This document shows, piece by piece, positions 1-64,000 of a stretch of DNA of 64,000 bases; positions within the stretch are counted from its first letter, which is position 1, and the number at the start of each line of letters is the position of its first letter. Under the pieces are notes generated by a model that did not search any database, was not told where the DNA came from, and saw nothing but the letters and a program-made list of their open reading frames with translations. The stretch spans positions 1-64,000 of the forward strand of contig JBBIML010000011.1 in assembly GCA_037444405.1 (NCBI GenBank), in the 5' to 3' direction. The DNA is from Armatimonadota bacterium (GTDB lineage Bacteria > Armatimonadota > Fimbriimonadia > Fimbriimonadales > GBS-DC). The position numbers and the translations under genes were made by a program.

Positions 1-683
1 CAGCCAGAGCCGTCCTGCGAACCCCACACCCCGATGCCATTCCCACCCGTGCCACGATTGATCCCGCGCACCGCAGCGGAGAAGATGCCCGGGCTGGTGG
101 AGCTGACCTCGCCCAGCACGCCCACGGCAGAATCGCTGGTGGAGTTCGTAATGCCGTGGACACCAGGCGCGGTACCTGTTGTTGCAGCGTGCCAGCCATA
201 CACCCCAGTCCCATTGGGACTGCTGCTTTGCCCGTACACGCCATAGGTCGTGCCACTGGTCGCGCGGGTCCAGCCGAACACGCCTGTGCCCGACACGCTG
301 TCGCTCAACCCGTACACGCCGAACGAGGCGCCTGTCGTGGAGAGCGCATAGCCCAGCACGCCACGCGCCTGCGGACCCTGTGCCTCAAATCGCGCCCCAT
401 AGGTGAAGCCACTGGTTGCCAGCGACTTGCCGAAGATAGTCGGTCCAGGAGCCACAGTCTGCACGAAGAGAGCGGGTTGCGTCGCGCTGCTGTTGGCGAT
501 GAAGAACTTGGCAACGGCACCCGTGCCGTTCTGGGTAATCTGGAAGAGATAGGTGCTGTTGTTGCCTGATCCGGTGTAGGGCAGGCTCAACTGGGCGGAG
601 AGGGTTGAACAGCCGACAAGCGTCCACACAATCGCGCACGCGAAGCGGCGCGCCACACCCATGAATCGTGTTCCTTGCATCAT
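1..683 (-). CDS. Secreted Gly-rich repeat protein (GVxG repeats, probable beta-helix); partial, runs off the left edge
   Basis: Manual translation from ATG 683 (SD AGGAGG upstream): MMQGTRFMGVARRFACAIVWTLVGCSTLSAQLSLPY..., a signal-peptide-like start followed by repeated GVLG/GVYG/GVFG/GVHG/GVWG units; open to position 1; absent from the ORF track. Confidence 0.8.
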   Translation of the reverse strand, partial: MMQGTRFMGVARRFACAIVWTLVGCSTLSAQLSLPYTGSGNNSTYLFQITQNGTGAVAKFFIANSSATQPALFVQTVAPGPTIFGKSLATSGFTYGARFEAQGPQARGVLGYALSTTGASFGVYGLSDSVSGTGVFGWTRATSGTTYGVYGQSSSPNGTGVYGWHAATTGTAPGVHGITNSTSDSAVGVLGEVSSTSPGIFSAAVRGINRGTGGNGIGVWGSQDGSG

Positions 684-921
684 TTTTGAGCCTCCTCTGA
701 CTTTTTTTATACCCTATTGCTGCGAGGTCTCCTGCACGAAATCGCTGCGATTGGCTCGAATCGCCCGAATCGATGTCCGCTTTTTGGGGGTTTTGGAGTC
801 TATTGTCTATTAAGGGTGGATGACCTCTCACAGGGGTCAGCCCACAGGGCGAAAATTTAGAGACATCGGCGGCGCTGGGCTTTGATCCTCCTTTCGACAG
901 CGTCGCCCATTTTTTTCAAAA

Positions 922-957
922 AAAAAGAGGTAGCCCATCAGCGGGCTACCTCTTTTT
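922..957. terminator. Intrinsic terminator, probably bidirectional
   Basis: AAAAAGAGGTAGCCC-atcagc-GGGCTACCTCTTTTT perfect stem with A/T tails, just downstream of the 977-1198 gene. Confidence 0.85.
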
Positions 958-976
958 GTGTGCAGCATCGGGTTTG

Positions 977-1198
977 TCAGACGCTAATCAGCTCTTCAGC
1001 GGGTGTTTCAGCGGTCTGGACGGTGGTCAACACGGAGCCAGCGAACAGTTTGTGCAGGATGGTCATGGCAATCTGTTCCACTTGCTCGGTTGTAATCGCC
1101 AGATGGTCGGCAACCTGTTCAGGGGTCAATCCCTCGGCGAACAAGCGGATAGCGTTCCGCTCGCGCCCTGTCAAATGGTGCATGTGATCCGTCTCCAT
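977..1198 (-). CDS. Small stand-alone LuxR/sigma-region-4-like HTH protein
   Basis: LTGRERNAIRLFAEGLTPEQVADHLAIT matches the LuxR HTH pattern; AGGAGG precedes ATG 1198. Confidence 0.7.
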   Translation of the reverse strand: METDHMHHLTGRERNAIRLFAEGLTPEQVADHLAITTEQVEQIAMTILHKLFAGSVLTTVQTAETPAEELISV

Positions 1199-1257
1199 AG
1201 TGTACCTCCTTTGGGTCTGGTTCCAGAGGCGATTATACCCCCTGACTGACAGCGGAG

Positions 1258-2058
1258 TCAAGAGTTTTCGCGAGATTGGACAAAACTGGTAGAACTGCTG
1301 GTTCGTCGGGCGCGGCTGCCGTTGCGGGGCAGGGGCGTGACGACCGTCTCGTACTGGTTGCCCCGGCGGCGGATGTAGCCGCGCGCCTCCAGCTCCTGCA
1401 GGTAGTTCGTCAGCGTTTTACGCGAGCAGCCCAGCATCGCCGCCATCTGCGTGCGACTGAGGGTCGGCTGTTCGTACAGCAGATAGAGCAGTTGCTCCAG
1501 CGTCGCCTCTTTGTTGGGCGGCAGATGGTTGCGCTCGGGCGCCATAGCGACCACCGCCGGCGCAGGTTCGGCGGGCACGCTGATGGGCGGCTCTGGCGTC
1601 GGCTCCGCGCCCGCCTGCTCCTGCATGCGCAGCGCGTAGTTGCGATCCTCGCCGATTATCTCGATCAGTGCGAACATGATGATGGGCAGCGTAACGGAGA
1701 GCAGGAAGGGGCGCAGGAACACCACCACCTGATCGAACGCGCTCGCGGTCGCCAGCGGCTGCTGGTGCATGATGCCATAGAGATAGTTCGCGTACGCGCT
1801 GATGAAGGTTACCAGGGTCAGCACCGCCCACAGGGGCGTGGTGGAGCGTCCCTGCCGCTTGCGCAGCTGGATGCCGTACGCCAGACCCAGAATGCCCAGA
1901 TCGATTCCGAGCGCCTGCACATAGCCCCACAGCAGATGACCGCCCTCCAGCGTGCTGAAGGTGTACGCCACATGATGCACGCTGCCCGCCAGCACAAACA
2001 GCGTCACCAGCACCAGCAGCGCGGTCGACAACGGCATATCTTTGAGCAGATATCGCAT
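1258..2058 (-). CDS. Membrane protein with about 4 TM helices and a C-terminal winged HTH (DUF2637/Spd-like architecture)
   Basis: Four hydrophobic segments, Pro/Ala linker, then LSRTQMAAMLGCSRKTLTNYLQELEARGYIRR; GGAGGT precedes ATG 2058. Confidence 0.7.
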   Translation of the reverse strand: MRYLLKDMPLSTALLVLVTLFVLAGSVHHVAYTFSTLEGGHLLWGYVQALGIDLGILGLAYGIQLRKRQGRSTTPLWAVLTLVTFISAYANYLYGIMHQQPLATASAFDQVVVFLRPFLLSVTLPIIMFALIEIIGEDRNYALRMQEQAGAEPTPEPPISVPAEPAPAVVAMAPERNHLPPNKEATLEQLLYLLYEQPTLSRTQMAAMLGCSRKTLTNYLQELEARGYIRRRGNQYETVVTPLPRNGSRARRTSSSTSFVQSRENS

Positions 2059-2173
2059 CGGTAGCAACCTCCATGTCGTTTGGGGCGGCTGTCAGAAAAA
2101 GCCTGCACGCCCTCTCCACCTTTATCGGCTGGACTGTTTCCGTTCGGGATGGCGTTTGCGATTCCTGCTCGAT

Positions 2174-3103
2174 TCACGCGGGATGGCGGCGCATTTCGAC
2201 GGCGGTCGTCTGCTGCGGCTGCACCGATAACATGCCCGCCGATAGCAGCACCAGCAGCACCCACAGCAGGTCGGTTAGCGCCAGATGCACCAGCTGCATC
2301 CACACGGGCGCTTTGAACCACACATTGAGCGCGCCGAAGAGCAACTGCCCCACATAGAGCAGGTTAAACGCCACGCAGAGCCGAACCGTGAAGCGCGTGA
2401 ATCGCTGCAGGGTGAGCGCGGTCAGCGCCGTAAGGAAGTAGACCCCGACGCCAATCGCCAGCCACGGATGATAGATTCGCAGCGCCAGCAGCGTCTGCCC
2501 GATAACGGGCGATTGATCGATTGCGCCCAGCTTGAGCAGGGTATCGCCCAGCGCGGTGATGGCGCCGCTGGCGCCCACAACCAGCATCAGCAGCAGCGCA
2601 AGGAGTATCCCGACGCCTGTCCAGCCCTGCCCGCGCACTCGAAAACGCGCCCCGCCCGACGCCCAGTACGCCGTCAGCGTGAGCGCACCGAGCAGCATCA
2701 AGGTGTTCGCCAGATGCACCGCCATCATCACCGCCCGCTCGTACGACACATCGCGCGCAACCCACTCATAGCGCACCAGCAGCATGCCGATCAGCGCCTC
2801 GGTGATGATGAACAGCAGGCTCAACAGCGCGCCCAGTCGCACGATATGTCGCTGCGGGTAGAGCCAGAACGCCCCGATGACCATCGCCAGCACCAGCAGC
2901 CCTGCCAGCCCGCTGGTGAGCCGATGGGTCAGCTCGATGAGCGTCTCCACCGCTGGCGCACGGGGGATAATCTCGCCATTACACAGCGGCCAGTGGCTGC
3001 CACAACCTGCGCCACTGCCCGTCGCCCGCACATACGCGCCCCACAAAATCACCAGCACATTGTAAGCCAGCACCAGCCAGCAGAATCGGGCAAAGGCACG
3101 CAT
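2174..3103 (-). CDS. ctaA: Heme A synthase (COX15/CtaA family)
   Basis: GAGCGSHWPLCNG, ELTHR and further conserved His in a multi-TM protein; start moved to MRAFARF. Confidence 0.85.
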   Translation of the reverse strand: MRAFARFCWLVLAYNVLVILWGAYVRATGSGAGCGSHWPLCNGEIIPRAPAVETLIELTHRLTSGLAGLLVLAMVIGAFWLYPQRHIVRLGALLSLLFIITEALIGMLLVRYEWVARDVSYERAVMMAVHLANTLMLLGALTLTAYWASGGARFRVRGQGWTGVGILLALLLMLVVGASGAITALGDTLLKLGAIDQSPVIGQTLLALRIYHPWLAIGVGVYFLTALTALTLQRFTRFTVRLCVAFNLLYVGQLLFGALNVWFKAPVWMQLVHLALTDLLWVLLVLLSAGMLSVQPQQTTAVEMRRHPA

Positions 3104-3269
3104 CCCAGCCCGATTATACCCGCACCAGCGGAACCTGTCCCAGTCCAGCCGCGTCCAACACCATGATCCTGTCAGAATGGGAATCCTGCATGTGAAAAGG
3201 CGCGGAGCGATGTGGAATAAGACCGACACGGGCGGCGGCAACACTCAACAGCAGAGCGGAGGAGAAACT

Positions 3270-3527
3270 ATGAGCCAAAGGAACTGGCAATCGCAAAAGC
3301 CCGTTCGGTTGACCAAGCGCGAGATCGAGGTGCTGAGCCTAATCGCGCAGGGACGGTCCTCGCAGGAGGTAGCCGACGCGCTGTTCGTGAGCAAGCGCAC
3401 CGTCGACTTCCATCTGGCGAACATCTACGAGAAGCTCAATGTGAACAATCGGGTGAAGGCGTTCCGTCGGGCTGCCCAGATGGGACTGATCCCTGTGGAG
3501 GTGTTCTTCAGCGACGACGGGGACTGA
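3270..3527 (+). CDS. Stand-alone LuxR-family HTH transcriptional regulator
   Basis: LTKREIEVLSLIAQGRSSQEVADALFVSKRTVDFHLANIYEKL; GGAGGAG before ATG 3270. Confidence 0.9.
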   Translation: MSQRNWQSQKPVRLTKREIEVLSLIAQGRSSQEVADALFVSKRTVDFHLANIYEKLNVNNRVKAFRRAAQMGLIPVEVFFSDDGD

Positions 3528-3743
3528 ACGCGCTCGCTCAATCAGCCACACTAGGCGGACCCCCTCTTCTGTAATGGAGAGGGGGGTCCTGAAGTTTATC
3601 ACTTTTAACATTCCTCTTGCCCCACCCCTTGACAACAAAACGCTCCATCGAGTATCCCTGTCCCACTATGAAAAAACAGCCACACAACCCGGAGACAGCG
3701 ATAACCCGATGAAGCCAACCCAACAACAGCGCGAGCCACTCAG

Positions 3744-3836
3744 CCCCCTCACCCGTACCCTCTCCCCCGCAGGCGGGGGAGAGGAACTTGGTTTTCCCCC
3801 TCTCCCACAGCGTTGGAGAGGGGCGGGGGTGAGGGG
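3744..3836. repeat. Composite palindromic repeat (CCCTCTCCC...GGGAGAGGG, boxC-like REP)
   Basis: Outer CCCCTCACCC/GGGTGAGGGG arms enclose two hairpins; related copies at 35954-36033, 47372-47458, 28321-28348 and 55038-55070. Confidence 0.85.
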
Positions 3837-3842
3837 ACTCAC

Positions 3843-5342
3843 TCAGCGAATCTTCGCGCTCAGCCCCTGTGCCATCTTGATTTCGGTGGCGTGGTTGACG
3901 GTGAAGGCGACTTTGTGCGTGACGGCGTCGAACAGGGCAGACGCGCTCGGATGCCCGTTGCCGCTGCCCTTGACCCCGCCGAACGGCAGATGCACCTCCG
4001 CGCCGATGCTCGGCAGGTTCACATAGCCCACACCGAACTCGCAGTTGTCGCGCACATAGCGCCACTTGCGATAGTCCTCGGTGATGACCGCCATCGCCAG
4101 CCCGTAGGGCGTGTCGTTATACACGAACACCGCCTCCTCCAGACTGCTGACGGGGATAATCGCCACATGGGGGCTGAACGCCTCCTCGCGCAACACGAAG
4201 CTGTCGGAGCGGTGGCGCATGCGATAGACAAACGGCGCGACGAAGTGCCCGTACTGTAGCTCACCCTCCTTCAGCAGCCCGCCCGGCAGCAGCACCTCCG
4301 CGCCCTCCTCAATCGCCTTCTGATTATGATGAAGGTACTTCTGCACGCCCTGCTCGTTGATCAGCGGTCCCATGAAGGTGTCGGGGTCCAGACCGTTGCC
4401 GATCTTAATCTGGCGGGCGGTCTCCACAAAGCGGCGGGTGAACTCCGGCTCAATCTTCTCATGCACAATGATGCGGTTGGCGGAGACGCACCGCTGACCG
4501 CTGGTCTTGAAGGCAGACAGAATCGCGGCGTGGACGGCGATATCGAGGTTCGCGTCGTCCAGCACAATCACGGCGTTCTTGCCGCCCATCTCAACGGCAC
4601 AGAACTTGTGCTGTTTGGCGCACTCCTGCTCGATGTAGCGCCCGACGGCATAGGAGCCTGTGAACACGACCACATCGACGCCGGGGTGATGCACCAGCGC
4701 GTCGCCCGCGTCCTCGCCGTAGCCCTGAATCACATTGATAACGCCGGGTGGGAAGCCCGCCTCCACGAACAGCTCGATCAGCCGATGGGCGCAGATGGGC
4801 GTGTCTTCGGACGGCTTGAACACCACCGTGTTGCCTTCTAACAGGCTGGGCAGGATGGTCCAGAGGGGGATAGCAATCGGGAAGTTCCACGGGGTGATGC
4901 ACGCCACGACGCCTTTGGGTTTGCGCAGGATGTAGGCATCCTTCTCGGCGATTTCGCTGTCAATAATCTCGCCGTGCGGCATGCGCGCCATGCCCGCCAC
5001 ATATTGCGCCATATGGAGCGCTTCGACCACATCGGCGCGCCCCTCGTTGATGGGTTTACCGCACTCGCGCGTCACCAGCTCCGCCAGCGCGTTCAGGTCG
5101 CGCTTGATCAGCTGGGCTAACTGGTCGATATACTCGCCGCGCTTGATGCGCGAGGTGCGTCGCCAGCTTTCGAACGCCTCGCGGGCGGCGTTAACGGCTC
5201 TATCGACATCTTCCGGGGTGGAACGCGGCGCGGTGCCGATAATCTCGCGCATGTCGGCAGGGTTATAGCTCTCGAAGCGGTTGCCCGAAACCGATTCCTG
5301 CCACTGCCCTCGAATCAGGTTCATCGCCTCTACAGGTTTCAT
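3843..5342 (-). CDS. NAD(P)-dependent aldehyde dehydrogenase
   Basis: ITPWNFP, FTGS, VEMGGKN, SGQRC and EEAFSP motifs; 499 aa. Confidence 0.95.
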   Translation of the reverse strand: MKPVEAMNLIRGQWQESVSGNRFESYNPADMREIIGTAPRSTPEDVDRAVNAAREAFESWRRTSRIKRGEYIDQLAQLIKRDLNALAELVTRECGKPINEGRADVVEALHMAQYVAGMARMPHGEIIDSEIAEKDAYILRKPKGVVACITPWNFPIAIPLWTILPSLLEGNTVVFKPSEDTPICAHRLIELFVEAGFPPGVINVIQGYGEDAGDALVHHPGVDVVVFTGSYAVGRYIEQECAKQHKFCAVEMGGKNAVIVLDDANLDIAVHAAILSAFKTSGQRCVSANRIIVHEKIEPEFTRRFVETARQIKIGNGLDPDTFMGPLINEQGVQKYLHHNQKAIEEGAEVLLPGGLLKEGELQYGHFVAPFVYRMRHRSDSFVLREEAFSPHVAIIPVSSLEEAVFVYNDTPYGLAMAVITEDYRKWRYVRDNCEFGVGYVNLPSIGAEVHLPFGGVKGSGNGHPSASALFDAVTHKVAFTVNHATEIKMAQGLSAKIR

Positions 5343-5457
5343 CGTTTCAACCTCCTTCCTCCTGGCTCGGCATCGAGCCTGTAGAGAGTGTACCTTAACC
5401 GAGCGGGATTAGGATGGAGGCGATGCATCTGCCTGCGCGGGTATACTTTCCATCGCT

Positions 5458-5684
5458 ATGCCAACCTTAGTGTGTAAGGGGCGAATTATCGGCAAAACGA
5501 TTGTGCTGGAATCGGAAACGGGCTTACCAGAGGGTGTGCCCGTAGAGGTGGAGATTCACTTCCGCGAGCCAGAGTCTGCCATCGAGGAGCGGCTGCGTGC
5601 CCTGCAGGAGCTGTTCTCGATGAACCTGCCTGTTGCCGACTGGGAGCAGATGGAGCGTGAAACGATCCAGGGAGCGATCGAAGA

Positions 5685-5688
<4 letters not shown>
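5458..5688 (+). CDS. Putative antitoxin (DUF104/AF2212-like)
   Basis: 76 aa, GKTIVLE..GLPEGVPVEVEI N-terminus; ATGA overlap with the PIN gene. Confidence 0.7.
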
Positions 5689-8498
<2,810 letters not shown>

Positions 8499-8506
<8 letters not shown>

Positions 8507-9614
8507 TTCTAGCCCCAGATGACGGGTGAACAGATGCGCGAAGCTCAAGAAACTTTCGTTTAAGTTCGTGGCTCACAGCACTCTCAGGCTCTTGTAGCAG
8601 CAGCTGTTCGTATCTGTTTAAAAATTTTATTCTCAATTCATAAAATAAATGAATAAAATGTTTTATAAAATTAATACAATCTAAAATCATAAATTCGGTT
8701 TCGGATTGCTCTGAAAGTTTTTTAGCATGTTCGTGTACAGCAGTATCGACAGGAACCGTCGTTACAATCACATATTGCTCGACTTTGATGGCGGTAACCT
8801 TTTGCGCCGCTCTATCGAGATCGGCAGGTGTTATTCGACGGGCTTTCATTTCGTATACAACAGCCATTCGGTTGTCAGTTGCAAACTCTACCTCCAGGTC
8901 ACCAATCGTGCCTGCCCGAATATCAGCTGCAGTGTGGGGGTGCAGAGGCTTTGGGCGCTTGCGCAGATATTCTTGTGCAACATCATATGCAGCGGTTATC
9001 AGAAGCACCGGTAAGCGACTTGAGCGTCTCGATTCTAAATGCTTGCTCACAATTTGTATAATAGATTCTGCCGAAAGCTCACTTTGCGTATCGGCTCTCT
9101 GAATGAGTAAGCTTATTTGCTGTTGTTGTTCTTTTTTTAACAAGATAAGCTGTCGGATTACCTCTGTGAGAAGCGCTTTCGCATCCAGCAAGCCATTTTG
9201 CACCAGTTGCAACAGGCTAATGAAGGCATCATATGGCTCGCGCGGTTTACCTGATAGCCGGACATCAGGTTCAAGTGGTTGATTGAATGTGCGAAAAGCG
9301 GGCGTCAAAAAGGCTGTGGTCGGATTACAGGGAAGATCATAGCGGTAAATGAATGGGGTAATATAGCGTTCATCGTAGGTACGCCCGGAGTACGAATCGT
9401 CGGTTCCAATCTCGGTGTACGGCTTGCGAATATCCAGCTGCGGGCGGTGAACCTTTGCCAGTAAACATGCCAGTAAGGCGCGCATTGGCGCACGAGTAGA
9501 GCTCTGGCATATCTGCTCTATCAGCTTCACCTCCGCAGGATTTGTAATCAGGGGTTGATCAGGTCGAGTTGATGCCTCTGTGTAGCACTCCTCGAGGATT
9601 TGATCTGGTTCCAT
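8499..9614 (-). CDS. Putative type II restriction endonuclease (resembles SacI-family proteins)
   Basis: Directly downstream of and overlapping a DNA methyltransferase; GDLEV...VYEMK fits a PD-(D/E)XK core; AT-rich; SD before ATG 9614; family assignment is from recall. Confidence 0.7.
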
Positions 9615-10459
9615 TGGATAGCCTCCTGCGGGTCGTAGTTGGTCCAGAGGACCTCCTGTCGAACCTTCTTGATAGAGTGGCAGATTCGCGGTGGTGCCTC
9701 GATGCAGAACCAATCGCGGTAGAGGTGATCCATCAATTCACAGCGATAGCCAGAAAGCGCGACCTTACCTCTGACACCATGTAAAACTTCTGCCAGCAGG
9801 ATGTGCTCCTGATCGCTCATTTCATAGGCGTACGCACTTCGATCGCCTCGCACCTCGTGAACATAGGGTGGGTCGCAGTAAAAGAGCGTGTCCTCACTGT
9901 CATATTTTTGAATAACCTCAACGGCTGGCAGGTTTTCGATCTGGACGCGAAGCAGACGGTCGGCGATGTAAAACAGCTCCTCGATGCCGCCGAACCAGCG
10001 TGAGATAGCGCCTGCCATACCTGCACGGCTGGTGGCGACGCAATATGCCCAGCGACCGGGCGAGGCGGTTTGGGCTAAGCCAGTGCGAGTCTGGCGGGCG
10101 CGCACATAGAAGCGTCGGGCGCGTTCGAGAACGGATAGCCCCTCATTGACAGAACTGCAGGCAATTTCTAACTCTTGGCGCGAAAAGGGTGTGAGAGCAA
10201 TCAGGCGAATCAGTTCATCGGGCTGGTCGCGCAGGACGCGAAAGAAGTTCACTACCTCGCCGTCAATATCGTTGTAGGTTTCCACTGGCGACGGCTCACG
10301 ATTGAGCAGCACAGCAGCCGAGCCGCCGAAAGGTTCGCAATAGTGGTGCGCAGGCGGCAATAGGGGCAGAAGCCAGTCAAGATGGCTGAACTTGCCGCCA
10401 TACCAGCCAAAAGCGAGCAACCTGCCATTTCGCTTGACAGTCCCTGCCCCATGCGGCAT
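9548..10459 (-). CDS. DNA adenine methyltransferase (Dam/D12 class)
   Basis: WYGGK, EPFGGSAAV, YNDID and FYCDPPY motifs; start moved to MPHGAG. Confidence 0.95.
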   Translation of the reverse strand: MPHGAGTVKRNGRLLAFGWYGGKFSHLDWLLPLLPPAHHYCEPFGGSAAVLLNREPSPVETYNDIDGEVVNFFRVLRDQPDELIRLIALTPFSRQELEIACSSVNEGLSVLERARRFYVRARQTRTGLAQTASPGRWAYCVATSRAGMAGAISRWFGGIEELFYIADRLLRVQIENLPAVEVIQKYDSEDTLFYCDPPYVHEVRGDRSAYAYEMSDQEHILLAEVLHGVRGKVALSGYRCELMDHLYRDWFCIEAPPRICHSIKKVRQEVLWTNYDPQEAIQWNQIKSSRSATQRHQLDLINP

Positions 10460-10496
10460 GCTATTGCCCTCCATCCAAGCCACCTCCGCAATTATA

Positions 10497-11513
10497 TTAC
10501 CCAAGCTGTCGGAACGCGCGGATGGCGTAGTCAATGCCTGCATCATCCACATCGTGGTGCGTGACGAGGCGCAGGCGGTGCGGATCGAGCGCGATGGTCA
10601 GCACGCCCTGCCTGGCGAGCTGCTGCTCCACCTGGGGGGCGGGACGCGCCGTGCGCACAAAAACGATATTGGTCTGAACGGTTTCCAGGTCGACTTCGAA
10701 GCCTGGCAGTTCAGCAATCGCTTCCGCCAGCTGGCGAGCGCGGCGATGGTCTTCGGCAAGGCGTTCAATCATTGTTTGCAACGCGACGATGCCCGCCGCC
10801 GCCAGCACGCCCGCCTGCCGCATGCCGCCCCCGAACAGCTTGCGCACCCGATGCGCCTCGCGAATGAACTCACGCGAGCCGACCAGCACCGAACCCACAG
10901 GGCAGCATAGCCCCTTGGAAAGCGCGAAGAACGCCGAGTCGACATGGCGCGTCCACACCTGTGGCGAGACGCCCAGCGCGACGGCTGCATTAAATAGCCG
11001 CGCCCCATCTAAATGCACCATCAACCCGCGCCGATGCGCCAGCCGACAGATTGCCTGAAACTGCTCTGGTGGCAGAATCGTGCCCCCACAGCGGTTGTGG
11101 GTGTTTTCCAGGCAGAGCAGTGCCGTGCCGGGCGTGTGATCATCGGCGACGCGGATGCGCGCCTCGATCTCGGCAGGGTCAATCCGCCCGCGCGTGATGG
11201 GGTACGGCTCCAGCATCACGCCCGACAGCACCGCTGGACCTGCCAGCTCGTAGTGCAGGATGTGGCTTTCGGCGTCCACCAGCACGGCGTCGCCGGGCTG
11301 GGTCCAGACCTTGATAGCGATTTCGTTCGCCATCGTGCCGCTGGGCACAAAGAGCGCGGCTTCGTGCCCCAGCAGTTCCGCGGCCATCTCCTGCAGGCGA
11401 TTGACCGTGGGGTCTTCGCCGAACACATCGTCGCCCACTTCGGCGTCTGCCATCGCCTGACGCATGGCGGGCGTGGGCTTCGTCACGGTATCGGATCGGA
11501 GGTCGACTCTCAC
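10497..11513 (-). CDS. ltaE: Low-specificity L-threonine aldolase
   Basis: [38 protein letters not shown]. Confidence 0.95.
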
Positions 11514-11514
11514 A

Positions 11515-12444
11515 TCAGGAGTTTACCTGTTGAAGGCAGGCATCGCGCACGGCATCTAAAGCCTGCTGAACGCCCACTGTTGGCACCACGCCGCAGCCCT
11601 GCGCCGGGCGAATGTGCCAGCCCTGTGGCGTGTGAGCGATCTCTATCCAGAAGTGCTGGGTGAGGTCCTCTTCCACAACCACCACGCGCACCATCGCCAC
11701 CTGACGGCGCGGGTCGTACAGCATCGCTTTGAAATGCACATGTACTGGCTCCGATTGATCCTCCAGTTGCAGCCTGTCGGGGTCAAAATGGGGCACACGA
11801 TGGGTCTGCATCGGTACATCCTCCTTCAGCGGCACGGGCATCGGCTCCACGCGGCGCAGGGTCAGCTCATAGAAAATCGTCTGTCCGCCAGCGAGCCACT
11901 TGCGCTCGTACTTAGTGCCGAAGCTAGGCGGCAGTGTGCGCGCGTAAGCCACAAAGCCCGTGTCGGTAATCTGGCTCAACACCCAGCTGAAATAGTCGGC
12001 GTGGTCGGTGACCACCTGCACCTCGCCGTTCGCCTGCAGGCGGCTGTTGAGCAGTTGCAGAAACGACTGGCTGAAGAGGCGATATTTGTGGTGATGCTTT
12101 TTGGGCCAGGGGCAGGGGAAGAGCGAATAGATGCGGGTGAACGATTCGGGCGGGATGGCGCGATAGAGGATGGGCGTCGCGTTGCCCAGCAGCAGGCGAA
12201 TATTGGGCACCTGTGCCTGCGCGATGCGGCGCAGCGTGCGCTGAACGCTCTCCCATTCGATCTCGATACCCACAAAGTCGCGTTCAGGGTGCTGGCGGGC
12301 GCGGGCGACCAGATAATCGCCATTCCCGAAGCCAATTTCCAGCTCGCGGGGCGCGTCGCGCCCGAAAATCGCCACCCAGTCCAGCGGGCGTGCCACCTGC
12401 TTCCACAAAATCAGCGGGCGCAGCGAGAGATAGGTCGCACGCAT
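11515..12444 (-). CDS. trmB: tRNA (guanine-N7)-methyltransferase with a C-terminal extension
   Basis: [29 protein letters not shown]. Confidence 0.9.
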
Positions 12445-12448
12445 CGCT

Positions 12449-13111
12449 TCAGACCAGCCCCTCACGCACCGCCAGCAGCGCCGCCTCCGTGCGCGAGTTC
12501 ACCTGCAACTTGAACAGAATGTTAGAAATGTAGTTTTTAACGGTCTTCTCGGTGATGAACAGCTCATCGGCGATTTCGCGGTTGCGTTTCCCTGCAGCAA
12601 TCATCTTCAGGATTTGTAGCTCGCGGGCGGTTAGCTCCGAGAACAGGTGGGCAGCCTGAGGCATCCGGGCAGACTGGCGCTGGAACTCGGTAATGATTCG
12701 CGCCGCGACGGTCGGATGCAGGATCGATTCGCCATGCGCCGCGCTGAGGATGCTCTGCACAATCGTGTCAGGCGGGCTGTCTTTGAGCAGGTAGCCAATT
12801 GCGCCCGCCTTGATCGCCTCGAACACATTCTGGTCATCGCCAAAGATAGTCCAGATGACCACCTGCACGCTCGGCAGGGCGCTTTTGATGCGGCGCGTTG
12901 CCTCGATGCCGTCCATACGCGGCATCCGGATGTCCATCAGCGCCACCTGCGGCTCGAACTGCATCGCGAGCTGAACCGCCTGCTCGCCGTCAGCGGCGGA
13001 GCCAAGCAAGTCAAGCGAATCGTGGCGCATCAAAATAGCCTGCAGATGCTCGCGCAGTCGCGCTTCATCCTCCGCGATGATCAGGCGCACCTTCTCTTGC
13101 GTTTCCATCAT
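12449..13111 (-). CDS. NarL/FixJ-family response regulator
   Basis: IAEDE, LMDIRMP, GYLLKD and a C-terminal LuxR HTH; start moved to MMETQEK. Confidence 0.95.
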   Translation of the reverse strand: MMETQEKVRLIIAEDEARLREHLQAILMRHDSLDLLGSAADGEQAVQLAMQFEPQVALMDIRMPRMDGIEATRRIKSALPSVQVVIWTIFGDDQNVFEAIKAGAIGYLLKDSPPDTIVQSILSAAHGESILHPTVAARIITEFQRQSARMPQAAHLFSELTARELQILKMIAAGKRNREIADELFITEKTVKNYISNILFKLQVNSRTEAALLAVREGLV

Positions 13112-14273
13112 CAGACACCTCTTCATCAGGTTCGATGGGCACACTGAACTCGATGCAGGTGCCCCTGCCGGGCGCGCTCTGGACGGTGAACTGCCCGCCG
13201 AGGCTTTCGATGCGCTCCTGCATCGAGCGCAGACCGAACCCCAGCAGCGCTCTGGAGACATCGAAGCCCTCGCCGTCATCTTCGATTCGTCCGACGAGCT
13301 GCTTACCCTGCTGGGCGAGCGTGATTCGCACGGTGCGCACGCCGGTGGCATGCTTGATGATGTTGTTAAGTGCTTCCTGCACCACGCGGGCGATGGTCAG
13401 CGTTCGTGAAGGGCTTAACGCCGGCAGCGGCTGCGGGCATTCGAACTGAAACTCGATATTCAGGCGCTCTGCCACATGGTTGCCCATCTGCTGGATGCGC
13501 TGGCACAGATCGAGGTTCTCGTCCGCGTACAGTTGCTGAATAATCAGGCGGGTCTCGTCCAGCGCCGCTCGCAGCAGTTGGATCTGTTCCTGGATGGGGC
13601 AGGCAGGCTGGCTGGTAGATGAACGAGCCTCATGGCTGACGCGCTCCAGTCCCAGGATTACCTGAACGAGGGTGCTGCCCAGCCCGTCGTGGAACTCGCG
13701 CGCGATGCGTTCCCGCTCGCGACCGAGTTCCACGCGCTCGCGCAGTTCCGCCAGCTCCGCCCTGTATTCTAAGTGGGTGCGATGCACCTGATGAATCAGC
13801 CATGAGAGCAGCCCCAGCGACGCCACCCGATAGCCGAAGTCGATCCATAGTCCTGATGGCAGGGGATAGCACGCCAGCGCGTAGCCCAGCCCCGCCAGCC
13901 CGATCATCACGAACAGCATCGGCGTGGTCATCACCGCGGCTTCGGACACCAGCAGCATAAAGTAGAGCAGCCATACCTCGCTGGCGTACTTACCCGTCAT
14001 CGCCACCGCGACCGAAATGAGCAGGATATCAAAAGTGGCTAACGGGATGGTGAACGAGTACATGATGTGCGGGTCGCGCAAGCCGACCCATGTGCGGGCA
14101 GATGCGGACAGAATCGCCAGCACGGCGAGCGTAATCAGCTGGGCGAGGGTGAGGTCGAGCGTGCCCTGCAGATGGCGCAACACGCCCCATCCAATCGCTG
14201 CCAGCACGACCAGCCAGACGCTGGAGTTGACGCGCTGGAACCGCTGGTATTGACGCCTGAGCTGGGTCGCCAC
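13065..14273 (-). CDS. Membrane sensor histidine kinase (HisKA_3)
   Basis: Multiple TM helices, ERERIAREFHDGLG, QEALNNIIKHA, DDGEGFD, GFGLRSM. Confidence 0.95.
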   Translation of the reverse strand: MATQLRRQYQRFQRVNSSVWLVVLAAIGWGVLRHLQGTLDLTLAQLITLAVLAILSASARTWVGLRDPHIMYSFTIPLATFDILLISVAVAMTGKYASEVWLLYFMLLVSEAAVMTTPMLFVMIGLAGLGYALACYPLPSGLWIDFGYRVASLGLLSWLIHQVHRTHLEYRAELAELRERVELGRERERIAREFHDGLGSTLVQVILGLERVSHEARSSTSQPACPIQEQIQLLRAALDETRLIIQQLYADENLDLCQRIQQMGNHVAERLNIEFQFECPQPLPALSPSRTLTIARVVQEALNNIIKHATGVRTVRITLAQQGKQLVGRIEDDGEGFDVSRALLGFGLRSMQERIESLGGQFTVQSAPGRGTCIEFSVPIEPDEEVSDDGNAREGAPDHRGG

Positions 14274-14279
14274 CGCGCA

Positions 14280-14522
14280 TCACTCCCCTTGTGCAAGGGG
14301 CGCAGGTTGTGGACTGAACCCAGCCTGCCGCAGACGGCTCACAATCGCGCTTTCGTCCACCTGTGCAGGGTCGTATAACACGCGCACACGCTTGCCCTCC
14401 AGGGTGACCGTTACTTGCTGGACGCCTGCCAGCTCATTCAGTGCCCGCTGGATTGCCCGCACGCACCCTTCGCAGCTCATGTCGGGAACCAGCCATTCCT
14501 TCTCCGATTGCTGTACCATCAC
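14280..14522 (-). CDS. copZ: Heavy-metal-associated domain protein (CopZ-like copper chaperone)
   Basis: DMSCEGC metal-binding motif; 80 aa. Confidence 0.85.
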   Translation of the reverse strand: MMVQQSEKEWLVPDMSCEGCVRAIQRALNELAGVQQVTVTLEGKRVRVLYDPAQVDESAIVSRLRQAGFSPQPAPLAQGE

Positions 14523-14608
14523 ACAAACCTCCGTGTCGATTTTACCCGTTTCGGCAAATGTTCGACAGGTGCATGGAGGAGCTTTTTCGCGTAGGGTACA
14601 ATTGTTAT

Positions 14609-14935
14609 GTGATACACGGTGCCGGTCGACATTCGCAAGAGGCGAATCGTCAGAGCGGTCAAGCGGAACCCCACCCTGTTGTTAATGGGGAACAGTTTCG
14701 CGCCTGGCTGGCGGGTATCCGTCAGGCGCAGGCAGTGCTGGAGCGCGAGAGGGCGCACTGGCTGCGCCAGCTGACCCCGCAAGAATCGCTTCGCCTCTAT
14801 CATGCCCTCTGGGAGCGCGCCCATCACCAGTTCGACTACTCCACGCCTTCACCGCTGGTTTCGCGTGTGCGGGCGGTTTTTCGACGCTATCTGGAGGCAC
14901 AGTCGCGTGAACCCGCTGGACACTGCCGCGATTGA
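14609..14935 (+). CDS. Hypothetical protein, possibly the partner of the downstream decayed gene
   Basis: GTG start 6 nt after TACAAT; helical C-terminal half (WLRQLTPQESLRLYHALW). Confidence 0.5.
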   Translation: MIHGAGRHSQEANRQSGQAEPHPVVNGEQFRAWLAGIRQAQAVLERERAHWLRQLTPQESLRLYHALWERAHHQFDYSTPSPLVSRVRAVFRRYLEAQSREPAGHCRD

Positions 14936-15058
14936 CAGGACTATATCCGTTCCTGCCTGCGCCTCTTTGCGCCCTATGTGGAGGAGTTTAATCCTTTAGA
15001 GGTCTTCGAGCGCAATCTGCAGGTGGTGGAGTCCAACCAGAATGAGGACATGTGGTGA
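14907..15058 (+). pseudogene. Internally deleted, frameshifted remnant of a probable nucleotidyltransferase-family gene
   Basis: GGAGG then GTG-AAC-CCG-CTG (MNPLDTAA), then in another frame DYIRSCLRLFAPYVEEFNPLEVFERNL...W*. Confidence 0.45.
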
Positions 15059-15084
15059 GCGGGAACACAGGTACAATAAGCGTG

Positions 15085-16089
15085 ATGGCGAGGCGGATCA
15101 GCCCGTTGCGGCAGGCGGTGCAGCTCATCATGGAGGCGGAGACCTGCCTGGTGGTGTGCCATCTGAACCCGGATGGCGACACACTGGGCAGCGGGCTGGC
15201 GCTTTATCACGGGCTGTGCGCTCTGCGCAAGCACACCGTGCGCCTGCTGTGCCATGACCCTGTGCCAGAGATTTATCGCTTTCTGCCCGGCAGCGAGGTG
15301 GTGGTGACCGAGCCGCAGCCCGTCACGGTGTATGACCTCGCGCTGGTGTGCGACATGAGCCAGTTGAATCGGGCGGGGCGGCACGAGCCGCTGGTGCGCG
15401 CTGCCCGCCACATCCTGCAGATTGACCATCATGTGGCGCAGGAGCCGTTCGCCGATGTGCGCCTGGTGGATGAGAGCGCGGCTGCCACCGCCGAGATTGC
15501 CTATCGGCTGCTGCAGGCGTTGCGCATCCCGCTCACTCCAGAGATTGCGACCTGCCTGCTCACGGGCATCGTGACAGACACCTTCTCCTTCAAATTTCCG
15601 AACACCACGCCGCGCACCCTGCGCATCGCGGCGCATCTGCAAAGCTGTGGCGCGGACATCAGCGAGATCAACGAGCAGGTGTTCGAAACGCGCTCCTTTT
15701 CGGCGGTCAAGCTGCTGGGGCTGGCGCTCGCCACACTCAAGCGAACCGAGGATGGGCGCATCGCGTGGGCGGTCATCCCGCGCAGCGCGTTCGAAGAAGC
15801 GGGCGCCAGCGAGGAGGAGACCGAGGGCATCGTGAACTTCGTGCGCTCCATTCACGGCGTGCAGGTGGCGATGCTGTTGCGCGAAGCGCCCAACCGCAAG
15901 ATTCGGGTGAGCCTGCGCAGTCGGGGCGCGATTAATGTGGCGCAGATTGCCCAGCGGTTCGGCGGTGGCGGGCACGAGAACGCTGCCGGCTGCACGCTGG
16001 AGATGAGCCTGGCTGACGCTGAGCAGGCGCTGCTGCAGGAGGTGCAGAAATGGATGGCGTGCTTAACCTCTGCAAGCCCGTCGGCATGA
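15085..16089 (+). CDS. nrnA: DHH-family phosphoesterase (nanoRNase/pAp phosphatase)
   Basis: HLNPDGDTLGS, IDHH, GIVTDT, SLRS, GGGGHENAAG. Confidence 0.92.
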   Translation: MARRISPLRQAVQLIMEAETCLVVCHLNPDGDTLGSGLALYHGLCALRKHTVRLLCHDPVPEIYRFLPGSEVVVTEPQPVTVYDLALVCDMSQLNRAGRHEPLVRAARHILQIDHHVAQEPFADVRLVDESAAATAEIAYRLLQALRIPLTPEIATCLLTGIVTDTFSFKFPNTTPRTLRIAAHLQSCGADISEINEQVFETRSFSAVKLLGLALATLKRTEDGRIAWAVIPRSAFEEAGASEEETEGIVNFVRSIHGVQVAMLLREAPNRKIRVSLRSRGAINVAQIAQRFGGGGHENAAGCTLEMSLADAEQALLQEVQKWMACLTSASPSA

Positions 16090-16931
16090 CCTCGCACGAT
16101 GTGGTGGAGCGCATTCGCGAAGCGTCCCGCCAGAAAGAGGTGGGGCACACCGGCACGCTCGACCCGATGGCGGACGGCGTGCTGGTTCTCTGCCTCGGAC
16201 GCGCCACCCGCCTCACCCCCGTGCTGCAGCCTCTGACCAAAAAGTATCGGGGCGTCATTCAGTTCGGCATCCGCACCACCACGCAGGACATCGAAGGGCA
16301 GGTGTTCTCGCAGATACCCGCACCGCACCTCACCCTCGAAGCGGTGCAGGGGGTTGCCCGGCGGTTCGTCGGGCGCATCGAGCAGATACCGCCGATGTAT
16401 TCCGCCGTGAAAATCGAGGGCAAACGGCTCTATCAGCTGGCGCGTGAGGGCAAGGAGGTGGAGCGCCCACCCCGCACCGTCACCATCTATCAGCTGGAGA
16501 TTCTCGATTTCGAGCCGGGCGAGTTCCCGACGGCGACTTTTTATTTAGAGTGTTCGGCGGGCACCTATGTACGCACGCTGGCGTCCGATATAGGCGACGC
16601 GCTGGGCACAGGGGCGCACCTGAAACAGCTCACGCGCATCGCAGTGGGGCACTTCACGCTGGAGACGGCACAGCCACTGGAGCGGTTCACCGATGTCGAC
16701 TCGGTGGCGGCGCATCTGATCCCGCCTGCGGACGCCCTGCCGCACCTGCCGCGCTGGAAGCCCTCGCCACCCTATCTGGAGCGACTGCTGAACGGCAACT
16801 TTGTGCAGGCGGAAAACCCGCTGTGGACGCCCGGCGGCTATGTGCTGGTGATGGAGGATGAGCAGCGGATCGCGCTGCTTGCCCGCTGGTTGCCGCCGCT
16901 GCTGCGCCCCGTGCGGGTGATTCGAGCATAG
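16050..16931 (+). CDS. truB: tRNA pseudouridine(55) synthase
   Basis: KPVGMTSHD, GHTGTLDPMADGVL, PPMYSAVK, CSAGTYVRTL. Confidence 0.97.
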   Translation: MDGVLNLCKPVGMTSHDVVERIREASRQKEVGHTGTLDPMADGVLVLCLGRATRLTPVLQPLTKKYRGVIQFGIRTTTQDIEGQVFSQIPAPHLTLEAVQGVARRFVGRIEQIPPMYSAVKIEGKRLYQLAREGKEVERPPRTVTIYQLEILDFEPGEFPTATFYLECSAGTYVRTLASDIGDALGTGAHLKQLTRIAVGHFTLETAQPLERFTDVDSVAAHLIPPADALPHLPRWKPSPPYLERLLNGNFVQAENPLWTPGGYVLVMEDEQRIALLARWLPPLLRPVRVIRA

Positions 16932-16948
16932 CAGGGTATACTTCGCGC

Positions 16949-18193
16949 ATGAGCAGTCTGCAGCGCAAAGCGTTGCTGATTATTGGTGACGGGATGGGCG
17001 ACCGCCCGGTGGCTGAGCTGGGCAATCGCACGCCGCTGGAAGCCGCGCACACGCCCTGCATGGATCGCCTCGCGCGGGAGGGCGAGTGCGGACTGATGGA
17101 CCCGATTGCGCCCGGCATCCGCGCAGGCTCCGACACCGCGCACCTCGCCATTTTAGGCTACGACCCCTACAAAGTCTACACAGGGCGCGGTCCGTTCGAG
17201 GCGCTGGGCATCGGCATGGAGGTGCATGGAGGCGATATTGCCCTGCGCTGCAACTTCAGCACCGTCGATGAGCAGTGGCGCGTGATCGACCGCCGCGCAG
17301 GACGCATCACCCAGGGCACCGATCAGCTCGCGACCGCGCTGAACGGCGTTGAGATCGAGGGTGTGCAGTGCTTTTTCAAGGAGTCGGTGGCGCATCGGGG
17401 TGCGTTGGTGCTGCGCGGCGAGGGACTGAGCGCGCGCATCACCGATGTGGACCCACACGCCGAGGGTGAGTTCGTCGCCGAGTGTCGCCCAATCGACCCC
17501 GATGACCCCGCCGCCCAGCGCACGGCGCGCGTGGTGAACGCCTTCGTGCGCCTCTCCTATGAGCGGCTCAAAGACCATCCCGTCAATCGGGAGCGGATGG
17601 CGCAGGGCTTGCTGCCCGCGAACATCATTTTGCCGCGCGGGGCAGGCGTCGCGCCCCATCTGGAGCCGTTCCCACAACGGCACGGCGTCCGCGCCGTCGC
17701 CGTCGTCGAAACGGGGCTGATCCGCGGCATCGCCCGATTCGTCGGCATCGACACCCTGCACGCGCCCGGCACCACGGGCGGACTCGACTCCGACCTGATG
17801 AGCATGGGGCGCACGCTGCTGCAGGCGCTGCAGGCGTACGATTTTGTGCTGTGCAATGTTAAAGCGCCCGATATCTGCGGGCACGACGGCAACCCCATCC
17901 AGAAGGTGAAGGTGATTGAGCGGATGGACGCGATGCTGGGGCTTATATTAGATTCTGCGGATCGCGACCTCTATATCGCGCTGACCGCTGACCACTCCAC
18001 GCCCTGCTCGGTGCGCGACCATTCGGGCGATCCTGTGCCGCTGCTGATCTGGGGACCCGACCTGCGCGGCGATACGGTGCAACAGTTCCACGAGCGCGCC
18101 TGCATGCAGGGCGGGCTGGGACGCCTGCGCGGGTGCGACCTCGTGCCCATCCTGACCCAGCTGATGGGTGCCCAGCAGAAGTTCGGCGCGTGA
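16949..18193 (+). CDS. apgM: 2,3-bisphosphoglycerate-independent phosphoglycerate mutase (ApgM type)
   Basis: GDGMGDRP, TPLEAA, GSDTAH, GRGPFEALG, DICGHDG, TADHSTP. Confidence 0.93.
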   Translation: MSSLQRKALLIIGDGMGDRPVAELGNRTPLEAAHTPCMDRLAREGECGLMDPIAPGIRAGSDTAHLAILGYDPYKVYTGRGPFEALGIGMEVHGGDIALRCNFSTVDEQWRVIDRRAGRITQGTDQLATALNGVEIEGVQCFFKESVAHRGALVLRGEGLSARITDVDPHAEGEFVAECRPIDPDDPAAQRTARVVNAFVRLSYERLKDHPVNRERMAQGLLPANIILPRGAGVAPHLEPFPQRHGVRAVAVVETGLIRGIARFVGIDTLHAPGTTGGLDSDLMSMGRTLLQALQAYDFVLCNVKAPDICGHDGNPIQKVKVIERMDAMLGLILDSADRDLYIALTADHSTPCSVRDHSGDPVPLLIWGPDLRGDTVQQFHERACMQGGLGRLRGCDLVPILTQLMGAQQKFGA

Positions 18194-18231
18194 CTTCTGG
18201 ACTGCGGAAGCCCTGCTTCCGCACTCAGAAG
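18194..18231. repeat. Palindromic REP-like hairpin
   Basis: TGCGGAAGC-cct-GCTTCCGCA with outer CTTCTG/CAGAAG arms, immediately after the apgM stop. Confidence 0.55.
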
Positions 18232-18301
18232 CAGGAATCGAATCGGCGAGGGCGAAGCCTGTATCTGGAGCAAAAACCAAAACGGAGGAGAGTGATGCAC
18301 T

Positions 18302-19039
18302 ATGCCGACAGTTGCGATAACGCTGGATTGTGAGGCAGCCGATTACCCGCGCTGCTATACCCGTGACTACATCAAAGTGGCTGAAGAGTTCACCATCCCC
18401 ATCACCTGGATGATTCAGGTCTCCGGCAAAGACCCTATGGGCAATGTGCAGCTCTATTATCGGGAGTATCTGCATCGAATCCCGTCGTGGCATGAGTTCG
18501 GCTTGCATTTACATTTTGAGGACAGGGACGGACGCTATGTGGAGGACCCGCGCGAGCGTGGCGAACTCATTCAGATGGGCAAAGATATGCTGAAGCAGGC
18601 ACACCTGAAGCCGACCGCTTTCCGCGCGGGCAGCTACGCGCTCATCCCGCCCGACCTGAAATATCTGGAAGATATGGGCATTCTGGTCGATTCGTCCGCA
18701 GTGCCCGATGCCGACTACAAGATGTTCGTGGACTGGCGCGGTGCGCCCGCACGCCCCTATCACCCCTCTTACGAAGACCTGCGCCGCCCCGGCGAAGCGA
18801 AGATTTTGATGGTGCCGATAGCCACCGCGAACGGCAAGATTGCCTATCTGGATCAGGGCTGGGATGTGGTGCGCCCCATTCTGGAGTATCATCTGGAGGC
18901 GCAGACGCCTGTAATCTGCATCGGCGGCTACGACTATCAGGACAGCACCGAAACACTGCGCGAGACCATTCTGTTCCTCAAAAAGCACAGCGCCCGCTTC
19001 ACCACACTCACCCAGATTGTATCGGAGTATACGCTATGA
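18302..19039 (+). CDS. Polysaccharide deacetylase-like (NodB/CE4-fold) protein
   Basis: ITLDCE, HEFGLHLH, AFRAG, DSSA pattern. Confidence 0.7.
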   Translation: MPTVAITLDCEAADYPRCYTRDYIKVAEEFTIPITWMIQVSGKDPMGNVQLYYREYLHRIPSWHEFGLHLHFEDRDGRYVEDPRERGELIQMGKDMLKQAHLKPTAFRAGSYALIPPDLKYLEDMGILVDSSAVPDADYKMFVDWRGAPARPYHPSYEDLRRPGEAKILMVPIATANGKIAYLDQGWDVVRPILEYHLEAQTPVICIGGYDYQDSTETLRETILFLKKHSARFTTLTQIVSEYTL

Positions 19040-20193
19040 TCGACGCACGCTGGCAACGGTTGGCGGATGTGCTGGTGTTCCATTCGGTGCGGGTTCAGCC
19101 GGGCGAGCGCGTGCTGATCGAAGCGTTCGATATGCCGCCGGAGTTCGTCGCGCTGCTCGCCCGCACCATCGCACAGGCGGGTGGCGTGCCGATTGTTGAG
19201 CTCAAGAGCAGCACGGTGCTGCGCGCGCTCTATCAGAACGCCAGCGAGGAGCAGATTCGCTTCATCGCGGGGTTGGAGCGCGCCCGCATGGAGCAGGTAC
19301 ATGGCTATATCGGCTTGCGCGGCACGCCCAACTTCGCCGAGATGTCCGATGTGCCCGCCGATAAGATGAAAATGGTGCGCCAGCTGTGGTGGACACCTGT
19401 CCATCAGGAGGTGCGCGTGCCCCGAACGAAATGGGTCGTGCTGCGCTGGCCCACCGTCGGCATGGCACAGGCGGCGAACATGAGCACCGAAGCCTTCGAG
19501 GAGTTCTACTTTCGGGTCTGCACGCTGGATTATGCCCGTATGGAGCGGGCGGTTCAGCCGTTGGTGGAGCTGATGGAGCGCACGCGCGAGGTCCACATCA
19601 AGGGACCTGGCACCGACCTGCGTTTCTCCATCGAGGGCATCGGCGTCGTGCCGTGCTTCGGCTTGCGCAACATCCCCGACGGCGAATGCTTCACCTGCCC
19701 CGTGCGCGACTCGGTGGAGGGCGAGATCACCATCAACACCGGCAGTGTGTATGAGGGCAACCTCTACCGCGATATTCGGTTCCGCCTGCGGCAGGGCAGG
19801 ATTGTGGAGGCGACCTGCGCCGATGATGGCGACCGCCCTGGCGCGGGCAACCCGCGCAAGCTGAACGCTATTCTGGACACCGACGAGGGCGCCCGCTACA
19901 TCGGCGAATGGTCGCTCGGCTTCAACCCCCACATCCTCTACCCGATGAACGACACCCTCTTCGATGAGAAGATTGCAGGTTCGTTCCACTTCACACCTGG
20001 CAACGCCTATCAGGAAGCGGACAACGGCAACCGTTCGTCGGTACACTGGGACCTGGTGGTGATCCAGCGTCCCGAATATGGCGGCGGCGAGATCTACTTC
20101 GATGGGCGACTGGTGCGCAAGGATGGGCTGTTCGTGCTACCTGAACTGCAGGGACTGAACCCGCAGGAACTGGCGCGGGCTGAAGGGGAGTAA
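19036..20193 (+). CDS. Aminopeptidase, M29 family (AmpS/AmpT)
   Basis: NIPDGECFT, DEGARYIGE, LFDEKI.GSFH, NRSSVHWD. Confidence 0.93.
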   Translation: MIDARWQRLADVLVFHSVRVQPGERVLIEAFDMPPEFVALLARTIAQAGGVPIVELKSSTVLRALYQNASEEQIRFIAGLERARMEQVHGYIGLRGTPNFAEMSDVPADKMKMVRQLWWTPVHQEVRVPRTKWVVLRWPTVGMAQAANMSTEAFEEFYFRVCTLDYARMERAVQPLVELMERTREVHIKGPGTDLRFSIEGIGVVPCFGLRNIPDGECFTCPVRDSVEGEITINTGSVYEGNLYRDIRFRLRQGRIVEATCADDGDRPGAGNPRKLNAILDTDEGARYIGEWSLGFNPHILYPMNDTLFDEKIAGSFHFTPGNAYQEADNGNRSSVHWDLVVIQRPEYGGGEIYFDGRLVRKDGLFVLPELQGLNPQELARAEGE

Positions 20194-20207
20194 TATCCTT
20201 CAGGCAG

Positions 20208-23200
20208 ATGCAGCGCGCGATTTTTGTTGACCCATCGGGCAGGCGTCGCCGCCGGGTGCAGATGGCGAGCGGGGTGCTGCTTGCGCTGATGGGCGTGCTG
20301 GGCACGGCTTTCGTGCTGAGTTTGCTGCTGCCCGCGCTCATTCCGCAATGGCGGCAGGGCTGGAGCGACCGTTCATTGTTGCCGCGCCCAGTGGCACGCA
20401 GTGTGGCGCTACGGCGTTACCTCTATCGTCGCGCTCGCGCTCAGCTGCTCCGCGCCATTCAGCACGAGCAGCAAGCTATCCAGGTCGAACAGCAGGGCAA
20501 CCAGCAGGGTCAACATGAGGATGGTGACCGCCCTCATCGTTCGTCATCCTCTGCAGCGCCGATTGTGGCAGCCTTCTACGCGCCCTGGCAGGAGGTGGGC
20601 TTGCATACGCTGCGGGCGAACGCCAGCCATCTGACCCATCTGTTCCCGGTGTGGCTGAATCTGACCCCTGACGGTCAACAGCTGGACACGCGCCCCGCAT
20701 CGATCAAGCTGGCGCCCCTCAACCAGCAGGTGCTGGCGATTGCCCACCGCGCCGGCTTGCAGATTCATCCCGTTTTCAGCAACGCGGGCACGAACGGCTT
20801 CGACGCGCAGCGTGCCCATCGACTGCTGCAATCGCCTGCTTCCCAGTGGCGCATCGCTCAATCGCTGTGCCACTGGCTGCTTGCCAATCGTTTTCAGGGC
20901 GTGAATGTGGATTTTGAGTCGTTGTCGCCTGCCGACTACCCGCGCCTGGTGGCATTCGTGCGCCGGCTGCGTCGCGTGCTGGCGCCGGCGCACCTGCAGG
21001 TCAGCGTCGATGTGGAGGCGCAGATGCCCGTTTCTGTTGTGCGTGCGCTGGCAGAAAGCAGCGATTTCATCGTGCTGATGCTCTATGACGAGCATTACCA
21101 GTCAGGCGAGCCAGGTGCCATCGCGTCGATTGGCTGGACAGATCGGTTGCTGCGGCAGGTGCTCACGCAGGTGCCTGCGCAGAAGGTGGTGGCAGGGTTC
21201 GCGAACTATGCCTATGACTGGCAGCGTGGTCGGCGTGACGCCGAAGTGTTGTCCTTCACCCAGGCACTCTCGCGGGCCCGCGACAACCGCCCCGATGAAC
21301 CACCCCAGAAAGTGGTCGACTTCGACCCTGTCGCGCTCAACACCACCTTTGAGTACCTCGATGAAGCGGGACACGAACATGAGGTGTGGCTGCTGGATGC
21401 CATCTCCTTTTACAATCAGTGGCAGGTTGCGCGGCGCTACGGCGTGCGCGGCGTGAGCCTGTGGGTGCTGGGGCTGGAAGACCCCACCGTGTGGAACCTG
21501 CTGGATCGCCAGCACTTGATGACTCCTGACGCCCGCACCCTGCGCGAAATTCATTACCCATTTGACATCGAGTTCGATGGTGAAGGGGAGATATTGCAGC
21601 TGCGCTCTGCACCTGCGAAAGGTGAACGCACGCTGGAGATCGATGCGCGCACGCAGCTCTGCACCGATGTGGTCTATCAGCGCTATCCCTCGCCTTACCT
21701 GATAGAGCGATGGGGTTACCATCCGCACACAGTGGCGCTCACCTTTGATGACGGACCCGACCCGCGCTACACGCCCCTGATCCTGAACTTGCTGCGCCGC
21801 TATCATGTGCCTGCGACCTTCTTCGTGATCGGGCTGAACGCGGAGCGGTATCCTGAGCTGATTCGCCGCATGTGGCAGCAGGGTCACGAAATCGGCAATC
21901 ATACCTTCAGCCATCCGAACATGAGCGCAATATCGGAGTGGCGGGCGGAGCTGGAATTGAACGCGACGCAACGCCTCCTGCAGAGCCTGCTGGGACGCAC
22001 CACGCGCCTGTTCCGACCACCCTACGATGCCGATGCAGAACCCAGCACCGCTGCCGAAGTGCGTCCTATTCTTATCGCCACCCGCATGGGCTATCTCACC
22101 ATCGGCGAACTGATCGACCCCACCGACTGGCAAACGGAATGGGCGGACGGTGCGGGACATCTGCATCGGCGCACCGGGGCGGACATAGCGCAGGATGTGC
22201 TGAACCAGCTTGACAGTCGTCAGGGCAATGTGATCCTGCTGCATGATGGTGGTGGCGACCGTTCGGCAACGGTAGAAGCGCTGCAGATTCTCATTCCCGA
22301 GTTGCAGCGGCGGGGCTATCGGTTTGTGCCTGTGTCGGCGTTGATGGGTGTCTCCCGCGAGCAGGTGATGCCGCCGCTCACGGGTAAGGAGCGCGTGCTG
22401 GCGGGCGCAGATGCCCTCGTGTTCACCCTGATGTTCTGGTGGCAAAATGCGCTGATTGTGCTGCTGTATGTGAGTCTGATTCTGGGTGTGGGGCGGTTGC
22501 TGTGGGTGGTGCCGCTGGCGGTGTGGGAGGCGCGTCGGCGCGTGCTGACGGCGCCTGGTCTGCCCGTCGAGCCGCCTCTCGTAAGCGTGTTGATTGTTGC
22601 CTACAATGAGGAGCCTGTCATCGCCCGCACCATCGAGACCGTACTCCATAGCGATTATCCTGCGCTGGAAGTGGTAGTGGTGGACGACGGTTCGCAGGAT
22701 GGCACGGCGCAGGTTGTTCAGCAACGGTTTGGCGACGACCCGCGCGTCAGGCTAATCTGTCAGCCCAACATGGGTAAAGGTGCCGCGCTCAATCGCGCTC
22801 TTCAGCATGCGCAGGGCGAAATCGTGGTCTGCATCGATGCCGACACGCAGGTTGCCCCCGATGCGATTCGGCGCCTCGTGGCACACTTTGCGGACCCGCA
22901 GGTGGGTGCGGTTGCGGGCAATATTAAGGTGGGCAACCGCCAGAATCTGCTCACGATCTGGCAAGCCATCGAGTATATCACCAGCCAGAACGCGGAGCGG
23001 CGTGCTGGCGCCCTGCTGAACGCGGTGCTGGTGGTGCCGGGCGCGCTGGGCGCGTGGCGGCGTCCAGCAGTGCAAGGTGCAGGTGGCTATGAGACCGACA
23101 CGCTGGCTGAAGATATGGACCTGACCTGGCGGCTGCGCATGGCGGGCTGGCGTATCGAGCATGAGCCGCTGGCACACGCCTATACCGAAGCGCCGACCAC

Positions 23201-23732
23201 GCTCCGCGCCTTCCTGCGCCAGCGGTTCCGATGGAGCTTCGGAACCCTGCAGTGCCTGTGGAAGCATCGGCGGGCACTGGGGCGCTATGCATGGTTCGGC
23301 TGGTGGCTGCTGCCTTCGGTAATCCTGTTTCAGGTGCTGTTTCAGCTGGTGGCACCCTTTATTGACCTTAAGCTGCTCTGGCTGCTGGGCTATGGGTCTA
23401 TTGGCTGGCTGCAAGCGGGGCTGGTACTGCACCACTGGGCGCCGCCAGCGGACTGGATGGCGGCGCTGGGGCGCGTCGGACTGTTCTACAGCCTGTTTTA
23501 CTGCCTGGAATTGCTGATGGCGTGGCTGGCGTTCGGGCTGGATCGGGAGCCGCGCCGCCTGCTGATCTGGCTGTTCTGGCAGCGACTGGCGTATCGATGG
23601 CTGCTGCATCTGGTGATGTGGCGTGCGATTGCCGCTGCCATTGTAGGCACACGCCAGAGCTGGGGCAAACTGCGACGGTACGGCACCGTGACCATCACGC
23701 CCGCGTCCACCCAGAAACCCGCTCTCGATTGA
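20208..23732 (+). CDS. Tri-domain GH18-like hydrolase / polysaccharide deacetylase / processive GT2 synthase
   Basis: GVNVDFE and MLYDEH (GH18); LTFDDGP, NHTFSH, RPPY, LLHDGG (CE4); DDGS, DAD, AED, QRFRW (GT2); TM segments between and after. Confidence 0.93.
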   Translation: MQRAIFVDPSGRRRRRVQMASGVLLALMGVLGTAFVLSLLLPALIPQWRQGWSDRSLLPRPVARSVALRRYLYRRARAQLLRAIQHEQQAIQVEQQGNQQGQHEDGDRPHRSSSSAAPIVAAFYAPWQEVGLHTLRANASHLTHLFPVWLNLTPDGQQLDTRPASIKLAPLNQQVLAIAHRAGLQIHPVFSNAGTNGFDAQRAHRLLQSPASQWRIAQSLCHWLLANRFQGVNVDFESLSPADYPRLVAFVRRLRRVLAPAHLQVSVDVEAQMPVSVVRALAESSDFIVLMLYDEHYQSGEPGAIASIGWTDRLLRQVLTQVPAQKVVAGFANYAYDWQRGRRDAEVLSFTQALSRARDNRPDEPPQKVVDFDPVALNTTFEYLDEAGHEHEVWLLDAISFYNQWQVARRYGVRGVSLWVLGLEDPTVWNLLDRQHLMTPDARTLREIHYPFDIEFDGEGEILQLRSAPAKGERTLEIDARTQLCTDVVYQRYPSPYLIERWGYHPHTVALTFDDGPDPRYTPLILNLLRRYHVPATFFVIGLNAERYPELIRRMWQQGHEIGNHTFSHPNMSAISEWRAELELNATQRLLQSLLGRTTRLFRPPYDADAEPSTAAEVRPILIATRMGYLTIGELIDPTDWQTEWADGAGHLHRRTGADIAQDVLNQLDSRQGNVILLHDGGGDRSATVEALQILIPELQRRGYRFVPVSALMGVSREQVMPPLTGKERVLAGADALVFTLMFWWQNALIVLLYVSLILGVGRLLWVVPLAVWEARRRVLTAPGLPVEPPLVSVLIVAYNEEPVIARTIETVLHSDYPALEVVVVDDGSQDGTAQVVQQRFGDDPRVRLICQPNMGKGAALNRALQHAQGEIVVCIDADTQVAPDAIRRLVAHFADPQVGAVAGNIKVGNRQNLLTIWQAIEYITSQNAERRAGALLNAVLVVPGALGAWRRPAVQGAGGYETDTLAEDMDLTWRLRMAGWRIEHEPLAHAYTEAPTTLRAFLRQRFRWSFGTLQCLWKHRRALGRYAWFGWWLLPSVILFQVLFQLVAPFIDLKLLWLLGYGSIGWLQAGLVLHHWAPPADWMAALGRVGLFYSLFYCLELLMAWLAFGLDREPRRLLIWLFWQRLAYRWLLHLVMWRAIAAAIVGTRQSWGKLRRYGTVTITPASTQKPALD

Positions 23733-23738
23733 AACCGC

Positions 23739-24362
23739 TCACAACAGCAGCAGATAGAGGCTGGCTTCGACCTGTTCCATCGTGTAGAACTCATACCCGC
23801 GTGCCCGCAGCTTGATCAGCATGCGGGGCAATACCTCCAGCATCGGCAGAATGCCATCGTGCAACAGGATAATCGCGCCGTTGACCACACGCTCCAGCAC
23901 GCGCGCCTCGATCAGCGCGCCCTGCGATATGCGGTAATCTTTGGGCGCAACGGTCCATAGCACCGTCGTTAGCCCTTCCGCCCGCGCCATCTCAATCACC
24001 TTGCGATTGCAATCGCCACCCGGCGGTCGACAAAAACGCATTCGGTAGCCCGTAATCAGCTCAACCGCGCGGTTGCACAGTCGCCACTCCGCTCGCACGA
24101 TGGCAGGCGGCAAGGAAATCAGGCGACGATGGGTAAAGCTGTGATTGCCCAGCGTGTGCCCTGCATCATGGATGGCACGCACCAGATGGGGGAGCTTGAG
24201 TGCCTGCTTACCCACCACGAAGAAAGTTGCCTGCACGCGCTGCTGCTCCAGAATGCGCAACAGGCGTGGCGTGCGGTTCAGATGGGGACCGTCGTCAAAA
24301 GTGAGTGCCACCGCCCGCAGATAGGGGTTCCCCCGCATAATCTTGTCTAAACTCAGACTCAC
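23739..24362 (-). CDS. Polysaccharide deacetylase (CE4)
   Basis: LTFDDGP, GNHSFTH, RPPGG, ILLHDG. Confidence 0.92.
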   Translation of the reverse strand: MSLSLDKIMRGNPYLRAVALTFDDGPHLNRTPRLLRILEQQRVQATFFVVGKQALKLPHLVRAIHDAGHTLGNHSFTHRRLISLPPAIVRAEWRLCNRAVELITGYRMRFCRPPGGDCNRKVIEMARAEGLTTVLWTVAPKDYRISQGALIEARVLERVVNGAIILLHDGILPMLEVLPRMLIKLRARGYEFYTMEQVEASLYLLLL

Positions 24363-24405
24363 TGCCCGCTCCCTCCGCGCAATAGGATTACGATAGAAAT
24401 ATATC

Positions 24406-24930
24406 TCAAGCGTTTACTTCCTCAGCATGGAGGGAACCCTTTGTAATCCAGCGATCGAACATGAAGTGGAAAAGCGGGGTGTGAAGCGAGATGATGAACG
24501 CATGGAATTTGTAATTCGTGCCCCAGTGGAAGAGCGCACCAATACCCACTATGAAGAGAAAGGTGCAGACACCGATAGTCAGCCAGCCTGTCAGCATGGA
24601 CGGCGTGCCACGCGGCAATCGCACCCATTCGGGAGCAGGATACCCAAGCCATTCTGCTGGCGGGTTGAGTAGCTGGGGGTATATGAGGTGGTAAGGGCGC
24701 TCGGTATAGCGCTGGAGCATCGCGATCAGCCAGAGGGCGCCCAGCGCCATGACAGGGACCGTGTCGAGCCATCGCCCGCGCCACAGCCCCAGCACATCCA
24801 GCAACCCGACCGAACAGAAAAAGAGGATTGCACCGCCCAGTAGCTCTATACCAATCGGCAGCTGCGGCGGTTTCAGGTTGCTACCTTTGTAGCTCTCAAT
24901 CGCTTCGCTATCCCTTTGCTCCTCGCCCAT
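24406..24930 (-). CDS. Hypothetical membrane protein (about 4 TM)
   Basis: GGAGG before ATG 24930; four hydrophobic segments. Confidence 0.6.
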   Translation of the reverse strand: MGEEQRDSEAIESYKGSNLKPPQLPIGIELLGGAILFFCSVGLLDVLGLWRGRWLDTVPVMALGALWLIAMLQRYTERPYHLIYPQLLNPPAEWLGYPAPEWVRLPRGTPSMLTGWLTIGVCTFLFIVGIGALFHWGTNYKFHAFIISLHTPLFHFMFDRWITKGSLHAEEVNA

Positions 24931-25034
24931 GTGCGCCTCCTGAAAGGGGGTGTCCTCTGGCGACGCCTGTAAATAAGGATACCACACATGGTTGGTGCTT
25001 TCGTGCCTGACGGTGCAGAGGTATAATGCGGGCG

Positions 25035-27149
25035 ATGAGTGCAACTGCGACGCTGTTGCTGGAGATTGGCTGTGAGGAGATACCCGCGGCGTTCATGCGC
25101 AGTGCGCTGGAGCAGCTGAGAGCGCGGCTGGAAGAGACCCTGCGCGACTCGCGCCTGCCATTTGAAACCGTGCGCGTTTATGGCACGCCCCGCCGCCTGA
25201 TCGCGCTCGCCGATTCGGTGGCAACCCATCAGACGCCTGAAGAGCGCGTAGTGCGCGGTCCCGCCAAGCGAGCATGCTTCGATGCGGAGGGCAAACCAAC
25301 CCAGGCGCTGCTCGGCTTCGCCCGCTCGCAGGGCGTGGAGCTCGATCAGGTGCAGTTTGTGGAGACCCCACAGGGCGAATACGCCATCGTGCAAAAGCGC
25401 GACGAGGGTCAGCCCGCCGTTACGGTGCTGGCGAACGCCCTGCCCGCGCTCATCCGTGAGATGAGCTTCCCCAAAACCCTGCGCTGGGGCACGCACAAAC
25501 TGCGCTTCGGGCGACCCATCCGCTGGATCGTCGCCATGCTGGGCGAGCAGGCAATTGAGTTCGAGCTGGACGGCATCCCATCGGGGCGATTCAGCCGCGG
25601 GCATCGATTCAGGGCGCCAGAACCGTTCGAAGTGCGCTCGCCTGAAACCTTTCTCCAGCAGCTGCGCGAGGTGTGGGTGATGGCAGACCCGGAGGAGCGC
25701 AAGGCTCTCATCCGTGAGGAGGCTTTTCGGCTCGCCCGCGAGGTGGACGCCCAGCCGCTCATCAGTGATGACCTGCTGGAAGAGAACACCTTTCTGGTGG
25801 AGTACCCGCATCTGCTGCGCGGCGCCTTTCCCGAAGCCTTTTTGCGCCTGCCCGCGCCCGTGCTGATCTCCGCGATGAAAAAGCACGAGAAGTTTTTCCC
25901 GCTGGTGAACGCCGAGGGCAGGCTGTTGCCCGGCTTCATCTCGGTCTACAACAACGGCAAGCCTGACCATGTGCGCGAGGGCAACGAGTGGGTGCTGATT
26001 GCCCGCTTCAACGATGCGAGCTTCTTCTTTGAGGAGGATTTGAAGCAGCCGCTGGAGGCGTTCGTGCAGGGGCTGGAGCGGATGCTGTTCCAGCAGAAGC
26101 TGGGCACGCTGGCGGACAAGACGCGCCGCCTGCAGAGGCTGGCAGAGCGGCTGGCGCGCGCACTCGACTGGGATCAGCCGACGCGCGAATGCCTGCTGCG
26201 AGCCGCTTTCCTGTGCAAAGCCGACCTCGCCACCCAGATGGTGATGGAGTTCCCCGACCTGCAGGGGATTATCGGCGAGGAGTACGCGGTTCGGTCGGGC
26301 GAGCCGCTGTGCGTGGCGCGAGCCATCGCCGAGCATTATCAGCCGCGCACCGCCGACGACGAACCGCCCCGCACGCCCGCTGGACGCGCGCTCGCCGTGC
26401 TGGATCGCATCGACACGCTGGTCGGCTATGTGGGGCTGGGCTACCTGCCCAAAGGCTCCTCGGACCCGTTCGGACTGCGCCGCGCGGCGGCAGGCGTGGT
26501 GGAAATCCTCGCGGAGGAACCCGATTATCCCACGCTGTCGGAGCTGGTGCAGGTGGCGCACGATGAGTACCGCGCGGGCGGTGTCGCGCTCAAGCCGCTG
26601 CCCGCCGTGCAGACCGACCTGCGCACCCTGTTCTATAGCCGACTGGAGGCGCTGTTAGAGGAGCAGGGCGTTCGGTACGATTTGATTCGCGCGGCGCTGG
26701 GCGGCGGCTGGGACGATTCGGTGTACGGCTTCGTTCAGCGGGCGCGACTGCTGCAGGCGCATCGGGATGAACCGACCTTCCGCGCGCTGGTGCTGACCGC
26801 GACGCGCCCCGCCAACATCATCGCCGCCGCCCGCAAGAAGAACATTAACGCCCTCGCCAGCCTGAACGAGGTGGACCCCACCCTGTTTGAGCATGAGGTC
26901 GAATCGCGCCTCTACGCGGTGCTGCAGTCGCTGACTCCGCAGTTTGAGGCGCTCGCCTACCGACACGACTACGGCACGCTCTACACCCTTCTGCAGGAGC
27001 AGCTGGGCGAGCCGGTGAACAGGCTATTTGACCATGTGCTGGTGATGGCGGAGGACGAGGCGTTGCGTCGCAATCGCCTCAATTTGCTCGCCTGCGCCAA
27101 CCGCCTCTACCTCGCGCTGGCGGACTTCACACAGGTGGTGGAGGGATAG
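25035..27149 (+). CDS. glyS: Glycine-tRNA ligase beta subunit
   Basis: LLLEIGCEEIP, TPRRL, FGRPIRW, CKADL...EFPDLQG, GSSDPFGLRR, RRNRLNLL. Confidence 0.97.
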   Translation: MSATATLLLEIGCEEIPAAFMRSALEQLRARLEETLRDSRLPFETVRVYGTPRRLIALADSVATHQTPEERVVRGPAKRACFDAEGKPTQALLGFARSQGVELDQVQFVETPQGEYAIVQKRDEGQPAVTVLANALPALIREMSFPKTLRWGTHKLRFGRPIRWIVAMLGEQAIEFELDGIPSGRFSRGHRFRAPEPFEVRSPETFLQQLREVWVMADPEERKALIREEAFRLAREVDAQPLISDDLLEENTFLVEYPHLLRGAFPEAFLRLPAPVLISAMKKHEKFFPLVNAEGRLLPGFISVYNNGKPDHVREGNEWVLIARFNDASFFFEEDLKQPLEAFVQGLERMLFQQKLGTLADKTRRLQRLAERLARALDWDQPTRECLLRAAFLCKADLATQMVMEFPDLQGIIGEEYAVRSGEPLCVARAIAEHYQPRTADDEPPRTPAGRALAVLDRIDTLVGYVGLGYLPKGSSDPFGLRRAAAGVVEILAEEPDYPTLSELVQVAHDEYRAGGVALKPLPAVQTDLRTLFYSRLEALLEEQGVRYDLIRAALGGGWDDSVYGFVQRARLLQAHRDEPTFRALVLTATRPANIIAAARKKNINALASLNEVDPTLFEHEVESRLYAVLQSLTPQFEALAYRHDYGTLYTLLQEQLGEPVNRLFDHVLVMAEDEALRRNRLNLLACANRLYLALADFTQVVEG

Positions 27150-27152
27150 AAG

Positions 27153-28313
27153 ATGCAAGATGGCATGCAGAGGCAGCTGGAGATATTTCGGAAGGGCTTG
27201 CTGGGGCAGCGGGAGGCGTTTCCGATATCGCCGGAGGCGCTGGAGGAGGCTGCCCGCGCCGTGCTGAAGCCAGAGGCGTATGACTATGTGGCGGGCGGAG
27301 CTGGCTCCGAATCGACGGTGCGGGCGAATCGGGAAGCGTTCGAACGGTATCGGCTGGTGCCGCGCCTCCTGCGCGATGTGTCCCAGCGCGATTTGAGTAT
27401 TGAGCTTTTTGGCAACCGCTATCCTGCGCCTGTGCTGATTGCTCCCGTGGGCGTGCAGAAGATTCTCCATCCCGACGGCGAGCTGGCGATAGCGCGGGCA
27501 GCTGCCGCGCTGGGTATCCCCTTCATCTTGAGTACGGTCTCTTCGTATCCCATCGAGCAGGTGGCGCAGGCGGCAGGCGACACCCCACGCTGGTTCCAGC
27601 TCTACTGGAGCCGTGACCCGAATGTGGCGGCGAGCTTCGTGCGCCGCGCCGAAGCCGCCGGCTATCAGGCAATCGTGGTCACGGTGGACACCTCCCTGCT
27701 GGCGTGGCGAGACCGCGACCTGAGCCATGCCTATCTGCCCTTTATGCACGGTGAGGGGCTGGCGAACTACTTCACCGATCCCGCCTTTCGCGCCGCGCTC
27801 GCTCAGCCGCCAGAGGAGGACCCTGGCAGCGCGGTGCTGCACTTCGCGCAGATTTTCGGCAACCCTGCGCTCACATGGGACGATCTCGAGTTCCTGCGCC
27901 AGCAGACGCGCCTGCCAATCCTGCTCAAGGGCATTCTGCATCCCGACGACGCACGGGAGGCGGTGCGACGCGGTGTGGATGGGATTATCGTGTCCAATCA
28001 TGGCGGGCGGCAGGTGGACGGCGCGATCGCCGCGCTGGATGCCCTGCCGATGGTGGCGGAGGCGGTGGAAGGTCGCATCCCTGTGCTGTTCGATGGCGGC
28101 GTTCGGCGCGGCGCCGATGTGCTGAAGGCGGTCGCGCTCGGCACGGAGGCGGTGCTGCTGTCGCGACCCGTGATGTGGGCGCTGGCTATCGGCGGCGCAG
28201 AGAGCGTGCAGACCTATCTGCGCAACTTCCTCGCCGAACTCGACCTGACGCTCGGTCTCATCGGCTGCCGCACCATCGCTGAGGCGAAGCAAGCAACAAT
28301 AAGCCGATCTTAA
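27153..28313 (+). CDS. FMN-dependent alpha-hydroxy-acid oxidase (lactate 2-monooxygenase-like)
   Basis: YVAGGAG, WFQLY, LLKGI, VSNHGGRQVDG, FDGGVRRG. Confidence 0.92.
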   Translation: MQDGMQRQLEIFRKGLLGQREAFPISPEALEEAARAVLKPEAYDYVAGGAGSESTVRANREAFERYRLVPRLLRDVSQRDLSIELFGNRYPAPVLIAPVGVQKILHPDGELAIARAAAALGIPFILSTVSSYPIEQVAQAAGDTPRWFQLYWSRDPNVAASFVRRAEAAGYQAIVVTVDTSLLAWRDRDLSHAYLPFMHGEGLANYFTDPAFRAALAQPPEEDPGSAVLHFAQIFGNPALTWDDLEFLRQQTRLPILLKGILHPDDAREAVRRGVDGIIVSNHGGRQVDGAIAALDALPMVAEAVEGRIPVLFDGGVRRGADVLKAVALGTEAVLLSRPVMWALAIGGAESVQTYLRNFLAELDLTLGLIGCRTIAEAKQATISRS

Positions 28314-28320
28314 AGTGTAC

Positions 28321-28348
28321 CCCTTCTCCCCTTGTGTGGGGAGAAGGG
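28321..28348. repeat. Hairpin between convergent genes (boxC-like half element; may terminate transcription)
   Basis: CCCTTCTCCCC-ttgtgt-GGGGAGAAGGG. Confidence 0.7.
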
Positions 28349-28355
28349 CAGAGTC

Positions 28356-29441
28356 TTACATTCGGCGGAGCATCTGGCGCAGTTCGGAGTGGATGCCCGC
28401 GTAGTTGAGCGCCTCTTCAGGGGTGATCAGCCCTTTTTGCACATAGCCGAACAGGCACTGGTTCATCGTGCGCATGCCCCAGTGCCCGCCTTCGGCAATC
28501 GCTTTATAGATGTCGCTGATATGCCCATCCTCGATCATCTTTTCGACGGTGGGCGTGTTAATCATAATCTCCACCGCCGCGATGCGCCCCTTGCCATCGG
28601 CGCGGGGCACCAGCTTCTGCGCGACGATGCCGCGAATGCTGTTTGCCAGTCGCTGAAGGATATGCTTCTTGTCCTGTGGCGGGAACATGTTCACGATACG
28701 GTCCATCGTCGCATACGCGCTGGGCGTGTGGACGGTGGAGAAGACGAGGTGTCCCGTTTCCGCCGCCTGCATACAGGCTTGCATCGTTTCCACATCGCGC
28801 ATCTCGCCGATGAGGATGATGTCGGGGCTTTCGCGCACCACCACGCGCATCGCGTCGATGAACGATTCGGTGTCGATATCCACCTCGCGCTGGCTGACGA
28901 TGCATTGCTTATCCTGATGCATGAACTCGATGGGGTCTTCGATAGTTACGATGTGCCCGCGCCGCTCCTCGTTGATGAGGTCGATCATCGCGGCGAGCGT
29001 GGTCGATTTGCCGGAGCCAGTAGGACCAGTGACCAGGATCAGCCCCTGTCGGTAGCGGGTGAGGCTGGCGAGCACCTGCGCGATCTCTGGCTCTTCGGGC
29101 CAGAGTTCTTCCAGCCGCCAGTGCTGGAGGGGGATCAGGCGGAACACGCCCGCGACGGTCTGGCGCTGTTGATAGACATTGGCGCGCACGCGGCACACAT
29201 CGCCCACCGTGAAGGCGAGGTCAATCGCGAGCCGATGCTCGAAGCGGGCAATCTGCTCGTGTGTCATGATGCTGAAGCAGAGGTCGCGGCTTTGCGCGGG
29301 TGTGAGCGGCTCGCGGTAGTTCTCGAAGGGCGCGATTTTGCCGTGCAGGCGTATCATGGGAGGTGTGCCCGCCTTAATAAACACATCCGAGGCGCGAAGG
29401 GCGAACGCCTCCCGCAAAAGCGTCTCCAGGTTGTAGTTCAT
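28356..29441 (-). CDS. pilT: Type IV pilus retraction ATPase (PilT/PilU)
   Basis: GPTGSGKSTT, TIEDPIE, ILIGEMRD, ETGHLVFSTVH. Confidence 0.93.
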   Translation of the reverse strand: MNYNLETLLREAFALRASDVFIKAGTPPMIRLHGKIAPFENYREPLTPAQSRDLCFSIMTHEQIARFEHRLAIDLAFTVGDVCRVRANVYQQRQTVAGVFRLIPLQHWRLEELWPEEPEIAQVLASLTRYRQGLILVTGPTGSGKSTTLAAMIDLINEERRGHIVTIEDPIEFMHQDKQCIVSQREVDIDTESFIDAMRVVVRESPDIILIGEMRDVETMQACMQAAETGHLVFSTVHTPSAYATMDRIVNMFPPQDKKHILQRLANSIRGIVAQKLVPRADGKGRIAAVEIMINTPTVEKMIEDGHISDIYKAIAEGGHWGMRTMNQCLFGYVQKGLITPEEALNYAGIHSELRQMLRRM

Positions 29442-29456
29442 CGCTCTCTAACCTCC

Positions 29457-30176
29457 TCAATCTCTGTAGATTTCTGTTTGGACGGTCTGACCGTGCGTTT
29501 GTCGCCTGAGCAGATACGCCACCGAGAGGTAGATTCCTATCCCCACCAGCAGCGCGATCAGCACCACACCGAGCAATCCCCAGCCGAGCCAGGGATTGGG
29601 TCGGGGGGCGGGTGGAGGGGCGGGCTTCGGTGGCGGACGCTTGAGCGGTATCTCCAGCACATTCGGGTCATGGGTGGCTATCTGCAGCACGAATCGCCAC
29701 AGGCGCGGCTCGGTCTGCGCCCACATCTGCAGATGGGGTGAAGCGTAAAACGGATAGCCCTGATAGCGGGCTTGTTGGGGCAACACGGTATAGACATGGA
29801 TGGTGGTAAGGTCGGCGAAGGTGCGCGCCAGCGGTGTGAGCGCGACCGTGCCCTCCCTGAGATTCACCAGCCCGGCGGTGTAGAAGCTGACCGTGGTGAG
29901 CAAATCTTCGGGGTGCGGGTTGCGCTTGAGGCTATCGTCCCGAATCTCCAGTCGGGACGCGGGTTGCTGGCTCCACTGCTGATAGTGCGCCACGCGCGCC
30001 CGCACCTGCTCGTGCGGAACGCGCCGATCAAAGGTCCATGTCATTAGGTAGGAGCCATCAGGCTGAACATAGAGCATGATGACCACTTCGGGGCGCTGTG
30101 TGAGGTCGGGCGCAGGCTGAGGATTGATGGGCGCAACCAGCGCGATACTCACGAGCAGGCTAACTGCTCGCACCAT
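29457..30176 (-). CDS. Hypothetical exported protein with a C-terminal TM anchor
   Basis: Signal-like N-terminus, Pro-rich linker, hydrophobic helix followed by basic residues. Confidence 0.65.
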   Translation of the reverse strand: MVRAVSLLVSIALVAPINPQPAPDLTQRPEVVIMLYVQPDGSYLMTWTFDRRVPHEQVRARVAHYQQWSQQPASRLEIRDDSLKRNPHPEDLLTTVSFYTAGLVNLREGTVALTPLARTFADLTTIHVYTVLPQQARYQGYPFYASPHLQMWAQTEPRLWRFVLQIATHDPNVLEIPLKRPPPKPAPPPAPRPNPWLGWGLLGVVLIALLVGIGIYLSVAYLLRRQTHGQTVQTEIYRD

Positions 30177-30248
30177 TCCTGCAGCGTCTTGCCATCCGCG
30201 CGATAAAGCCCCCATCGCCAATCTCACTCCCGACACACCCTGCGGAGT

Positions 30249-32105
30249 CTACCCGACGGCGGGCATCCAGACGCGCATGGGGCACGGCTCGCGGTTGTCC
30301 CATGCATAGTACGGGATGGCGCGGAAGCGGGTCGGCTCGCGCGGTTTGAGCGGGCGGTAGAGCGCGTCGCCCCAGTCCGATTCGGGTGGCAGGGCGAGCG
30401 CCGCGCCCTCGATCACCATCATGCCGCCCAGCAGGCTCGCCTCCCAGCGTGCCTCCAGAGCGTTATCGGTGCGTACTGCCAGCCGATGCAGCGGCACCGA
30501 CTGGTCCCGCTCTTCGAGGCAGTAGACGAAGGGACCGCGCTGGATGGCGACCTGCCAGCGGTCGGCTTCCACCTGCGGGTGGGCTTCCATCAGGCGCGGC
30601 TCCATCGGCAGGTGCAGCTCCACGCGGTCGCCCTCGCGCCATTCGCGCCGAATGACCGCGTAGCCGTTCTCGCGCGTGATGGGTGTGGCGACGCCGTTCA
30701 CCTTCAGGCTGGGCTGGTCGCACCAATCGGGCAGGCGCAGATGCAGCCCGAAGCGCATCGGGGCTTCCGGACGCAACGCCAGATGAACCACGCCCCGCCA
30801 CGGGTATTCGGTCAGCACCTCCAGCCGCACCCTGTGCCCCATGAGTTCCGTCTGCATGCGGCTCTCCACATAGAGGTTGACCCACAGGTCGCTCTCGCTC
30901 TGCGCGTAGAGGTAGCCGCCCAGCGACGCCAGCAGGCGGGCGATATTGGGCGGACAGCAGGCGCAGCTGTACCACGCCCGCCGATGGTGGCTGCCGTCGC
31001 TCTCCAGCGGGTTCACATAGAAGAAGCGGTTGCCACTCAGCGAGATGCCTGCCAGCGCCGCATTATAGAGCGCGCGCTCCAGCGCGTCGAAGAAGCGTGC
31101 CTCGCCCAGCAGAAGCCCCATCCGATGCGCCCAGAAGATAAGCGCGATCGACGCGCAGGTCTCCTGATAGGCGGTGCGGTTCGGCAGCTCATAATCGCGC
31201 GTGAAGCCTTCATGGCGGGCTTCGTTGCCGATGCCGCCCGTGATGTAGGTGCGCCGACTGATCATGTTGTCCCACACGCGCAGCAGCATGCGCAGCAGCG
31301 TCTCGTCGCCCGTCTCGGCGACCAGATCGGTCGTGCCCGCGAAGAGATAGGCAGCCCGCACCGCGTGCCCGACAATCTCCTTCTGCTCGGCAAGCGGCAC
31401 ATTGTCCTGCCAGATGGAGCCATCGTACTGATCGAGCGGGATGTTATGCTCTTTCGCGAAGAATTTGCTCCCGCGATTGATCAGGAAGAAGCGGGCAAGT
31501 TGCAGATAGCGCCGTTCCCCGGTGGCGCGATAGAGGCGGATGAGCGCGAGTTCGATTTCGGGATGCCCGCAGTAGCCCATGCGCTTGCCGGGCGCGTCGC
31601 CGAACACCGAGTCGATGTAGTCGGCGTAGCGGGTGGCGATGTTGAGCAGGCGGTCGCTGCCCGTCGCCTGATAATGGGCGACGGCGGCTTCAAACAGGTG
31701 TCCCGCGCAGTAGAGTTCATGCCAGTCGCGCAGATTGCTCCAGCGTTTATCGGGCGCAACCACCTGAAAGTAGCTGTTGAGGTAGCCTTCAGGCGTCTGC
31801 GCCCGCTCCAGAATGCCAATCACCTCGTCGAGCTTGTCGCGGATAGGGTCGTCGGGATGGTGCGCCAGCACACAGGCGGCGGCTTCCATCGCCTTGTAGA
31901 GGTCGGAGTCCATGTAGAGGGGTCCCTGGTAGCCCTCGCGTTTGCCGTCGGCGGCGAGGCGCATGTTGGGGATGTTGCCCGCCTGCTCCAGCTGCTCGAA
32001 CAGGTGGGGTAGCGTGATGCGCCGATTGGTCTGCAGGCGCGGCTCCCAAAACTGGTCGTGTATCTCCACCTGTGTATGTGCAATCGCCCTCGCTTTGCCT
32101 GCCAT
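30249..32105 (-). CDS. Glycoside hydrolase family 127 (beta-L-arabinofuranosidase-like)
   Basis: DSDLYK, HELYCAGH, GHPEIE, GHAVR, ETCAS, CACCPPN, IPYYAWDNR. Confidence 0.93.
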   Translation of the reverse strand: MAGKARAIAHTQVEIHDQFWEPRLQTNRRITLPHLFEQLEQAGNIPNMRLAADGKREGYQGPLYMDSDLYKAMEAAACVLAHHPDDPIRDKLDEVIGILERAQTPEGYLNSYFQVVAPDKRWSNLRDWHELYCAGHLFEAAVAHYQATGSDRLLNIATRYADYIDSVFGDAPGKRMGYCGHPEIELALIRLYRATGERRYLQLARFFLINRGSKFFAKEHNIPLDQYDGSIWQDNVPLAEQKEIVGHAVRAAYLFAGTTDLVAETGDETLLRMLLRVWDNMISRRTYITGGIGNEARHEGFTRDYELPNRTAYQETCASIALIFWAHRMGLLLGEARFFDALERALYNAALAGISLSGNRFFYVNPLESDGSHHRRAWYSCACCPPNIARLLASLGGYLYAQSESDLWVNLYVESRMQTELMGHRVRLEVLTEYPWRGVVHLALRPEAPMRFGLHLRLPDWCDQPSLKVNGVATPITRENGYAVIRREWREGDRVELHLPMEPRLMEAHPQVEADRWQVAIQRGPFVYCLEERDQSVPLHRLAVRTDNALEARWEASLLGGMMVIEGAALALPPESDWGDALYRPLKPREPTRFRAIPYYAWDNREPCPMRVWMPAVG

Positions 32106-32215
32106 CGTGAAGAGTATACCTGCTCTCTGAAAAATCCCCGCGTTTTTGCCGATAATCGAAGCCAGCGTGATGGAAAGAGTGCCAACAGGTTGCCGTCACA
32201 GGGAGGCATACGCGC

Positions 32216-33031
32216 ATGTATGAGGCGTACTGGGGCTTAACGGAACCGCCGTTCACCCTGACCCCCGACCCACGCTTCCTCTATATGAGCAAGGAACATG
32301 AGGACGCGCTGGTGATGCTGCATTACACCATCACCCGCAATCGGGGCGCAGGAATGCTGGTCGGCGATATCGGGCTGGGCAAGACGACGCTCAGCCGTAA
32401 ACTGCCGGAGCTGCTCGACCCTGTCGAGTACAAAATCGTGCTGATAGTGAACCCCGTGCTGACGCCTATCCAGCTGTTGCAGGAGGTGCTGCACCAGCTC
32501 GGCGTGCCCACCATCAGCCGCAATCGGCAGGTGCTGGTTCAGCAGCTGTTCGATCACCTGTTGCAGCTGTATGAGCATGGTCAGCGCGTGGTGCTGATTG
32601 TGGACGAGGCGCACCTGATCCGCTCACTCCAGACTTTTGAGGAGTTGCGCCTTTTGCTCAATTGCCAGATGAACGACCGGTTCCTCATCAGTTTGCTGCT
32701 GCTGGGTCAGTTGGAGTTGCGCAAGAAGATTGAGCGGGTGCCTGCGCTCAAGCAGCGTCTGGCGGTACGCCATCAGCTGAAACCGCTGGACCAGCAGGAG
32801 ACCGCCGCCATGATTGAGTTTCGGTTGCGCACGGCGGGCTACGCAGGCGAGCGTATCCCGTTCACCCCCGATGCGCTGTACGAGCTGTATCAGCACACAG
32901 GCGGCTACCCGCGCCTGATCTGCCAGCTCGCCGATAACGCGCTGATGATTGGGATGGCGGAACGCGCCAGCCAGATCGACGGGTTTTTAATGCACAGCGT
33001 GATTATGGACTTCGAGGGCAAGGAGTGGTGA
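32216..33031 (+). CDS. ExeA/GspA-family AAA ATPase
   Basis: MYEAYWGL..PF..TPDP.F, GDIGLGKTT, IVDEAH, LLGQ.EL, GYPRLI. Confidence 0.92.
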   Translation: MYEAYWGLTEPPFTLTPDPRFLYMSKEHEDALVMLHYTITRNRGAGMLVGDIGLGKTTLSRKLPELLDPVEYKIVLIVNPVLTPIQLLQEVLHQLGVPTISRNRQVLVQQLFDHLLQLYEHGQRVVLIVDEAHLIRSLQTFEELRLLLNCQMNDRFLISLLLLGQLELRKKIERVPALKQRLAVRHQLKPLDQQETAAMIEFRLRTAGYAGERIPFTPDALYELYQHTGGYPRLICQLADNALMIGMAERASQIDGFLMHSVIMDFEGKEW

Positions 33032-33032
33032 G

Positions 33033-33461
33033 ATGAACCTGGTGGACGCTATTCGCAAAGCGGCGCAACAGTCGCAGGGTGTGCAGGGTGAGAGCGCAAC
33101 GACCGCGCCTCGTGCGCCAGCCAGCGCGCCCGCAAATGCATCCGACGCCCCTCAGCATGAGCCAGAGGCGATGCAGACCGTGCGCTTCGAGGTGCGGCTC
33201 ACCAATCAGCAGCTCTATGACCTGCTCAGCTGGCTGGCTCGCGCGTTGCACCCTGTGATGACCTTGCGCGAGGCGGCGCACTATCTACGCCTGCGCATTG
33301 CCGAACTCGAAGCGCTCGCCGAGCAGGGAGCCATCCCCGCGTTCAAAGTGGATGGGCGCTGGCGGTTCCTCAAAAATGCGCTCGACGAGTGGATGCTGCT
33401 GCAAAAAGCGAGCGATCTTGAGACCCACCTTGAGGAGAAGGAGGAGAGCCATGCCGCGTAG
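33033..33461 (+). CDS. Excisionase-like HTH (HTH_17) DNA-binding protein with an N-terminal helical motif
   Basis: MTLREAAHYLRL...IPAFKVDGRWRF...LDEW. Confidence 0.8.
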   Translation: MNLVDAIRKAAQQSQGVQGESATTAPRAPASAPANASDAPQHEPEAMQTVRFEVRLTNQQLYDLLSWLARALHPVMTLREAAHYLRLRIAELEALAEQGAIPAFKVDGRWRFLKNALDEWMLLQKASDLETHLEEKEESHAA

Positions 33462-34674
33462 GAACGAGCCGATTCTGGCGATTGACATCGGCGCGACCGC
33501 TGTGCGTGCCTGCATCGGGCGTCTGAACCCCGACGGGTTGGTTGTGGAGCGTTTGATCGACGCACCCCTGCCTCCCAACAGTGTACGGGAGGGGCTGATT
33601 CTGGAGCCGGATACGGTGGCGCGAGCGTTGCGCACGCTGCTTCAGCAAGTGGGCGTTCGCCAGCGGAACGCGCTGGTCTCGGTCGGCGGTCCGCAGGTGA
33701 CGGCGCGCCCCGTGCGCCTGCCACCGATGACCCCCGAAGTGTTGCGCAAATCAATCCAGTATGAAGCGGCCCGCTACCTGCCCTCCGCTGCTGAAGAACA
33801 TCTGATCGGCTTCGAGATATTGCACAGCGGCGAGGACTATCTGGAAGTGTTGCTGGTGGCGGCGCCGCGCTCCACAGTGGATAGCATAGTGAACACTTTG
33901 GAGAGCGCGGGGCTGGAGGCGGAGCTGCTGGAGATTCAGCCGTTCGCCTGCCTGCGAGCGGTGCATGCGAGCTGGCAGGAGTCGATGCCGTCGCTGTTCG
34001 CGCTGGCGGATATCGGCGGCGGGCACACCCAGATTAGCGTGGTGCGGCAGGGCACGCTCGCGCTCACGCGCTACATCCCCATCGCCGGTGAGACGCTGAC
34101 CGCCGCCCTTAAGGGCTACTTCCACTACTCCGACGAGGAAGTCAGCCATATCAAGCAGGCGTTGAACCTCGAAGAGCTGCTTCAGACGGGCGCGCCCCAC
34201 GAGAATCCGCCTCTGCGCCTGGTGCAGCCCATTCTGGACGAGCTGATTCGGGAGATCCGCCGCTCGCTGAACTACTATCAGTCGCAGGTGCAGGCGAACC
34301 CGGCGCATGGGGGGCGCATCGATCAGCTGATCCTGACGGGAGGTGGCGCGCTCATGCGCGGGATTGCCCCTTACTTCGAACATCGGCTCGGCATCCGCGT
34401 GCAGGTGTTCAATCCGCTGCCGTTCGATGAGCCTCTCTCGACACCGCTTACGCCGCTGCCCGATAATGGGGCTGACCAGCCAGTGGCTGAGGCGTCCCGC
34501 CCCGGTCGGACTTTTGCCGCGGCACGCTCGCTGGTGCATGCATCAGCAGTGCCGCCAGAGCAGTGCGCTCAGGGCGCGCAGTGGGTGGTGGCAATCGGCA
34601 CTGCGCTGGCGCCGCTGGAGCAGCGGATGCCGTTCCGCCTCACCGAAGAGCAACCCGAACTGCAAGCCGCATGA
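33451..34674 (+). CDS. pilM: Type IV pilus assembly protein PilM
   Basis: AIDIG, actin-like fold, LADIGGG, EIRRSLNYY, LTGGGA; strong SD before ATG 33451. Confidence 0.92.
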   Translation: MPRRNEPILAIDIGATAVRACIGRLNPDGLVVERLIDAPLPPNSVREGLILEPDTVARALRTLLQQVGVRQRNALVSVGGPQVTARPVRLPPMTPEVLRKSIQYEAARYLPSAAEEHLIGFEILHSGEDYLEVLLVAAPRSTVDSIVNTLESAGLEAELLEIQPFACLRAVHASWQESMPSLFALADIGGGHTQISVVRQGTLALTRYIPIAGETLTAALKGYFHYSDEEVSHIKQALNLEELLQTGAPHENPPLRLVQPILDELIREIRRSLNYYQSQVQANPAHGGRIDQLILTGGGALMRGIAPYFEHRLGIRVQVFNPLPFDEPLSTPLTPLPDNGADQPVAEASRPGRTFAAARSLVHASAVPPEQCAQGAQWVVAIGTALAPLEQRMPFRLTEEQPELQAA

Positions 34675-34689
34675 ACCGGAGGTGAAGGG

Positions 34690-35295
34690 ATGCCCGTTAT
34701 CAATTTGATTGAGCCAGAGATTCAGCTCCGTCAGCGACTGCAACGGCGGGTGCGCCTGCTGGGGCTGGTCGGTTTCGCCCTGCTAACGCTTGCCGCTGTG
34801 GGCTGGGGCGGGCTAATCCTCTATGCAGGCTACCTACAGATGCAGAAAGCCAGCATGGAAGCCGAAATTGTGCGCCTCACACCAGCGCTGCACGCTGTCC
34901 AGCAAACCCAGATGGAGCTGAACGCCCTGCAACCGCTCATCAGCACCCTGCAGACCGCCCGCACCCAGACCGGACGCTGGCGGCTACTGCTCCAGCACCT
35001 GAGCGTGCAGACTCCACCCGCCTGCTACCTCACCAGTGTAGAACTGGGCAAGCGCACCGACCCCAAAAAGCCGATAGAGATAGTGATCAAAGGCATCGCC
35101 GCCAGCCAGCAAGCGGTGGGCGACTTCATGCTGCGACTCAATCAATATAGCGAGCTGGAGAATGTGCGCCTGGACTACACGCAGGAGCGCGAACTCAGCG
35201 AGCAGGGCAGAGCCTTCGAGTTCCAGATAACGGCACAGGTCAAAGGCACCGCCGCACCGCAATCATCCTCTGGAGGTGGCAGCAGTGGCTCTTAG
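34690..35295 (+). CDS. pilN: Type IV pilus assembly protein PilN
   Basis: INLI N-terminal motif, single TM, coiled coil, position after pilM. Confidence 0.85.
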   Translation: MPVINLIEPEIQLRQRLQRRVRLLGLVGFALLTLAAVGWGGLILYAGYLQMQKASMEAEIVRLTPALHAVQQTQMELNALQPLISTLQTARTQTGRWRLLLQHLSVQTPPACYLTSVELGKRTDPKKPIEIVIKGIAASQQAVGDFMLRLNQYSELENVRLDYTQERELSEQGRAFEFQITAQVKGTAAPQSSSGGGSSGS

Positions 35296-36046
35296 CCGAC
35301 GCACGCAGCGATTGGAGCAGTTCGCTAAACTGCTAAGCATCGGGCTGATCGGACTGCTGGCGCTCAGCGTGGGCAGCGTCTATCTACCCTTCAGTATGGT
35401 TCAGCAAGCCCGGCAGCAGGTGGCGGAACGCCAGCAGCAGCTGGACAAAGCGCGTCAGGCGCCCCAGCAACTGCGCCTGCTCCAGCAGCAGCACGAAAAT
35501 GCCTTGCGCGAACTGCGATTCCTGGAGCAGGGCGTCTCGCAAGCTGCGTATATCCCCACCATGCTCAAACAGATCGAGCAAACCGCCCGACAGCTTCAGC
35601 TGGAAATCGTCGCCGTCCGACCCCAGCAGAACCAGCAACAGAGCGGTCAGACCACCCAGAGCGGCTCCAGTCAGGGCAATCAGCAGGGCAACGGCGCCGC
35701 GCCTGCCCGCAAAGCCTATGAGGAGCAACTCATCGAAGTGAGCCTGCAGGGCAGGTTCTGGAGCCTTATGAGCTTCCTGCGCCAGCTGGATGAGTTTCCC
35801 AAGATTCTGGCGGTGCAATCGCTGAATGCGCAGGCGAAACCCAAAATCGACCAGCCGAACGCGAACCCCGATCTGGAGATTCGCATGACGATCAAGGCGT
35901 TCATCTTCCCGTCGACCCGATTGCCGCTTCCCGCTGGTCAGGGCATGCAACCGCCTCTCCCCGGAGGGGAAAGCGCGGGGGTGAGGAACGCTCCCCTCTC
36001 CCACAGCGTGGGAGAGGGGCTGGGGGTGAGGGGTGAAGGAAGGTGA
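35276..36046 (+). CDS. pilO: Type IV pilus assembly protein PilO
   Basis: TM, coiled coil, G.F..L..FL..L..FPKIL.V..L pattern; repeat-derived C-terminal tail. Confidence 0.82.
   Translation: MAAVALSRRTQRLEQFAKLLSIGLIGLLALSVGSVYLPFSMVQQARQQVAERQQQLDKARQAPQQLRLLQQQHENALRELRFLEQGVSQAAYIPTMLKQIEQTARQLQLEIVAVRPQQNQQQSGQTTQSGSSQGNQQGNGAAPARKAYEEQLIEVSLQGRFWSLMSFLRQLDEFPKILAVQSLNAQAKPKIDQPNANPDLEIRMTIKAFIFPSTRLPLPAGQGMQPPLPGGESAGVRNAPLSHSVGEGLGVRGEGR
35954..36033. repeat. Two boxC-like palindromic units inside the 3' end of pilO
   Basis: 35993-36033 is nearly identical to the intergenic copy at 3797-3836. Confidence 0.85.
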
Positions 36047-36051
36047 AAATT

Positions 36052-36708
36052 ATGGAAAAACCCCCTGAGATGAAGACGAACCAGATCAGTCTGAAGCAGG
36101 GTCTCGCGATTGGCGTGCTGGTGCTGATCCTGCTCAGCGTTGGGGTCTGGCAGTGGCAGTCGATGGGCGGGCGTCGGAACCCGTCGCGCCCTGCGAGCGC
36201 GTCCACTTCCAACAGCAACATGGGCGTTTCGGCGACTGTCAGCACTTCGGGTGTGGTGCTGGCGAGCGTGCCGCTGGCGCCGCTGCCCGCGCGCGACCCG
36301 TTCCGACCCACCATCCAGATCGGCGAGCTACCCGGTCGCGTGGCGTCGCCTGCCACCAGCAGCACGAACCAATCGCCCCGACGCGCGATCACGGGCACGC
36401 CGCCCGTGCCGCCTGTCGCGCTGCCCGCGCCCGGAGGGCTGGAAATCAGACGCGCAGAAGAGCCTGCCCCCATACCCGACTGGACACTGGTCGGCGTTGT
36501 GCAGGGACCGCGCACGATTGCCATTCTCAAAGATTCGGAGGGGCATCGCCGCTTCGTGCAGATTGGCGACCTGCTGGAAGAGGGCTGGCGTGTGCGCCGC
36601 ATCGAGCGCGGCGTTATCACCCTTCAAAAAGGGAAGCAGACAATTGCCATTCAGGTCGGCACTTCCACGCAACAAGATTCGCAGTCCACAGGAGGCACAC
36701 AGCAATGA
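36052..36708 (+). CDS. PilP/GspC-like pilus assembly protein
   Basis: TM, RDPFRP, Pro-rich linker, LVGVVQG...AIL...GWRVRRI; lies between pilO and the secretin. Confidence 0.7.
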   Translation: MEKPPEMKTNQISLKQGLAIGVLVLILLSVGVWQWQSMGGRRNPSRPASASTSNSNMGVSATVSTSGVVLASVPLAPLPARDPFRPTIQIGELPGRVASPATSSTNQSPRRAITGTPPVPPVALPAPGGLEIRRAEEPAPIPDWTLVGVVQGPRTIAILKDSEGHRRFVQIGDLLEEGWRVRRIERGVITLQKGKQTIAIQVGTSTQQDSQSTGGTQQ

Positions 36709-38870
36709 GAGTTATCGGGCGTACTGGATGGATGGTTGGCTTGCTGATTCTGGCGTTGCCGCCCTGCTGGAGCCAGTCGGTGAAAGCGGTCAAAGCCTTC
36801 GAGCAGGGCGGTCAGGCAGTTGTGCAGGTGATCGGTGAGCGATTGCCGCGTCCTGGCGTCTCCGTCTGGCGCGGGCGCTATCTCACGCTCGATTTTCGGG
36901 CGCGGCTCGCCACACGCCGTCAGGAGACCCGCTTCATCACGCCCGTCACCACCTATCTGCGCTACGGTTGGTTCAGCAGCAATCCGCCACGCGTGCGGGT
37001 GGTCATTACCATGCGCGGCACGAAGCCCTATCAGCTTGAAGCGATTGAGGGCGGCTGGCAGGTTCGAATTGGCGTCGCGTCATCCCCCTCATCGGACGCT
37101 GGCGAGCGCACCGCGATCGGCTTGCCCCAGCAAGAGCCGAAGACCGCTGAACCCCAGCCTGCCTCGCAGAAAGGGAGCCGGTCGACTCAGCCAGTAAAAG
37201 AGGAGGGCTGGCAGATTGCGCAGCGCACGGATACGAGCCTCCCGCGCCCGCCACGCCCGTCCGATGTGCAACCGCGCCAGAGCCAGCAGGTGGCAAGCAA
37301 ACCGGCTGGCGCCGCGCCACCGCCTGAGCCAACCATCTCGCTCGACTTCGTGGGCGCCGAAATCGGCGATGTGCTGAAAGCGCTCGCCATCCAGTCGGGC
37401 GCGAACATCGTCACCGCGCCCGATGTGAAGGGCACCATCACCATCAGCCTCAACCGCGTAACGGTCGAAGAGGCGCTCAACCTCATCACGCGCCTCAGCG
37501 GCTACCGCTACGAGCGCATCGCGAACACCTATGTGGTCGGCACGCCCAAATCGATTGAGGCGTTTAAGGGCAGCGAGCCGAAACCAGAGCCGCCGCGCAC
37601 CGCCGAACTGCTGACGCTGAAGCAGGCGAACGCGACAGCCGTCGCCACTTTCTTGAGCGCGCGCTATCCGAACCTCAAAGTGACTCTGCCCGGCGAGAAG
37701 AATGCGAACTACCTGATTGTGGAGGGCGAGGCGAGCGTGGTGAACGAGGCGAAAGCGGCGGTCGCTCGCTTCGAGGAGGCAACCGCTCAGGGCGAGGAGA
37801 TTATCACGGAGGTCTATCGCGTGCGGTTCGCCGACGCGCGCGACTTGATGCGCATTCTGAACCAGCTGGTGCCCACCGTGAGCGTGTCGCTGGGACCGGG
37901 CGCGATGCTGAGCGCCGCGCGCACGGGCAGCGGCGCGAGCAGCACGGCCATGAGCGCCGGCGATATGCCAAACGCGGCTGCCCAGCAGATGGGCGCCGCG
38001 ATGCCCGCCGCCTCAGGCGCCAGCGCCAGCACGGGCGACCAGCCACCCAACCTGCTGGTGCTGATGGGCGCCTCCCGCGATGTGCAACGCGCCCTCGATG
38101 TGCTGCAGAAGGTGGATGTCAAACAGCCACAAGTTCTGATCGAAACGCGCGTGATGGATATCTCCGAAGCCAGCCTGCGCTCGCTGGGGCTGTCATGGAG
38201 CATCTTCCAGTCCAGCAGCATCCAGACGCTGGATCGCACGCAGCAGCCGCCGTTCCCTGCTGGCACCACCGTGACACCGAACCAGCAGGGCATCCGCTTC
38301 AACAAAGATGGGCAGCTCGGCATCGACATCATGGTGCTGAAGCAGCCCACCGATGTGACAGCGACTCTGAACGCGTTGGCGCAGGATCAGCGCAACCGCC
38401 TGCTGGCAAACCCGCGAATCGCCACACTCGATGGGCGACCTGCCCGAATCTTCATCGGCGACGAAATCAACTATGTCAAGCTCATTCAGCAGACCCAGCA
38501 GGGCGCGAATGTGCAGACCGATTCGGTGCAGGCAGGCATCATTCTGGAGGTGCTGCCGCGCGTGCATGAGGACGGCTCCATCACGCTGCAGATTAAGCCG
38601 GAAGTGAGCGTGATTACAGGCTTCCTGCAGGTGCCCGGCGGCGGTTCGCTGCCCCAGCTGGCGCGACGCAACGCCGAGACCACCATCCGCCTCAATAATG
38701 GCGAAACGCTCGTGATTGGCGGGTTGATTCGGGAGAGTGACATCAAAACCATCCAGAAGGTGCCCCTGCTGGGCGATCTGCCTTTCTTTGGCTACCTGTT
38801 CCGCAAGACGAACACCCAGCGCGACCGCTCGGAGATTGTGATCACGCTCACCGTGCGTGTGCTGGAATGA
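36705..38870 (+). CDS. pilQ: Secretin (PilQ/GspD family) with an N-terminal AMIN-like domain
   Basis: ISLDFVGA, QVLIETRV, LANPRIATLDG, GETLVIGGLI, KVPLLGDLP..GYLF; start moved to ATG 36705. Confidence 0.9.
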   Translation: MRVIGRTGWMVGLLILALPPCWSQSVKAVKAFEQGGQAVVQVIGERLPRPGVSVWRGRYLTLDFRARLATRRQETRFITPVTTYLRYGWFSSNPPRVRVVITMRGTKPYQLEAIEGGWQVRIGVASSPSSDAGERTAIGLPQQEPKTAEPQPASQKGSRSTQPVKEEGWQIAQRTDTSLPRPPRPSDVQPRQSQQVASKPAGAAPPPEPTISLDFVGAEIGDVLKALAIQSGANIVTAPDVKGTITISLNRVTVEEALNLITRLSGYRYERIANTYVVGTPKSIEAFKGSEPKPEPPRTAELLTLKQANATAVATFLSARYPNLKVTLPGEKNANYLIVEGEASVVNEAKAAVARFEEATAQGEEIITEVYRVRFADARDLMRILNQLVPTVSVSLGPGAMLSAARTGSGASSTAMSAGDMPNAAAQQMGAAMPAASGASASTGDQPPNLLVLMGASRDVQRALDVLQKVDVKQPQVLIETRVMDISEASLRSLGLSWSIFQSSSIQTLDRTQQPPFPAGTTVTPNQQGIRFNKDGQLGIDIMVLKQPTDVTATLNALAQDQRNRLLANPRIATLDGRPARIFIGDEINYVKLIQQTQQGANVQTDSVQAGIILEVLPRVHEDGSITLQIKPEVSVITGFLQVPGGGSLPQLARRNAETTIRLNNGETLVIGGLIRESDIKTIQKVPLLGDLPFFGYLFRKTNTQRDRSEIVITLTVRVLE

Positions 38871-40573
38871 ATATTGGCGAGCTGTTTGTGCAGGCAGGTC
38901 TGGTCAGCCATGAGCAGCTGCAGGATGCCCTGCTGAAGCAACAGGAGGGCATCCCACTACCGCTGGATCGGCTGCTGGTTCAGCTGGGCTACATCACCGA
39001 AAAAGACCGCGTGCGTATCCTGGGTCAGCACTGGGGCATCCCCTTTATCGATCTGGTAGAAACACCGCCAGACCCCAGGTTGAGTTCAGTGATTCCTGCT
39101 GATATGGCGAAGCGCTATCGCGCTGTGCCTGTGATGCAACAGAACGGCAAGCTCACCGTTGCCCTTGCGGACCCGCTCGATATCTTCGCCATCGACGAGA
39201 TTCGCCAGCACACCAAACTGGAAATCGAAGCCGTTATCGCCACCGAGGACGACATCCAGAACGCTCTGCGCCAGCTCTATCGGGTGAGCGCTGCTGTCTC
39301 CGAGACGGTGCAGGAGCTGATGCGCGATATGGGCGAGGCGCAGATTCAGACTCTTGCGAGTGAAGAGGAGGACCTCTCAGCGGAGGAGCTGCGCGAAATC
39401 GCTGACGATGCGCCCGTCGTGCGCCTCGCCAACATGATTATCACGCAAGCCATCAACGACGGCGCCAGCGATATTCACATCGAACCCGCGCGCGATTGCG
39501 TGAAGGTGCGCTACCGCATCGATGGCGTAATGATCGATTCGCTGGTGCTGCCCAAGCGCGTGCAGGCGTCGCTCACCTCCCGCTTCAAGATCATGGCGGA
39601 TATGGACATCGCCGAGAAGCGTGTTCCCCAGGATAACCGCATCAGCGCAACGATTGATGGACGCGAGTATGATTTCCGTGTTTCAACCCTGCCATGCATC
39701 TACGGCGAGAAGATTGTGATGCGCGTGCTGGACAAGTCGAGCGTGCGCGTCGGGCTGGACAAGCTCGGCTTTTTGCCCGACACCCTCGCCAAACTTGAAG
39801 AGGTGATCAGCCGCTCCTACGGCATTATTCTGGTGACGGGTCCGACAGGTTCGGGCAAGTCCACCACGCTCTACTCGATTCTGTCGCGCCTGAACACGGG
39901 GCTGGTCAACATTATCACCGCGGAAGACCCTGTGGAGTATGAGTTGCCGGGCATCAATCAGGTGCAGGTGAACCCGAAGGCGGGGCTGACTTTCGCATCA
40001 GCGTTGCGGGCGATGCTGCGCCAGGACCCCGACATCATCATGGTGGGCGAGATGCGCGACACCGAGACCGCCACAATCGCGGTTGAAGCTGCGCTCACGG
40101 GGCATCTGGTGCTGTCCACGCTGCACACCAACGATGCGTCCAGCGCGCCGCCGCGCCTGATCGAGATGGGCGTGGAGCCGTTTATGATTGCTTCGTCGCT
40201 GATTGCGGTGCTGGCGCAGCGACTGGTGCGCACGCTCTGCCCGCGCTGTAAGCAGCCCTATCATCCCACTGAGTCGGACTTCCTGCGCTACGGCTTTACT
40301 CCCCCCGACAATCTGCATGCTATCGAAATCTTCCGCGCTAAAGGTTGCGACTATTGTAAGCAGACGGGCTACAAGGGGCGTACAGGCATCCACGAGCTGC
40401 TGGTCATCAACGACGCCATTCGCGACCTGATTTTGCAACATGCCGCGGCGTATGCCATCCAGAAAGTGGCGGTCGAACATGGGCTGCGCCTGCTCAAAGA
40501 GGACGCCCTGCAGAAGGTGCTGCTCGGACGCACCAGCATCGAGGAGGTTGTGCGCGTGATCTACAGCGGTTAA
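38867..40573 (+). CDS. pilB: Pilus/T2SS assembly ATPase (PilB/GspE)
   Basis: ASDIHIEP, DIAEKRVPQD, GPTGSGKSTT, LRQDPDIIMVGEMRD, CPRC/CDYC zinc site. Confidence 0.93.
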   Translation: MNIGELFVQAGLVSHEQLQDALLKQQEGIPLPLDRLLVQLGYITEKDRVRILGQHWGIPFIDLVETPPDPRLSSVIPADMAKRYRAVPVMQQNGKLTVALADPLDIFAIDEIRQHTKLEIEAVIATEDDIQNALRQLYRVSAAVSETVQELMRDMGEAQIQTLASEEEDLSAEELREIADDAPVVRLANMIITQAINDGASDIHIEPARDCVKVRYRIDGVMIDSLVLPKRVQASLTSRFKIMADMDIAEKRVPQDNRISATIDGREYDFRVSTLPCIYGEKIVMRVLDKSSVRVGLDKLGFLPDTLAKLEEVISRSYGIILVTGPTGSGKSTTLYSILSRLNTGLVNIITAEDPVEYELPGINQVQVNPKAGLTFASALRAMLRQDPDIIMVGEMRDTETATIAVEAALTGHLVLSTLHTNDASSAPPRLIEMGVEPFMIASSLIAVLAQRLVRTLCPRCKQPYHPTESDFLRYGFTPPDNLHAIEIFRAKGCDYCKQTGYKGRTGIHELLVINDAIRDLILQHAAAYAIQKVAVEHGLRLLKEDALQKVLLGRTSIEEVVRVIYSG

Positions 40574-40604
40574 AGGCAGGCTGGGCATAACGGAGGGACA
40601 GAGC

Positions 40605-41459
40605 ATGTCAACCCAAACGCAGGCGATTATCGAGAAAATCAAGGAGTTGGCGGTGCTGCCGCAGGTGGTCTATCAGGTGCTGGATTTGACCAACGACCCG
40701 AACGCGACCGCCCGCGATCTGGAGCGGGTCATCAGCATCGATCAGGGCATGTCGGCGCGGGTGCTGAACACGGTCAACTCCGCCTATTACGGCTTGCCCC
40801 GCAAAATCGCCTCCATCAAAGATGCCGTGGTGCTGTTAGGCTTCAAGACCATTCGCAATCTGGCGATGACCGCCAGCGTGTTCGATCTGTTTGTCGGCAA
40901 GATTGATCGGCAGAATCTGCGGCGGGGCAAGTGGTGGCGGCATTCACTTGACACTGCGCTCTGCTGCCGCCTGATTGCCAGCCAGCTGCCCGGCTGCTCG
41001 CCTGACGAAGCGTACACGGCGGGCTTGCTCCACGATATTGGCAAGCCGCTGCTGGATCGGTACGGGCAGTCGCCGTATGAGGAGGTGGAGTCGCTGATGG
41101 AGCTGGGTGTGCCCGAGCTGCAGGCGGAGCGTGAGGTGTTCGGCTGCGACCATGCGGAGCTGGGGCGCGAGGTGAGCCTGCACTGGGGCTTCCCGGAGAA
41201 GCTGGCAGAGGCGATTGGCGCGCACCACGCCGAGAGCGTGTTCGGGCTGAATGAGCCGACGCTCACCGCGCTCACCGCGCTGGGCAACTATATCGCCCAC
41301 TGGCTGCGCATGCCTGACCATTCGGAAGACAATTTCCTGTTTTCCATCCCGCAGTGGATTTACGAGGTGCTGAATCTGCAGCCGACGAATCTGCGCCCAC
41401 TCAAGCTCGCCTGCGAGGCGGAACTCCACGCCTCGCCGTTGCACACGCTCGCCCGCTAA
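40605..41459 (+). CDS. HDOD-domain protein
   Basis: LP.V..QVL, VNSAYYG, WWRHS, AGLLHDIGK, DHAELG, HH. Confidence 0.92.
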   Translation: MSTQTQAIIEKIKELAVLPQVVYQVLDLTNDPNATARDLERVISIDQGMSARVLNTVNSAYYGLPRKIASIKDAVVLLGFKTIRNLAMTASVFDLFVGKIDRQNLRRGKWWRHSLDTALCCRLIASQLPGCSPDEAYTAGLLHDIGKPLLDRYGQSPYEEVESLMELGVPELQAEREVFGCDHAELGREVSLHWGFPEKLAEAIGAHHAESVFGLNEPTLTALTALGNYIAHWLRMPDHSEDNFLFSIPQWIYEVLNLQPTNLRPLKLACEAELHASPLHTLAR

Positions 41460-41467
41460 AGGCTAAC

Positions 41468-42331
41468 TTATGTTTCACGGGGAATGAGCGCGATACCCAC
41501 GCTCCCTTCATGCGCCAGCTGCCGAACGGGAGGTGCAATCCATCTACCCATCACGACGGGCATAGCGCGTTTGCCCATCTTTTCGAGAATGTGCGCCCGC
41601 CGTATCGCGTGCTCCACATCGCCCTTGCCGATGCCCCATGAGGCTTCCACCACCAGATACAGCTCCTGCTGATCCACACGGCTGCGCCCGCGCAGCACAA
41701 AGTCCGCCCGATGGAGTTCGTCCCACTCGTCTTCCGTGATCAGACCCGCGTCGAATGCCGGCTCCAGCAGGTCATCCAGCTCCTCATGGGAGAGCAGGCG
41801 GCAGCGTCGCACGAATCGGCTCAGATACGCCGGCGCGTGCCGACAGATTTTCCACTCCACATGCATCCCTTTGAGCGGCGCCAGGTCCTGCTCAATCTGG
41901 TCCAGATGCTGATCATGCCGCTGCAACAGCATCGTGTGTGTCTGCAGAATCGTTGCCTGTTCCTGCAGAGCCGCCGTGTGTTCCCGCAGGATTGCTGCAT
42001 GTTCCTGCAGGATTTGTTCATGATGCCTCTGCATCTCTAAAATTTGCTGAGCCAGCTGTTCGAGGCGTTCCAGTCGCTCTTCATGCCGCTGGTGTAGCCT
42101 CGCATGCTCCTGCAGAATCTGCTCGTGGCGCAGCTGCACCTCCAGAATCTGCTGCAAGAGCTGCTCGTGGCGATCGACGCGCGTAACTAGCTGCTGTGCC
42201 AGCTGCGCCACCAGTTCGGGCAGGCGCAACAGTTCGTCGGTCAGCAGCAGTCGGCGCAGCTCTGCCCGCCACTCTGGACGCTTTTCCAGCAGTTGAATCA
42301 GTTCCCGAAAATCGAGCTCATCGAACGGCAT
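41468..42331 (-). CDS. Coiled-coil repeat protein with a C-terminal nuclease-like (PD-(D/E)XK-type) domain
   Basis: PEWRAELRRLLLTDELL N-terminus, His/Leu heptads, ADFVLRG...YLVVEASW. Confidence 0.65.
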   Translation of the reverse strand: MPFDELDFRELIQLLEKRPEWRAELRRLLLTDELLRLPELVAQLAQQLVTRVDRHEQLLQQILEVQLRHEQILQEHARLHQRHEERLERLEQLAQQILEMQRHHEQILQEHAAILREHTAALQEQATILQTHTMLLQRHDQHLDQIEQDLAPLKGMHVEWKICRHAPAYLSRFVRRCRLLSHEELDDLLEPAFDAGLITEDEWDELHRADFVLRGRSRVDQQELYLVVEASWGIGKGDVEHAIRRAHILEKMGKRAMPVVMGRWIAPPVRQLAHEGSVGIALIPRET

Positions 42332-42357
42332 CGGCTATCCCAGCAGGGATTATACCA

Positions 42358-45168
42358 TTAAAACTGGAAATTCAGGTTGGCGTCCAGTGAGCGGGCGCGG
42401 TAGCTGTACTGGCGGTACTGTGGGTCGAGGTTCAATTGCTCGCGGAAGCGATAGCTCAATACAAACGAGAGATTGCGCGCGATTCGGTACTCGTAGCCGA
42501 AGTTGAACAGCGTATCGCGCGACGCCAGATAGCCGCGCAGGTCGGTGCGCTGCCACTCGGCGAACAGGCTCTGATTCTTGCCAATCGCGTAGCTGGCGCG
42601 GAACGCCAGCCCGACAGGTTGCTGGGTGAACGCGCCGGGCGTGCTGCCGAACCCCTCACCCAGCACGCTGCGCGTGGTCATCTGATAAAAGCTCAGGTTG
42701 AAGGTCCATCGGTTCAGCGGTCCGATTTCCGCCGTGAGCGAGAGGTATTCATTATTCGAGCTGCCCGTCGCGGTGAGAAACCGCACATCCTGTCGTGACC
42801 AGTTCGCGTTCAATGAGAGCCACTCGAACGGCAGGTAGCTGATGCCCACATTGAGCGCGCGCTGTTCGCTGTTGGTCTGAAAGTCGCCGGCGGAGCGCTG
42901 GATGCTTGCCTGCACATCGACGGAGACGGTATCGAGGGGCGTCCAGCGGATGCTCAGGTCGTGCCCTTTGCCGCGCACGCCGAAGTAGGTGTAGCCGCTG
43001 TAGAAGGGTGCGCCTGACGAGAAGCCGTTGCCGTTGTAGCCGACGCCCCACGGGTTCTGGAAGCCGTTCCCGAACGGCGGCTGGAAGCCGCCCGTCTGAC
43101 GCGAGCGCCCGATAAAATCGCTGCCCAGTCGCCCCGAATCGAGGTCGCTCCAGCGGTAGCTGACCTCCAGCCGATCGGATGGTCGCCAGGAGGCGCTCAG
43201 GCTGAAATCGCGTGCCCGTGAAGCTGAGCCAGACTGATTGACATTGCTAACAGCGGCGGTGCCCTGCAGGCTCAAGCGCGGGTTGACCGTCCAGTCCACT
43301 CGTGCCCGCAGGCTCTGAATCCGATAGGTCTGCAGGGTGGGGTTGCCCTGCGTGCCCTGAAAGCGTGCGGTCGCCTCCGTGCGGTCATAACCCAGCGAGA
43401 AGTTCACGCGCTTCCATGTGCGCCCGATGCTGATGGAATCGATGGTCTGCTGATTGTGGCTGCCGGTTGAAGTGGCACGGTTGAGGGTGCGTGTGAGGCT
43501 CAGGCTAAAGCCGTTCGCGGGCGCGTGCGACAGGGTGTAGGTCTGGATATCGGTGTCGGTGAAGCTGGTGCTGAAACCGCCGCTGAGCGGGTTGAGCGAC
43601 GCGACGCGCGACTGGCTCCAGTTGAGCTGGAACTGGGTCGCACTGCCCAGCCGATAGGCGAGGCTGCTGCGGTGCCCCGTCTCGTTGCGGCGGAAGCCTG
43701 TCGATTCGATGCCGATAAACTCGGCGGGGATGCGGTAGTAGCTGCTGTTCAGGTTAAGCCGACCAAAGTTGGACTTTATTTCGCCGATATGGGCGATTCC
43801 TTCCAGCGATGTGGTGAGCGCCTGCGCCCGACTGCGAGCCACATTCCATGCGAGACTCCCCACCTTGCCCAGCGGCAGGGTGATGTCCAGCCCCACCACC
43901 TCGCGGTCGCCGCCAATCGTGGAACCCGGATCGGGCAGCGGCGTGTAGGTCACCTGCACAATCAGATTCTGCGGGATGAAGCGCGTGAAGAAGAAGCGAT
44001 AGGGCAGCACAGGGTCAAAATAGTAGTCTTCCCCTTCGCGCTGGGGCACGCCTGCCACCAGCACCGTGATGGGATGGGCGCTGTCGCGCAGGGGCGGAAA
44101 CTCAAGGTCGTAGGGCACACTGGGCGCGCCCCGCCCGTAAAACTGCTCCGTCCTTGTGCGTAATCCCAGCCCCCCGCGCACCTTCTGGCTCAGCATGCTG
44201 ATGCCCAGATTGATGCCCTGGCCCAGACTGGTTTCCAGTCGCCAGCCCTCCAGTCGGCTCGGACGCGAGTTGAAAGCGTAGGTCTCATAGGTCACCACGA
44301 TTGTGGAGGTGCGCGGGATAATCATTCCCTCGCGGAACTGTAGGATGCCCGCATAGTAGTCGATGGTGTAGTCCTCGCCGCGCCGTTTCTCGACGCCATC
44401 GACCTGCACGCGCTCGCTACCGTCCACAATCTGGCTGCCCTGCAGGTAATAGGGGCCGGGGCTGTCGTTGCCCTGGATGGTGATGGTACGCGCGGCGGCT
44501 TTGGTCTCGGAGGTGATGTAGCGCATGGAGCTGCGCCCGAACTTCGCAGTAGCGATTGCGCCTTTCAGCGTGCGGTTGAACGCCACCAGCTGATTGGAAC
44601 CGCCCAGAATCGCGTTAATATCGCCCCACTCCAGCGTGAAGTTCGGCGATTCATAGGTCCAGGTGATGCGGGAGTCGAACGGGTTGCGGAAGCGGCTGTT
44701 GCTCCAGCGCCAGTCGAAGCTGAACAGTCCGAACAGCCGATCGACGCGGATGCTGAGGTCGGTGTAGTCGGTGGTGCGTTGACCGCCCTGGCCGTAGTAG
44801 TTCTGGTCGCGGAAGGAGGCGGTGTCGCCCTCCACCTGATGCAGATGGAAGCCCATCGTTTTGCGCCCGCTGATGGTGACGCGCTCGCGCAGCTCCTGTT
44901 CAAAGGCGTCCCATGAGCGCAGGGCGTTCCGAATCGCGTCCAGCGTGTTGCGCCGTCCAGCACGGGCATGGACAGGTGGCTGATTAGGCGGGCGATTTGG
45001 GGGTGGGTTCTCTGGCGGCGCTTTCCAGCCGAAGTAGTCGGCGACCTCCTTGGGAATGGTGATGACAGGCAGCGGCACCTGCGACCAGCCTGCTGACCAG
45101 AGTCCCATCAGCAGGCTCACAAGCCCCGCGCACCCGATAGTGCTAACCCCTGTCAGATGCCGCCTCAT
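42358..45168 (-). CDS. Large outer-membrane beta-barrel protein
   Basis: Signal peptide, many alternating aromatic/polar strands, C-terminal ...LNFQF; GSERVQVDG..RGEDYTIDY..G repeat-like segments. Confidence 0.75.
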   Translation of the reverse strand: MRRHLTGVSTIGCAGLVSLLMGLWSAGWSQVPLPVITIPKEVADYFGWKAPPENPPPNRPPNQPPVHARAGRRNTLDAIRNALRSWDAFEQELRERVTISGRKTMGFHLHQVEGDTASFRDQNYYGQGGQRTTDYTDLSIRVDRLFGLFSFDWRWSNSRFRNPFDSRITWTYESPNFTLEWGDINAILGGSNQLVAFNRTLKGAIATAKFGRSSMRYITSETKAAARTITIQGNDSPGPYYLQGSQIVDGSERVQVDGVEKRRGEDYTIDYYAGILQFREGMIIPRTSTIVVTYETYAFNSRPSRLEGWRLETSLGQGINLGISMLSQKVRGGLGLRTRTEQFYGRGAPSVPYDLEFPPLRDSAHPITVLVAGVPQREGEDYYFDPVLPYRFFFTRFIPQNLIVQVTYTPLPDPGSTIGGDREVVGLDITLPLGKVGSLAWNVARSRAQALTTSLEGIAHIGEIKSNFGRLNLNSSYYRIPAEFIGIESTGFRRNETGHRSSLAYRLGSATQFQLNWSQSRVASLNPLSGGFSTSFTDTDIQTYTLSHAPANGFSLSLTRTLNRATSTGSHNQQTIDSISIGRTWKRVNFSLGYDRTEATARFQGTQGNPTLQTYRIQSLRARVDWTVNPRLSLQGTAAVSNVNQSGSASRARDFSLSASWRPSDRLEVSYRWSDLDSGRLGSDFIGRSRQTGGFQPPFGNGFQNPWGVGYNGNGFSSGAPFYSGYTYFGVRGKGHDLSIRWTPLDTVSVDVQASIQRSAGDFQTNSEQRALNVGISYLPFEWLSLNANWSRQDVRFLTATGSSNNEYLSLTAEIGPLNRWTFNLSFYQMTTRSVLGEGFGSTPGAFTQQPVGLAFRASYAIGKNQSLFAEWQRTDLRGYLASRDTLFNFGYEYRIARNLSFVLSYRFREQLNLDPQYRQYSYRARSLDANLNFQF

Positions 45169-45232
45169 CACCCTCGATTATATTTTAGACGCTCGAACCC
45201 CGCTCATGGAATGCCGTTCTGGTGGCTGGCAC

Positions 45233-45272
45233 AAAAAGAGGACCGGGTGCGAGGGGGGCAACACCCGGTCCT
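45233..45272 (-). terminator. Intrinsic terminator of groESL
   Basis: AGGACCGGGTG...CACCCGGTCCT stem followed on the minus strand by CTTTTT. Confidence 0.7.
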
Positions 45273-45297
45273 TGGGGGTGGGAGGGGAAGGAAAGGC

Positions 45298-46935
<1,638 letters not shown>

Positions 46936-47223
46936 CTATTCGCGAATAGCGAAGATTTGATCCTCATCCAGAATGAGATACTTCTTGCCGTCATATTCGA
47001 ACTCGTTGCCCGCATATTTGGAGAAGACCACGCGCTGTCCAACCTGCACGCTCATCGGGGCGCGCTCGCCGTTTTTGAGCAGTCGTCCCGGTCCGACGGC
47101 GACGACAACCCCCTCTTGCGGACGCTTTTTAGCGGTATCGGGCAGAATAATACCCGCGCTGGTCTTCTCATCTTCCTCTATCAGCTCCACCACAACCTTG
47201 TCACCAAGCGGTTTGAAAGTCAT
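46936..47223 (-). CDS. groES: Co-chaperonin GroES
   Basis: [26 protein letters not shown]. Confidence 0.98.
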
Positions 47224-47371
47224 ACATCTCACCTCCTTCGAAAGTCTGGAATAAAACGCTCAGGCACGCGGCTTGCGTGTCGCCTTAATATATACCTGAT
47301 GCGGGATGGGGGTTGTCAAGGGGTGGGGAGGGTGTTCGAAAATTCGGGGCATAATATCGACCTGAGCGAAG

Positions 47372-47458
47372 CCCCCTCACCCATACCCTCTCCCTCAAAG
47401 GGGGAGAGGGGGCTTAGTTTCTCCCTCTCCCCAGCGGGGAGAGGGTCGGGGTGAGAGG
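47372..47458. repeat. Composite boxC-like palindromic repeat
   Basis: CCCCCTCACCCATACCCTCTCCC...GGGAGAGGG...CCCTCTCCCC-agc-GGGGAGAGGG-tcGGGGTGAGAGG; same layout as 3744-3836. Confidence 0.85.
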
Positions 47459-47524
47459 CATCTTTGCCTCTGGGCTGGGAATCCTACTCCCAGATTGGAA
47501 TTTTCGAACACCCTCTCCCCCCCC

Positions 47525-47554
47525 TTGACTTTTCTGTCATCGATGTGGTATAAT
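47525..47554 (+). promoter_or_regulatory. Sigma70-type promoter of the nos operon
   Basis: TTGACT-18 nt-TATAAT with a TGn extended -10, 65 nt before the nosZ ATG. Confidence 0.7.
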
Positions 47555-47619
47555 AAACGGTGTCATTAGGCTGAGCAGGTCTAATGACCTCATAAATGCG
47601 GTCAACGGGAGGAGATACA

Positions 47620-49602
47620 ATGAAAAGCTGGCTGAAGTACCTGACTGGAGCTGTGGTGTTGATTGTGGTGATCGCGATTGTGCTGGTAGTGCGCAATATG
47701 CGCCAGACGGCTCTACCAGCTGGTTTACCTGCAGACGCGCTGTCAGTTGCACGCGAGCGCGGTCTGACCCCCGACGATGTGTATGCTGCGCTGGCGACCT
47801 ATGTGCCAGGCGGCAAACCCGACGAGTATGTGATGTTCGCCTCGGCTGGACACGGCGGACAGGTGATCGCCATCGGCATCCCCTCGATGCGCATTCTGAA
47901 GGTGATCGCCGTGTTCGCTCCGGAACCGTGGCAGGGCTATGGCTATGGTGTGAAGGAGAACCCGCTCCATGAGCTGTACGGGCGTGGTCCCTATCCCGCT
48001 GCGGACACGCATCACCCCGCCTTGAGTGAGACCAACGGCGAATATGATGGGCAGTTCCTGTTCATCGGTGATAAGGCGAACGGGCGCGTTGCCGTGATCG
48101 ACCTGCGCGACTGGGAGACCAAGCAGATTGTGAAGAACCCCGTGTTCGAGAACAACCACGGCGCGGCGTTCGTCACGCCCAACACCGAGTATGTGGTGGA
48201 GGTCTCGCAATACGGCTTACCGCTGGGCAACAAATACGCGCCGATCGAGCGCTACAAGGAGGAGTATCGCGGGCTGATTACTTTCTGGAAGTTCGACCGC
48301 AAGAAGGGGCGGATTATCCCGGAGCAGTCGTTCGGCATCGAGGTGCCGCCTTACTGGCAGGACCTTGCCGATTGCGGTAAGGCTGCCAGCGACGGCTGGG
48401 TGTTCGTGAACTCCTTCAACACCGAGCTGGCGACAGGCGGCATCGAGAAGGGTCGGCCGCCCTTCGAAGCGGGCGTTTCCCAGAACGACATGGACTACCT
48501 CCATATCATCAACTGGAAGCAGGCGGAGAAACTGGTTCAGCAGGGCAAGTTCGTCACCATTAATGGCTTCAAGGTGCTGCCGCTGAAGGAGGCGGTCGCG
48601 GGTGGCGTGCTTTACTTTACTCCTGAGCCGAAAAGCCCGCACGGCGTCGATGTGTGCCCCTGCGGGAAGCATATCGTGGTCGGCGGCAAGTTAGACCCGC
48701 ATGTCACCATCTACAACATCGAGAAGATTAAGCAGGCGATTGCCCGCAAGGACTACGAGAAGATCGACCCGTACGGTGTGCCCGTGCTGCGATTCGACGC
48801 CACCAAAGAGGCGCAGGTGGAGGTGGGGCTGGGACCGCTGCACACCCAGTTCGACGACAAGGGCTACGCCTACACCAGCCTGTTCCTGGACACGGCGGTC
48901 GCCCGCTGGACGCTGGGCGATTGCAAATACAAAGCGCCGGAAGAGCCGTGGAAGCTGGTGGGCAAGATTCAGACCCACTACAACATCGGGCACCTCGCCG
49001 TAACGGAGGGCGACACGGTCAACCCGCAGGGCAAGTACCTCGTCGCGCTCAACAAGTGGTCGGTGGACCGCTTTGCGAACGCTGGTCCGCTGCTGCCGCA
49101 GAACCTGCAGCTGATTGATGTTAGCAACACGGGCGAGACTATGCGCCTGCTGTACGATATGCCTGTGGGCATCGGTGAGCCGCACTATGCCCAGATTATC
49201 CGCGCCGACCGCCTGAAGAGCTGGGAGGTCTACCCCGAAGTCGGCTGGGACGCGCACCAGCAGGCGAAAAGCCCGCATGCCGCGACCAAAGGGCGCGTCG
49301 AGGTGCGCGGCAATACCGTCACGATTTACCAGACGCAGATCCGCAGCCACTTCGAGCCGGAGCATATCAAGGTGAAGAAGGGTCAGCGGGTCATCTGGCA
49401 TCTTACCAACCTGGAGCGCACGCGCGACGCCACTCACGGCTTCACCCTGCCCGGCTACGGGATCAGCGCGAGCATCGAACCCGGTGAGACCGTCACGATT
49501 GAGTTCGTGGCGGATAAGGAAGGGGTCTACTCCTTCTACTGCACGGAGTTCTGCTCCGCGCTGCACCTGGAGATGATGGGCTATCTGCTGGTGGAGCCGT
49601 GA
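47620..49602 (+). CDS. nosZ: Nitrous oxide reductase, clade II (Sec-type, no twin-arginine signal)
   Basis: CuZ His motifs DTHHP, NHG, PKSPHG, GPLH, IGH, EPH; CuA motif HGF...CTEFCSALHLEM; hydrophobic N-terminus without RR. Confidence 0.97.
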   Translation: MKSWLKYLTGAVVLIVVIAIVLVVRNMRQTALPAGLPADALSVARERGLTPDDVYAALATYVPGGKPDEYVMFASAGHGGQVIAIGIPSMRILKVIAVFAPEPWQGYGYGVKENPLHELYGRGPYPAADTHHPALSETNGEYDGQFLFIGDKANGRVAVIDLRDWETKQIVKNPVFENNHGAAFVTPNTEYVVEVSQYGLPLGNKYAPIERYKEEYRGLITFWKFDRKKGRIIPEQSFGIEVPPYWQDLADCGKAASDGWVFVNSFNTELATGGIEKGRPPFEAGVSQNDMDYLHIINWKQAEKLVQQGKFVTINGFKVLPLKEAVAGGVLYFTPEPKSPHGVDVCPCGKHIVVGGKLDPHVTIYNIEKIKQAIARKDYEKIDPYGVPVLRFDATKEAQVEVGLGPLHTQFDDKGYAYTSLFLDTAVARWTLGDCKYKAPEEPWKLVGKIQTHYNIGHLAVTEGDTVNPQGKYLVALNKWSVDRFANAGPLLPQNLQLIDVSNTGETMRLLYDMPVGIGEPHYAQIIRADRLKSWEVYPEVGWDAHQQAKSPHAATKGRVEVRGNTVTIYQTQIRSHFEPEHIKVKKGQRVIWHLTNLERTRDATHGFTLPGYGISASIEPGETVTIEFVADKEGVYSFYCTEFCSALHLEMMGYLLVEP

Positions 49603-49671
49603 GACCTCTCCACTGGGGGCAGGGGACGCCCCCCTGCCCCACTTTTTGGACGCACGCCCAAAAGCAAGATC

Positions 49672-49782
49672 GGGCATCCTGCCCAAGATGGAATAAAGTA
49701 GCCCGGGCATCCTGCCCGGGATGAGGCAAAGTGGCTTGAGCATTCTGCTCAAGGGATTTCACAGGCAAGATGCCTGTGCTAC
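49672..49782. repeat. Cluster of four GTAG-type REP palindromes
   Basis: GGGCATCCTGCCC (49672), GTAGCCCGGGCATCCTGCCCGGG (49698), GTGGCTTGAGCATTCTGCTCAAG (49731), inverted CACAGGCAAGATGCCTGTGCTAC (49760). Confidence 0.85.
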
Positions 49783-49812
49783 GACGAAAGAGTCTGGTGA
49801 GGAGGAATAACT

Positions 49813-52800
49813 ATGGCAACAACTGGTCACTGTCCAAGAGAGGTTCGAAACAAAGTGATGCTGGGCGTCGCGGCGTTGCTGGTGTTCATCTCCATCTGGC
49901 TGCCCTACTGGCAGATGCACATCGTCGCGCCGCAGTACCCGAAAGGGTTGAATGTGATTGTCTATGTAACGGGCGCAGGCGGCGATGTGCGCGAGGTGGA
50001 TGGACTGAACCACTATATCGGCATGCGTCCACTGGGCGAGGCGGCGCCTTTTGAACGCAAAATCTCGGTGCCCGGTTTGAGCGCGATTGCGCTTGCGCTG
50101 CTTTTCATCATGCTCATTCCGCGCGCCCCACGCTGGTTCCAGATTCTGCTGGCGTTGCCCGTGTGGGCGGTTCCGTTCGTGTTCGCAGGCGACCTCTACT
50201 ACTGGTTGCGTGAATACGGCTTGAATCTGGACCCTAAAGCGCCGCTGAGCGCGATGATCAAGCCCTTTATCCCGCCGCTGGTCGGACCAGGCAAGGTGGG
50301 ACAGTTCCATGTGATTGCGTGGTTCCATATCGGCTACTTTGTGGTGATCGCAGCGGGCGTGCTGACGCTGATTGCCATCCGGCAGCGGTTCCGGTGTGAG
50401 CAGTTGCGGCAGGCGGTGCCAGCGATAGCGAAAGCTGCTGCCGCGCTCCTGCTGATGGTCGTTCTGCCGAACGGCTGGGCGCACGAATGGGTCATCAGCC
50501 CACAAAGCGACCAGAGCCTGCAGGCGGTCATCCAGCAGGCGCGGGCAGGCGACACCATTCGGGTGATTGGCGGCGAATATCGGGGCAACTTCATCGTTGA
50601 CAAGACGCTCACTCTGGTGGGCGAGCGCTCCCCCGTCCTCGACGGCGAGCGGCGGGGGAGCGTCATTCACCTCAAAGCGCCCCGATGCGTCCTCAAGGGC
50701 TTCATCATTCGCAACAGCGGTATCACGCTCAGCACCCAGGATAGCGGCGTGCGGGTCTCCGCACCCAATTGTATCGTGGAAAACAATCGCATCGAGCAGG
50801 TGCTGTTCGGCGTCCATCTGGAGCATGCCGACCGAACAGTTATTCGCAATAACGAAATCTATTCGCATGACCTGCCCATCGCTCGACGCGGCGACCAGAT
50901 TCGAATCTGGTACAGCCACCACACCCTTGTGGAGGGCAATCAGGTGGTGGGCGGGCGCGATCTGGTCTTCTGGTATTCGGAGGGGCTGACCATCCGCAAC
51001 AATCGCGTGCGCAACAGCCGCTACGGTATCCACTTCATGTATTGTAACGATAGCCATGTGGAGAGCAACCTGCTGGAGAACAACTCGGTGGGCATCTACA
51101 TTATGTATAGCGAGGGGGTGCAGGTGCGCGGGAATCAGATTCTGAACTCGCGCGGACCGAGCGGTATGGGGCTGGGCATTAAAGACGGCTACCGCCTGCT
51201 GATTGAAAAGAATCTGGTTGCGCACAATCGCACGGGGTTATTTATTGACAGCGGGGAAGGGGTCTATCGAGAGAACTGGTTTCTGCGCAACGATGTGGGC
51301 ATCCATCTGGTGTTGGCGGTGAAGCCGAACCGTTTTGAGGCGAATCGGATGGTGGAGAATATCGAGATGGTGCGGATGGATCGCCCCGATTCGGTGGCGG
51401 GCGTGCGCTGGGAGGGCAACTTCTGGAGCGATTACACGGGCTATGACGCGAATGGCGATGGCGTCGGCGATGTGCCCTATCGGGCGGTGAGGGTTTTCGA
51501 TCAGATTGCGGCGCAGAATGCGGCGTTGCGCCTGCTGGCGTACAGCCCATCGGCACAGGCGCTCGATTTCGGGGCGCGGCTGTTCCCGCTCTTTGCGCCA
51601 CAACCGCTGGTGGCAGATGCGCGTCCGCTGGTGCGGGCGGGCGAGCCGCCACGCCCGATGAGTCCAGCCCAGACACCCTCGCGAGCGAAGGGGCTGCTGT
51701 TCATGGCAGGGCTGCTCGCGCTCGGTCTGTTGAGCCTGCGGACGCCGGGCACCTCGCGAGCGGGAAAGTACCGCCCCATCACGAATGGAAAGCCATCCCG
51801 GAAGTCGCTCATGAGCCGTTCAGCGAAGCCCGCAATGGTGATTCGAGTGGAGCATCTGACCCGGCGATTTGGCAGGCTGGTGGCGGTGGATGATCTCACC
51901 TTCGGCGTGCGCGCGGGCGAGACGGTCGCGCTCTGGGGCGCGAATGGCGCGGGCAAGACCACCATCCTGCGCTGCCTGCTCGGACTGCTGCGCTTTGAGG
52001 GGTCGGCATCGGTGCTGGGCTATTCGGTCAAACAGCAGGGCACCGCTGTCCGTCAGCGTGTCGGCTATGTGCCCCAGCTTGTTCACCTGCATCCCGATAT
52101 GAGCGTGCAGGAGACCGCCCAATTTTATGCGCAGTTGCGCGGCGTTTCAGCGGAGCGTGCCGATGCCCTCCTACGGGAGTGGGGCTTGAGCGAGCATGCT
52201 GACAAACCCGTGAGCGCGCTCTCTGGCGGCATGAAGCAGAAGCTTGCGCTGGTACTGGCGCTGCTGTCCGACCCGCCTGTGCTGCTGCTGGATGAGCCGA
52301 CCGCCCATCTGGACACCGCCGCCCGCGCCGAATGGCTCCAGCTGCTGCAACGGCTCAAAGCGCAGGGCAAAACGCTGCTGTTCTGCACGCACCAGTTCAA
52401 CGAGGTGCGCACGCTTGCCGATCGGGTGGTGGTGCTGGAGCGCGGGCGCAAGGTGGCGGAGCTGACAGGTGCGCAGTTCGTCGCGCTCTGGCAACGGCAT
52501 GGCAGCCTGCGATTGTCTGTGCCCCAGGAGCAGGTGCAGGTCGCCATCGGGATTCTCAAGCAAGCAGGCTACGATGCGCAAGCCGTCGACGGTGTCCTGC
52601 TGATTCGCCATCTGGAGGCGAAGCAGGTGGAACCGCTCAGCCGACTGCTGCAGGGAGGCATCGAGGTGCTGGATTACGAGTGGCGTCCGCCCAGCGAGCC
52701 GCCCGACTGGAGCCAGATTCCCGAATCGGTACGCTTCGCGGCTCTGACCTCCTCACTTGACGATACACACCCCAACCCCCAGCATAAAGGAGAGAAACCC

Positions 52801-53634
52801 CCCTTGCGGCGTGTGGTGGGGTTAATCGCAGGCAAAGAGATACGCGACGCCCGCCGCAACCGCTGGCTGGTGCTGCTGATGGGCGTCTTTATTCTGCTGT
52901 CGCTGCTGTTGACCCTGTTCGGGCTGACGGGCGCAGGCGCGGGCAGCATGGCGGGCTTCGGGCGCACCTTCGCCAGTCTGCTCAACTTATCGCTGTTGAT
53001 TGTGCCGCTGATGGGACTGCTGATGGGCGCGCTGAGCATCGCTTCCGAACGCGATCAGCGCACGCTGGACACCCTGCTGGCTCAACCGCTCACCCCCGCG
53101 TCGATTCTTGCGGGCAAGCTGCTCGGCGCCATGCTCGCCCTCAGCGCCGCTGTCCTGATCGGCTTCGGCAGCAGCGGGTTGCTCATCTACATGGCGGGTG
53201 CGAATCTGCCCCTGACGCCCTTCCTGACCCAGCTCCTGCTCACCATCCTGCTGGGATGGGGCTGCCTGTCGCTGGGCACGCTCGTGTCGGTGCTGGTGAA
53301 GCGGGGTGCAACGGCGGTCGGTATCGCCCTCCTGCTTTGGCTGATGCTGGTGTTCGTCAGCGATCTGGGGCTGATCGGCACAGCCATCGCGCTCCAGCTG
53401 AGGGCGTCCACCCTGCTCTGGCTGACCCTGCTCAACCCGCTGCAGGTGTTCAAGCTTGCCGTGATCCAGGTGATGGAGGGCAATCTGGAGGTGCTGGGTT
53501 CGGCAGGGCTGTACGCGCGCGAGGTGATGGGTGATGCGATTTTACCCATCCTGTCGGGTATCCTTCTGATGTGGGTCGCGGTTCCGTTACTGCTCGCGCT
53601 GCTCTGGTTCGTGCGCCGGGGAGCAGTCGAATGA
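49813..53634 (+). CDS. Fused NosB-NosD-NosF-NosY N2O reductase maturation protein
   Basis: APQYP..GL and LNHYIGM (NosB); RYGIHFMY and GNFWSDY.GYD..GDG.GD (NosD); GANGAGKTT, LSGGM, LLLDEPT (NosF); KEIRDARRNRW and multi-TM region (NosY); no stop codon in 1273 codons. Confidence 0.9.
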   Translation: MATTGHCPREVRNKVMLGVAALLVFISIWLPYWQMHIVAPQYPKGLNVIVYVTGAGGDVREVDGLNHYIGMRPLGEAAPFERKISVPGLSAIALALLFIMLIPRAPRWFQILLALPVWAVPFVFAGDLYYWLREYGLNLDPKAPLSAMIKPFIPPLVGPGKVGQFHVIAWFHIGYFVVIAAGVLTLIAIRQRFRCEQLRQAVPAIAKAAAALLLMVVLPNGWAHEWVISPQSDQSLQAVIQQARAGDTIRVIGGEYRGNFIVDKTLTLVGERSPVLDGERRGSVIHLKAPRCVLKGFIIRNSGITLSTQDSGVRVSAPNCIVENNRIEQVLFGVHLEHADRTVIRNNEIYSHDLPIARRGDQIRIWYSHHTLVEGNQVVGGRDLVFWYSEGLTIRNNRVRNSRYGIHFMYCNDSHVESNLLENNSVGIYIMYSEGVQVRGNQILNSRGPSGMGLGIKDGYRLLIEKNLVAHNRTGLFIDSGEGVYRENWFLRNDVGIHLVLAVKPNRFEANRMVENIEMVRMDRPDSVAGVRWEGNFWSDYTGYDANGDGVGDVPYRAVRVFDQIAAQNAALRLLAYSPSAQALDFGARLFPLFAPQPLVADARPLVRAGEPPRPMSPAQTPSRAKGLLFMAGLLALGLLSLRTPGTSRAGKYRPITNGKPSRKSLMSRSAKPAMVIRVEHLTRRFGRLVAVDDLTFGVRAGETVALWGANGAGKTTILRCLLGLLRFEGSASVLGYSVKQQGTAVRQRVGYVPQLVHLHPDMSVQETAQFYAQLRGVSAERADALLREWGLSEHADKPVSALSGGMKQKLALVLALLSDPPVLLLDEPTAHLDTAARAEWLQLLQRLKAQGKTLLFCTHQFNEVRTLADRVVVLERGRKVAELTGAQFVALWQRHGSLRLSVPQEQVQVAIGILKQAGYDAQAVDGVLLIRHLEAKQVEPLSRLLQGGIEVLDYEWRPPSEPPDWSQIPESVRFAALTSSLDDTHPNPQHKGEKPPLRRVVGLIAGKEIRDARRNRWLVLLMGVFILLSLLLTLFGLTGAGAGSMAGFGRTFASLLNLSLLIVPLMGLLMGALSIASERDQRTLDTLLAQPLTPASILAGKLLGAMLALSAAVLIGFGSSGLLIYMAGANLPLTPFLTQLLLTILLGWGCLSLGTLVSVLVKRGATAVGIALLLWLMLVFVSDLGLIGTAIALQLRASTLLWLTLLNPLQVFKLAVIQVMEGNLEVLGSAGLYAREVMGDAILPILSGILLMWVAVPLLLALLWFVRRGAVE

Positions 53635-53639
53635 GCATA

Positions 53640-53662
53640 GTGGATTGGGCATCCTGCCCATA
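53640..53662. repeat. Single REP palindrome of the same family as 49672-49782
   Basis: GTGGATTGGGCATCCTGCCCATA. Confidence 0.7.
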
Positions 53663-53696
53663 TCTTACAGGGGTTCGTGCGCAGGGAGGCAATCGA

Positions 53697-54146
53697 ATGA
53701 GGACCTGTCCGCTCCTGATGTTGGCGTTGATCGCGGGCTGTCAGCCAGCGGATCGCCCGCCCACCATTCGCTACGGGGAGGACGCCTGCGCGAACTGCCG
53801 CATGATTATCAACGAGCCGCCCTACGCCTGCGCCGTTGAAACCGAGCAGGGCGAACTGCGCAAATACGACGACCTCAACTGCATGGTGCTGGACAGCACG
53901 CGCATTAAGCCCCGGCGCTACTGGGTGCATGACTTCGAAAAGCCTGACCGCTGGCTGGACGGCACGCGGGCGTTCTATGTGCGGGCGGACCATCTTCAGA
54001 CGCCGATGGGCAGCCGCACGATTGCTCTTGCGACGCGCGAGCAGGCGGAGCGCAAAGCGCGCGAACTCAACGGCAGGGTGTTCACTTTCGAGCAGATTCG
54101 GCAGGAACTCCTGCCGAAAAAACAACCTTCAGAGAGCAGGAGGTGA
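53697..54146 (+). CDS. nosL: Copper chaperone lipoprotein NosL
   Basis: Lipobox IAGC, CANCRMII, DDLNCM, TPMG; GGGAGG before ATG 53697. Confidence 0.9.
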   Translation: MRTCPLLMLALIAGCQPADRPPTIRYGEDACANCRMIINEPPYACAVETEQGELRKYDDLNCMVLDSTRIKPRRYWVHDFEKPDRWLDGTRAFYVRADHLQTPMGSRTIALATREQAERKARELNGRVFTFEQIRQELLPKKQPSESRR

Positions 54147-54151
54147 AGAGG

Positions 54152-54991
54152 ATGGAACGATGGACATATTTCTGGGCGAAGCGCGTTGCCCTCTGGGGCG
54201 CAATCGCGCTGATGGTCGTGATGTTCACCAGTTGCAGAGGCGGTCAGCAGCAGCAACAGGGTCAGCAGCCTGCTGCTCCGCAGGCGCCGTCGGCGCCAAC
54301 CGGTCAACCGGCTGCAACCGCACCGACGCCGCCACCTGCCCCCACCGATGGCACAGCCACCATCTTCGGGCTGGTCAAGTTCGAAGGCACGCCGCCCAAG
54401 CCAGAACCCATCAGCTTCGGCGCGGAACTGCAGTGCGCTGCCATGCACCCCACACCGCCCACCAAAGAAGACCTGGTGGTGAACCCCAACGGCACCCTGC
54501 GCTGGACGCTGGTCTATGTGAAGGCGGGACTGCCTGCCGATTACAAACCGAGCGTGCCTTCCGAGCCTGTCGTGCTGGATCAAAAAGGGTGCGTGTTTAT
54601 TCCCCATGTGGTAGCCGTGATGGCGGGGCAGGAGATAATCTTCCGCAACAGCGACCCCGTGCTGCACAACACGCGCGGCACATCCAAAAACAACGGCAGC
54701 TTCAACTACACTCAGCCGAAGCAGGGTGAAGAAACCCGCCATGTGTTCAAAAACCCTGAACTGGGCATCAAAACCGTGTGTGATGTGCATCCGTGGATGG
54801 TCAGCTACATCCATGTGCTGTCGAACCCCTTCTTCGCCGTGATGGGCGAGGACGGCAGCTTCACCATCAAGGGTCTCCCGCCTGGCAAATACACGCTGGA
54901 GTTCGTCCACGAGAAGCTGGGCACGCGCACCGTCGAGGTGGAGGCGAAAGCGAACGCCGTCACTCAAACGGAGGTGGCGTTCAAGCAGTAG
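54152..54991 (+). CDS. Lipoprotein with a cupredoxin-like site and carboxypeptidase-regulatory-like domain
   Basis: Lipobox FTSC, Gln/Pro/Ala linker, DQKGCVF.PHV, NSD..LHN, CDVHPWM. Confidence 0.8.
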   Translation: MERWTYFWAKRVALWGAIALMVVMFTSCRGGQQQQQGQQPAAPQAPSAPTGQPAATAPTPPPAPTDGTATIFGLVKFEGTPPKPEPISFGAELQCAAMHPTPPTKEDLVVNPNGTLRWTLVYVKAGLPADYKPSVPSEPVVLDQKGCVFIPHVVAVMAGQEIIFRNSDPVLHNTRGTSKNNGSFNYTQPKQGEETRHVFKNPELGIKTVCDVHPWMVSYIHVLSNPFFAVMGEDGSFTIKGLPPGKYTLEFVHEKLGTRTVEVEAKANAVTQTEVAFKQ

Positions 54992-55002
54992 TGGCGTTCA
55001 AA

Positions 55003-55070
55003 CGGTAGGGGCGAGGCATGCCTCGCCCCTACCGACCCATACCCTCTCCCCCGCTGGGGGAGAGGGTATG
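55003..55070. repeat. Two adjacent perfect palindromes (GTAG-type REP plus boxC-like hairpin) between convergent genes
   Basis: CGGTAGGGGCGAGGCA|TGCCTCGCCCCTACCG (32 bp) and CATACCCTCTCCCCC-gct-GGGGGAGAGGGTATG. Confidence 0.9.
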
Positions 55071-55087
55071 CTTTGACCTGAACAGGT

Positions 55088-55756
55088 TCAGACGCTCCCC
55101 GCCCCGCCCTGTTCGACGCTTTGCGCCTGCAGGCGCACCTGCAGAATCGTGCGCAATGTTGGAATTGCCTGACGCAGCACCTTCGCGCGGTGGCTGATAC
55201 GGTTCTTGAAGGCGGGAGGCAGCTCGGCGAGCGTGCAGCCGAACGCGGGCAGGTAGAAGATGGGGTCATAGCCGAAGCCGTACTGTCCGCGCGGCGCCTG
55301 TGCGATACGCCCCTCCAGCGTGTCTTCAAAAAGGTGCAGGTCGCCTTCGGGCGTGGCAATCGCGACGGCGCAGCGGAAGCGTGCGGTGCGCCGCTCGTCG
55401 GGCACCGCCTGCAATCGCTCCAGTATCAGCCCCATCTTGACGGTGAAGGGCGTCCGCTCGCTTGCGAATCGGCGCGAGTGCAAGCCGGGTTGACCATCCA
55501 GCGCGTCGATCTCCAGCCCCGCGTCGTCCGCCAGCGAGACCTCGCCGGTGAACCGGGCGCAGGCGCGCGCCTTCAGCGCGGCGTTGCCCGCATAGGTCGA
55601 TTCGGTCTCTTCAGGCACGGGCGCGTTCGGATAGTCGCACAACAGCTGAATCTCCACTGGCAAATCGCGCAGACCCTCGCTCAGCAGCGCAACGATTTCG
55701 CGCGACTTGGCGCGATTGTGGCTCGCAATCACCACACGCAGTCGCTCAGCAGCCAT
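55088..55756 (-). CDS. rdgB: Non-canonical purine NTP pyrophosphatase (RdgB/HAM1)
   Basis: ASHNRAK, NAALKA, DDAGL, GFGYDPIF, KNRISHR. Confidence 0.95.
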   Translation of the reverse strand: MAAERLRVVIASHNRAKSREIVALLSEGLRDLPVEIQLLCDYPNAPVPEETESTYAGNAALKARACARFTGEVSLADDAGLEIDALDGQPGLHSRRFASERTPFTVKMGLILERLQAVPDERRTARFRCAVAIATPEGDLHLFEDTLEGRIAQAPRGQYGFGYDPIFYLPAFGCTLAELPPAFKNRISHRAKVLRQAIPTLRTILQVRLQAQSVEQGGAGSV

Positions 55757-56162
55757 CGCCCTCCATCAGCAATCGGTTAATCAGCGCCTTGACCCGCTCG
55801 CCAATCGTGTCGCGAATGCGGCGGAACTCCTCCATCGGCAGCCCGACGGGATCGGGGATGTTCCACTGCTCGCGCACGCCCCCGAAGTTCGCAGGGCACA
55901 GCGTGTCGGTGGATGCATCGCACAGGCTGACCACCGCATCGAAGCTGCCCATATCGAACTCCTCCACCGACTTGGGATACTGGCGGGAGATATCGATGCC
56001 GATCTCGCGCATGGCTTCGACGGCGAGCGGATGCACCCGCGCAGCAGGCATCGTGCCCGCGCTGAAGGCGACCACTTTGCCCTGACCGAGCGCGTTGGCG
56101 AACCCCTCCGCCATCTGGCTCCGACACGAATTGCCCACACACACAAACAGTATCGTTTTCAT
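55746..56162 (-). CDS. arsC: Arsenate reductase / low-molecular-weight tyrosine phosphatase family
   Basis: FVCVGNSCRSQMAE, SAGT, second and third Cys, IPDP. Confidence 0.85.
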   Translation of the reverse strand: MKTILFVCVGNSCRSQMAEGFANALGQGKVVAFSAGTMPAARVHPLAVEAMREIGIDISRQYPKSVEEFDMGSFDAVVSLCDASTDTLCPANFGGVREQWNIPDPVGLPMEEFRRIRDTIGERVKALINRLLMEGDGC

Positions 56163-56163
56163 C

Positions 56164-56910
56164 TCAATAGCCCCGTTGTCTGAACTGTTCGATGCTCTGC
56201 TGATAGCGTTGTTGCCCGTCGGGACGGTTAATGCTGGCGAAGATGGTGGGGGGCTTGCCCGCCGCCACCATTATTTCAACGATACCTGCCACCAGCGCCC
56301 ACAGTGCGGCGGCGGCGCCGATGCCCGAAGCGGGGCAGAATGGCGTTTCCAGCCCCTCAAGGCTCATCATCGCATCACCATAGGGCGCGGCGTTATCGAT
56401 GACCAGATCCGCCACCTCAAAGAGCCGCTTGCCCGACTCATGTTCCGATTCGAGGCGGGACGAGTAGTCGAGGGCGGTGAGCGCGATGGTGAACACTCCG
56501 CGCTGCCGTGCCTGCAACGCCAGCTCCACAGGGATTGGCGTCTTGCCCGACACGCTGCCGATAATCAGCACATCGCCTGGCACGATGCGACTGCGATCCA
56601 GTGCGGCACGCACAATCGCGCGAACAGTATCAGGCGTGGGCCCAGCGCTGATCCCATGCGCCTCGCGATAGGGGTGCGGGTTCTGCACCTGCAGGTCGAA
56701 GCTGAACGGGATGAACGCTGCCAGCCCGCCCGCGCGATTGATAAGTTCACGCGAGACGAGATGCCCTGTGTCGTACACATGGATCGCGCCACCGCGTAGC
56801 AGGCACTGGGCGCACCGCTCAGCTGCCTGCTCAATCGCGCTCAGCGAGCGGCGCTCCAGCTCCTCCAGCTGCTGACGCAGCCGTTGAAAATAGGCTCCGG
56901 GCAGGTTCAT
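56164..56910 (-). CDS. SIS (sugar isomerase) domain protein
   Basis: TGH, RAGGL, GSVSG, LFEVADLVIDN.APYGDA. Confidence 0.85.
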   Translation of the reverse strand: MNLPGAYFQRLRQQLEELERRSLSAIEQAAERCAQCLLRGGAIHVYDTGHLVSRELINRAGGLAAFIPFSFDLQVQNPHPYREAHGISAGPTPDTVRAIVRAALDRSRIVPGDVLIIGSVSGKTPIPVELALQARQRGVFTIALTALDYSSRLESEHESGKRLFEVADLVIDNAAPYGDAMMSLEGLETPFCPASGIGAAAALWALVAGIVEIMVAAGKPPTIFASINRPDGQQRYQQSIEQFRQRGY

Positions 56911-56937
56911 CGGGTTCGATTGTACCCGCCCGCTATC

Positions 56938-57672
56938 TCACCATGGTGTGGGCACGCGGCTCGGATCCTCGATCGCCCGTATCTCCGTTTTGATGCCCCA
57001 CTGCTGCAGGTCTTTGACCAGCATTTCGGCTTTTCGGCGTGGCAGGTTGGTCAGAATGACCACGGGCGCACTCTGGAGCAGTTTCTTCACATCGGGTCGG
57101 GTGAGCGTGAGGAACGACTCCAGATGGGCGATGGCTTCTTCTTCCTTCAGGCGTTCCACGCCGAGCAGCACCAGTTCGTAAGGTGTGGGGTCGTCCTGCG
57201 GCAGGGGCATAGAGACCTGTGTTTGTGCGGGGGCGACCACGCTGAACTCGCGCTGGCAATGCTCGCAGATGGCGGTTCGGGCACGGGGTGAGACCTTCTC
57301 GGTGGCGCGGCAGTGGGGGCAGCGCACCGTTACCACCTCCAGCACATGCCCGTTCTCCACCGGCACGAGCCGCCGACAGTGTTCGCAGGTGAAGTCGCTT
57401 TGCGGCGGCGCCACGAACACATTCTCCTTCTGGCAGTAGGGGCAGCTCACGGGATAGGCGGGGATATTGCGCGTTTTATAGAGTGACCAGCCCGCATATG
57501 CCCACGAGCCGAGCCACACCAGCCCGAAACCCCATGAGAAGGAGTGGAACATGCCCCCATAGCGCCAGAACAGCCATGTTAGCAGCAGCATCACCAGCCC
57601 CAGCAAACCATAGATGACGGCTTGCGTGTACTCTTTTTCCACAGCGTCAGAGCGCTTAACTGGCTCTTCCAC
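56938..57672 (-). CDS. Membrane-anchored zinc-ribbon protein with a C-terminal L7/L12-CTD-like domain
   Basis: Two TM helices, four CxxC pairs (CPYC, CEHC, CPHC, CEHC), then VKKLLQSAPVVIL.NL...KAE.L...L; GGGAGG before GTG 57672. Confidence 0.7.
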   Translation of the reverse strand: MEEPVKRSDAVEKEYTQAVIYGLLGLVMLLLTWLFWRYGGMFHSFSWGFGLVWLGSWAYAGWSLYKTRNIPAYPVSCPYCQKENVFVAPPQSDFTCEHCRRLVPVENGHVLEVVTVRCPHCRATEKVSPRARTAICEHCQREFSVVAPAQTQVSMPLPQDDPTPYELVLLGVERLKEEEAIAHLESFLTLTRPDVKKLLQSAPVVILTNLPRRKAEMLVKDLQQWGIKTEIRAIEDPSRVPTPW

Positions 57673-57724
57673 GCTTATCGCCTCCCTGTGGAAAGGGTTC
57701 GACCGACTGCCGCGCGATTCCTGC

Positions 57725-59692
57725 CTATTCCTCCTGACCCTCGTATTTCTCTTTGAGCGCCTGCACGACGGCAGGGTCGGCGAGGGTGGTGGTGTCGCCC
57801 AGCGCACGCCCTTCCGCCACATCGCGCAGCAGGCGACGCATAATCTTGCCACTGCGCGTTTTGGGCAGGTCGGCAGTGAAGATTATATCGTCGGGTCGGG
57901 CAAGCGCGCCGATTTTCGCCACCACATGCTGCTTAAGTTCCTCGCGCAATCGCTCATCGGCGGTGTAGCCCTCTTTGATAATCACGAAGGCAGCCACCGC
58001 CTGGCCCTTGATCTCGTGCGATTTGCCGATGACGGCAGCTTCGGCGACTGCCGGGTGATCCACCAGCGCGCTTTCGATTTCCATCGTGCTGAGGCGATGC
58101 CCCGACACATTGATCACATCGTCCACGCGCCCCAGCAGCCAGAAGTAGCCGTCCTCGTCGCGCTTGGCGCCGTCGCCCGTGAAATAGATGCCGGGGTACC
58201 GGCTCCAGTAGATTTGCTGGAAGCGTTCGGGGTCGCCGTACAGCCCGCGCGTCATCGCCGGCCAGGGGCGCGTCAGCACCAGATAGCCACCCCTGTTCGG
58301 CGGCACCGGGTTGCCCAGCTCATCCAGAATGTCGGGGAACACCCCTGGAAACGGCTTGGTGGCGGAACCGGGCTTGGTCGCCACGATGCCTGGCAGCGGG
58401 GTGATCAGAATCATGCCCGTTTCGGTCTGCCACCAGGTGTCGACAATCGGGCAGCGTCCGCCGCCGATATGCTCGTGGTACCACATCCACGCTTCGGGGT
58501 TGATGAGTTCACCGACGGTGCCCAGCAGGCGCAGACTGCTCAAATCGTGGCGGCGCGGGTACTCTTCGCCCCACTTCATAAAGGCGCGGATGGCAGTCGG
58601 CGCGGTGTACAGAATGTTCACCCGATATTTCTCCACTATCGCCCAGAATCGGTCGCGGTCGGGATAGTCGGGTGCGCCCTCGTAAATCACGCAGGTCACC
58701 CCGTTCGCCAGCGGACCGTACACGATGTAGCTGTGCCCTGTAACCCAGCCCACATCGGCGGTACACCAGAAGATGTCTTCGTCCTTGAGGTCGAAAACCC
58801 ATTTGCTGGTGATGGCGACGCCCACGAGATAGCCGCCTGTGGTGTGCATGATGCCTTTCGGCTTGCCCGTGGAGCCGGAGGTGTAGAGCAGATAGAGCAG
58901 GTCTTCGCTGTCCATCGGCTCTGGCTCGCAGGTGAGCGGCGCGTTCGCCATCAGCTCGTGCCACCAGAGGTCGCGCCCTTCCTGCATCGGCACGGTGTAG
59001 TCGCCACCGATACGCTGATAGACAATCACTTTTTCGATGGAGGGTGTGTTGCGCAGGGCTTCGTCGGCATTGCGCTTGAGCGGCACGATCGAGCCGCGGC
59101 GCCAGCCACCATCGGCGGTGATCAGCACCTTCGCCTGCGCGTCGTTGATGCGGTCAGCGAGGCTCTCCGCGCTGAACCCGCCGAACACCACCGAATGGGG
59201 CGCACCGATTCGCGCACACGCCAGCATTGCAATCACCACTTCGGGGATGAGCGGCAGATAGATACACACACGGTCGCCTTTGCGCACGCCCAGCGCCTTC
59301 AGCACATTGGCAAACTTCTGCACCTCGCGATAGAGGTCGTTGTAGGTCAGCACGCGCTCCTCGCCTGGCTCGCCCTCCCAGATGAGCGCGGCTTTGTTGC
59401 GCCGCCATGTCTTCACATGTCGATCCACGCAGTTGTAGCAGGCGTTCAGCTTGCCGCCGACAAACCACTTCGCATAGGGCGGGTTCCACTCCAGCACCGT
59501 GTGCCATCTCTGATACCAGTCGAGAATCTCGGCGCACTTCGCCCAGAACGCCTCATAGTCGCGCGCCGCCTCTTCATAAATAGCCGCATCGCTGATATTC
59601 GCCTGTCGCACGAACTCTTCCGAAGGCGGGAAGACCCGCTGCTCCTGCAACAACGCCTCAATCGCCATTGTGGTCTGCATCGTCTCCATCAT
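57725..59692 (-). CDS. acs: Acetyl-CoA synthetase (acetate-CoA ligase)
   Basis: [38 protein letters not shown]. Confidence 0.97.
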
Positions 59693-59836
59693 CTCACCTC
59701 ACAGGGGAACGATTCGCCAGCAGGCAGCCCTTTTCCTGCTTTATCTATGCCTCTGGGGGGCGAAACGGGATTTTTCTCCCTCTTGCAGGGAACTCTTGAC
59801 AGAGGTCTGGGGTATAATAGGGGTGAGGTGTTGCAT

Positions 59837-60037
59837 ATGGCAACAAGGAACGCAGTCAAGGAAAAGGTTCGCCTGAACGGCGTCGACTATGAGATCACGC
59901 TGACGCCTGCGACCACGAACGACCCGACCACGCTGAACACGCCGATCACTCCGTCTCAGCCGACCACGCCGCAGGAAGTGGTGCGTCGCGCACCTGCCGT
60001 CACCGAGCTGCCGCGCTGGGAGGACGGTATCGGCTAA
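59837..60037 (+). CDS. 66-aa candidate ubiquitin-like modifier ending in Gly
   Basis: TATAAT at 59813 and GAGGTG SD before ATG 59837; MATRNAVKEKVRLNGVDYEITL...VTELPRWEDGIG*; first gene of an E2/JAB-E1 operon. Confidence 0.75.
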   Translation: MATRNAVKEKVRLNGVDYEITLTPATTNDPTTLNTPITPSQPTTPQEVVRRAPAVTELPRWEDGIG

Positions 60038-60067
60038 GCCCTGGATCGCTGTTGCGGGGATGACACC

Positions 60068-60517
60068 ATGAACGCACGCCTGCAGCGGATCGCCTACGAG
60101 GCGGCGCTTGCTGCGACGCACTACTCGCAGACGAAGCAAGCCTCCTATGACGACGAGGACGGGGAGTGGGTCATTATTCACGACTTTCCGCTCCCCCGCG
60201 GCTACAACTACACCACCACCGATGTGCTGATTCTGCTGCCGCGTCACTACCCCCAGACCCCGCCTGACTGGTTCTATGTGGATTACAACCTGCGCTTAGC
60301 GAACGGGCAGCGTCCGCCCCATGTGTTCTATGGCGACACCTCCTATGACCCCAATCGGGGTCAGTTCCGCGAGGCGCCGCCCGCGCTGAAGGGCTGGACC
60401 GCCTGCTGCCTGCACATCCATGAGTGGCGCCCTGCAGCGAACCCGCTGGCAGGGCATTCCCTGCTGAGTGTGTGCGAACTCATTAAGAAGGCGTTTGAAC
60501 GCTGGCGACGCGGGTAG
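60068..60517 (+). CDS. Prokaryotic E2/UBC-fold conjugating enzyme (resembles Prok-E2 family E)
   Basis: WVIIHDFPLPRGY...VLILLPRHYPQTPPDWFY...W..CCLH...WRP pattern. Confidence 0.8.
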   Translation: MNARLQRIAYEAALAATHYSQTKQASYDDEDGEWVIIHDFPLPRGYNYTTTDVLILLPRHYPQTPPDWFYVDYNLRLANGQRPPHVFYGDTSYDPNRGQFREAPPALKGWTACCLHIHEWRPAANPLAGHSLLSVCELIKKAFERWRRG

Positions 60518-60520
60518 GGA

Positions 60521-62008
60521 GTGGAGCCGTTGCAAGCTCTGTGTGGCGAGGTACGCATCACGCGCACGCTCTGGACGCGCCTCACCGAAGCGCTTCTCGC
60601 TGACCGCTGTGTCGAGACGAAGTGCTTCATGCTGTGTCGCACGCTGGAGCTGCCAGGGCGAGCGGTGTTCCTTGTGCGCGAGCTGGTGGAGGTGCCGCCG
60701 GACGCCTACGAGGAGCGCTCCGCCAACCGCGTCATCACCCGCCCGGAGTTCGTGCATACCTTGCTGACGCGCTGCGAAGCGGAGGGCTGGTCGCTGCTGG
60801 AAGCCCACTCCCATCCGTGGACGCCCCGACCGCGCTTCTCCTCGATTGACCACCAGAGCGACTATCAGAAGTTCCGCGTCACCGAGGTGCTATCGCCCCC
60901 GTTTCGGCACGGCACGCTGGTGTTCGGCTCCGACATGGGCTTCGACGGGCACATGTGGGACTATGCGAACCAGCAGGTGGTGCCGATTGAGCGTATTCGC
61001 ATCGTGGGGCTGCCCTGCGAGACGCGCTATGCGACCGACCTCGCGCCGCCGGAGCTGGACAAAGCCCAGCGGGAGCTGTACGACCGTCAGGTACGCGCGC
61101 TCGGTGTGGAGGGTCAGGCGCTGTTGAGCCACCTGCGCGTGGCGATTGTGGGCGCGGGCGGGCTTGGCTCCCAGATTGCGCAGGCGCTCACCCTGCTCGG
61201 CGTCGGACATCTGACGCTGATCGACCCCGACCGACTGGAGCTGAGCAATCTGAACCGCATCGTGGGCGCCACCTGGTATCGCGCGATTCGGCGATGGCGC
61301 AAGGTGAAAGCGCTCGCGCTCTGGTTCAACCGCGCTCGCAGCCCCGAATGGCGCACCATCACGCCCCTGCCCGCCGATGCGCGCTCGCCTGAACTGCTGA
61401 CCACCCTGCTCGAAAGCGATATGCTGATCGGCGCGGTGGACAGCGCGACCGTGCGCCAGTATCTGAACCTGCTGGCGGTGTGCGCATTAATCCCCTATCT
61501 GGACGCGGGTGTCGGTATACGCGCGGAGGCGGGACGCATCGCGCAGGGCGGCGGACAGGTGCAGCTCATCCTGCCGGGCGAGACCGCCTGCCTCAGCTGT
61601 GTCGGGCATCTGGTGCGCCAGAGCGTGGAAGAACAGCTCACCCCTGAACAGCGTGCCATGTCGATCCAGCATGGCTACATTCAGGGCGAGCGGATACCCA
61701 ACCCGCAGGTGGTGTTCCTGAACGGCGTCGTGGCAAACCTGCTGGTGTGGGAGTTCGTGAAGCTGACCACGGGTTGCCTGCCCGCGCAGCCGTATGTCTA
61801 TTACGACCTGGTGGCACAGCAGGCGTTCCCTGCCGAAGCCGAACGCAATCCGAACTGCTTCCTCTGTTCCTATGAGGCAGGTAGCCTGCTGGCAACCGGG
61901 CTGGACGGCATCAATGGCTACCTGAAGCCGCCCCGCCAGAAGGCGCCGCCCGTGCCACGATCCCGAAGCGAATCTCCATCCCCTGACACGGAGGAGAGAC
62001 CCGCATGA
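60521..62008 (+). CDS. JAB/JAMM peptidase - E1 (ThiF-family adenylyltransferase) fusion
   Basis: Glu32 plus HSH-x8-S-x2-D (96-110); YDRQ, VGAGGLGS, IDPD..E.SNLNR, AVDS, two CxxC pairs (357/360, 446/449). Confidence 0.9.
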   Translation: MEPLQALCGEVRITRTLWTRLTEALLADRCVETKCFMLCRTLELPGRAVFLVRELVEVPPDAYEERSANRVITRPEFVHTLLTRCEAEGWSLLEAHSHPWTPRPRFSSIDHQSDYQKFRVTEVLSPPFRHGTLVFGSDMGFDGHMWDYANQQVVPIERIRIVGLPCETRYATDLAPPELDKAQRELYDRQVRALGVEGQALLSHLRVAIVGAGGLGSQIAQALTLLGVGHLTLIDPDRLELSNLNRIVGATWYRAIRRWRKVKALALWFNRARSPEWRTITPLPADARSPELLTTLLESDMLIGAVDSATVRQYLNLLAVCALIPYLDAGVGIRAEAGRIAQGGGQVQLILPGETACLSCVGHLVRQSVEEQLTPEQRAMSIQHGYIQGERIPNPQVVFLNGVVANLLVWEFVKLTTGCLPAQPYVYYDLVAQQAFPAEAERNPNCFLCSYEAGSLLATGLDGINGYLKPPRQKAPPVPRSRSESPSPDTEERPA

Positions 62009-62421
62009 AGCCAATCCCGGAAAATCGTCGTTGGGTCGAGCAGGGCAAACCGAATCAGTCGCCTCAGCGCATATCGAACGAGTCGATTATAGAGATCGAT
62101 CTTCTTGCTGATGAACTGCTCGCCCTGTTGACGGAGCAACAGGGGCAGGTGCTGGAAGCGGGTGCGCCACTGCTCTTTGCTCGCTATGAGGGCACATGTC
62201 CTGCCTGTCTGCAACCGATTCAACGGGGCGCGCTGATCACGCGCCACGCTCGAAGCGGACGCTGGGTGCATGTGGACTGCCTGAACGCTCCCGTTCAGCA
62301 CAGCATTCTTGCCCGCTATGAAGGCTTCTGCCGCATCTGCCGCCAGACGATCGCCGTCGGCGAACCCATCACCCGCGACACCAACCGCGGCTGGGTTCAC
62401 CTGCGCTGTGTGCAGGGTTGA
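62005..62421 (+). CDS. Tandem zinc-finger protein (two C-x2-C-x19/20-H-x2-C units)
   Basis: ARYEGTCPAC...WVHVDC and ARYEGFCRIC...WVHLRC; ATGA overlap with the JAB-E1 stop. Confidence 0.75.
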   Translation: MKPIPENRRWVEQGKPNQSPQRISNESIIEIDLLADELLALLTEQQGQVLEAGAPLLFARYEGTCPACLQPIQRGALITRHARSGRWVHVDCLNAPVQHSILARYEGFCRICRQTIAVGEPITRDTNRGWVHLRCVQG

Positions 62422-62454
62422 TTCCCGCATCACGGGTAAGGTATCCTGCTCTCT

Positions 62455-64000
62455 ATGCAAACTGTTCGGCGTTGCGACCTCCTGCTGCGAGGCGGCACTC
62501 TGTACGACGGCACAGGCGCACCCGCTCAGCGTGGGGATATTGCCATTCGGGACGACCGAATCGTCGCGATGGGCGCGCTGGACGACTGGGAGGCGGGCAT
62601 GGTGGTGGATGTGGCGGGGCTATGCGTGGCGCCCGCCTTCATCGACATCCACACACATTCCGACTTCTCCCTGCCACACCATCCCGAACAGCTGAGCGTG
62701 CTGTATCAGGGCGTGGGCACGCAGGTGGTCGGCAACTGCGGGCTGGGCGTCGCTCAAACCGACACCACCCCCATCTTCCAGCAGGAGCAGCGCTGGCTCA
62801 AGCCTTATGGCGCGGAGATCAACTGGAACAGTTTCGCCGAGCATCTGCGCCAGCTGGAGGAGCGCGGCGTCGGCACCAATGTGATTTTCCTCTGTGCGCA
62901 TGGCACACTGCGCAAGAAAGTGATGGGCTTCGATCAGCGTCGTCCCATGCCCGCCGAACTCGAAGCGATGAAGCGTGAGGTGGCGACCTGCATGGAGGCG
63001 GGCGCGTGGGGACTCTCCACCGGGCTGGAGTATGTGCCCGGCTGCTACGCCGACACGCAGGAGCTGATTGAGCTGGCGACGGTCGCGGCGCAGTACGGTG
63101 GATTCTACGCCACCCATCTGCGCAGCGAGGGCGACCACCTGATTGAGAGCGTGGCGGAAGCCATCGAGATTGCCGAACGCGCCGAACTGCCCCTGCAGCT
63201 ATCGCACCACAAAGCCGAAGGACGCGCCAACTGGGGCAAGGTCAAGCAAACGCTACAGATGGTCTCCGATTCAGTCAAGCAGGGGCTGGATGTGATGCTC
63301 GATGTCTACCCCTACACGGCGTACCAGACCTCGATGGGTGTCGCCTGCCTGCCGAGCTGGGTGCTGAACGGCGAGCCGCAGGCAGTGTATGAGCGCCTGC
63401 GCGACCCTGCAACCCGCGAACGCATCGTGCAGGAGATGCGCGAGCGGCACGACGACTGGAACAGCATCGTGATTGGCTCCGTCGCGGGTAATCGGTCTCT
63501 GCAGGGGCTGACCGTTGCGGAAGCCGCCGCCGCTGTTAGTCAATCACCTGAAGAGTTCGTGATTGACCTGCTGCTGGAGCATGGTCTCTATGTGGGCGTC
63601 GCCTGCTTCCATCTGAGCGAGGATGACCTGCGCATGGTGCTGCGCTATCCGCTCACAATGATTGGCTCCGATGGCGTCGGCTACGACCCGCAAAAGATGA
63701 GCGCGGAACGCCCCCACCCGCGCAGTTATGGCACTTTCCCGCGCGTGATCCGACGCTATGTGCGCGAAGAGGGGCTGCTGACGCTGGAGGAAGCCATCTT
63801 CAAGATGACGGGGCTGCCCGCTGCCCGACTGGGACTCACGGATCGCGGCACCCTGCATGCAGGCGCGTATGCCGATATTGTGGTGTTCGATGATGCCCGA
63901 ATCGCCGACCGCGCCACCTTCCGTGAGCCGCACCAGCTGTCCGAAGGCGTGGTCCATCTCATCCTCAACGGGCGCTGGGTGCTGAGCGACGGGCAGTTCA
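62455..64000 (+). CDS. N-acyl-D-amino-acid deacylase (amidohydrolase); partial, runs off the right edge
   Basis: Manual translation: MQTVRRCDLLLRGGTLYDGTG...APAFIDIHTHSD...GNCG...GLSTGLEY...HLRSE...SHHK...IGSDG...PHPRSYGTFPR; absent from the ORF track. Confidence 0.92.
   Translation, partial: MQTVRRCDLLLRGGTLYDGTGAPAQRGDIAIRDDRIVAMGALDDWEAGMVVDVAGLCVAPAFIDIHTHSDFSLPHHPEQLSVLYQGVGTQVVGNCGLGVAQTDTTPIFQQEQRWLKPYGAEINWNSFAEHLRQLEERGVGTNVIFLCAHGTLRKKVMGFDQRRPMPAELEAMKREVATCMEAGAWGLSTGLEYVPGCYADTQELIELATVAAQYGGFYATHLRSEGDHLIESVAEAIEIAERAELPLQLSHHKAEGRANWGKVKQTLQMVSDSVKQGLDVMLDVYPYTAYQTSMGVACLPSWVLNGEPQAVYERLRDPATRERIVQEMRERHDDWNSIVIGSVAGNRSLQGLTVAEAAAAVSQSPEEFVIDLLLEHGLYVGVACFHLSEDDLRMVLRYPLTMIGSDGVGYDPQKMSAERPHPRSYGTFPRVIRRYVREEGLLTLEEAIFKMTGLPAARLGLTDRGTLHAGAYADIVVFDDARIADRATFREPHQLSEGVVHLILNGRWVLSDGQF

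Follow-up and report, generated by a model that had tools for sequence, protein, structure and literature searches.

Organization of the nos locus

The window analysed here is a stretch of 64,000 nucleotides from an Armatimonadota bacterium (GenBank assembly GCA_037444405.1, contig JBBIML010000011.1), and all the features described below lie on its forward (+) strand. The central one is an open reading frame, nosBDFY (49813-53634), which begins with ATG and runs for 1273 codons plus a stop codon, with no internal stops in its translation, and which is kept at full length in relatives. A Shine-Dalgarno sequence, GGAGG (49801-49805), is found 7 nt upstream of the ATG. The encoded parts follow one another in the order NosB-like four-helix domain, signal-peptide-like segment, NosD, membrane anchor, NosF and NosY. 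An earlier note, made from the sequence alone, had described one uninterrupted four-part frame; translation and conservation in six other species-level genomes confirm this description, and the coordinates that it gave for each part are correct to a few codons. NosB, NosD and NosY each occur in one copy only in the genome.

The cluster has the order nosZ, nosBDFY, nosL and a cupredoxin-like gene. The first gene (47596-49602) encodes a Sec-dependent clade II nitrous-oxide reductase of 668 aa, which scored 839.5 bits against TIGR04246 (cut-off 625) in the profile search and contains the Pfam nos_propeller and cupredoxin domains. The fused ORF starts 210 nt past the stop codon of nosZ, and this spacer is filled by a series of hairpins. 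The first of them, right after the nosZ stop, is a GC-rich hairpin followed by a U-run (49616-49648), whose form suggests a terminator. Folding of the whole spacer (49603-49812) gave a minimum free energy of -95.1 kcal/mol (z -4.96), and none of 200 shuffles was equally stable. Downstream, nosL (53697-54146) encodes a copper chaperone lipoprotein (Pfam NosL, E 3.5e-12; lipobox LIAGC), whose start is likely M43 of the listed ORF, judging from the translation. It is followed by a gene for a 282-aa lipoprotein (54143-54991) with a CarboxypepD_reg-like C-terminus and a weak match to a blue-copper protein (5fc9_A, E 0.0021). An orthologue with 47% identity occupies the same place in the nos cluster of a relative (G008), and our guess is that the protein might serve as an electron donor.

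The NosD, NosF and NosY parts

NosD forms a periplasmic beta-helix (aa 225-612; 50485-51648). Residues 236-608 match positions 1-377 of TIGR04247 with 403.1 bits (cut-off 300), and the AF2 model has a pLDDT of about 95 over the domain. In Foldseek this model matches 7o0y_A and 7osf_A best (E about 3e-16), with TM-scores of 0.76-0.80 on the target (0.76 for 7o0y_A), and the sequence itself matches 7o0y_A in phmmer (E 1.1e-33). Behind NosD lies a membrane anchor (aa 624-645; 51682-51747), seen at 627-645 by hydropathy and as a helix at 624-642 by AF2, which is followed by a K/R-rich cytoplasmic linker; a hydrophobic segment is present here in all 15 aligned relatives.

NosF is an ABC ATPase (aa 669-960; 51817-52692), in which Pfam ABC_tran covers residues 693-831 with 109.7 bits. 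It possesses the Walker A motif GANGAGKTT, the signature LSGGMKQK, the Walker B motif LLLDEPT and the switch His, and the corresponding residues (G709-T717, L803-K810, L824-D834 and H860) are invariant in the 15 aligned relatives. Among the single-NBD bacterial chains of the PDB, the best match is Pseudomonas stutzeri NosF (7o0y_B, E 3.4e-38). Generic ABC families score as high or higher, however, and the top 25 of NCBIfam include no model specific to NosF; it is the fused context that supports the assignment. NosY, the ABC-2 permease (aa 1004-1273; 52822-53631), shows six hydrophobic segments by hydropathy, taken as six transmembrane helices. It matches PF12679 (ABC2_membrane_2) over residues 1005-1269 with 94.2 bits, and its sole PDB sequence match at E<=0.01 is P. 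stutzeri NosY (7o0y_D, E 1.7e-24, 9-274 against 6-274). Hydropathy and the K/R-rich inside loops place NosD outside and NosF inside, the coherent topology that had been proposed from the sequence.

The NosB domain

The N-terminal domain (aa 1-190; 49813-50382) consists of four transmembrane helices and a periplasmic beta-sheet, as judged from hydropathy, AF2 and homologues. The helices lie at 15-33, 84-102, 111-129 and 171-189 by hydropathy and at 10-27, 74-101, 107-137 and 173-199 in the AF2 model (pLDDT 89.7, pTM 0.84). Four (or six) such helices are what the literature, in the parts consulted, gives for NosB, together with a gene that comes immediately after a Sec-type clade II nosZ, which is also the position here. 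No Pfam or NCBIfam model matches residues 1-200, and neither collection holds a curated NosB model; the same residues have 1471 homologues that stand alone, with lengths of about 215 aa. Of the two NosB motifs given in the consulted sections of PMC9697520, LNHYIGM is found at aa 65-71 and is invariant in 121 homologues, while the second appears as YGLN at about 135-138, where the published form is YGHN. The domain resembles the clade II NosB of Wolinella succinogenes, likewise a polytopic four-helix protein directly after clade II nosZ, with LNHYIGM in common and YGLN in place of the published YGHN. A genetic test, known for Wolinella only, showed NosB to be essential for N2O respiration there, according to Hein, Witt & Simon (2017), as cited elsewhere.

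In the predicted fold, the four helices make up a bundle and the two outer loops a beta-sheet; no cofactor motif was found in the domain. Among 48,161 chains searched with VIA-align, the top 12 matches are all tetraspans of the claudin/TARP/MP20/DUOXA type (rmsd 3.1-5.1 over 138-172 aligned residues), with Z-scores of 9.3-11.6, a range in which the tool warns that helical bundles may match by arrangement alone. Foldseek concurs on the tetraspan fold (best E 4.9e-4), and a NosB profile gave no match among PDB sequences. The model is similar to the claudin/TARP/PMP22-type fold in both the helix bundle and the outer beta-sheet, but these families are eukaryotic and share only 7-12% sequence identity with it. 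The resemblance may represent convergence and says nothing certain on function.

The joint between NosB and NosD

Residues 201-224 (50413-50484) resemble a Sec signal peptide by sequence, hydropathy, AF2 and alignment. The segment contains a positively charged n-region (K207), an h-region some 12 residues long (AAAALLLMVVL; 7-15 are usual for substrates of signal peptidase I) and a polar c-region, PNGWA, with small residues at -3/-1, before HEW. Hydropathy marks a segment at 201-219, where AF2 gives a pLDDT below 50 and no helix at 202-220, every other helix being confident. Moreover, in the alignment the segment falls in exactly the same columns as the signal peptides with which D-F-Y proteins not fused to NosB begin (P0022, P0024 and P0025).

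Joints of this kind were counted in 108 sequences. Exactly one hydrophobic segment precedes NosD (five with tandem NosB) in 104 of them. The -3/-1 rule is satisfied in 94 (mean of shuffles 68, maximum 84) and 41 contain an exact A-x-A (mean 25.7, maximum 37), a control which overstates significance because the sequences of the counted joints are interrelated. In two genomes (G012 and G022), a secondary split has occurred exactly at this joint, yielding NosB and D-F-Y; it left a working N-terminal signal peptide on the latter, which shows that the segment has remained one. Since the joint has the classical n-h-c layout of a signal peptide, including a -3/-1 site, and is disordered in AF2, NosB is probably released by signal peptidase after insertion, with the site after G-W-A; this rests on rules of thumb, and low pLDDT is no proof of a signal peptide.

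The earlier note had envisaged a homodimer with two tethered NosB units, which is made doubtful by the nature of this joint. In such a protein the chain would stay uncut, with 201-219 as a permanent fifth helix, and two NosB and two NosD would be tethered around NosF2Y2. The single frame and the coherent 12-segment topology agree with this arrangement, as does the long retention of the fusion at identities as low as 51%. Furthermore, A-x-A is poor or absent in three close relatives from the window's own genus (P0006, P0008 and P0016), so that processing may not be conserved within the genus, and a 20-residue insertion past the hydrophobic segment of P0012 would extend the tether. Against it, the h-region is too short for a stable span and the first NosD strand comes only about 5 residues after it, in addition to the excess of the -3/-1 pattern over composition-matched shuffles, the missing AF2 helix and the split described above. 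We regard an uncut chain as the less probable outcome, though one with an appreciable chance of being right, and cleavage at the joint as the preferred reading.

Possible internal starts

The linker between NosF and NosY is variable except for a Shine-Dalgarno-like island, AAAGGAGAG (52786-52794), which encodes K992-G993-E994. It is identical in nucleotides in six of the nine loci examined, and, among the 154 triplets whose residues are invariant, only one is identical at 9 of 9 nucleotides across those six loci. Internal starts might also yield free NosY or NosF-NosY, and so fewer NosD than NosF and NosY; a TTG is located 9 nt behind the island in the window, and 11 of the 15 aligned relatives have a Met no more than about 12 residues ahead of the NosF core. 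But no ATG, GTG or TTG is conserved in frame at a usable distance behind AAAGGAGAG in the loci examined, the TTG of the window being CTG in a 91%-identical relative and absent in three loci (L010, L011 and L014). Nor is there an SD-like motif of at least 4 bases ahead of M662 or M670, and free NosY alone would leave the NosD:NosF ratio unchanged. Such mixed products are improbable.

Conservation of the fusion

The fusion is a genuine, vertically inherited one. Comparison with related genomes, as the earlier note had proposed, recovered a stop-free, full-length frame in each of the three genomes searched from the same genus (G001, G002 and G003; 76-91% identity) and, at 51-65%, in three genomes from two further genera of the family, namely G011 and G013 with full-length stop-free matches at 65% and G008 with a 1300-aa ORF at 51%. 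The B-D-F-Y order is also present in 20 other 90%-identity clusters with 145 member sequences among the matches listed. The linkers differ in length and sequence in the alignment of relatives and the domains are conserved; the three junctions are in-frame linkers conserved across genera, and thus real, as had been supposed.

Contigs assembled from sequencing runs gave the same picture. A Logan contig, which may derive from the source sample, spans the whole stretch with 0 differences. A strain variant from another run has 39 listed substitutions, 26 synonymous and 13 non-synonymous, with neither stops nor indels. The contigs of three further runs, all from one study, differ by substitutions only; their pieces span the B-D and F-Y joints and the greater part of the D-F joint, and no indel is listed for them. 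That sequencing or assembly errors, or recent loss of stop codons in a GC-rich genome, joined four genes is effectively refuted, in spite of an assembly of 40 contigs and a GC content (57-68%) that lengthens chance open frames, because the same stop-free frame recurs in independently assembled genomes of relatives and in public clusters, the contigs carry no listed indel, the variant has more synonymous than non-synonymous changes and no stop, and the catalytic motifs of NosF are intact.

The 119 best database relatives comprise 20 proteins of type B-D-F-Y, 7 of D-F-Y, 84 of B-D-F, 5 of D-F and 3 of B-D, and a tandem form, B-B-D-F, also belongs to the series. In the NosD tree, D-F-Y is nested within the B-D-F-Y clade (SH-aLRT 99 for the two together), with B-D-F as their sister group. 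Judging from these sequences, B-D-F-Y stands at the end of a series of stepwise fusions and is no isolated oddity. NosB is joined to NosD in 107 of the 119 listed relatives, which upholds the proposed link between NosB and the maturation proteins. The supposition that the four-way fusion is undescribed holds for the literature, where our full-text searches turned up no account of a NosB/NosD/NosF/NosY fusion or of the B-D, B-D-F and B-D-F-Y forms, and fails for the databases: in NCBI and JGI the fused proteins are listed under generic labels ("NosD" or "YxlF", for example), and B-D-F, with its three parts, is a common form in these collections. With such names, gene-presence surveys would call nosF, nosY and nosB missing in these genomes.

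Proposed assembly and significance

We propose that the 1273-residue product is inserted co-translationally through its 12 hydrophobic segments. The four NosB helices would enter first, with the N-terminus inside, and the signal-peptide-like segment would then carry NosD out to fold in the periplasm. The anchor at aa 624-645 would act as a stop-transfer sequence and return the chain to the inside, where NosF would fold, and the six NosY helices would follow in their usual N-in orientation. A cut by signal peptidase I after G-W-A, at about residue 223, would release a free five-helix NosB and leave NosD-anchor-NosF-NosY as a single chain, which could dimerise through NosF and NosY in the manner of an ABCG-type half transporter. 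The dimer would act like Pseudomonas NosDFY, in an ATP-controlled relay of Cu(I) from NosL to NosD and on to apo-NosZ. Because NosD is covalently 1:1 with NosF-NosY, each dimer would contain two NosD. NosB most likely assists this maturation machine as an auxiliary subunit in the membrane, made 1:1 with the rest. This explanation as a whole, from the fusion and cleaved NosB to the dimer with two NosD and the Pseudomonas-like relay, seems to us somewhat likelier to be true than false.

As far as the consulted part of a review describes it, the characterised complex is NosD1F2Y2, with copper relayed from NosL via NosD to NosZ. A covalent NosD-NosF(-NosY) chain predicts a 2:2:2 assembly, in conflict with the solved 1:2:2 complex; this departure in stoichiometry, which the earlier note had expected, is implied by the joined parts, and the conflict makes a model of docking and hand-over directly testable. 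The single-chain version also offers structural biologists a stoichiometrically defined target.

No enzyme other than NosZ is known to act as a sink for the greenhouse gas N2O, and among non-denitrifiers the organisms of clade II are its main consumers. For NosB, electron transfer and copper handling have both been argued in the literature consulted. The series B-D, B-D-F, B-B-D-F and B-D-F-Y, together with the published B-L, provides Rosetta-stone evidence that associates NosB with the copper-delivery ABC machine and places it away from the electron-transfer chain. A more speculative extension, which we hold tentatively and consider unlikely in its entirety, is that clade II N2O reducers of several phyla assemble the copper site with a machine unlike that of Pseudomonas, with two anchored NosD per NosF2Y2 and a claudin-fold NosB, clipped by signal peptidase, as a stoichiometric fourth subunit that docks NosD/NosL at the membrane; the Armatimonadota B-D-F-Y protein would be the whole machine in one chain, and a conserved in-frame SD-like pause site before NosY would time its insertion into the membrane.

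Comparison with known systems

The closest system is NosDFY(L) of P. stutzeri (PDB 7O0Y and related entries), which uses the same three families, NosD, NosF and NosY. The gene for the NosL lipoprotein adjoins the fused gene here, and the ATP-driven relay of Cu(I) from NosL via NosD to NosZ, as far as the consulted source describes it, is presumed to be the same. The P. stutzeri complex is built from three separate chains with a soluble NosD (D1F2Y2) and serves a clade I, Tat-exported NosZ, whereas the fusion is one gene in which an anchored NosD is joined to NosF-NosY (1:1:1), NosB stands in front and the NosZ is of the Sec-type clade II.

The published NosB-NosL fusions (Dyadobacter and Flavobacterium; PMC9697520), which are the only NosB fusions that our searches found in print, provide the same kind of evidence, a copper-maturation partner; the partner here is NosD and thereby NosF and NosY. 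In its NosF-NosY part the protein has the same NBD-then-permease order as ABCG/ABC-2 half transporters (Pfam ABC_tran and ABC2_membrane_2). A half transporter of the ABC-2 family must dimerise. Unlike these transporters, the fusion adds an N-terminal periplasmic beta-helix, an anchor helix and the NosB module, and the substrate of NosDFY is relayed in the periplasm, according to the consulted part of the review, not across the membrane as in ABCG/ABC-2 systems.

The fused reading frame and its neighborhood

Positions 49813..53634 (+) translate as a single ATG-started frame of 1273 aa without internal stop, here called nosBDFY, with a Shine-Dalgarno sequence GGAGG 7 nt before the ATG. Upstream lies nosZ of the Sec-type clade II (47596-49602, +; 839.5 bits on TIGR04246, cut-off 625), and downstream a NosL lipoprotein gene (+; likely start 53697, Pfam NosL, lipobox LIAGC). 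TIGR04247 identifies the NosD domain unambiguously at residues 236-608 (403 bits, cut-off 300); this domain is followed by an ABC ATPase (Pfam ABC_tran, residues 693-831, with NCBIfam matches starting at about 669) and then by an ABC-2 permease (Pfam, residues 1005-1269). Among PDB sequences, the NosD, NosF and NosY parts match 7o0y_A, 7o0y_B and 7o0y_D of the P. stutzeri NosDFY structure, respectively, and 7o0y_D was the sole match of the NosY part at E≤0.01. No Pfam or NCBIfam model matched residues 1-200, which contain LNHYIGM and four hydrophobic helices. In passages of PMC9697520, LNHYIGM and YGHN are quoted as motifs of NosB; the second reads YGLN in our protein. The boundaries that the earlier note had assigned to the parts were all right to within a few codons.

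The 210-nt spacer between nosZ and nosBDFY (49603-49812) is full of hairpins (folding: MFE -95.1 kcal/mol, z -4.96). A GC-rich stem with a U-run stands directly 3' of the nosZ stop (about 49616-49648), and 3-4 more stem-loops with GGGCA-N3-TGCCC-like palindromes lie downstream. These hairpins possibly act as a leaky terminator or a stabiliser, setting a high nosZ to low accessory-gene ratio. Just after nosL, positions 54143-54991 encode a 282-aa lipoprotein (lipobox FTSC) with a His...Cys-x2-His-x2-Met pattern, a CarboxypepD_reg-like C-terminus and weak similarity to a type-1 (blue) copper domain (5fc9_A, E 0.0021); an orthologue with 47% identity occupies the same place in the nos cluster of one relative (G008). 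Because neither cytochrome c nor NosGH genes were found near the window's nos cluster, this lipoprotein is a candidate electron donor to NosZ. The 765-aa ORF upstream of nosZ (45157-47454, +) was rejected as a nos gene, since its translation is compositional noise and it runs antisense to a GroEL/Cpn60 gene (45298-46932, -).

Conservation of the fusion

We searched 5.8 billion cluster representatives with a length limit of 700-2228 aa and analyzed the best 120 of 434 matches. The query was split into four segments, which were compared by BLAST with the 119 listed matches other than the query itself. Writing B, D, F and Y for the fused Nos parts, the architectures among these best 119 matches were B-D-F-Y (20), D-F-Y (7), B-D-F (84), D-F (5) and B-D (3). 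The 20 B-D-F-Y clusters listed share 49-77% identity with the query and together comprise 145 sequences, drawn from NCBI, JGI, ENA and Logan assemblies. Eighteen of these clusters measure 1268-1310 aa; of the two that are shorter, one is a truncated record and the other lacks part of NosD. Among the source names of such proteins are [quoted passage not shown], [quoted passage not shown] and “MAG: ... [Armatimonadota bacterium]”.

A search of the genomes of 40 relatives in the same order, the comparison proposed in the earlier note, found the same fused frame, stop-free, across genera. Full matches over residues 1-1273 are present in all three genomes of the same genus (91% in G002, 77% in G001 and 76% in G003) and at 65% in two others (G011, G013), while G008 has a 1300-aa ORF with 51% identity to the query. 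One genome (G015) yielded only fragments at contig ends, in two (G012, G022) NosB has a gene to itself, with a fused D-F-Y gene behind it, and the remaining 30 of the 40 relatives gave nothing beyond generic ABC ATPase matches with this query. Among 401 genomes sampled from the phylum, our own (G000) included, ten had matches at E≤1e-50: two B-D-F-Y (G000 and G002), six B-D-F, one D-F and one fully unfused. NosY was matched separately in the six B-D-F genomes, two of which had their ORFs inspected; in G170 the order is nosZ, B-D-F (962 aa) and nosY with a 4-nt overlap. G196 and G232, for which the genome search had suggested frames of 1489-1494 aa, were rejected as four-way fusions on the ORF listing of G196, which places B-D-F (965 aa) and NosY in separate frames.

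An assembly artefact can be excluded for practical purposes. In an alignment of 15 of the 28 B-D-F-Y and D-F-Y proteins, the query among them, the three linkers differ in length and sequence yet stay in frame, and the domains and ATPase motifs are invariant; no second NosB, NosD or NosY was found in the window's own genome. From the sequencing runs we used Logan contigs, which are assembled sequence, of four DNA runs from one study; no RNA runs containing the stretch were among the sequencing runs found. In these contigs one run, which may be the source sample, spans the whole stretch with 0 differences, two cover it partially with 0-1 differences, and no indels are listed in any of the four. 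The fourth is a strain variant with 39 listed private substitutions (25 at third codon positions, 26 synonymous, 0 stops). Short loose ends and two apparent joints at about 52225-52436 proved to be unrelated contigs sharing 20-24 bases of the conserved ABC core and were set aside. The four-part fusion described in the earlier note is thus confirmed by relatives' genomes, database clusters and Logan contigs as real and family-conserved.

Membrane topology and the NosB-NosD joint

Kyte-Doolittle peaks mark four NosB helices (residues 15-33, 84-102, 111-129 and 171-189), a hydrophobic segment at the junction (201-219), an anchor (627-645) and six NosY helices (1019-1037, 1059-1077, 1098-1116, 1144-1162, 1170-1188 and 1246-1264). 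Short K/R-rich loops fall on the cytoplasmic side (residues 1-14, RAPR 104-107, RQRFRCEQLRQ 190-200 and the stretch after 645), and therefore both NosB loops and NosD are placed outside, NosF inside, and NosY N-in as normal. AlphaFold2 was run on residues 1-660 with 92 aligned fusions, including 91 of the 107 NosB-containing matches. The model has a mean pLDDT of 90.3 and a pTM of 0.68, with NosB and NosD confident and a helix built at 624-642; residues 202-220 have pLDDT <50 and no secondary structure.

The joint in our protein reads ...RQRFRCEQLRQAVPAIAK / AAAALLLMVVL / PNGWA / HEWVISP: a positively charged n-region precedes some 12 hydrophobic core residues and a polar c-region with Pro, in which G-W-A supplies small residues at -3/-1; the first NosD strand begins a few residues on. 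In the 15-protein alignment it shares columns with the genuine N-terminal signal peptides of unfused D-F-Y proteins (e.g. ...LLPTAVCA/KEW). Of 108 B-D joints, the query counted, 104 place one hydrophobic segment ahead of NosD, or five in proteins with an inserted second copy of NosB. Within their final 12 residues, 94 of the 108 joints show a -3/-1 pattern, against a mean of 68 (sd 4.5, max 84) in 500 composition-matched shuffles, and exact A-x-A in 41 against a shuffle mean of 25.7 (max 37), figures that overstate significance since the joint sequences are mutually related. As a control, the 12 residues after NosD hold exact A-x-A in 7 of 115 cases.

Judged by its sequence, the joint thus looks like a working signal peptide. 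The earlier note had proposed an uncut polypeptide, and three proteins of the window's own genus (P0006, P0008 and P0016) are without a good cleavage site, which counts against cleavage. On balance we lean, by a modest margin, towards putative cleavage by signal peptidase I. The peptidase would separate NosD-anchor-NosF-NosY from NosB, which would keep the signal segment as its fifth helix.

The NosF-NosY linker

Within the variable NosF-NosY linker, AAAGGAGAG (52786-52794, Lys-Gly-Glu) forms a Shine-Dalgarno-like island, with all 9 nucleotides identical in six of nine loci examined (two genera). Among 154 invariant-residue triplets, only one is conserved to this degree across the six loci, and the codon GGA accounts for only a minority of Gly here (14 of 118). 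The island could be a programmed pause, a relic ribosome-binding site or an internal start. As to a relic, no trace of AAAGGAGAG as an ancestral site was seen in a B-D-F relative with separate nosY, where the nosY ATG overlaps with the stop of nosF and is preceded by a different sequence. Against an internal NosY start, no start codon behind AAAGGAGAG is conserved among the loci compared. An internal start for NosF was rejected, there being no SD-like motif before M662 or M670.

History of the fusion series

A quick IQ-TREE tree of the NosD domain was built from 119 rows, the query and 118 listed matches, with midpoint rooting for drawing only; P0030, with a NosD match of under 300 residues, was omitted for that reason. 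B-D-F-Y and D-F-Y proteins form one clade of 27 rows (SH-aLRT 99), whose earliest branch is P0027-29 (B-D-F-Y), and all seven D-F-Y rows group together (99) inside its B-D-F-Y part. Five B-D-F rows are sister to the clade (87). The simplest history suggested by these sequences is that B-D-F captured NosY once and that NosB split off secondarily in the G012/G022 lineage; this split would have fallen exactly at the signal-peptide joint.

Another single clade in the NosD tree comprises 22 matches of B-D-F order (P0031-P0050, P0054 and P0094; about 1143-1188 aa, plus one truncated record) with a 212-213-residue insert between NosB and NosD that has five hydrophobic segments. By length, 21 of the 22, all but the truncated record, received the label B-B-D-F in the tree. 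In P0036 the insert is plainly a diverged second copy of NosB (...FPYWRV...REVDKLNRDIGMR...GLNLDP...), giving B-B'-D-F, in which LNRDIGM replaces LNHYIGM.

The NosB domain

At E≤0.001, residues 1-200 have 1471 stand-alone matches, proteins of about 215 aa that carry no Pfam domain. Their source names include “hypothetical”, “cytochrome C” and “copper chaperone NosL”, the last two being mislabels. In the ESM Atlas, the NosB domain adjoins unnamed clusters whose proteins are about 200-214 aa long and occur most often in Gemmatimonadota and Thermomicrobiota. Since Foldseek on the 660-residue model returned NosD-type beta-helices alone, with 7o0y_A at the top, NosB (49813-50412) was folded separately with 120 stand-alone homologues. 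The resulting model (pLDDT 89.7, pTM 0.84) has four long helices and a five-stranded sheet from both periplasmic loops. Foldseek matches it in the PDB to claudins and to subunits of the TARP type (best E 4.9e-4, TM 0.4-0.55). In VIA-align against 48,161 chains, tetraspans of the claudin/TARP/MP20/GARLH/DUOXA1 type take the first twelve ranks (Z 9.3-11.6) and generic helix bundles come next (Z≤8.7), although helical proteins can reach such Z-values by arrangement alone. Identity to these tetraspans is only 7-12%, and a NosB profile search of PDB sequences gave no match. The model therefore indicates a resemblance of fold to claudin/TARP proteins, not family membership.

Residues invariant in 121 NosB sequences include P31, W33, APQYPxGL (A39-L46), D58, E61, L65-R72 (LNHYIGMR), E81, D127, W131, N138 and P151-P155; H67 falls below 90% conservation once the wider set of fusions is aligned. 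The NosB sequence has no heme, Fe-S or Cys motif. Taken with its partners in fusions (NosD in our protein, NosL in published ones), these features would favor an auxiliary or scaffold role in copper-site maturation rather than electron transfer.

Comparison with known nos systems

In ABC-2/ABCG half transporters, the NBD followed by the permease is the ordinary order. The anchor after NosD, a hydrophobic segment followed by K/R, is kept in all 15 aligned proteins, and the unfused NosD of a relative (G042) also has it, its match reaching query residue 647, whereas the alignment of P. stutzeri NosD stops at residue 609, 14 residues before that protein's end. A C-terminally anchored NosD is therefore older than the fusion in this phylum.

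Full-text search of PMC (8.1 million papers) and bioRxiv (0.36 million preprints), with subscription journals outside its scope, found no description of a NosB-NosD, NosD-NosF or four-way fusion. The passages concerned in PMC9697520, bioRxiv 10.1101/2024.05.17.594689, PMC11828985, PMC3475470, bioRxiv 10.64898/2025.12.16.694761, PMC13685413 and PMC13274427 mention only NosB-NosL or unrelated fusions. The window's fusion is the most complete member of a widespread, undescribed series of fusions among clade II nos accessory genes, and is useful for studying NosB function and the stoichiometry of the copper-delivery machine. As the D-F link ties one NosD to each NosF, two NosD per F2Y2 are expected, a consequence covering all D-F, B-D-F, D-F-Y and B-D-F-Y forms, or 116 of the 119 matches listed; the solved complex is given as NosD1F2Y2 in a passage of PMC13685413. 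The fusion is a variant of this known system, not a new kind of biology.

Follow-up and report, generated by a model that had tools for sequence, protein, structure and literature searches.

A probable Bub-type ubiquitin-like conjugation operon with an atypical small modifier in an Armatimonadota bacterium

Introduction

Four co-oriented, closely packed genes on the + strand of a contig from an Armatimonadota bacterium (Fimbriimonadales; GCA_037444405.1, JBBIML010000011.1), occupying 2.6 kb at positions 59837-62421, raise the question of whether the 66-residue product of the first gene is attached to other proteins by the enzymes encoded behind it, and whether such a pathway would be new. Positions are those of the window, by which we mean the whole 64,000-nt stretch that was analyzed. 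A sequence-only reading of the window had proposed a complete module for activation, conjugation and deconjugation that differs from known systems. The evidence assembled here bears out the module by homology, its best solved relatives being BubCD and BubB, and indicates, with a probability of roughly 0.7, that the operon encodes a diverged ubiquitin-like conjugation system of the Bub (6E) class rather than a new kind of system, and that the small protein is its modifier.

Organization of the Locus

Read from the sequence, the genes are separated by 30 nt and 3 nt and then joined by an ATGA overlap, and the ORF list agrees with this arrangement. The products are those originally named: a 66-aa protein, a UBC-type E2, a JAB-E1 fusion with an intact JAMM motif and a double zinc-finger protein (Table 1). 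The GC content of the operon (0.60-0.66) is close to that of its flanks (0.61-0.65), so the composition is host-like, as had been claimed. Judged from their translations, the immediate neighbors resemble genes for acetyl-CoA synthetase and D-aminoacylase. A spurious 807-aa frame, antisense to the gene for acetyl-CoA synthetase, runs on into the 66-aa ORF and ends with it. The stretch is present in four DNA runs of one study, and no RNA run is listed for it.

Table 1. Features of the operon and its upstream region (window positions).
Feature	Position	Strand	Basis
Putative promoter, GGAAC element (59789-59793) and TATAAT hexamer (59813-59818)	59789..59818	+	Sequence; likeness by eye to related upstream regions
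Small modifier precursor, 66 aa	59837..60037	+	ATG 59837, stop 60035-60037; conserved ORF
Gly64 codon of the small gene	60026..60028	+	Alignment
E2, UBC-like, Prok-E2_E/BubB family, 149 aa, ATG start	60068..60517	+	PF14462; BubB match
Cys114 codon of the E2 (presumed nucleophile)	60407..60409	+	Alignment
JAB/JAMM peptidase-E1 fusion, 495 aa, GTG start	60521..62008	+	ThiF; BubCD match
Tyr386 codon, E1 crossover loop	61676..61678	+	Alignment
Fourth protein, zinc-finger, 138 aa, ATG start	62005..62421	+	Alignment; AF2
N-terminal peptide MKPIPENRRW of the fourth protein	62005..62034	+	Alignment
Finger 1, ligands C65/C68/H91/C94	~62170-62289	+	Alignment; AF2
Finger 2, ligands C109/C112/H132/C135	~62302-62418	+	Alignment; AF2

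The TATAAT box behind which the genes had been placed stands less firmly. The hexamer lies 18 nt ahead of the start codon of the small gene, and among 19 upstream regions (the window and 18 related loci, compared by eye) an exact TATAAT occurs 20-45 nt upstream of the start in 12 and a one-mismatch version in 4 more, these TATAAT-type boxes in relatives each being preceded by a GGAAC/GAAAC-TTT element. A sigma-70 consensus scan, however, called no + strand promoter, and a TTGACA at 59796-59801 is separated from the TATAAT by just 11 nt. The one terminator-like site reported is within the JAB-E1 gene. The GGAAC and TATAAT elements are thus a putative promoter of the operon.

The Enzymes and Their Closest Relatives

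The JAB-E1 fusion consists of a JAMM domain (residues ~1-165), an E1 adenylation domain (~172-470) and a Pro-rich C-terminal tail in which P477, P479 and R480 are invariant. In a phmmer comparison with the PDB, residues 12-425 matched residues 10-408 of Citrobacter BubCD (9ea4_A; E 9.6e-24), with the JAMM Glu, His, His and Asp in register. The motif (E32, H96-S-H98-P-x7-S107-x2-D110) fits the pattern E...HxH-x(7+)-S-x2-D, and none of E32, H96, H98, S107 and D110 varies among 14 sequences; the Pfam Prok-JAB profile scored below its cut-off (E 0.068, 13.5 bits vs. 25). The E1 part matches ThiF (E 2.9e-36) and carries GAGGLG at 211-216, N245-R246 and D307. Its adenylation domain is single, with BubCD and then MoeB as best PDB matches and MccB at E 1.9e-5. 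The segment GYIQG, which contains Tyr386, aligns with the GYITG tyrosine segment of BubCD and is likewise invariant in 14 sequences. The only cysteines of the crossover loop are C357 and C360 (CxxC), pairing with C446 and C449; by analogy with BilD, these four residues probably form a structural zinc site.

The E2 belongs to Prok-E2_E (PF14462; E 4.2e-14, 52.8 bits vs. a cut-off of 25), and its best sequence match in the PDB is Citrobacter BubB (9eae_C; E 2.1e-6), in keeping with the predicted UBC-type domain. GWTxCCLHI is invariant in the family alignment, with His116 and Asp67 also conserved. Cys114 is the presumed nucleophile; the adjacent C113 is conserved as well, and the choice between them follows from the alignment column only. 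Distant homologues have Ser in that column, and the S-x-H pattern suggests equivalence to S333 of BubB. Across Prok-E2_E the column holds Cys in 110 and Ser in 59 of 182 rows, which amounts to one or the other in 169 of the 172 rows that cover it (10 are gapped there). On a tree built from 142 E2 domains, Cys and Ser replace each other at least 5 to 10 times, the behavior to be expected if the two nucleophiles are interchangeable. The pairing of a Cys-type E2 with a Tyr-type E1, singled out in the sequence-only reading as unusual, is therefore confirmed by the alignment columns, with the qualification that Cys is common in the wider family. A tblastn search of plasmids with a Cys-type Ubl-E2 fusion (P0143) gave no match.

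An operon of this kind could in principle hold an inactive or decayed E2 and E1, with the small ORF a conserved leader or regulator. Such a view was taken in 2006 of the E2/RWD-like proteins of operon type 6e, predicted to be inactive because the cysteine is missing (Iyer, Burroughs and Aravind, 2006; PMC1779556), and one genome of the phylum does have a broken E2. We regard decay as very improbable here. None of the catalytic residues of JAMM, E1 and E2 varies among 14-24 homologues with identities of 63-97% (JAB-E1) and 38-99% (E2), the E2 of the window has the cysteine, and E2s of Bub operons were later shown to be active (PMC11601596).

The Small Protein as Candidate Modifier

The small ORF is conserved as a protein in 18 of 18 related loci fetched, with 39, 32, and 57 of 61 aligned columns varying at codon positions 1, 2, and 3, respectively, and its homologues form 53 database clusters. 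It lies directly upstream of the E2 gene in 18/18, 31/32, and 48/49 loci of three sets, that is, in all those with DNA enough to judge. The protein comprises a β-hairpin (residues 7-22), a Pro/Thr-rich middle (23-46; 15 of 24 residues, or 62%) and the C-terminus ...LPRWEDG-IG, which the alignment reduces to an invariant ...P53..L58-P59-x-W61-x-D63-G64 followed by Ile-Gly. Each of the 68 different C-termini of the first sets carries one to seven variable residues beyond the invariant Gly, whereas two homologues from another Armatimonadota family stop exactly at it; judged from these comparisons, the Ile-Gly after Gly64 appears dispensable. One homologue is labeled by its source as Thermoflexus hugenholtzii, a cultured species.

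The modifier had been called atypical, and this description holds. No Pfam, NCBIfam or PADLOC family was found for the protein, Multi_ubiq had no match in it or in the genome, and the ESM Atlas yielded no usable match. AF2 predicted the hairpin only (pLDDT 65.9, pTM 0.21), at low confidence on an alignment of just 16 sequences, so that of the elements checked for a β-grasp the tail and first hairpin are present while the global score stays at 0.21 on that shallow alignment. Comparison of the family with 21 β-grasp Ubl domains by hhalign was weak (local probability 4.7%, P 0.0086 over 13 columns; global P 0.011), too weak for a claim of homology to Ubl by profile. The model suggests that the protein is probably without a ubiquitin fold. 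The sole likeness to Ubl found is the tail: its L-P-R-W-E-D-G agrees with the motif found at the end of the Ubl part in Ubl-E2 fusions with the same E2 family (APRFRWG, IPRYEAG, PPRFVRG, RPKFKRG), the motif common to the small protein and Bub Ubl being P-R-aromatic-x-x-G. The variable tail after Gly, the tail-less homologues, this Ubl-like motif and the position before the E2 support the small protein as the modifier.

Modeling of residues 1-64 with a dimer of the E1 domain points in the same direction. Three runs scored 0.78, 0.76, and 0.71, against 0.02 for the best of three controls, on a scale whose mark is attained by 116 of 157 complexes of solved structure and by 2 of 215 mismatched pairs; part of the score may stem from resemblance to E1-Ubl complexes already solved. 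The runs have at least 50% of contacts in common, and the small protein has a pLDDT of ~45 in them. Residues 52-56 and 58-64 are placed in the adenylation site, where Gly64 contacts G214 in the GxGxxG loop as well as residues 330-331, Asp63 contacts D307, and Trp61 packs against 330-332 and 343-346. Confident placement is limited to the last 13 residues, the protein's own fold being uncertain.

An E1-like enzyme need not serve protein conjugation, and a short, low-complexity protein with no recognized fold might instead be a precursor peptide activated at its C-terminus, as by MccB for microcin C, or a sulfur carrier resembling ThiS or MoaD. E1-like enzymes do activate peptide C-termini, and MccB is among the PDB matches of the E1. 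Such a role is nevertheless improbable, since an E2 of a conjugating family always comes next, the E1 carries a fused JAMM peptidase, and the best match of the E1 is by far BubCD, not MccB, ThiF or MoeB. The reading is further opposed by a tail that is not Gly-Gly, by the lack of any rhodanese domain in the operon proteins (Pfam), and by one other, canonical ThiF-family gene elsewhere in the genome (279 bits, different contig). The neighborhoods also speak against both roles: thiamine, molybdopterin, transporter or immunity genes are not consistent among 61 flanking ORFs at 10 related loci, and the immediate neighbors in the window are the two genes named above. Earlier, CD-NTase, thiamine and MoCo genes had been reported missing nearby; on inspection of the ORF list, no nucleotidyltransferase-like gene is evident beside the operon. 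One of the 10 related loci has a TENA/THI-4 family gene among the flanking ORFs.

The Zinc-Finger Protein

The fourth protein joins an N-terminal peptide, in which KPIPxNRRW is invariant, through a linker of low confidence (AF2; helix at 28-45) to two treble-clef-like fingers, C-x2-C-x22-H-x2-C and C-x2-C-x19-H-x2-C, modeled with pLDDT ~86-94 (residues 56-138). The alignment ligands and this model corroborate its assignment as a zinc-finger protein; P3, I4, P5, N7, R9, W10 and the ligands of finger 2 are invariant. Pfam matches fell below threshold (DUF2175, 25.0 bits vs. 25.1; zf-ANAPC11, 23.0 vs. 25). Structure searches returned nothing significant (best Foldseek E 0.011; best VIA Z 4.5, to a C1 domain), the Foldseek list being a mix of RING, PARP, PHD, C1 and LIM domains. 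A RING-type cross-brace would bind two zinc ions through eight ligands; homologues with a single CxxC...HxxC unit exist, suggesting two independent fingers.

The gene appears lineage-specific. Its product forms 56 clusters, of which the named ones are all from Armatimonadota or Fimbriimonadales, the ESM Atlas held only the protein's own Armatimonadota cluster, and in more distant relatives the protein is absent or different, one of them having a different protein in that position with the same N-terminal peptide. A JAB-E1-ZnF fusion was not found at loci L022 and L028, where a stop codon lies between the two. We speculate that the protein serves as an adaptor or as a specificity factor of the E3-like kind, or else is itself a dedicated substrate; it would dock through PIPxNRRW and use its zinc fingers for recognition.

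Comparison With Described Systems

The Type I Bub operon (6E.1/DUF6527) consists of BubAB, BubCD and BubE (Ye, Gong, Chambers and Corbett, preprint 2024; PMC11601596). That preprint demonstrates Ubl conjugation for Citrobacter BubCD and BubB, with BubCD cutting behind the conserved Gly and conjugation requiring both Y370 and S333 (PMC11601596). The present operon shares with the Type I operon the JAB/JAMM-E1 domain order, with the peptidase N-terminal to an E1 of the homodimeric type, the JAMM residues and a crossover-loop tyrosine in place of a catalytic cysteine; the Pfam family of the E2, the BubB match and the accompanying His and Asp; a modifier gene upstream of the E2, the P-R-aromatic-x-x-G end and extra residues past the Gly that need removal; and the order Ubl-E2-JAB-E1-X.

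Three Bub-defining features are nevertheless lacking here: DUF6527, a serine as E2 nucleophile and, by prediction, the β-grasp fold of the Ubl. The Bub Ubl has one to three β-grasp domains and is fused to an E2 whose serine, forming an oxyester, is described as invariant, whereas here the modifier is unfused, hairpin-predicted and followed by an E2 with Cys114. The serine protease BubE (DUF6527) is replaced in last place by the zinc-finger protein with its PIPxNRRW N-terminus: at E values up to 1 none of the four proteins matched PF20137 (DUF6527), whose best match genome-wide (16.7 bits vs. a cut-off of 23.6) is on another contig, in a search that rings in 7 of 14 control genomes. The E1 keeps the four Cys of the probable zinc site, which the aligned BubCD segment does not have. 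In contrast to a location on mobile elements, this operon is chromosomal and family-wide, and no CapW or CapH/CapP was seen near it at the loci scanned.

The 2006 survey describes operon type 6e as a polyUbl, an inactive E2/RWD-like protein, a JAB-E1 fusion and a metal-binding protein Y (PMC1779556). The four-part layout, the stand-alone E2-like gene between Ubl and JAB-E1 and the Cys/His metal-binding last gene agree with the present operon; in type 6e, however, the metal-binding signature is C-x3-C-x35-38-H-x2-C rather than two CxxC...HxxC units, the E2-like protein is without Cys, and the Ubl has one to three β-grasp domains. Plasmid Bub operons of Mesorhizobium sp. 131-2-5 and Deinococcus sp. 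AB2017081 also have, unfused and in this order in their annotated records, a multiubiquitin protein, an E2/UBC and a ThiF (JAB-E1) protein, the last 32-34% identical to that of the window over 85-87% of its length, but differ in the multiubiquitin-domain Ubl and in having phosphotransferase and DUF6527 genes, and the Deinococcus E2 is of the Ser type. Type II CBASS (Cap2/Cap3) combines a CD-NTase gene with an E2-E1 fusion and a separate JAB, whereas here the E2 stands alone and it is the E1 that carries the JAB. Pup of actinobacteria is a small, largely disordered tag that is attached through its C-terminus after processing, although by the glutamine-synthetase-like ligase PafA and not by an E1-E2 cascade; it has no sequence relation to the small modifier. 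Bil (BilABCD) combines inactive and active adenylation domains, a Cys domain and a separate JAB, as opposed to the single adenylation domain here.

The novelty claimed in the sequence-only reading is thus partly upheld: the differences are real, but the operon is still a variant of Bub/6E, a type that reading had itself named. Literature searches (Prok-E2_E; Bub/oxyester; Armatimonadetes ubiquitin-like/E2-like), with subscription journals mostly outside their scope, found no description of the variant. The Bub catalog was built from DUF6527-containing operons, and relatives without DUF6527 would for this reason fall outside it.

Distribution and Possible Role

Linkage of the small and zinc-finger genes with E2 and JAB-E1 is conserved in other genomes, the full order small-E2-JAB-E1-ZnF being present in 13/18, 18/32, and 24/49 related loci of the three sets. 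The operon is chromosomal, and of 24 genomes sampled from one family 21 have it, many of them together with another small-E2 module; small-E2 paralogues without an E1 exist, and the components occur as separable modules. Neighborhoods differ between genera, with synteny to the flanks of the window at only 1 of 32 loci.

The same chemistry could serve antiphage defense, with the modifier placed on a phage or host protein upon infection, as considered for Bub, Bil and type II CBASS. Immunity or stress response is the role suggested for the closest characterized systems, and 39% of 544 Bub operons adjoin CapW or CapH+CapP regulators (PMC11601596). The variable neighborhoods, the separable modules and the Uma2, restriction-modification, PIN or RHS genes that lie no more than a few kb away at a few loci fit such a role. 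We consider it possible but rather unlikely: presence in nearly all sampled genomes of a family, often with the additional module, is unlike sporadic defense islands, the composition is host-like, and the 61 flanking ORFs are mostly metabolic or housekeeping and include no CapW/BrxR- or CapH/CapP-like regulator. PADLOC matched its E1-E2 models only to the generic ThiF part (residues ~174-370), and 17 pattern matches in viral contigs included no confirmed relative. The authors who described Bub found no phage protection by it (PMC11601596). Given its chromosomal, family-wide distribution, the operon more likely has a resident function in regulation or stress than belongs to a mobile antiphage island.

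For the preferred reading as a diverged Bub system, the following course may be proposed. The operon would be transcribed from a promoter ahead of the small gene. The JAMM domain would trim the precursor after Gly64, removing Ile-Gly, as suggested by BubCD, the universal variable tail and the tail-less homologues. The E1 domain would bind the ...LPRWEDG tail and, going by the complex model only, adenylate Gly64; Tyr386 would then take the modifier as an aryl ester, like the aligned Tyr370 of BubCD, and pass it to Cys114 of the E2 as a thioester, the described Bub using Ser and an oxyester in that column. From the E2 it would reach an amine on the target, and the JAMM domain may also remove the tag.

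A bolder picture is offered tentatively, as somewhat doubtful, in which the E1-E2 cascade has been retargeted to a tag without a ubiquitin fold, a largely disordered, Pro/Thr-rich protein of ~60 residues read almost solely through its 13-residue C-terminal peptide. The system would be resident and vertically inherited in a thermophilic Armatimonadota family, with several modifier/E2 pairs per Tyr-type E1, transfer from Tyr aryl ester to Cys thioester, and an E3-like fourth protein whose PIPxNRRW mimics the E1 tail.

Implications

Bub pathways were described only in 2024, and the operon indicates that their enzyme core exists without BubE. Ser/Cys flips of the E2 nucleophile among close relatives offer a natural series for comparing oxyester with thioester transfer, and biochemistry should be practical because the system is small (four genes) and a homologue of the modifier is labeled as coming from Thermoflexus hugenholtzii. 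If confirmed, a modifier reducible to a hairpin and a tail peptide would mean that the β-grasp fold is unnecessary for conjugation of the E1/E2 type. As a stable part of the chromosome across a whole bacterial family, accompanied by extra modifier/E2 modules, the operon hints at a role beyond phage defense.

Organization of the Operon

The four-gene operon is read here, at a probability of about 0.7, as a conjugation system of the Bub type (bacterial Ubl conjugation, also 6E/DUF6527) in which the small protein serves as the modifier. The sequence-only reading described the four co-oriented genes as tightly packed, and they are: gaps of 30 and 3 nt are followed by an ATGA overlap. GC content is equal within and outside the cluster (0.60–0.66). 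The small gene is absent as a separate entry from the ORF list because its frame is shared with a spurious 807-aa open frame that lies opposite the acetyl-CoA synthetase gene, on the other strand, and continues into the frame of the small gene. Antisense frames of this kind are typical of GC-rich DNA, and this one would misplace the start of the small gene in ORF calling.

A TATAAT box had also been placed ahead of the operon; the hexamer is present 18 nt before the first ATG, but a consensus scan called no promoter on the + strand. By eye, a GGAAC-like element and a TATAAT-like hexamer are common to related upstream regions (exact in 12 of 19, with one mismatch in four more), and these shared elements suggest a putative promoter of non-standard spacing upstream of the small gene. 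Further upstream, between the acetyl-CoA synthetase and SIS-like genes, a 304-aa ORF with a hydrophobic stretch and four CxxC pairs (CPYC, CEHC, CPHC, CEHC) may encode a membrane-anchored zinc-ribbon protein.

Coordinates of the operon genes and of other features discussed in the text (window positions unless a locus or genome is named)
Feature	Location	Strand	Basis
Small ORF, modifier candidate, 66 aa, MATRN...LPRWEDGIG	59837-60037	+	Translation
E2, 149 aa	60068-60517	+	ORF and Pfam
JAB-E1, 495 aa, GTG start	60521-62008	+	ORF and Pfam
JAB-E1 C-terminal tail, residues 470-495	61931-62005
Fourth protein (zinc-finger), 138 aa	62005-62421	+	ORF and alignment
Antisense open frame, 807 aa	57614-60037	+
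ORF with four CxxC pairs, 304 aa	56938-57852	-
RtcB with intein domain, 972 aa (other Armatimonadota genome)	L060:530-3445	-
Second ThiF-like gene (GC-rich metagenome contig)	L116:2-1000	+
Broken E2 homologue (another family of the phylum)	G159:C46:11545-11953 (L123/L128)
'Phosphotransferase' (Mesorhizobium)	L118:4804-6288
'Phosphotransferase' (Deinococcus)	L119:4781-6229

The JAB-E1 and E2 Enzymes

The JAB-E1 protein carries a ThiF domain (Pfam, E 2.9e-36) C-terminal to another domain, which scores poorly as Prok-JAB (Pfam, E 0.068) and holds the JAB metallopeptidase (JAMM) residues E32 and H96-x-H98-x8-S107-x2-D110. Among all PDB sequences its top match is Citrobacter BubCD, the JAB-E1 of a Bub system (E 9.6e-24, residues 12–425 on 10–408), followed by MoeB (E 1.4e-16), and the GYIQG segment containing Tyr386 falls on GYITG in the BubCD alignment. 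The JAMM residues, GAGGLG at 211–216, N245/R246, D307, and Tyr386 are invariant in 14 homologues (63–97% identical), as are four cysteines (357, 360, 446, 449) that probably form a structural zinc site. PADLOC and NCBIfam scans of the operon enzymes returned generic matches to the ThiF part only.

The E2 is a member of Prok-E2_E (PF14462, E 4.2e-14), and its sole match among all PDB sequences is Citrobacter BubB, a Bub E2 (E 2.1e-6). The segment GWT(A/G)CCLHI is invariant in 19 Fimbriimonadales E2s, while in four of five more distant homologues Ser replaces Cys114, with the same x-His after it. Searching 1.84 billion representatives with a profile yielded 837 matches at E up to 1e-3; the window protein, 33 close homologues, and 148 new representatives from the best 150 of these matches were aligned in 182 rows, of which 110 have Cys in the Cys114 column, 59 Ser, 10 a gap, and three another residue, and 139 keep His116. 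In a FastTree of 142 E2 domains (87 Cys, 55 Ser), with close relatives thinned to seven and the Cys114 column excluded, the Cys/Ser label switches 10 times, at least five of them on well-supported branches alone, on a tree of few columns and many unresolved forks. On these same few columns, the clade of the window's E2 falls in a supported group containing 11 Cys rows and five Ser rows. The column tally and the switches on the tree point to the Cys114 column as the presumed nucleophile position, at which Cys and Ser would be interchangeable in evolution. In the alignment, Cys at this position is not rare in the Prok-E2_E family. The Ser of Bub E2s is called invariant in the accessible part of the Bub literature, whose catalogue was built from DUF6527-containing operons.

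The Small Protein as Candidate Modifier

No Pfam, NCBIfam, or PADLOC family matched the small protein. Its gene is real judging from its conservation (kept in all 18 loci first fetched), from variation by codon position (39, 32, and 57 variable columns of 61 aligned at positions 1, 2, and 3), and from 53 database clusters of the small protein, one of them source-labelled Thermoflexus hugenholtzii, outside the phylum. The conserved N-terminal motif (V/L)xEKVx(L/I/V)N(G/D)xx(Y/F)EIxL is followed by a Pro/Thr-rich middle with a conserved T-x-N, and then by the tail P53-x4-L58-P59-x-W61-E-D63-G64. Beyond Gly64 the sequence varies: each of 68 distinct C-termini from the first sets of loci and proteins has an extension of 1–7 residues. 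The extension is two residues long in 40 of them, and it begins with Ala in 31 and with Gly in 27. The genes of two homologues in another Armatimonadota family end exactly after ...WEDG. At the sequence level, variable extensions together with naturally tail-less homologues are the pattern of a modifier precursor trimmed to a C-terminal Gly. In Ubl-E2 fusions of the same E2 family, the last residues of the Ubl part, adjoining the E2 domain, read (A/I/L/P)-P-(R/K/x)-(F/Y/W)-x-x-G (for example APRFRWG, IPRYEAG, PPRFVRG, RPKFKRG), a motif that the LPRWEDG of the small protein fits.

AF2 with a 16-sequence alignment placed only a β-hairpin, at residues 7–22 (pLDDT 65.9, pTM 0.21). Residues 23–46 are 62% Pro or Thr, which would leave no room for a β-grasp helix. 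Profile-profile comparison of the family with 21 Ubl domains gave weak similarity (P 0.0086 for the local match, which covers the hairpin, and P 0.011 for the global one, in which the tails align). The tail is thus Bub-like, the hairpin may be a relic of β1-β2, and a complete β-grasp is unlikely; that the modifier truly does without this fold is fairly probable.

Binding to the E1 was modeled with two copies of the E1 domain (residues 172–470) and residues 1–64 of the small protein, both chains given as alignments. The runs scored 0.78, 0.76, and 0.71, against 0.02 for the best of three controls, although these scores may lean on solved E1-Ubl complexes; the mark used for the score is passed by 116 of 157 solved complexes and two of 215 mismatched pairs. 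The runs share at least 50% of contacts, with a small-protein pLDDT of about 45 that leaves its own fold uncertain. The confident interface consists of small-protein residues 52–56 and 58–64 and, on the E1, of residues 211 and 213–216 (the nucleotide loop), 305–307 including D307, 329–332, 342–346, and others, with Gly64 adjoining G214. The predicted pose matches that of a Ubl tail poised for adenylation and supports binding.

The Fourth Protein and Putative Docking Peptides

Alignment of the fourth protein shows a conserved KPIPxNRRW at residues 2–10, a variable, partly acidic linker, and two conserved repeats, ARYxGxCxxCxxxIxxGxxI(T)...W(V/I)HxxC. AF2 modeled residues 56–138 at a pLDDT of about 86–94, with two fingers that each have a knuckle-hairpin-helix (treble-clef-like) form. 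The matches were too weak to assign the protein to a family or to identify it as a RING-like E3: Pfam gave only matches under the cut-offs (DUF2175 25.0 versus 25.1; zf-ANAPC11 23.0 versus 25), Foldseek a best E of 0.011 among RING, PARP, PHD, C1, and LIM domains, and VIA a best Z of 4.5. Paralogues with a single finger occur at two loci (L031, L032). At L066, a more distant relative whose E2 is 52% identical and Ser-type, the gene after JAB-E1 encodes a protein that begins MAQIPINRRW and has a membrane helix and PYRG repeats. Since this protein keeps the peptide without fingers, it is the N-terminal peptide, of which 28 distinct forms were collected, that belongs with the system.

In 10 of 14 homologues, (K/R)PIP(A/T)PR forms the end of the JAB-E1 C-terminal tail; the window's genus has PP(V/A)PR, and P477, P479, and R480 are invariant. 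This motif is similar to the KPIPxNRRW with which the fourth protein begins. We suspect from this resemblance that both are docking peptides for one E2 surface. That the fourth protein acts as an adaptor or E3-like factor is a guess.

Distribution and Gene Neighborhood

Of 24 other genomes in the window's family, 21 encode the E2; it was found in none of 16 genomes drawn from four further families of its order. When 200 additional genomes spread evenly over the phylum were sampled, six gave matches, and two of these (both from one family, f12) have a tail-less small gene together with a Ser-type E2 and a JAB-E1. The linkage of the small and zinc-finger genes to E2 and JAB-E1, whose absence elsewhere would have counted against the sequence-only reading, does recur: all four genes stand in order in 13 of 18 loci in the first set, in 18 of 32 loci from one-genome-per-species contigs, and in 24 of 49 metagenome loci found via the small protein, sets that overlap in organisms and are not independent, and in which many remaining loci are cut by contig ends. 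The E2 lies directly 3′ of the small gene in 18/18, 31/32, and 48/49 loci, respectively. At the exception among the 32 (L067, Omnitrophota), the Ubl is of the ordinary kind (81 aa, ending KFKRG), the E2 has Ser, and JAB and E1 are encoded by separate genes; the exception among the 49 extends only 237 nt past the small ORF.

Modules without an E1 are of two classes, small-E2 and small-E2-ZnF. They are second copies beside a full operon in five genomes (G009, G010, G012, G017, G022); G018 also has a second copy, its other E2 locus being only partly assembled. The module of G006 is partnered by a lone JAB-E1 that lies on a different contig.

Synteny with the window's neighbors is confined to the same genus. 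The 61 flanking ORFs scanned in 10 other loci are mostly metabolic or housekeeping genes, with a few Uma2, restriction-modification, PIN, or RHS genes and no CapW- or CapH/CapP-like regulator. The window's genome has one other ThiF-family gene, which is canonical, and no DUF6527 above the cut-off and no Multi_ubiq. No relative was found on viral contigs.

Three further loci deserve mention. In another Armatimonadota genome the operon adjoins a 972-aa RtcB (tRNA-splicing ligase) with an inserted intein splicing domain. A GC-rich metagenome contig carries a small gene immediately preceded by a second ThiF-like gene that lacks a JAB domain; a Cys-type E2 and a JAB-E1 follow the small gene. In another family of the phylum, an E2 homologue broken by an internal TAG, with WLHSHQH as its nucleophile segment and no JAB-E1 following, looks like a decaying copy.

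Relationship to Bub Systems

According to a preprint by Ye et al. (PMC11601596), BubCD cuts its own Ubl after a conserved Gly, conjugation needs both Tyr370 of the crossover loop and, in the E2, Ser333 (with His335 and Asp299), and BubE (DUF6527) occurs in every Bub operon. The layout of the window's operon matches type 6e, now called Bub, as outlined by Iyer et al. (2006). It shares with Bub the JAB-E1 fusion, the E1 tyrosine, and the E2 family, but departs from it in lacking the Ser nucleophile, a β-grasp Ubl fused to E2, and BubE. Because some Bub features are present and others are not, the operon in all likelihood works like Bub, yet falls outside the published Type I and Type II definition.

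The nearest plasmid-borne relatives (JAB-E1 32–34% identical) are ordinary Bub operons, in the order multiubiquitin, E2, JAB-E1, phosphotransferase, DUF6527, with a Ser-type E2 read in the Deinococcus record. The annotated 'phosphotransferase' of the Mesorhizobium and Deinococcus plasmids, about 480–495 aa and located between JAB-E1 and DUF6527, lies outside the three-gene Type I Bub description in the published text available. A literature search, its scope stopping short of the supplementary operon tables of two Bub preprints, found no description of the window's operon variant.

This kind of system is already known, and its role in the cell may be resident regulation or stress response, or else phage defence. 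Direct experiments are offered by each of its distinctive features: the candidate minimal modifier, a natural series of Cys and Ser E2s, the lost BubE, the protein with the putative docking peptide, and family-wide inheritance with extra modifier/E2 modules.

Follow-up and report, generated by a model that had tools for sequence, protein, structure and literature searches.

A small open reading frame (ORF) immediately upstream of an E2-like gene in an Armatimonadota bacterium is a real, conserved gene, which occupies the Ubl slot of an operon encoding an E2 and a fusion of a JAB peptidase with an E1 (JAB-E1). We consider it rather probable that this gene encodes a minimised Ubl-modifier precursor of a Bub-type (6E) system, which would be trimmed by the JAB domain after an invariant glycine, Gly64, and would then be activated by the E1 domain. 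The features on which this proposal is based (Table 1) lie in a stretch of 64,000 nucleotides, which we refer to as the window. As far as is known, E1/E2 enzymes handle only modifiers with a beta-grasp, a fold that is usually taken as part of the definition; the exception is CBASS, in which enzymes are themselves conjugated.

Table 1. Positions in the window of the small ORF, the parts of its product, and the genes that follow it (residues are numbered in the 66-aa product)
Feature	Position	Strand	Remarks
Small ORF, candidate modifier precursor in the BubA position	59837..60037	+	66 codons + TAA
Shine-Dalgarno-like purine-rich stretch GGGGTGAGGTG	59820-59830	+	ATG 6 nt downstream; direct sequence reading
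Predicted beta-hairpin, residues 7-22 (V-x-L/I-N-G/D-x-x-Y/F-E-I)	59855..59902	+	strands 7-13 and 16-22 in both AlphaFold2 models
Thr/Pro-rich connector, residues 23-51	59903..59989	+	coil in both AlphaFold2 models; no predicted regular structure
Conserved C-terminal tail, residues 52-64 (APAVTELPRWEDG), ending in the invariant Gly64	59990..60028	+	pN/pS 0.09-0.17
Variable extension, residues 65-66 (IG)	60029..60034	+	predicted to be removed by JAB; pN/pS 0.49-1.19 (nearly neutral)
E2-like gene, Prok-E2_E/BubB relative	60068..60517	+	PF14462 4.2e-14, above cut-off
JAB peptidase-E1 fusion, BubCD relative	60521..62008	+	ThiF 2.9e-36
Zinc-finger protein, 138 aa, fourth gene of the operon, where Bub has BubE	62005..62421	+	start overlaps the E1 stop

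Results

A conserved gene directly upstream of E2

The 66-aa product is read from the ATG at 59837 through the TAA at 60035-60037. The ORF list contains the gene only as the final 66 codons of an 807-aa frame (57614..60037), which is antisense to the acetyl-CoA synthetase gene acs (57725..59692, minus strand; identified by AMP-binding, 4e-89, and ACAS_N). An earlier note on this DNA had taken the long frame to be spurious and had credited the small ORF with a ribosome-binding site and an ATG of its own; the ORF list and the purine-rich stretch before the ATG bear out both points. Indeed, stretches of the GGGGG or GGAGG type are found at an equal distance from the start in the orthologues. The gene is contained entirely in the 375-bp gap between acs and E2, and across loci it mostly ends 3 nt before the E2 start or overlaps it. 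A scan for sigma-70 promoters upstream of the small ORF reported no plus-strand site. No match was obtained with Rfam at E<=1 for positions 59600-60150, and thus no known RNA element accounts for the conservation.

In relatives, tblastn detected a homologue immediately before E2 at each of the 20 loci. The small ORF takes this position at all 31 genome loci and at 50 of the 54 metagenome loci. The operon is conserved in 24 of the 28 genomes of the bacterial family, in the chromosome and amid housekeeping genes; the genomes stem from hot-spring or subsurface communities. The median dN/dS of the small ORF is 0.106 (Nei-Gojobori, 117 pairs), indicating purifying selection, and variable columns are dominated by the third codon position (34/28/58 for the three positions). 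Conservation upstream of E2 and dN/dS thus bear out the claim of the earlier note that this is a genuine gene at the Ubl slot. The note had named orthologous loci without the ORF, or without a terminal Gly, as evidence to the contrary; what we found is the ORF at the loci just counted and an invariant Gly64.

These data bear on the reading of the small ORF as a chance ORF, or as the decaying remnant of a former BubAB fusion, in either case without present function. Chance ORFs are common in the GC-rich DNA of the window, one of the 31 genome loci (L042) has an in-frame TAG in the small ORF, and at three second-copy loci from metagenomes the small ORF is reduced to a remnant or absent; the sequencing runs listed for the region, four DNA runs from one study (one of them possibly the source), include no RNA run. 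Nevertheless, we regard the probability of this reading as negligible: it is already contradicted by the substitution pattern, with its low dN/dS and dominant third-position variation, the seven-residue ending of the tail is kept across four genera and the outgroup, and the Shine-Dalgarno-like sequences are conserved.

A word-index protein search with the small ORF returned only its own cluster and one 69-aa cluster. A profile search against 1.84 billion representatives returned nine clusters. All of these are family members or fragments produced by frameshifts, and none connects the family to known Ubls. Applied to 300 further genomes of the phylum, the profile matched nothing outside the window's family, and a search of the ESM Atlas gave no usable match. 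The single outgroup is locus L051. A metagenome scan seeded with its E2 recovered further Armatimonadota family members and one classical Bub locus, with no closer relative of L051 among them.

Similarity of the operon to Bub systems

Judged by its proteins, the operon is related to the Type I Bub (6E.1) ubiquitination-like pathway, the type that is represented by Citrobacter BubAB/BubCD/BubE (Ye, Gong, Chambers, and Corbett 2024 preprint, PMC11601596). The JAB-E1 fusion is homologous to Citrobacter BubCD (9ea4_A) across both domains (phmmer 9.6e-24, query 12-425 on chain 10-408). Its N terminus matches Prok-JAB weakly (0.068), and residues E32, H96, H98, S107, and D110 align to the catalytic positions of BubCD. 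The E1 domain has a Gly loop (211-216), D307, a crossover-loop tyrosine (Tyr386, 61676-61678), and two CxxC pairs. All 13 sequences have Tyr386, which corresponds in the alignment to the crossover Tyr of BubCD; the loop region also contains the invariant C357-x-x-C360, which together with C446-x-x-C449 looks like a structural zinc site, with a catalytic role possible. The E2 belongs to the Prok-E2_E/BubB family (2.1e-6 against Citrobacter BubB, 9eae_C, its best solved relative) and shares with it the conserved Asp and His, here Asp67 and His116. Its putative nucleophile is Cys114 (60407-60409). Finally, the product of the Ubl slot resembles its Bub counterpart in extending beyond a conserved Gly, an extension that Citrobacter BubCD removes by cleaving BubAB immediately after the Gly (PMC11601596), and in the ending itself (LPRxxxEG in Bub, LPRWEDG here).

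The differences from Bub are equally clear. The Bub Ubl is fused N-terminally to the E2, and published BubA proteins comprise one to three beta-grasp domains (PMC11601603), whereas the slot here encodes a separate, proline-rich peptide, 61-70 residues long among the orthologues, that shows neither a Multi_ubiq nor a beta-grasp signal. The corresponding position in canonical relatives is taken by a Multi_ubiq Ubl, which may be fused to the E2 or encoded separately; a search among the E2 relatives for longer, fused Ubl-E2 forms found none, which is weak evidence. Cys114, preceded by Cys113, takes the column of the BubB Ser in all 11 family sequences aligned and in all but one of the 50 metagenome copies, whereas this column is Ser in the outgroup L051 and in all canonical relatives aligned. 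The two CxxC pairs of the E1 also set it apart from Bub, and the locus is chromosomal and family-wide, not a mobile island. Moreover, the DUF6527 protein BubE is replaced by a zinc-finger protein, with an N-terminal KPIPxNRRW motif and two CxxC...HxxC fingers (alignment A6), whose gene follows E1 or E2 at 22 of the 31 loci. This protein has only sub-threshold RING/PHD-type matches in Pfam and lacks DUF6527; a search of the genome for DUF6527 gave a sole match, below threshold and on another contig (16.7 bits, E 0.019). An ESM Atlas search with the zinc-finger protein returned unnamed clusters only. PADLOC and NCBIfam, applied to the four operon proteins, yielded only generic E1 matches; the other three proteins had none.

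The nearest relatives of the E2 outside the family, besides L051, belong to unfused 6E-like operons that we found in MAGs of Omnitrophota and Planctomycetales (L052-L054, 32-46% identity), for which we know of no paper. These share the gene order Ubl, E2, JAB, E1, the Ubl again having a small gene of its own directly before E2, and the first strands of their Ubl have a similar motif (I-N-I-E-G-x-x-Y). They differ in their Ubl, an 81-aa Multi_ubiq-like protein whose best score (4.9e-5) falls just below the Pfam cut-off and whose last residue is the Gly itself, an extension being absent. These operons encode JAB and E1 separately, the E2 has Ser-x-His, and the zinc-finger gene is absent.

An invariant glycine and a variable extension

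Gly64 does not vary in any of the alignments A1, A3, and A7, and in A7 the same holds for L58, P59, W61, and D63. The commonest ending is LPRWEDG (43 of 50 metagenome copies); in second copies without an E1 the tail drifts to LPNWQDG and LPEWQDG. The canonical Bub Ubls found in this analysis end in LPRDQTEG, LPLDQTEG, LPRDQIEG, or LPLDQTDG. After Gly64, the orthologues carry extensions of 2-7 residues with 17 different sequences. Because an invariant ending is followed by 2-7 freely varying residues, the conserved C-terminal glycine is Gly64, and not Gly66. The earlier note had envisaged either trimming by JAB after Gly64 or direct use of Gly66. The latter is contradicted, since Gly66 is not conserved; the former fits the pattern of a conserved Gly64 and a disposable tail, from which we infer cleavage at this point. 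Such a pairing of an invariant Gly with an extension that is neutral and of variable length is what marks a processed species activated at its C terminus.

A predicted hairpin and a proline-rich connector

The N-terminal hairpin (pN/pS 0.12-0.22) resembles strands 1-2 of Multi_ubiq Ubls. It is the sole regular structure in both AlphaFold2 models, apart from a helical turn in the C-terminal tail, which spans residues 61-64 in the first; neither contains a beta-grasp, and in both there is no secondary structure from residue 23 to 57-60 (pTM 0.26 and 0.23, mean pLDDT 69-72, with about 70 in the coil). Structure prediction of the peptide alone, one of the checks put forward in the earlier note, thus gave a hairpin and nothing of the remaining fold. 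The alignments used by AlphaFold2 were shallow (24-28 close relatives), and the missing predicted fold is therefore weak evidence. A Foldseek search of the model against the PDB gave no match at E<=0.001, as expected from a non-globular model.

Sequence comparisons were negative as well. None of 24 small-ORF members matches Pfam Multi_ubiq (PF14452) even at E<=10; the same tool places canonical neighbours above the cut-off, at 5e-17 to 1.5e-6 (L055, L056, L058, L059), and the Ubls of L052-L054 just below it, at 4.9e-5 to 3.6e-4. In hhalign, the probability of a match to Multi_ubiq Ubls is 5% across 12 columns. A homologue search with a canonical Ubl from L056 gave 764 close Multi_ubiq proteins, of which 120 were listed; the canonical-Ubl HMM made from 30 of these 120, together with seven locus-derived Ubls, reaches at most 5 bits against the small-ORF family (hmmsearch --max). 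A PDB profile search with the family gave one chance match (E 1.3). In the window's genome, which is 98.9% complete, a Multi_ubiq search found no match and no alternative Bub-type Ubl. The earlier note had described the product as a hollowed-out ubiquitin fold. Its place in the Ubl slot and a motif-level likeness at both ends agree with this description, but a statistical link is missing; since statistical homology is absent, descent from a ubiquitin fold has to be argued from gene position and end motifs.

Residues 23-52 of the window's peptide include nine Thr and six Pro, and the note had considered this middle part to be low-complexity sequence. The comparison with other genera shows that it is not free filler: the connector has a conserved, proline-studded sequence there (pN/pS 0.15), and P24, N28, and E47 are invariant. 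Overall, the constraint is moderate (pN/pS 0.46 within the window's genus); the window's version has a five-residue insert and more Thr and Pro. The tblastn comparison that was meant to contrast conserved termini with a variable middle therefore holds for the hairpin and the tail up to Gly64, and fails for the middle, which is constrained. Runs of 5-7 residues free of Pro occur in the relatives and might yet build a tiny compact fold.

The peptide might also be an ordinary, very small Ubl, with a compact beta-grasp-like domain (the hairpin, then a short strand, a helix of two turns, and the last strand) that AlphaFold2 failed to predict from a shallow alignment. Proteins of the size of ThiS can be beta-grasps. 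The Pro-free stretches of relatives could provide a short strand, a seven-residue helix, and the last strand; the constraint on the middle in other genera points in the same direction, as does the pLDDT of the coil, which is not very low. Strand 2 and helix 1 of the canonical-Ubl HMM align weakly, and not significantly, to residues 29-48 of relatives. We nonetheless find such a domain quite unlikely, given the low pTM and the lack of predicted secondary structure between hairpin and tail. The hairpin-to-tail segment is 16-18 residues shorter than in canonical Ubls and contains 6-8 prolines, spaced 2-8 residues apart, and in the window's version the insert and the extra Thr and Pro lie in this very segment; the absent Multi_ubiq signal also speaks against an ordinary Ubl. 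The models support a peptide with no autonomous beta-grasp, in which a hairpin and a proline-rich connector precede the tail. These two parts probably serve as a recognisable mark, or fold only on a partner.

Predicted docking of the tail at the E1 adenylation site

The predicted complex of the peptide with E1 had a median score of 0.72, and the best of three controls scored 0.00. The mark for this score is attained by 116 of 157 solved complexes and by 2 of 215 mismatched pairs, a calibration that is only rough because custom alignments and riding ligands were used. A passing score may also reflect a memory of Gly-ended tails in E1 sites, since the BubCD-BubA complex has been solved. At least 90% of contacts agree between runs, with a partner pLDDT of at least 56. 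The confident contacts involve peptide residues 52-56 and 58-64 at the adenylation site, and on the E1 side G211, G213-G216, A305-D307, A329-I333, Q342-Q346, and others; these belong to the nucleotide loop, to the region of the conserved Asp, and to a beta-hairpin that matches, by alignment, the hairpin of BubCD that is said to buttress BubA. The model confidently places only the tail. Thus, the complex with JAB-E1 that the earlier note had proposed to predict puts the C-terminal 13 residues in the adenylation site, in a controlled model. The peptide substrate of a non-conjugating E1-like enzyme would likewise bind E1.

In Type II CBASS, the E1/E2 and JAB peptidase enzymes Cap2/Cap3 act on the C terminus of a protein that is not a beta-grasp (PMC11601596), which shows that E1 can recognise its substrate largely by a C-terminal tail. 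What CBASS conjugates is a large signalling enzyme (CD-NTase), and not a dedicated small peptide; it also differs in having an E2-E1 fusion and a defence-island context (PMC11601596).

The solved relatives of the adenylation domain include MccB (PDB 3h5n, 1.9e-5), from the microcin C7 system, in which a ThiF/E1-like adenylation domain acts on the C terminus of a short, unstructured ribosomal peptide, MccA. Since our peptide is short and largely unstructured too, with its tail docked in the adenylation site, one might take it for a ribosomal peptide precursor whose C terminus is adenylated for a small-molecule-type modification, as in microcin C, and not for protein conjugation. We judge this highly improbable. 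An E2 with a conserved Cys-x-His/Asp site always adjoins the small ORF, and the E1 protein carries a JAB peptidase, in place of a peptide clamp, as its N-terminal domain, whereas microcin C7 has neither E2 nor JAB and its product is a peptidyl-nucleotide antibiotic. Moreover, the whole protein aligns best, and far more strongly, to BubCD, and the operon contains no exporter or immunity gene. The C-terminal residue of MccA is Asn, whereas the conserved end is Gly here.

A comparison with Pup and UBact leads away from these as well. Pup, like UBact, is a small, intrinsically disordered bacterial protein modifier. It is ligated through the side chain of its C-terminal Glu by the glutamine-synthetase-like PafA, without E1, E2, or JAB, and the hallmarks of Pup/UBact are an adjacent PafA/Dop-type ligase and a C-terminal Gly-Gly-Gln/Glu. 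The operon neighbours here are instead E2, JAB-E1, and a zinc-finger protein, and the C terminus is ...WEDG with a variable tail; sequence likeness to Pup did not appear in any search made with the small ORF.

Finally, the product may never be a modifier, but a small partner of E2/E1 that is not conjugated (pseudo-substrate, regulator, or adaptor), or the physiological target itself. Its linkage is tightest with E2, and at 8 of the 31 loci small ORF and E2 form pairs without an adjacent E1; the tail alone is docked with confidence, and homology to Ubls is not demonstrable. We deem this unlikely, because the invariant Gly is followed by a neutral extension of variable length, the tail is modelled in the adenylation site and not on a regulatory surface, the gene takes exactly the Ubl slot of related operons, and no other Bub-type Ubl was found in the genome.

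Discussion

Under the reading that we favour, a modifier precursor, the 66-aa product would be translated from its own Shine-Dalgarno sequence and ATG, both of which can be read directly from the DNA. The JAB domain of JAB-E1 would then remove the last residues (IG), exposing Gly64; we infer this step because the Gly is invariant, the tail evolves neutrally, and the JAB active site has kept its residues, and because BubCD is reported to cut BubAB right behind the conserved Gly of the latter. The E1 domain, according to the complex model, would grip chiefly the last 13 or so residues and adenylate Gly64. By analogy with Tyr370 of BubCD and Ser333 of BubB, the acyl group may pass to the crossover Tyr386 of E1 and on to Cys114 of E2. 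Its delivery to a lysine of some target, perhaps aided by the co-transcribed zinc-finger protein, is speculative. The suggestion in the earlier note of a degenerate or disordered modifier under E1/E2 chemistry is consequently upheld in part: the gene in the Ubl slot, the lack of a beta-grasp in the models, and the modelled docking of the tail agree with it, whereas processing, adenylation, and conjugation belong to the proposal and not to the observations.

We tentatively entertain a wider possibility, namely that this is the first dedicated E1/E2-conjugated modifier without a beta-grasp, a peptide of about 62 residues that retains only a hairpin and a Gly-ended tail, and of which E1 would recognise essentially the last 13 residues. 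Its relay would run from a Tyr oxyester on E1 to a Cys thioester on E2, with a new zinc-finger partner. Such a system would be vertically inherited and probably housekeeping or stress-regulatory in thermophilic Armatimonadota, instead of serving phage defence. In the literature searched, which yielded two preprints of the Corbett laboratory on Bub, we found neither a Bub modifier lacking the beta-grasp nor this system in Armatimonadota; the Table S1 operon catalogues of both preprints, which fell outside the search, might list such operons.

If the peptide is truly trimmed, adenylated, and conjugated, E1/E2 machinery would need only a Gly-ended tail. The peptide would then be a natural minimal tag for probing the contribution of the ubiquitin body, in a conjugation system that is thermostable and genetically compact. 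The change from Ser to Cys in a Bub-like E2, with the E1 Tyr retained, offers a natural experiment on oxyester versus thioester relay. The biological function of the published Bub systems is not yet known, by the account of the preprint (PMC11601596). For the pathway described here, because the operon is conserved in the chromosome across the family, our results suggest a cellular role.

The small ORF is a gene at the head of the operon

On the sequence evidence assembled here, the small ORF is a gene. It fills 201 bp of the 375-bp gap between acs and the next plus-strand gene. A mechanical ORF list carries it only as the closing stretch of an 807-aa frame on the strand opposite acs, as the earlier note had remarked, and the start codon and ribosome-site-like stretch of its own that were claimed there are both present. 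The wider locus is of housekeeping type, with genes for a Ham1-family protein, a low-molecular-weight phosphatase, a SIS-domain protein and an amidohydrolase. A search of sequencing runs for the region turned up none of RNA. A perfect TTGACA and a perfect TATAAT lie upstream, the latter 18 nt from the ATG; because they stand just 11 nt apart, a consensus scan calls no plus-strand promoter there.

Features of the operon and its upstream neighbour
Feature	Coordinates	Strand	Details
acetyl-CoA synthetase (acs)	57725..59692	minus	AMP-binding 4.3e-89, ACAS_N 1.4e-20
TTGACA	59796-59801		perfect
TATAAT	59813-59818		perfect
Shine-Dalgarno-like stretch	59820-59830	+	GGGGTGAGGTG, precedes small-ORF ATG
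small ORF	59837..60037	+	ATG 59837, TAA 60035-60037, 66 residues
E2	60068..60517	+	PF14462 Prok-E2_E, 4.2e-14
E2 Cys113	60404-60406
E2 Cys114	60407-60409
JAB-E1 protein	60521..62008	+	495 aa; ThiF E1 domain 2.9e-36; weak Prok-JAB signal N-terminal to ThiF
E1 C357-x-x-C360	61586-61597
E1 C446-x-x-C449	61853-61864
zinc-finger protein	62005..62421	+	138 aa; start overlaps E1 stop; RING/PHD/zinc-ribbon matches all sub-threshold

Of 61 related genomes, 25 have an E2 match; in the window's family the figure is 24 of 28, and in the order's other families 0 of 32. Loci were built for 20 of the 31 E2 matches listed, and in all 20 tblastn finds a homologue of the small ORF directly upstream of E2 (distance to the E2 start -4 to +32 nt, most commonly 3 nt), each with an ATG behind a G-rich stretch; none of these 20 lacks the ORF, the outcome that the earlier note had named as telling against it. 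A separate scan of species-representative genomes yielded 39 loci, and the small ORF is present in 31/31 when the 30 Armatimonadota/Fimbriimonadales MAGs are taken with the outgroup locus L051, whose E2 is 52% identical. Among 54 further loci from metagenomes, 50 have it (38 distinct proteins); of the other four, two retain a C-terminal remnant alone and one lacks the ORF altogether (these three are L075-L077), and the fourth is a locus of classical Bub type.

The family evolves as a coding sequence, with a median dN/dS of 0.106 (pairwise Nei-Gojobori, 117 pairs) and variable columns distributed 34/28/58 over codon positions 1/2/3, and no Rfam family matches the region. We consider a non-functional remnant extremely improbable. 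By homology searching the family is narrow: a word-index search returned a single other cluster, scanning 1.84 billion representatives with a full HMMER profile returned 9 clusters, each belonging to this family or fragments of it, and the profile hit none of 300 further genomes from the phylum.

Some loci depart from the common arrangement. The small ORF and E2 lack an adjacent E1 in 8 of 31 loci, four of which keep the zinc finger (L037, L041, L048, L050) and four of which have the pair only (L024, L038, L039, L047); the tail motif drifts to LPNWQDG or LPEWQDG in L038/L039/L047-type copies. Of the 25 genomes in which E2 was matched, six carry it twice. In one MAG (L042), an in-frame TAG interrupts the small ORF at about codon 15 (about 2750-2760), while its E2, E1 and zinc-finger genes appear intact; a sequencing error, loss of the gene's function or readthrough could each account for it.

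Conservation converges on Gly64

Proteins of the family are 61-70 residues long (78 in L051). By segment, pN/pS is 0.12-0.22 in the hairpin segment, residues 7-22, and 0.09-0.17 over the 12 residues up to and including Gly64. The proline-rich middle, which the earlier note had proposed to test for variability, is constrained to an intermediate degree (0.15 for genera outside the window's own, 0.46 inside it). Beyond Gly64, pN/pS is near neutral (0.49-1.19). Gly64 itself is invariant in every alignment, 43 of the 50 metagenome copies end in LPRWEDG, and the extension following it occurs in 17 versions of 2-7 residues in those copies. Direct use of Gly66, proposed earlier as an alternative, is contradicted, as this residue is limited to the window and its nearest relatives. 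The L051 protein (L051:2714-2947) has two consecutive, nearly duplicate F-T-D-V-P-x-x-V-V-E-x-N units before the hairpin and ends in LPLWEDG plus one residue.

The enzymes resemble those of Bub, with several departures

The best solved relative of the JAB-E1 protein is Citrobacter BubCD (9.6e-24, with JAB and E1 both aligned over residues 12-425), and that of the E2 is Citrobacter BubB (2.1e-6). Bub, formerly 6E, is a bacterial ubiquitination-like pathway; according to Ye et al. (2024; PMC11601596), the JAB domain of Type I BubCD cuts the Ubl-E2 fusion BubAB immediately past a conserved Gly, the relay proceeds through oxyesters on an E1 crossover-loop Tyr and an E2 Ser-x-His + Asp site, and a DUF6527 protease, BubE, is the remaining operon member. 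A companion preprint (PMC11601603) gives Bub Ubls one to three beta-grasp domains.

JAB residues E32, H96, H98, S107 and D110 align with the catalytic positions of BubCD, Tyr386, which never varies among 13/13 orthologues, aligns with the Tyr of BubCD, Asp67 of the E2 aligns with BubB Asp299, and E2 His116 is invariant. With these residues kept, the enzymology appears intact and Bub-like. That the peptide is instead a microcin-C-like precursor, sharing the locus with these enzymes, seems very unlikely. Two CxxC pairs of the E1 are also invariant; BubCD lacks the first at the aligned position, and the second falls beyond the aligned region. We take them to resemble the structural zinc site of MoeB/ThiF-type E1s.

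Three features differ. First, canonical relatives have a Multi_ubiq Ubl where the window's family has a small proline-rich peptide. Loci L055, L057 and L058 encode this Ubl as a fusion with E2, and L056 and L059 give it a gene of its own (5e-17 to 1.5e-6 in L055, L056, L058 and L059, the four that were scanned); L052-L054 (Omnitrophota, Planctomycetales) encode a separate 81-aa Ubl whose last residue is exactly Gly, with Multi_ubiq matches below cut-off. The small ORF and E2 are in frame with one stop codon between them in 12 of 20 loci (L001-L020; gaps of 3 or 30 nt; 60035-60070 in the window), and the other eight have gaps of -4, -1, 4 or 32. The in-frame arrangement would fit an ancestral fusion of BubAB type that a stop codon later divided, the count of 12 being weakened by shared ancestry.

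Second, the Ser column of the Bub E2 holds Cys114, directly after Cys113, in each of the 11 family E2s aligned and in 49 of the 50 copies from metagenomes, whereas L051 and all canonical relatives aligned have Ser; the relay may thus run from a Tyr oxyester on E1 to a Cys thioester on E2. Third, a zinc-finger protein occupies the position of BubE: the fourth gene has no DUF6527 match, and the sole such match in the genome is sub-threshold and elsewhere. Proteins encoded by the fourth gene share an invariant N-terminal KPIPxNRRW (start M(A)KPIPxNRRW), followed by an acidic linker that varies and by either one or two fingers of the form CxxC...HxxC (CxxC...WVHxxC). In L051, a membrane-type segment replaces the fingers and the IPINRRW start is retained. 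In other genera the E1 ends in KPIPxPRG, similar to this N-terminal motif; the two may be docking or acceptor peptides.

A candidate modifier that probably lacks an autonomous ubiquitin fold

Sequence methods decide neither for nor against a ubiquitin fold. None of 24 family members has a Pfam match at E<=10, hhalign pairs 12 columns of the first hairpin with five canonical Ubls at a probability of 5%, and an HMM from 37 canonical Ubls with all filters off scores the family at no more than 5 bits. Both ends nevertheless resemble canonical Ubls at the motif level: the first strands follow a common pattern, V/I-x-V/I-N/E-G-x-x-Y/F, and LPRWEDG recalls the Bub endings LPRDQTEG, LPLDQTEG, LPRDQIEG and LPLDQTDG. 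From the NG turn to the LPR motif there are 40-42 residues, with prolines every 2-8 residues, versus 58 in a canonical Ubl.

AlphaFold2 models of the window protein (24 sequences) and of a relative (28) both contain strands 7-13 and 16-22 and no regular structure thereafter (pTM 0.26 and 0.23; mean pLDDT 72 and 69), and Foldseek found no match to the model in the PDB. The N-terminal hairpin claimed earlier is thus recovered, and the confident canonical beta-grasp that would make this an ordinary Ubl is not. An autonomous beta-grasp is unlikely. Alignments this shallow leave room for a tiny compact fold; still, an ordinary tiny Ubl missed by AlphaFold2 strikes us as rather improbable.

Full JAB-E1 (alignment of 13) was modelled with peptide residues 1-64 (as an alignment), ATP and Mg. 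It reached a median score of 0.72, whereas none of three controls scored above 0.00. A score of 0.72 is attained by 116 of 157 solved complexes and by 2 of 215 mismatched pairs, counts that hold only roughly with custom alignments and riding ligands; where a similar complex has already been solved, as with BubCD-BubA, a pass can reflect what the predictor has memorised. Runs shared at least 90% of contacts, with partner pLDDT of at least 56. Confident contacts involve only residues 52-56 and 58-64 of the peptide, and on E1 the glycine-rich nucleotide loop (G211, G213-G216), A305-D307, A329-I333, Q342-Q346, residues 394-441 and A356, V361 and G362, where the crossover loop begins. E1 residues 333-350 align with the BubCD segment that, according to PMC11601596, forms a beta-hairpin buttressing BubA. 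In this model the tail ending in Gly64 sits in the adenylation site and not on the JAB domain, with hairpin and connector left unplaced. That the peptide is a non-conjugated partner or regulator we hold unlikely.

We favour as probable a conjugated modifier, building on the established gene, its position, its conservation pattern and the intact catalytic residues. By analogy with Bub, the 66-aa product would be a precursor from which JAB takes off the residues beyond Gly64; E1, gripping mainly the tail, would adenylate Gly64, and the acyl group would pass to Tyr386 of E1, Cys114 of E2 and a target lysine. Hairpin and connector would form the displayed mark or fold on a partner. The pathway type is already known (Bub/6E). 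New is the combination, for which we found no describing paper (the supplementary operon catalogues of the Bub preprints lay outside the comparison): a candidate modifier without a beta-grasp, an E2 with Cys alongside an E1 with Tyr, a new zinc-finger protein as partner, and chromosomal inheritance throughout the family.
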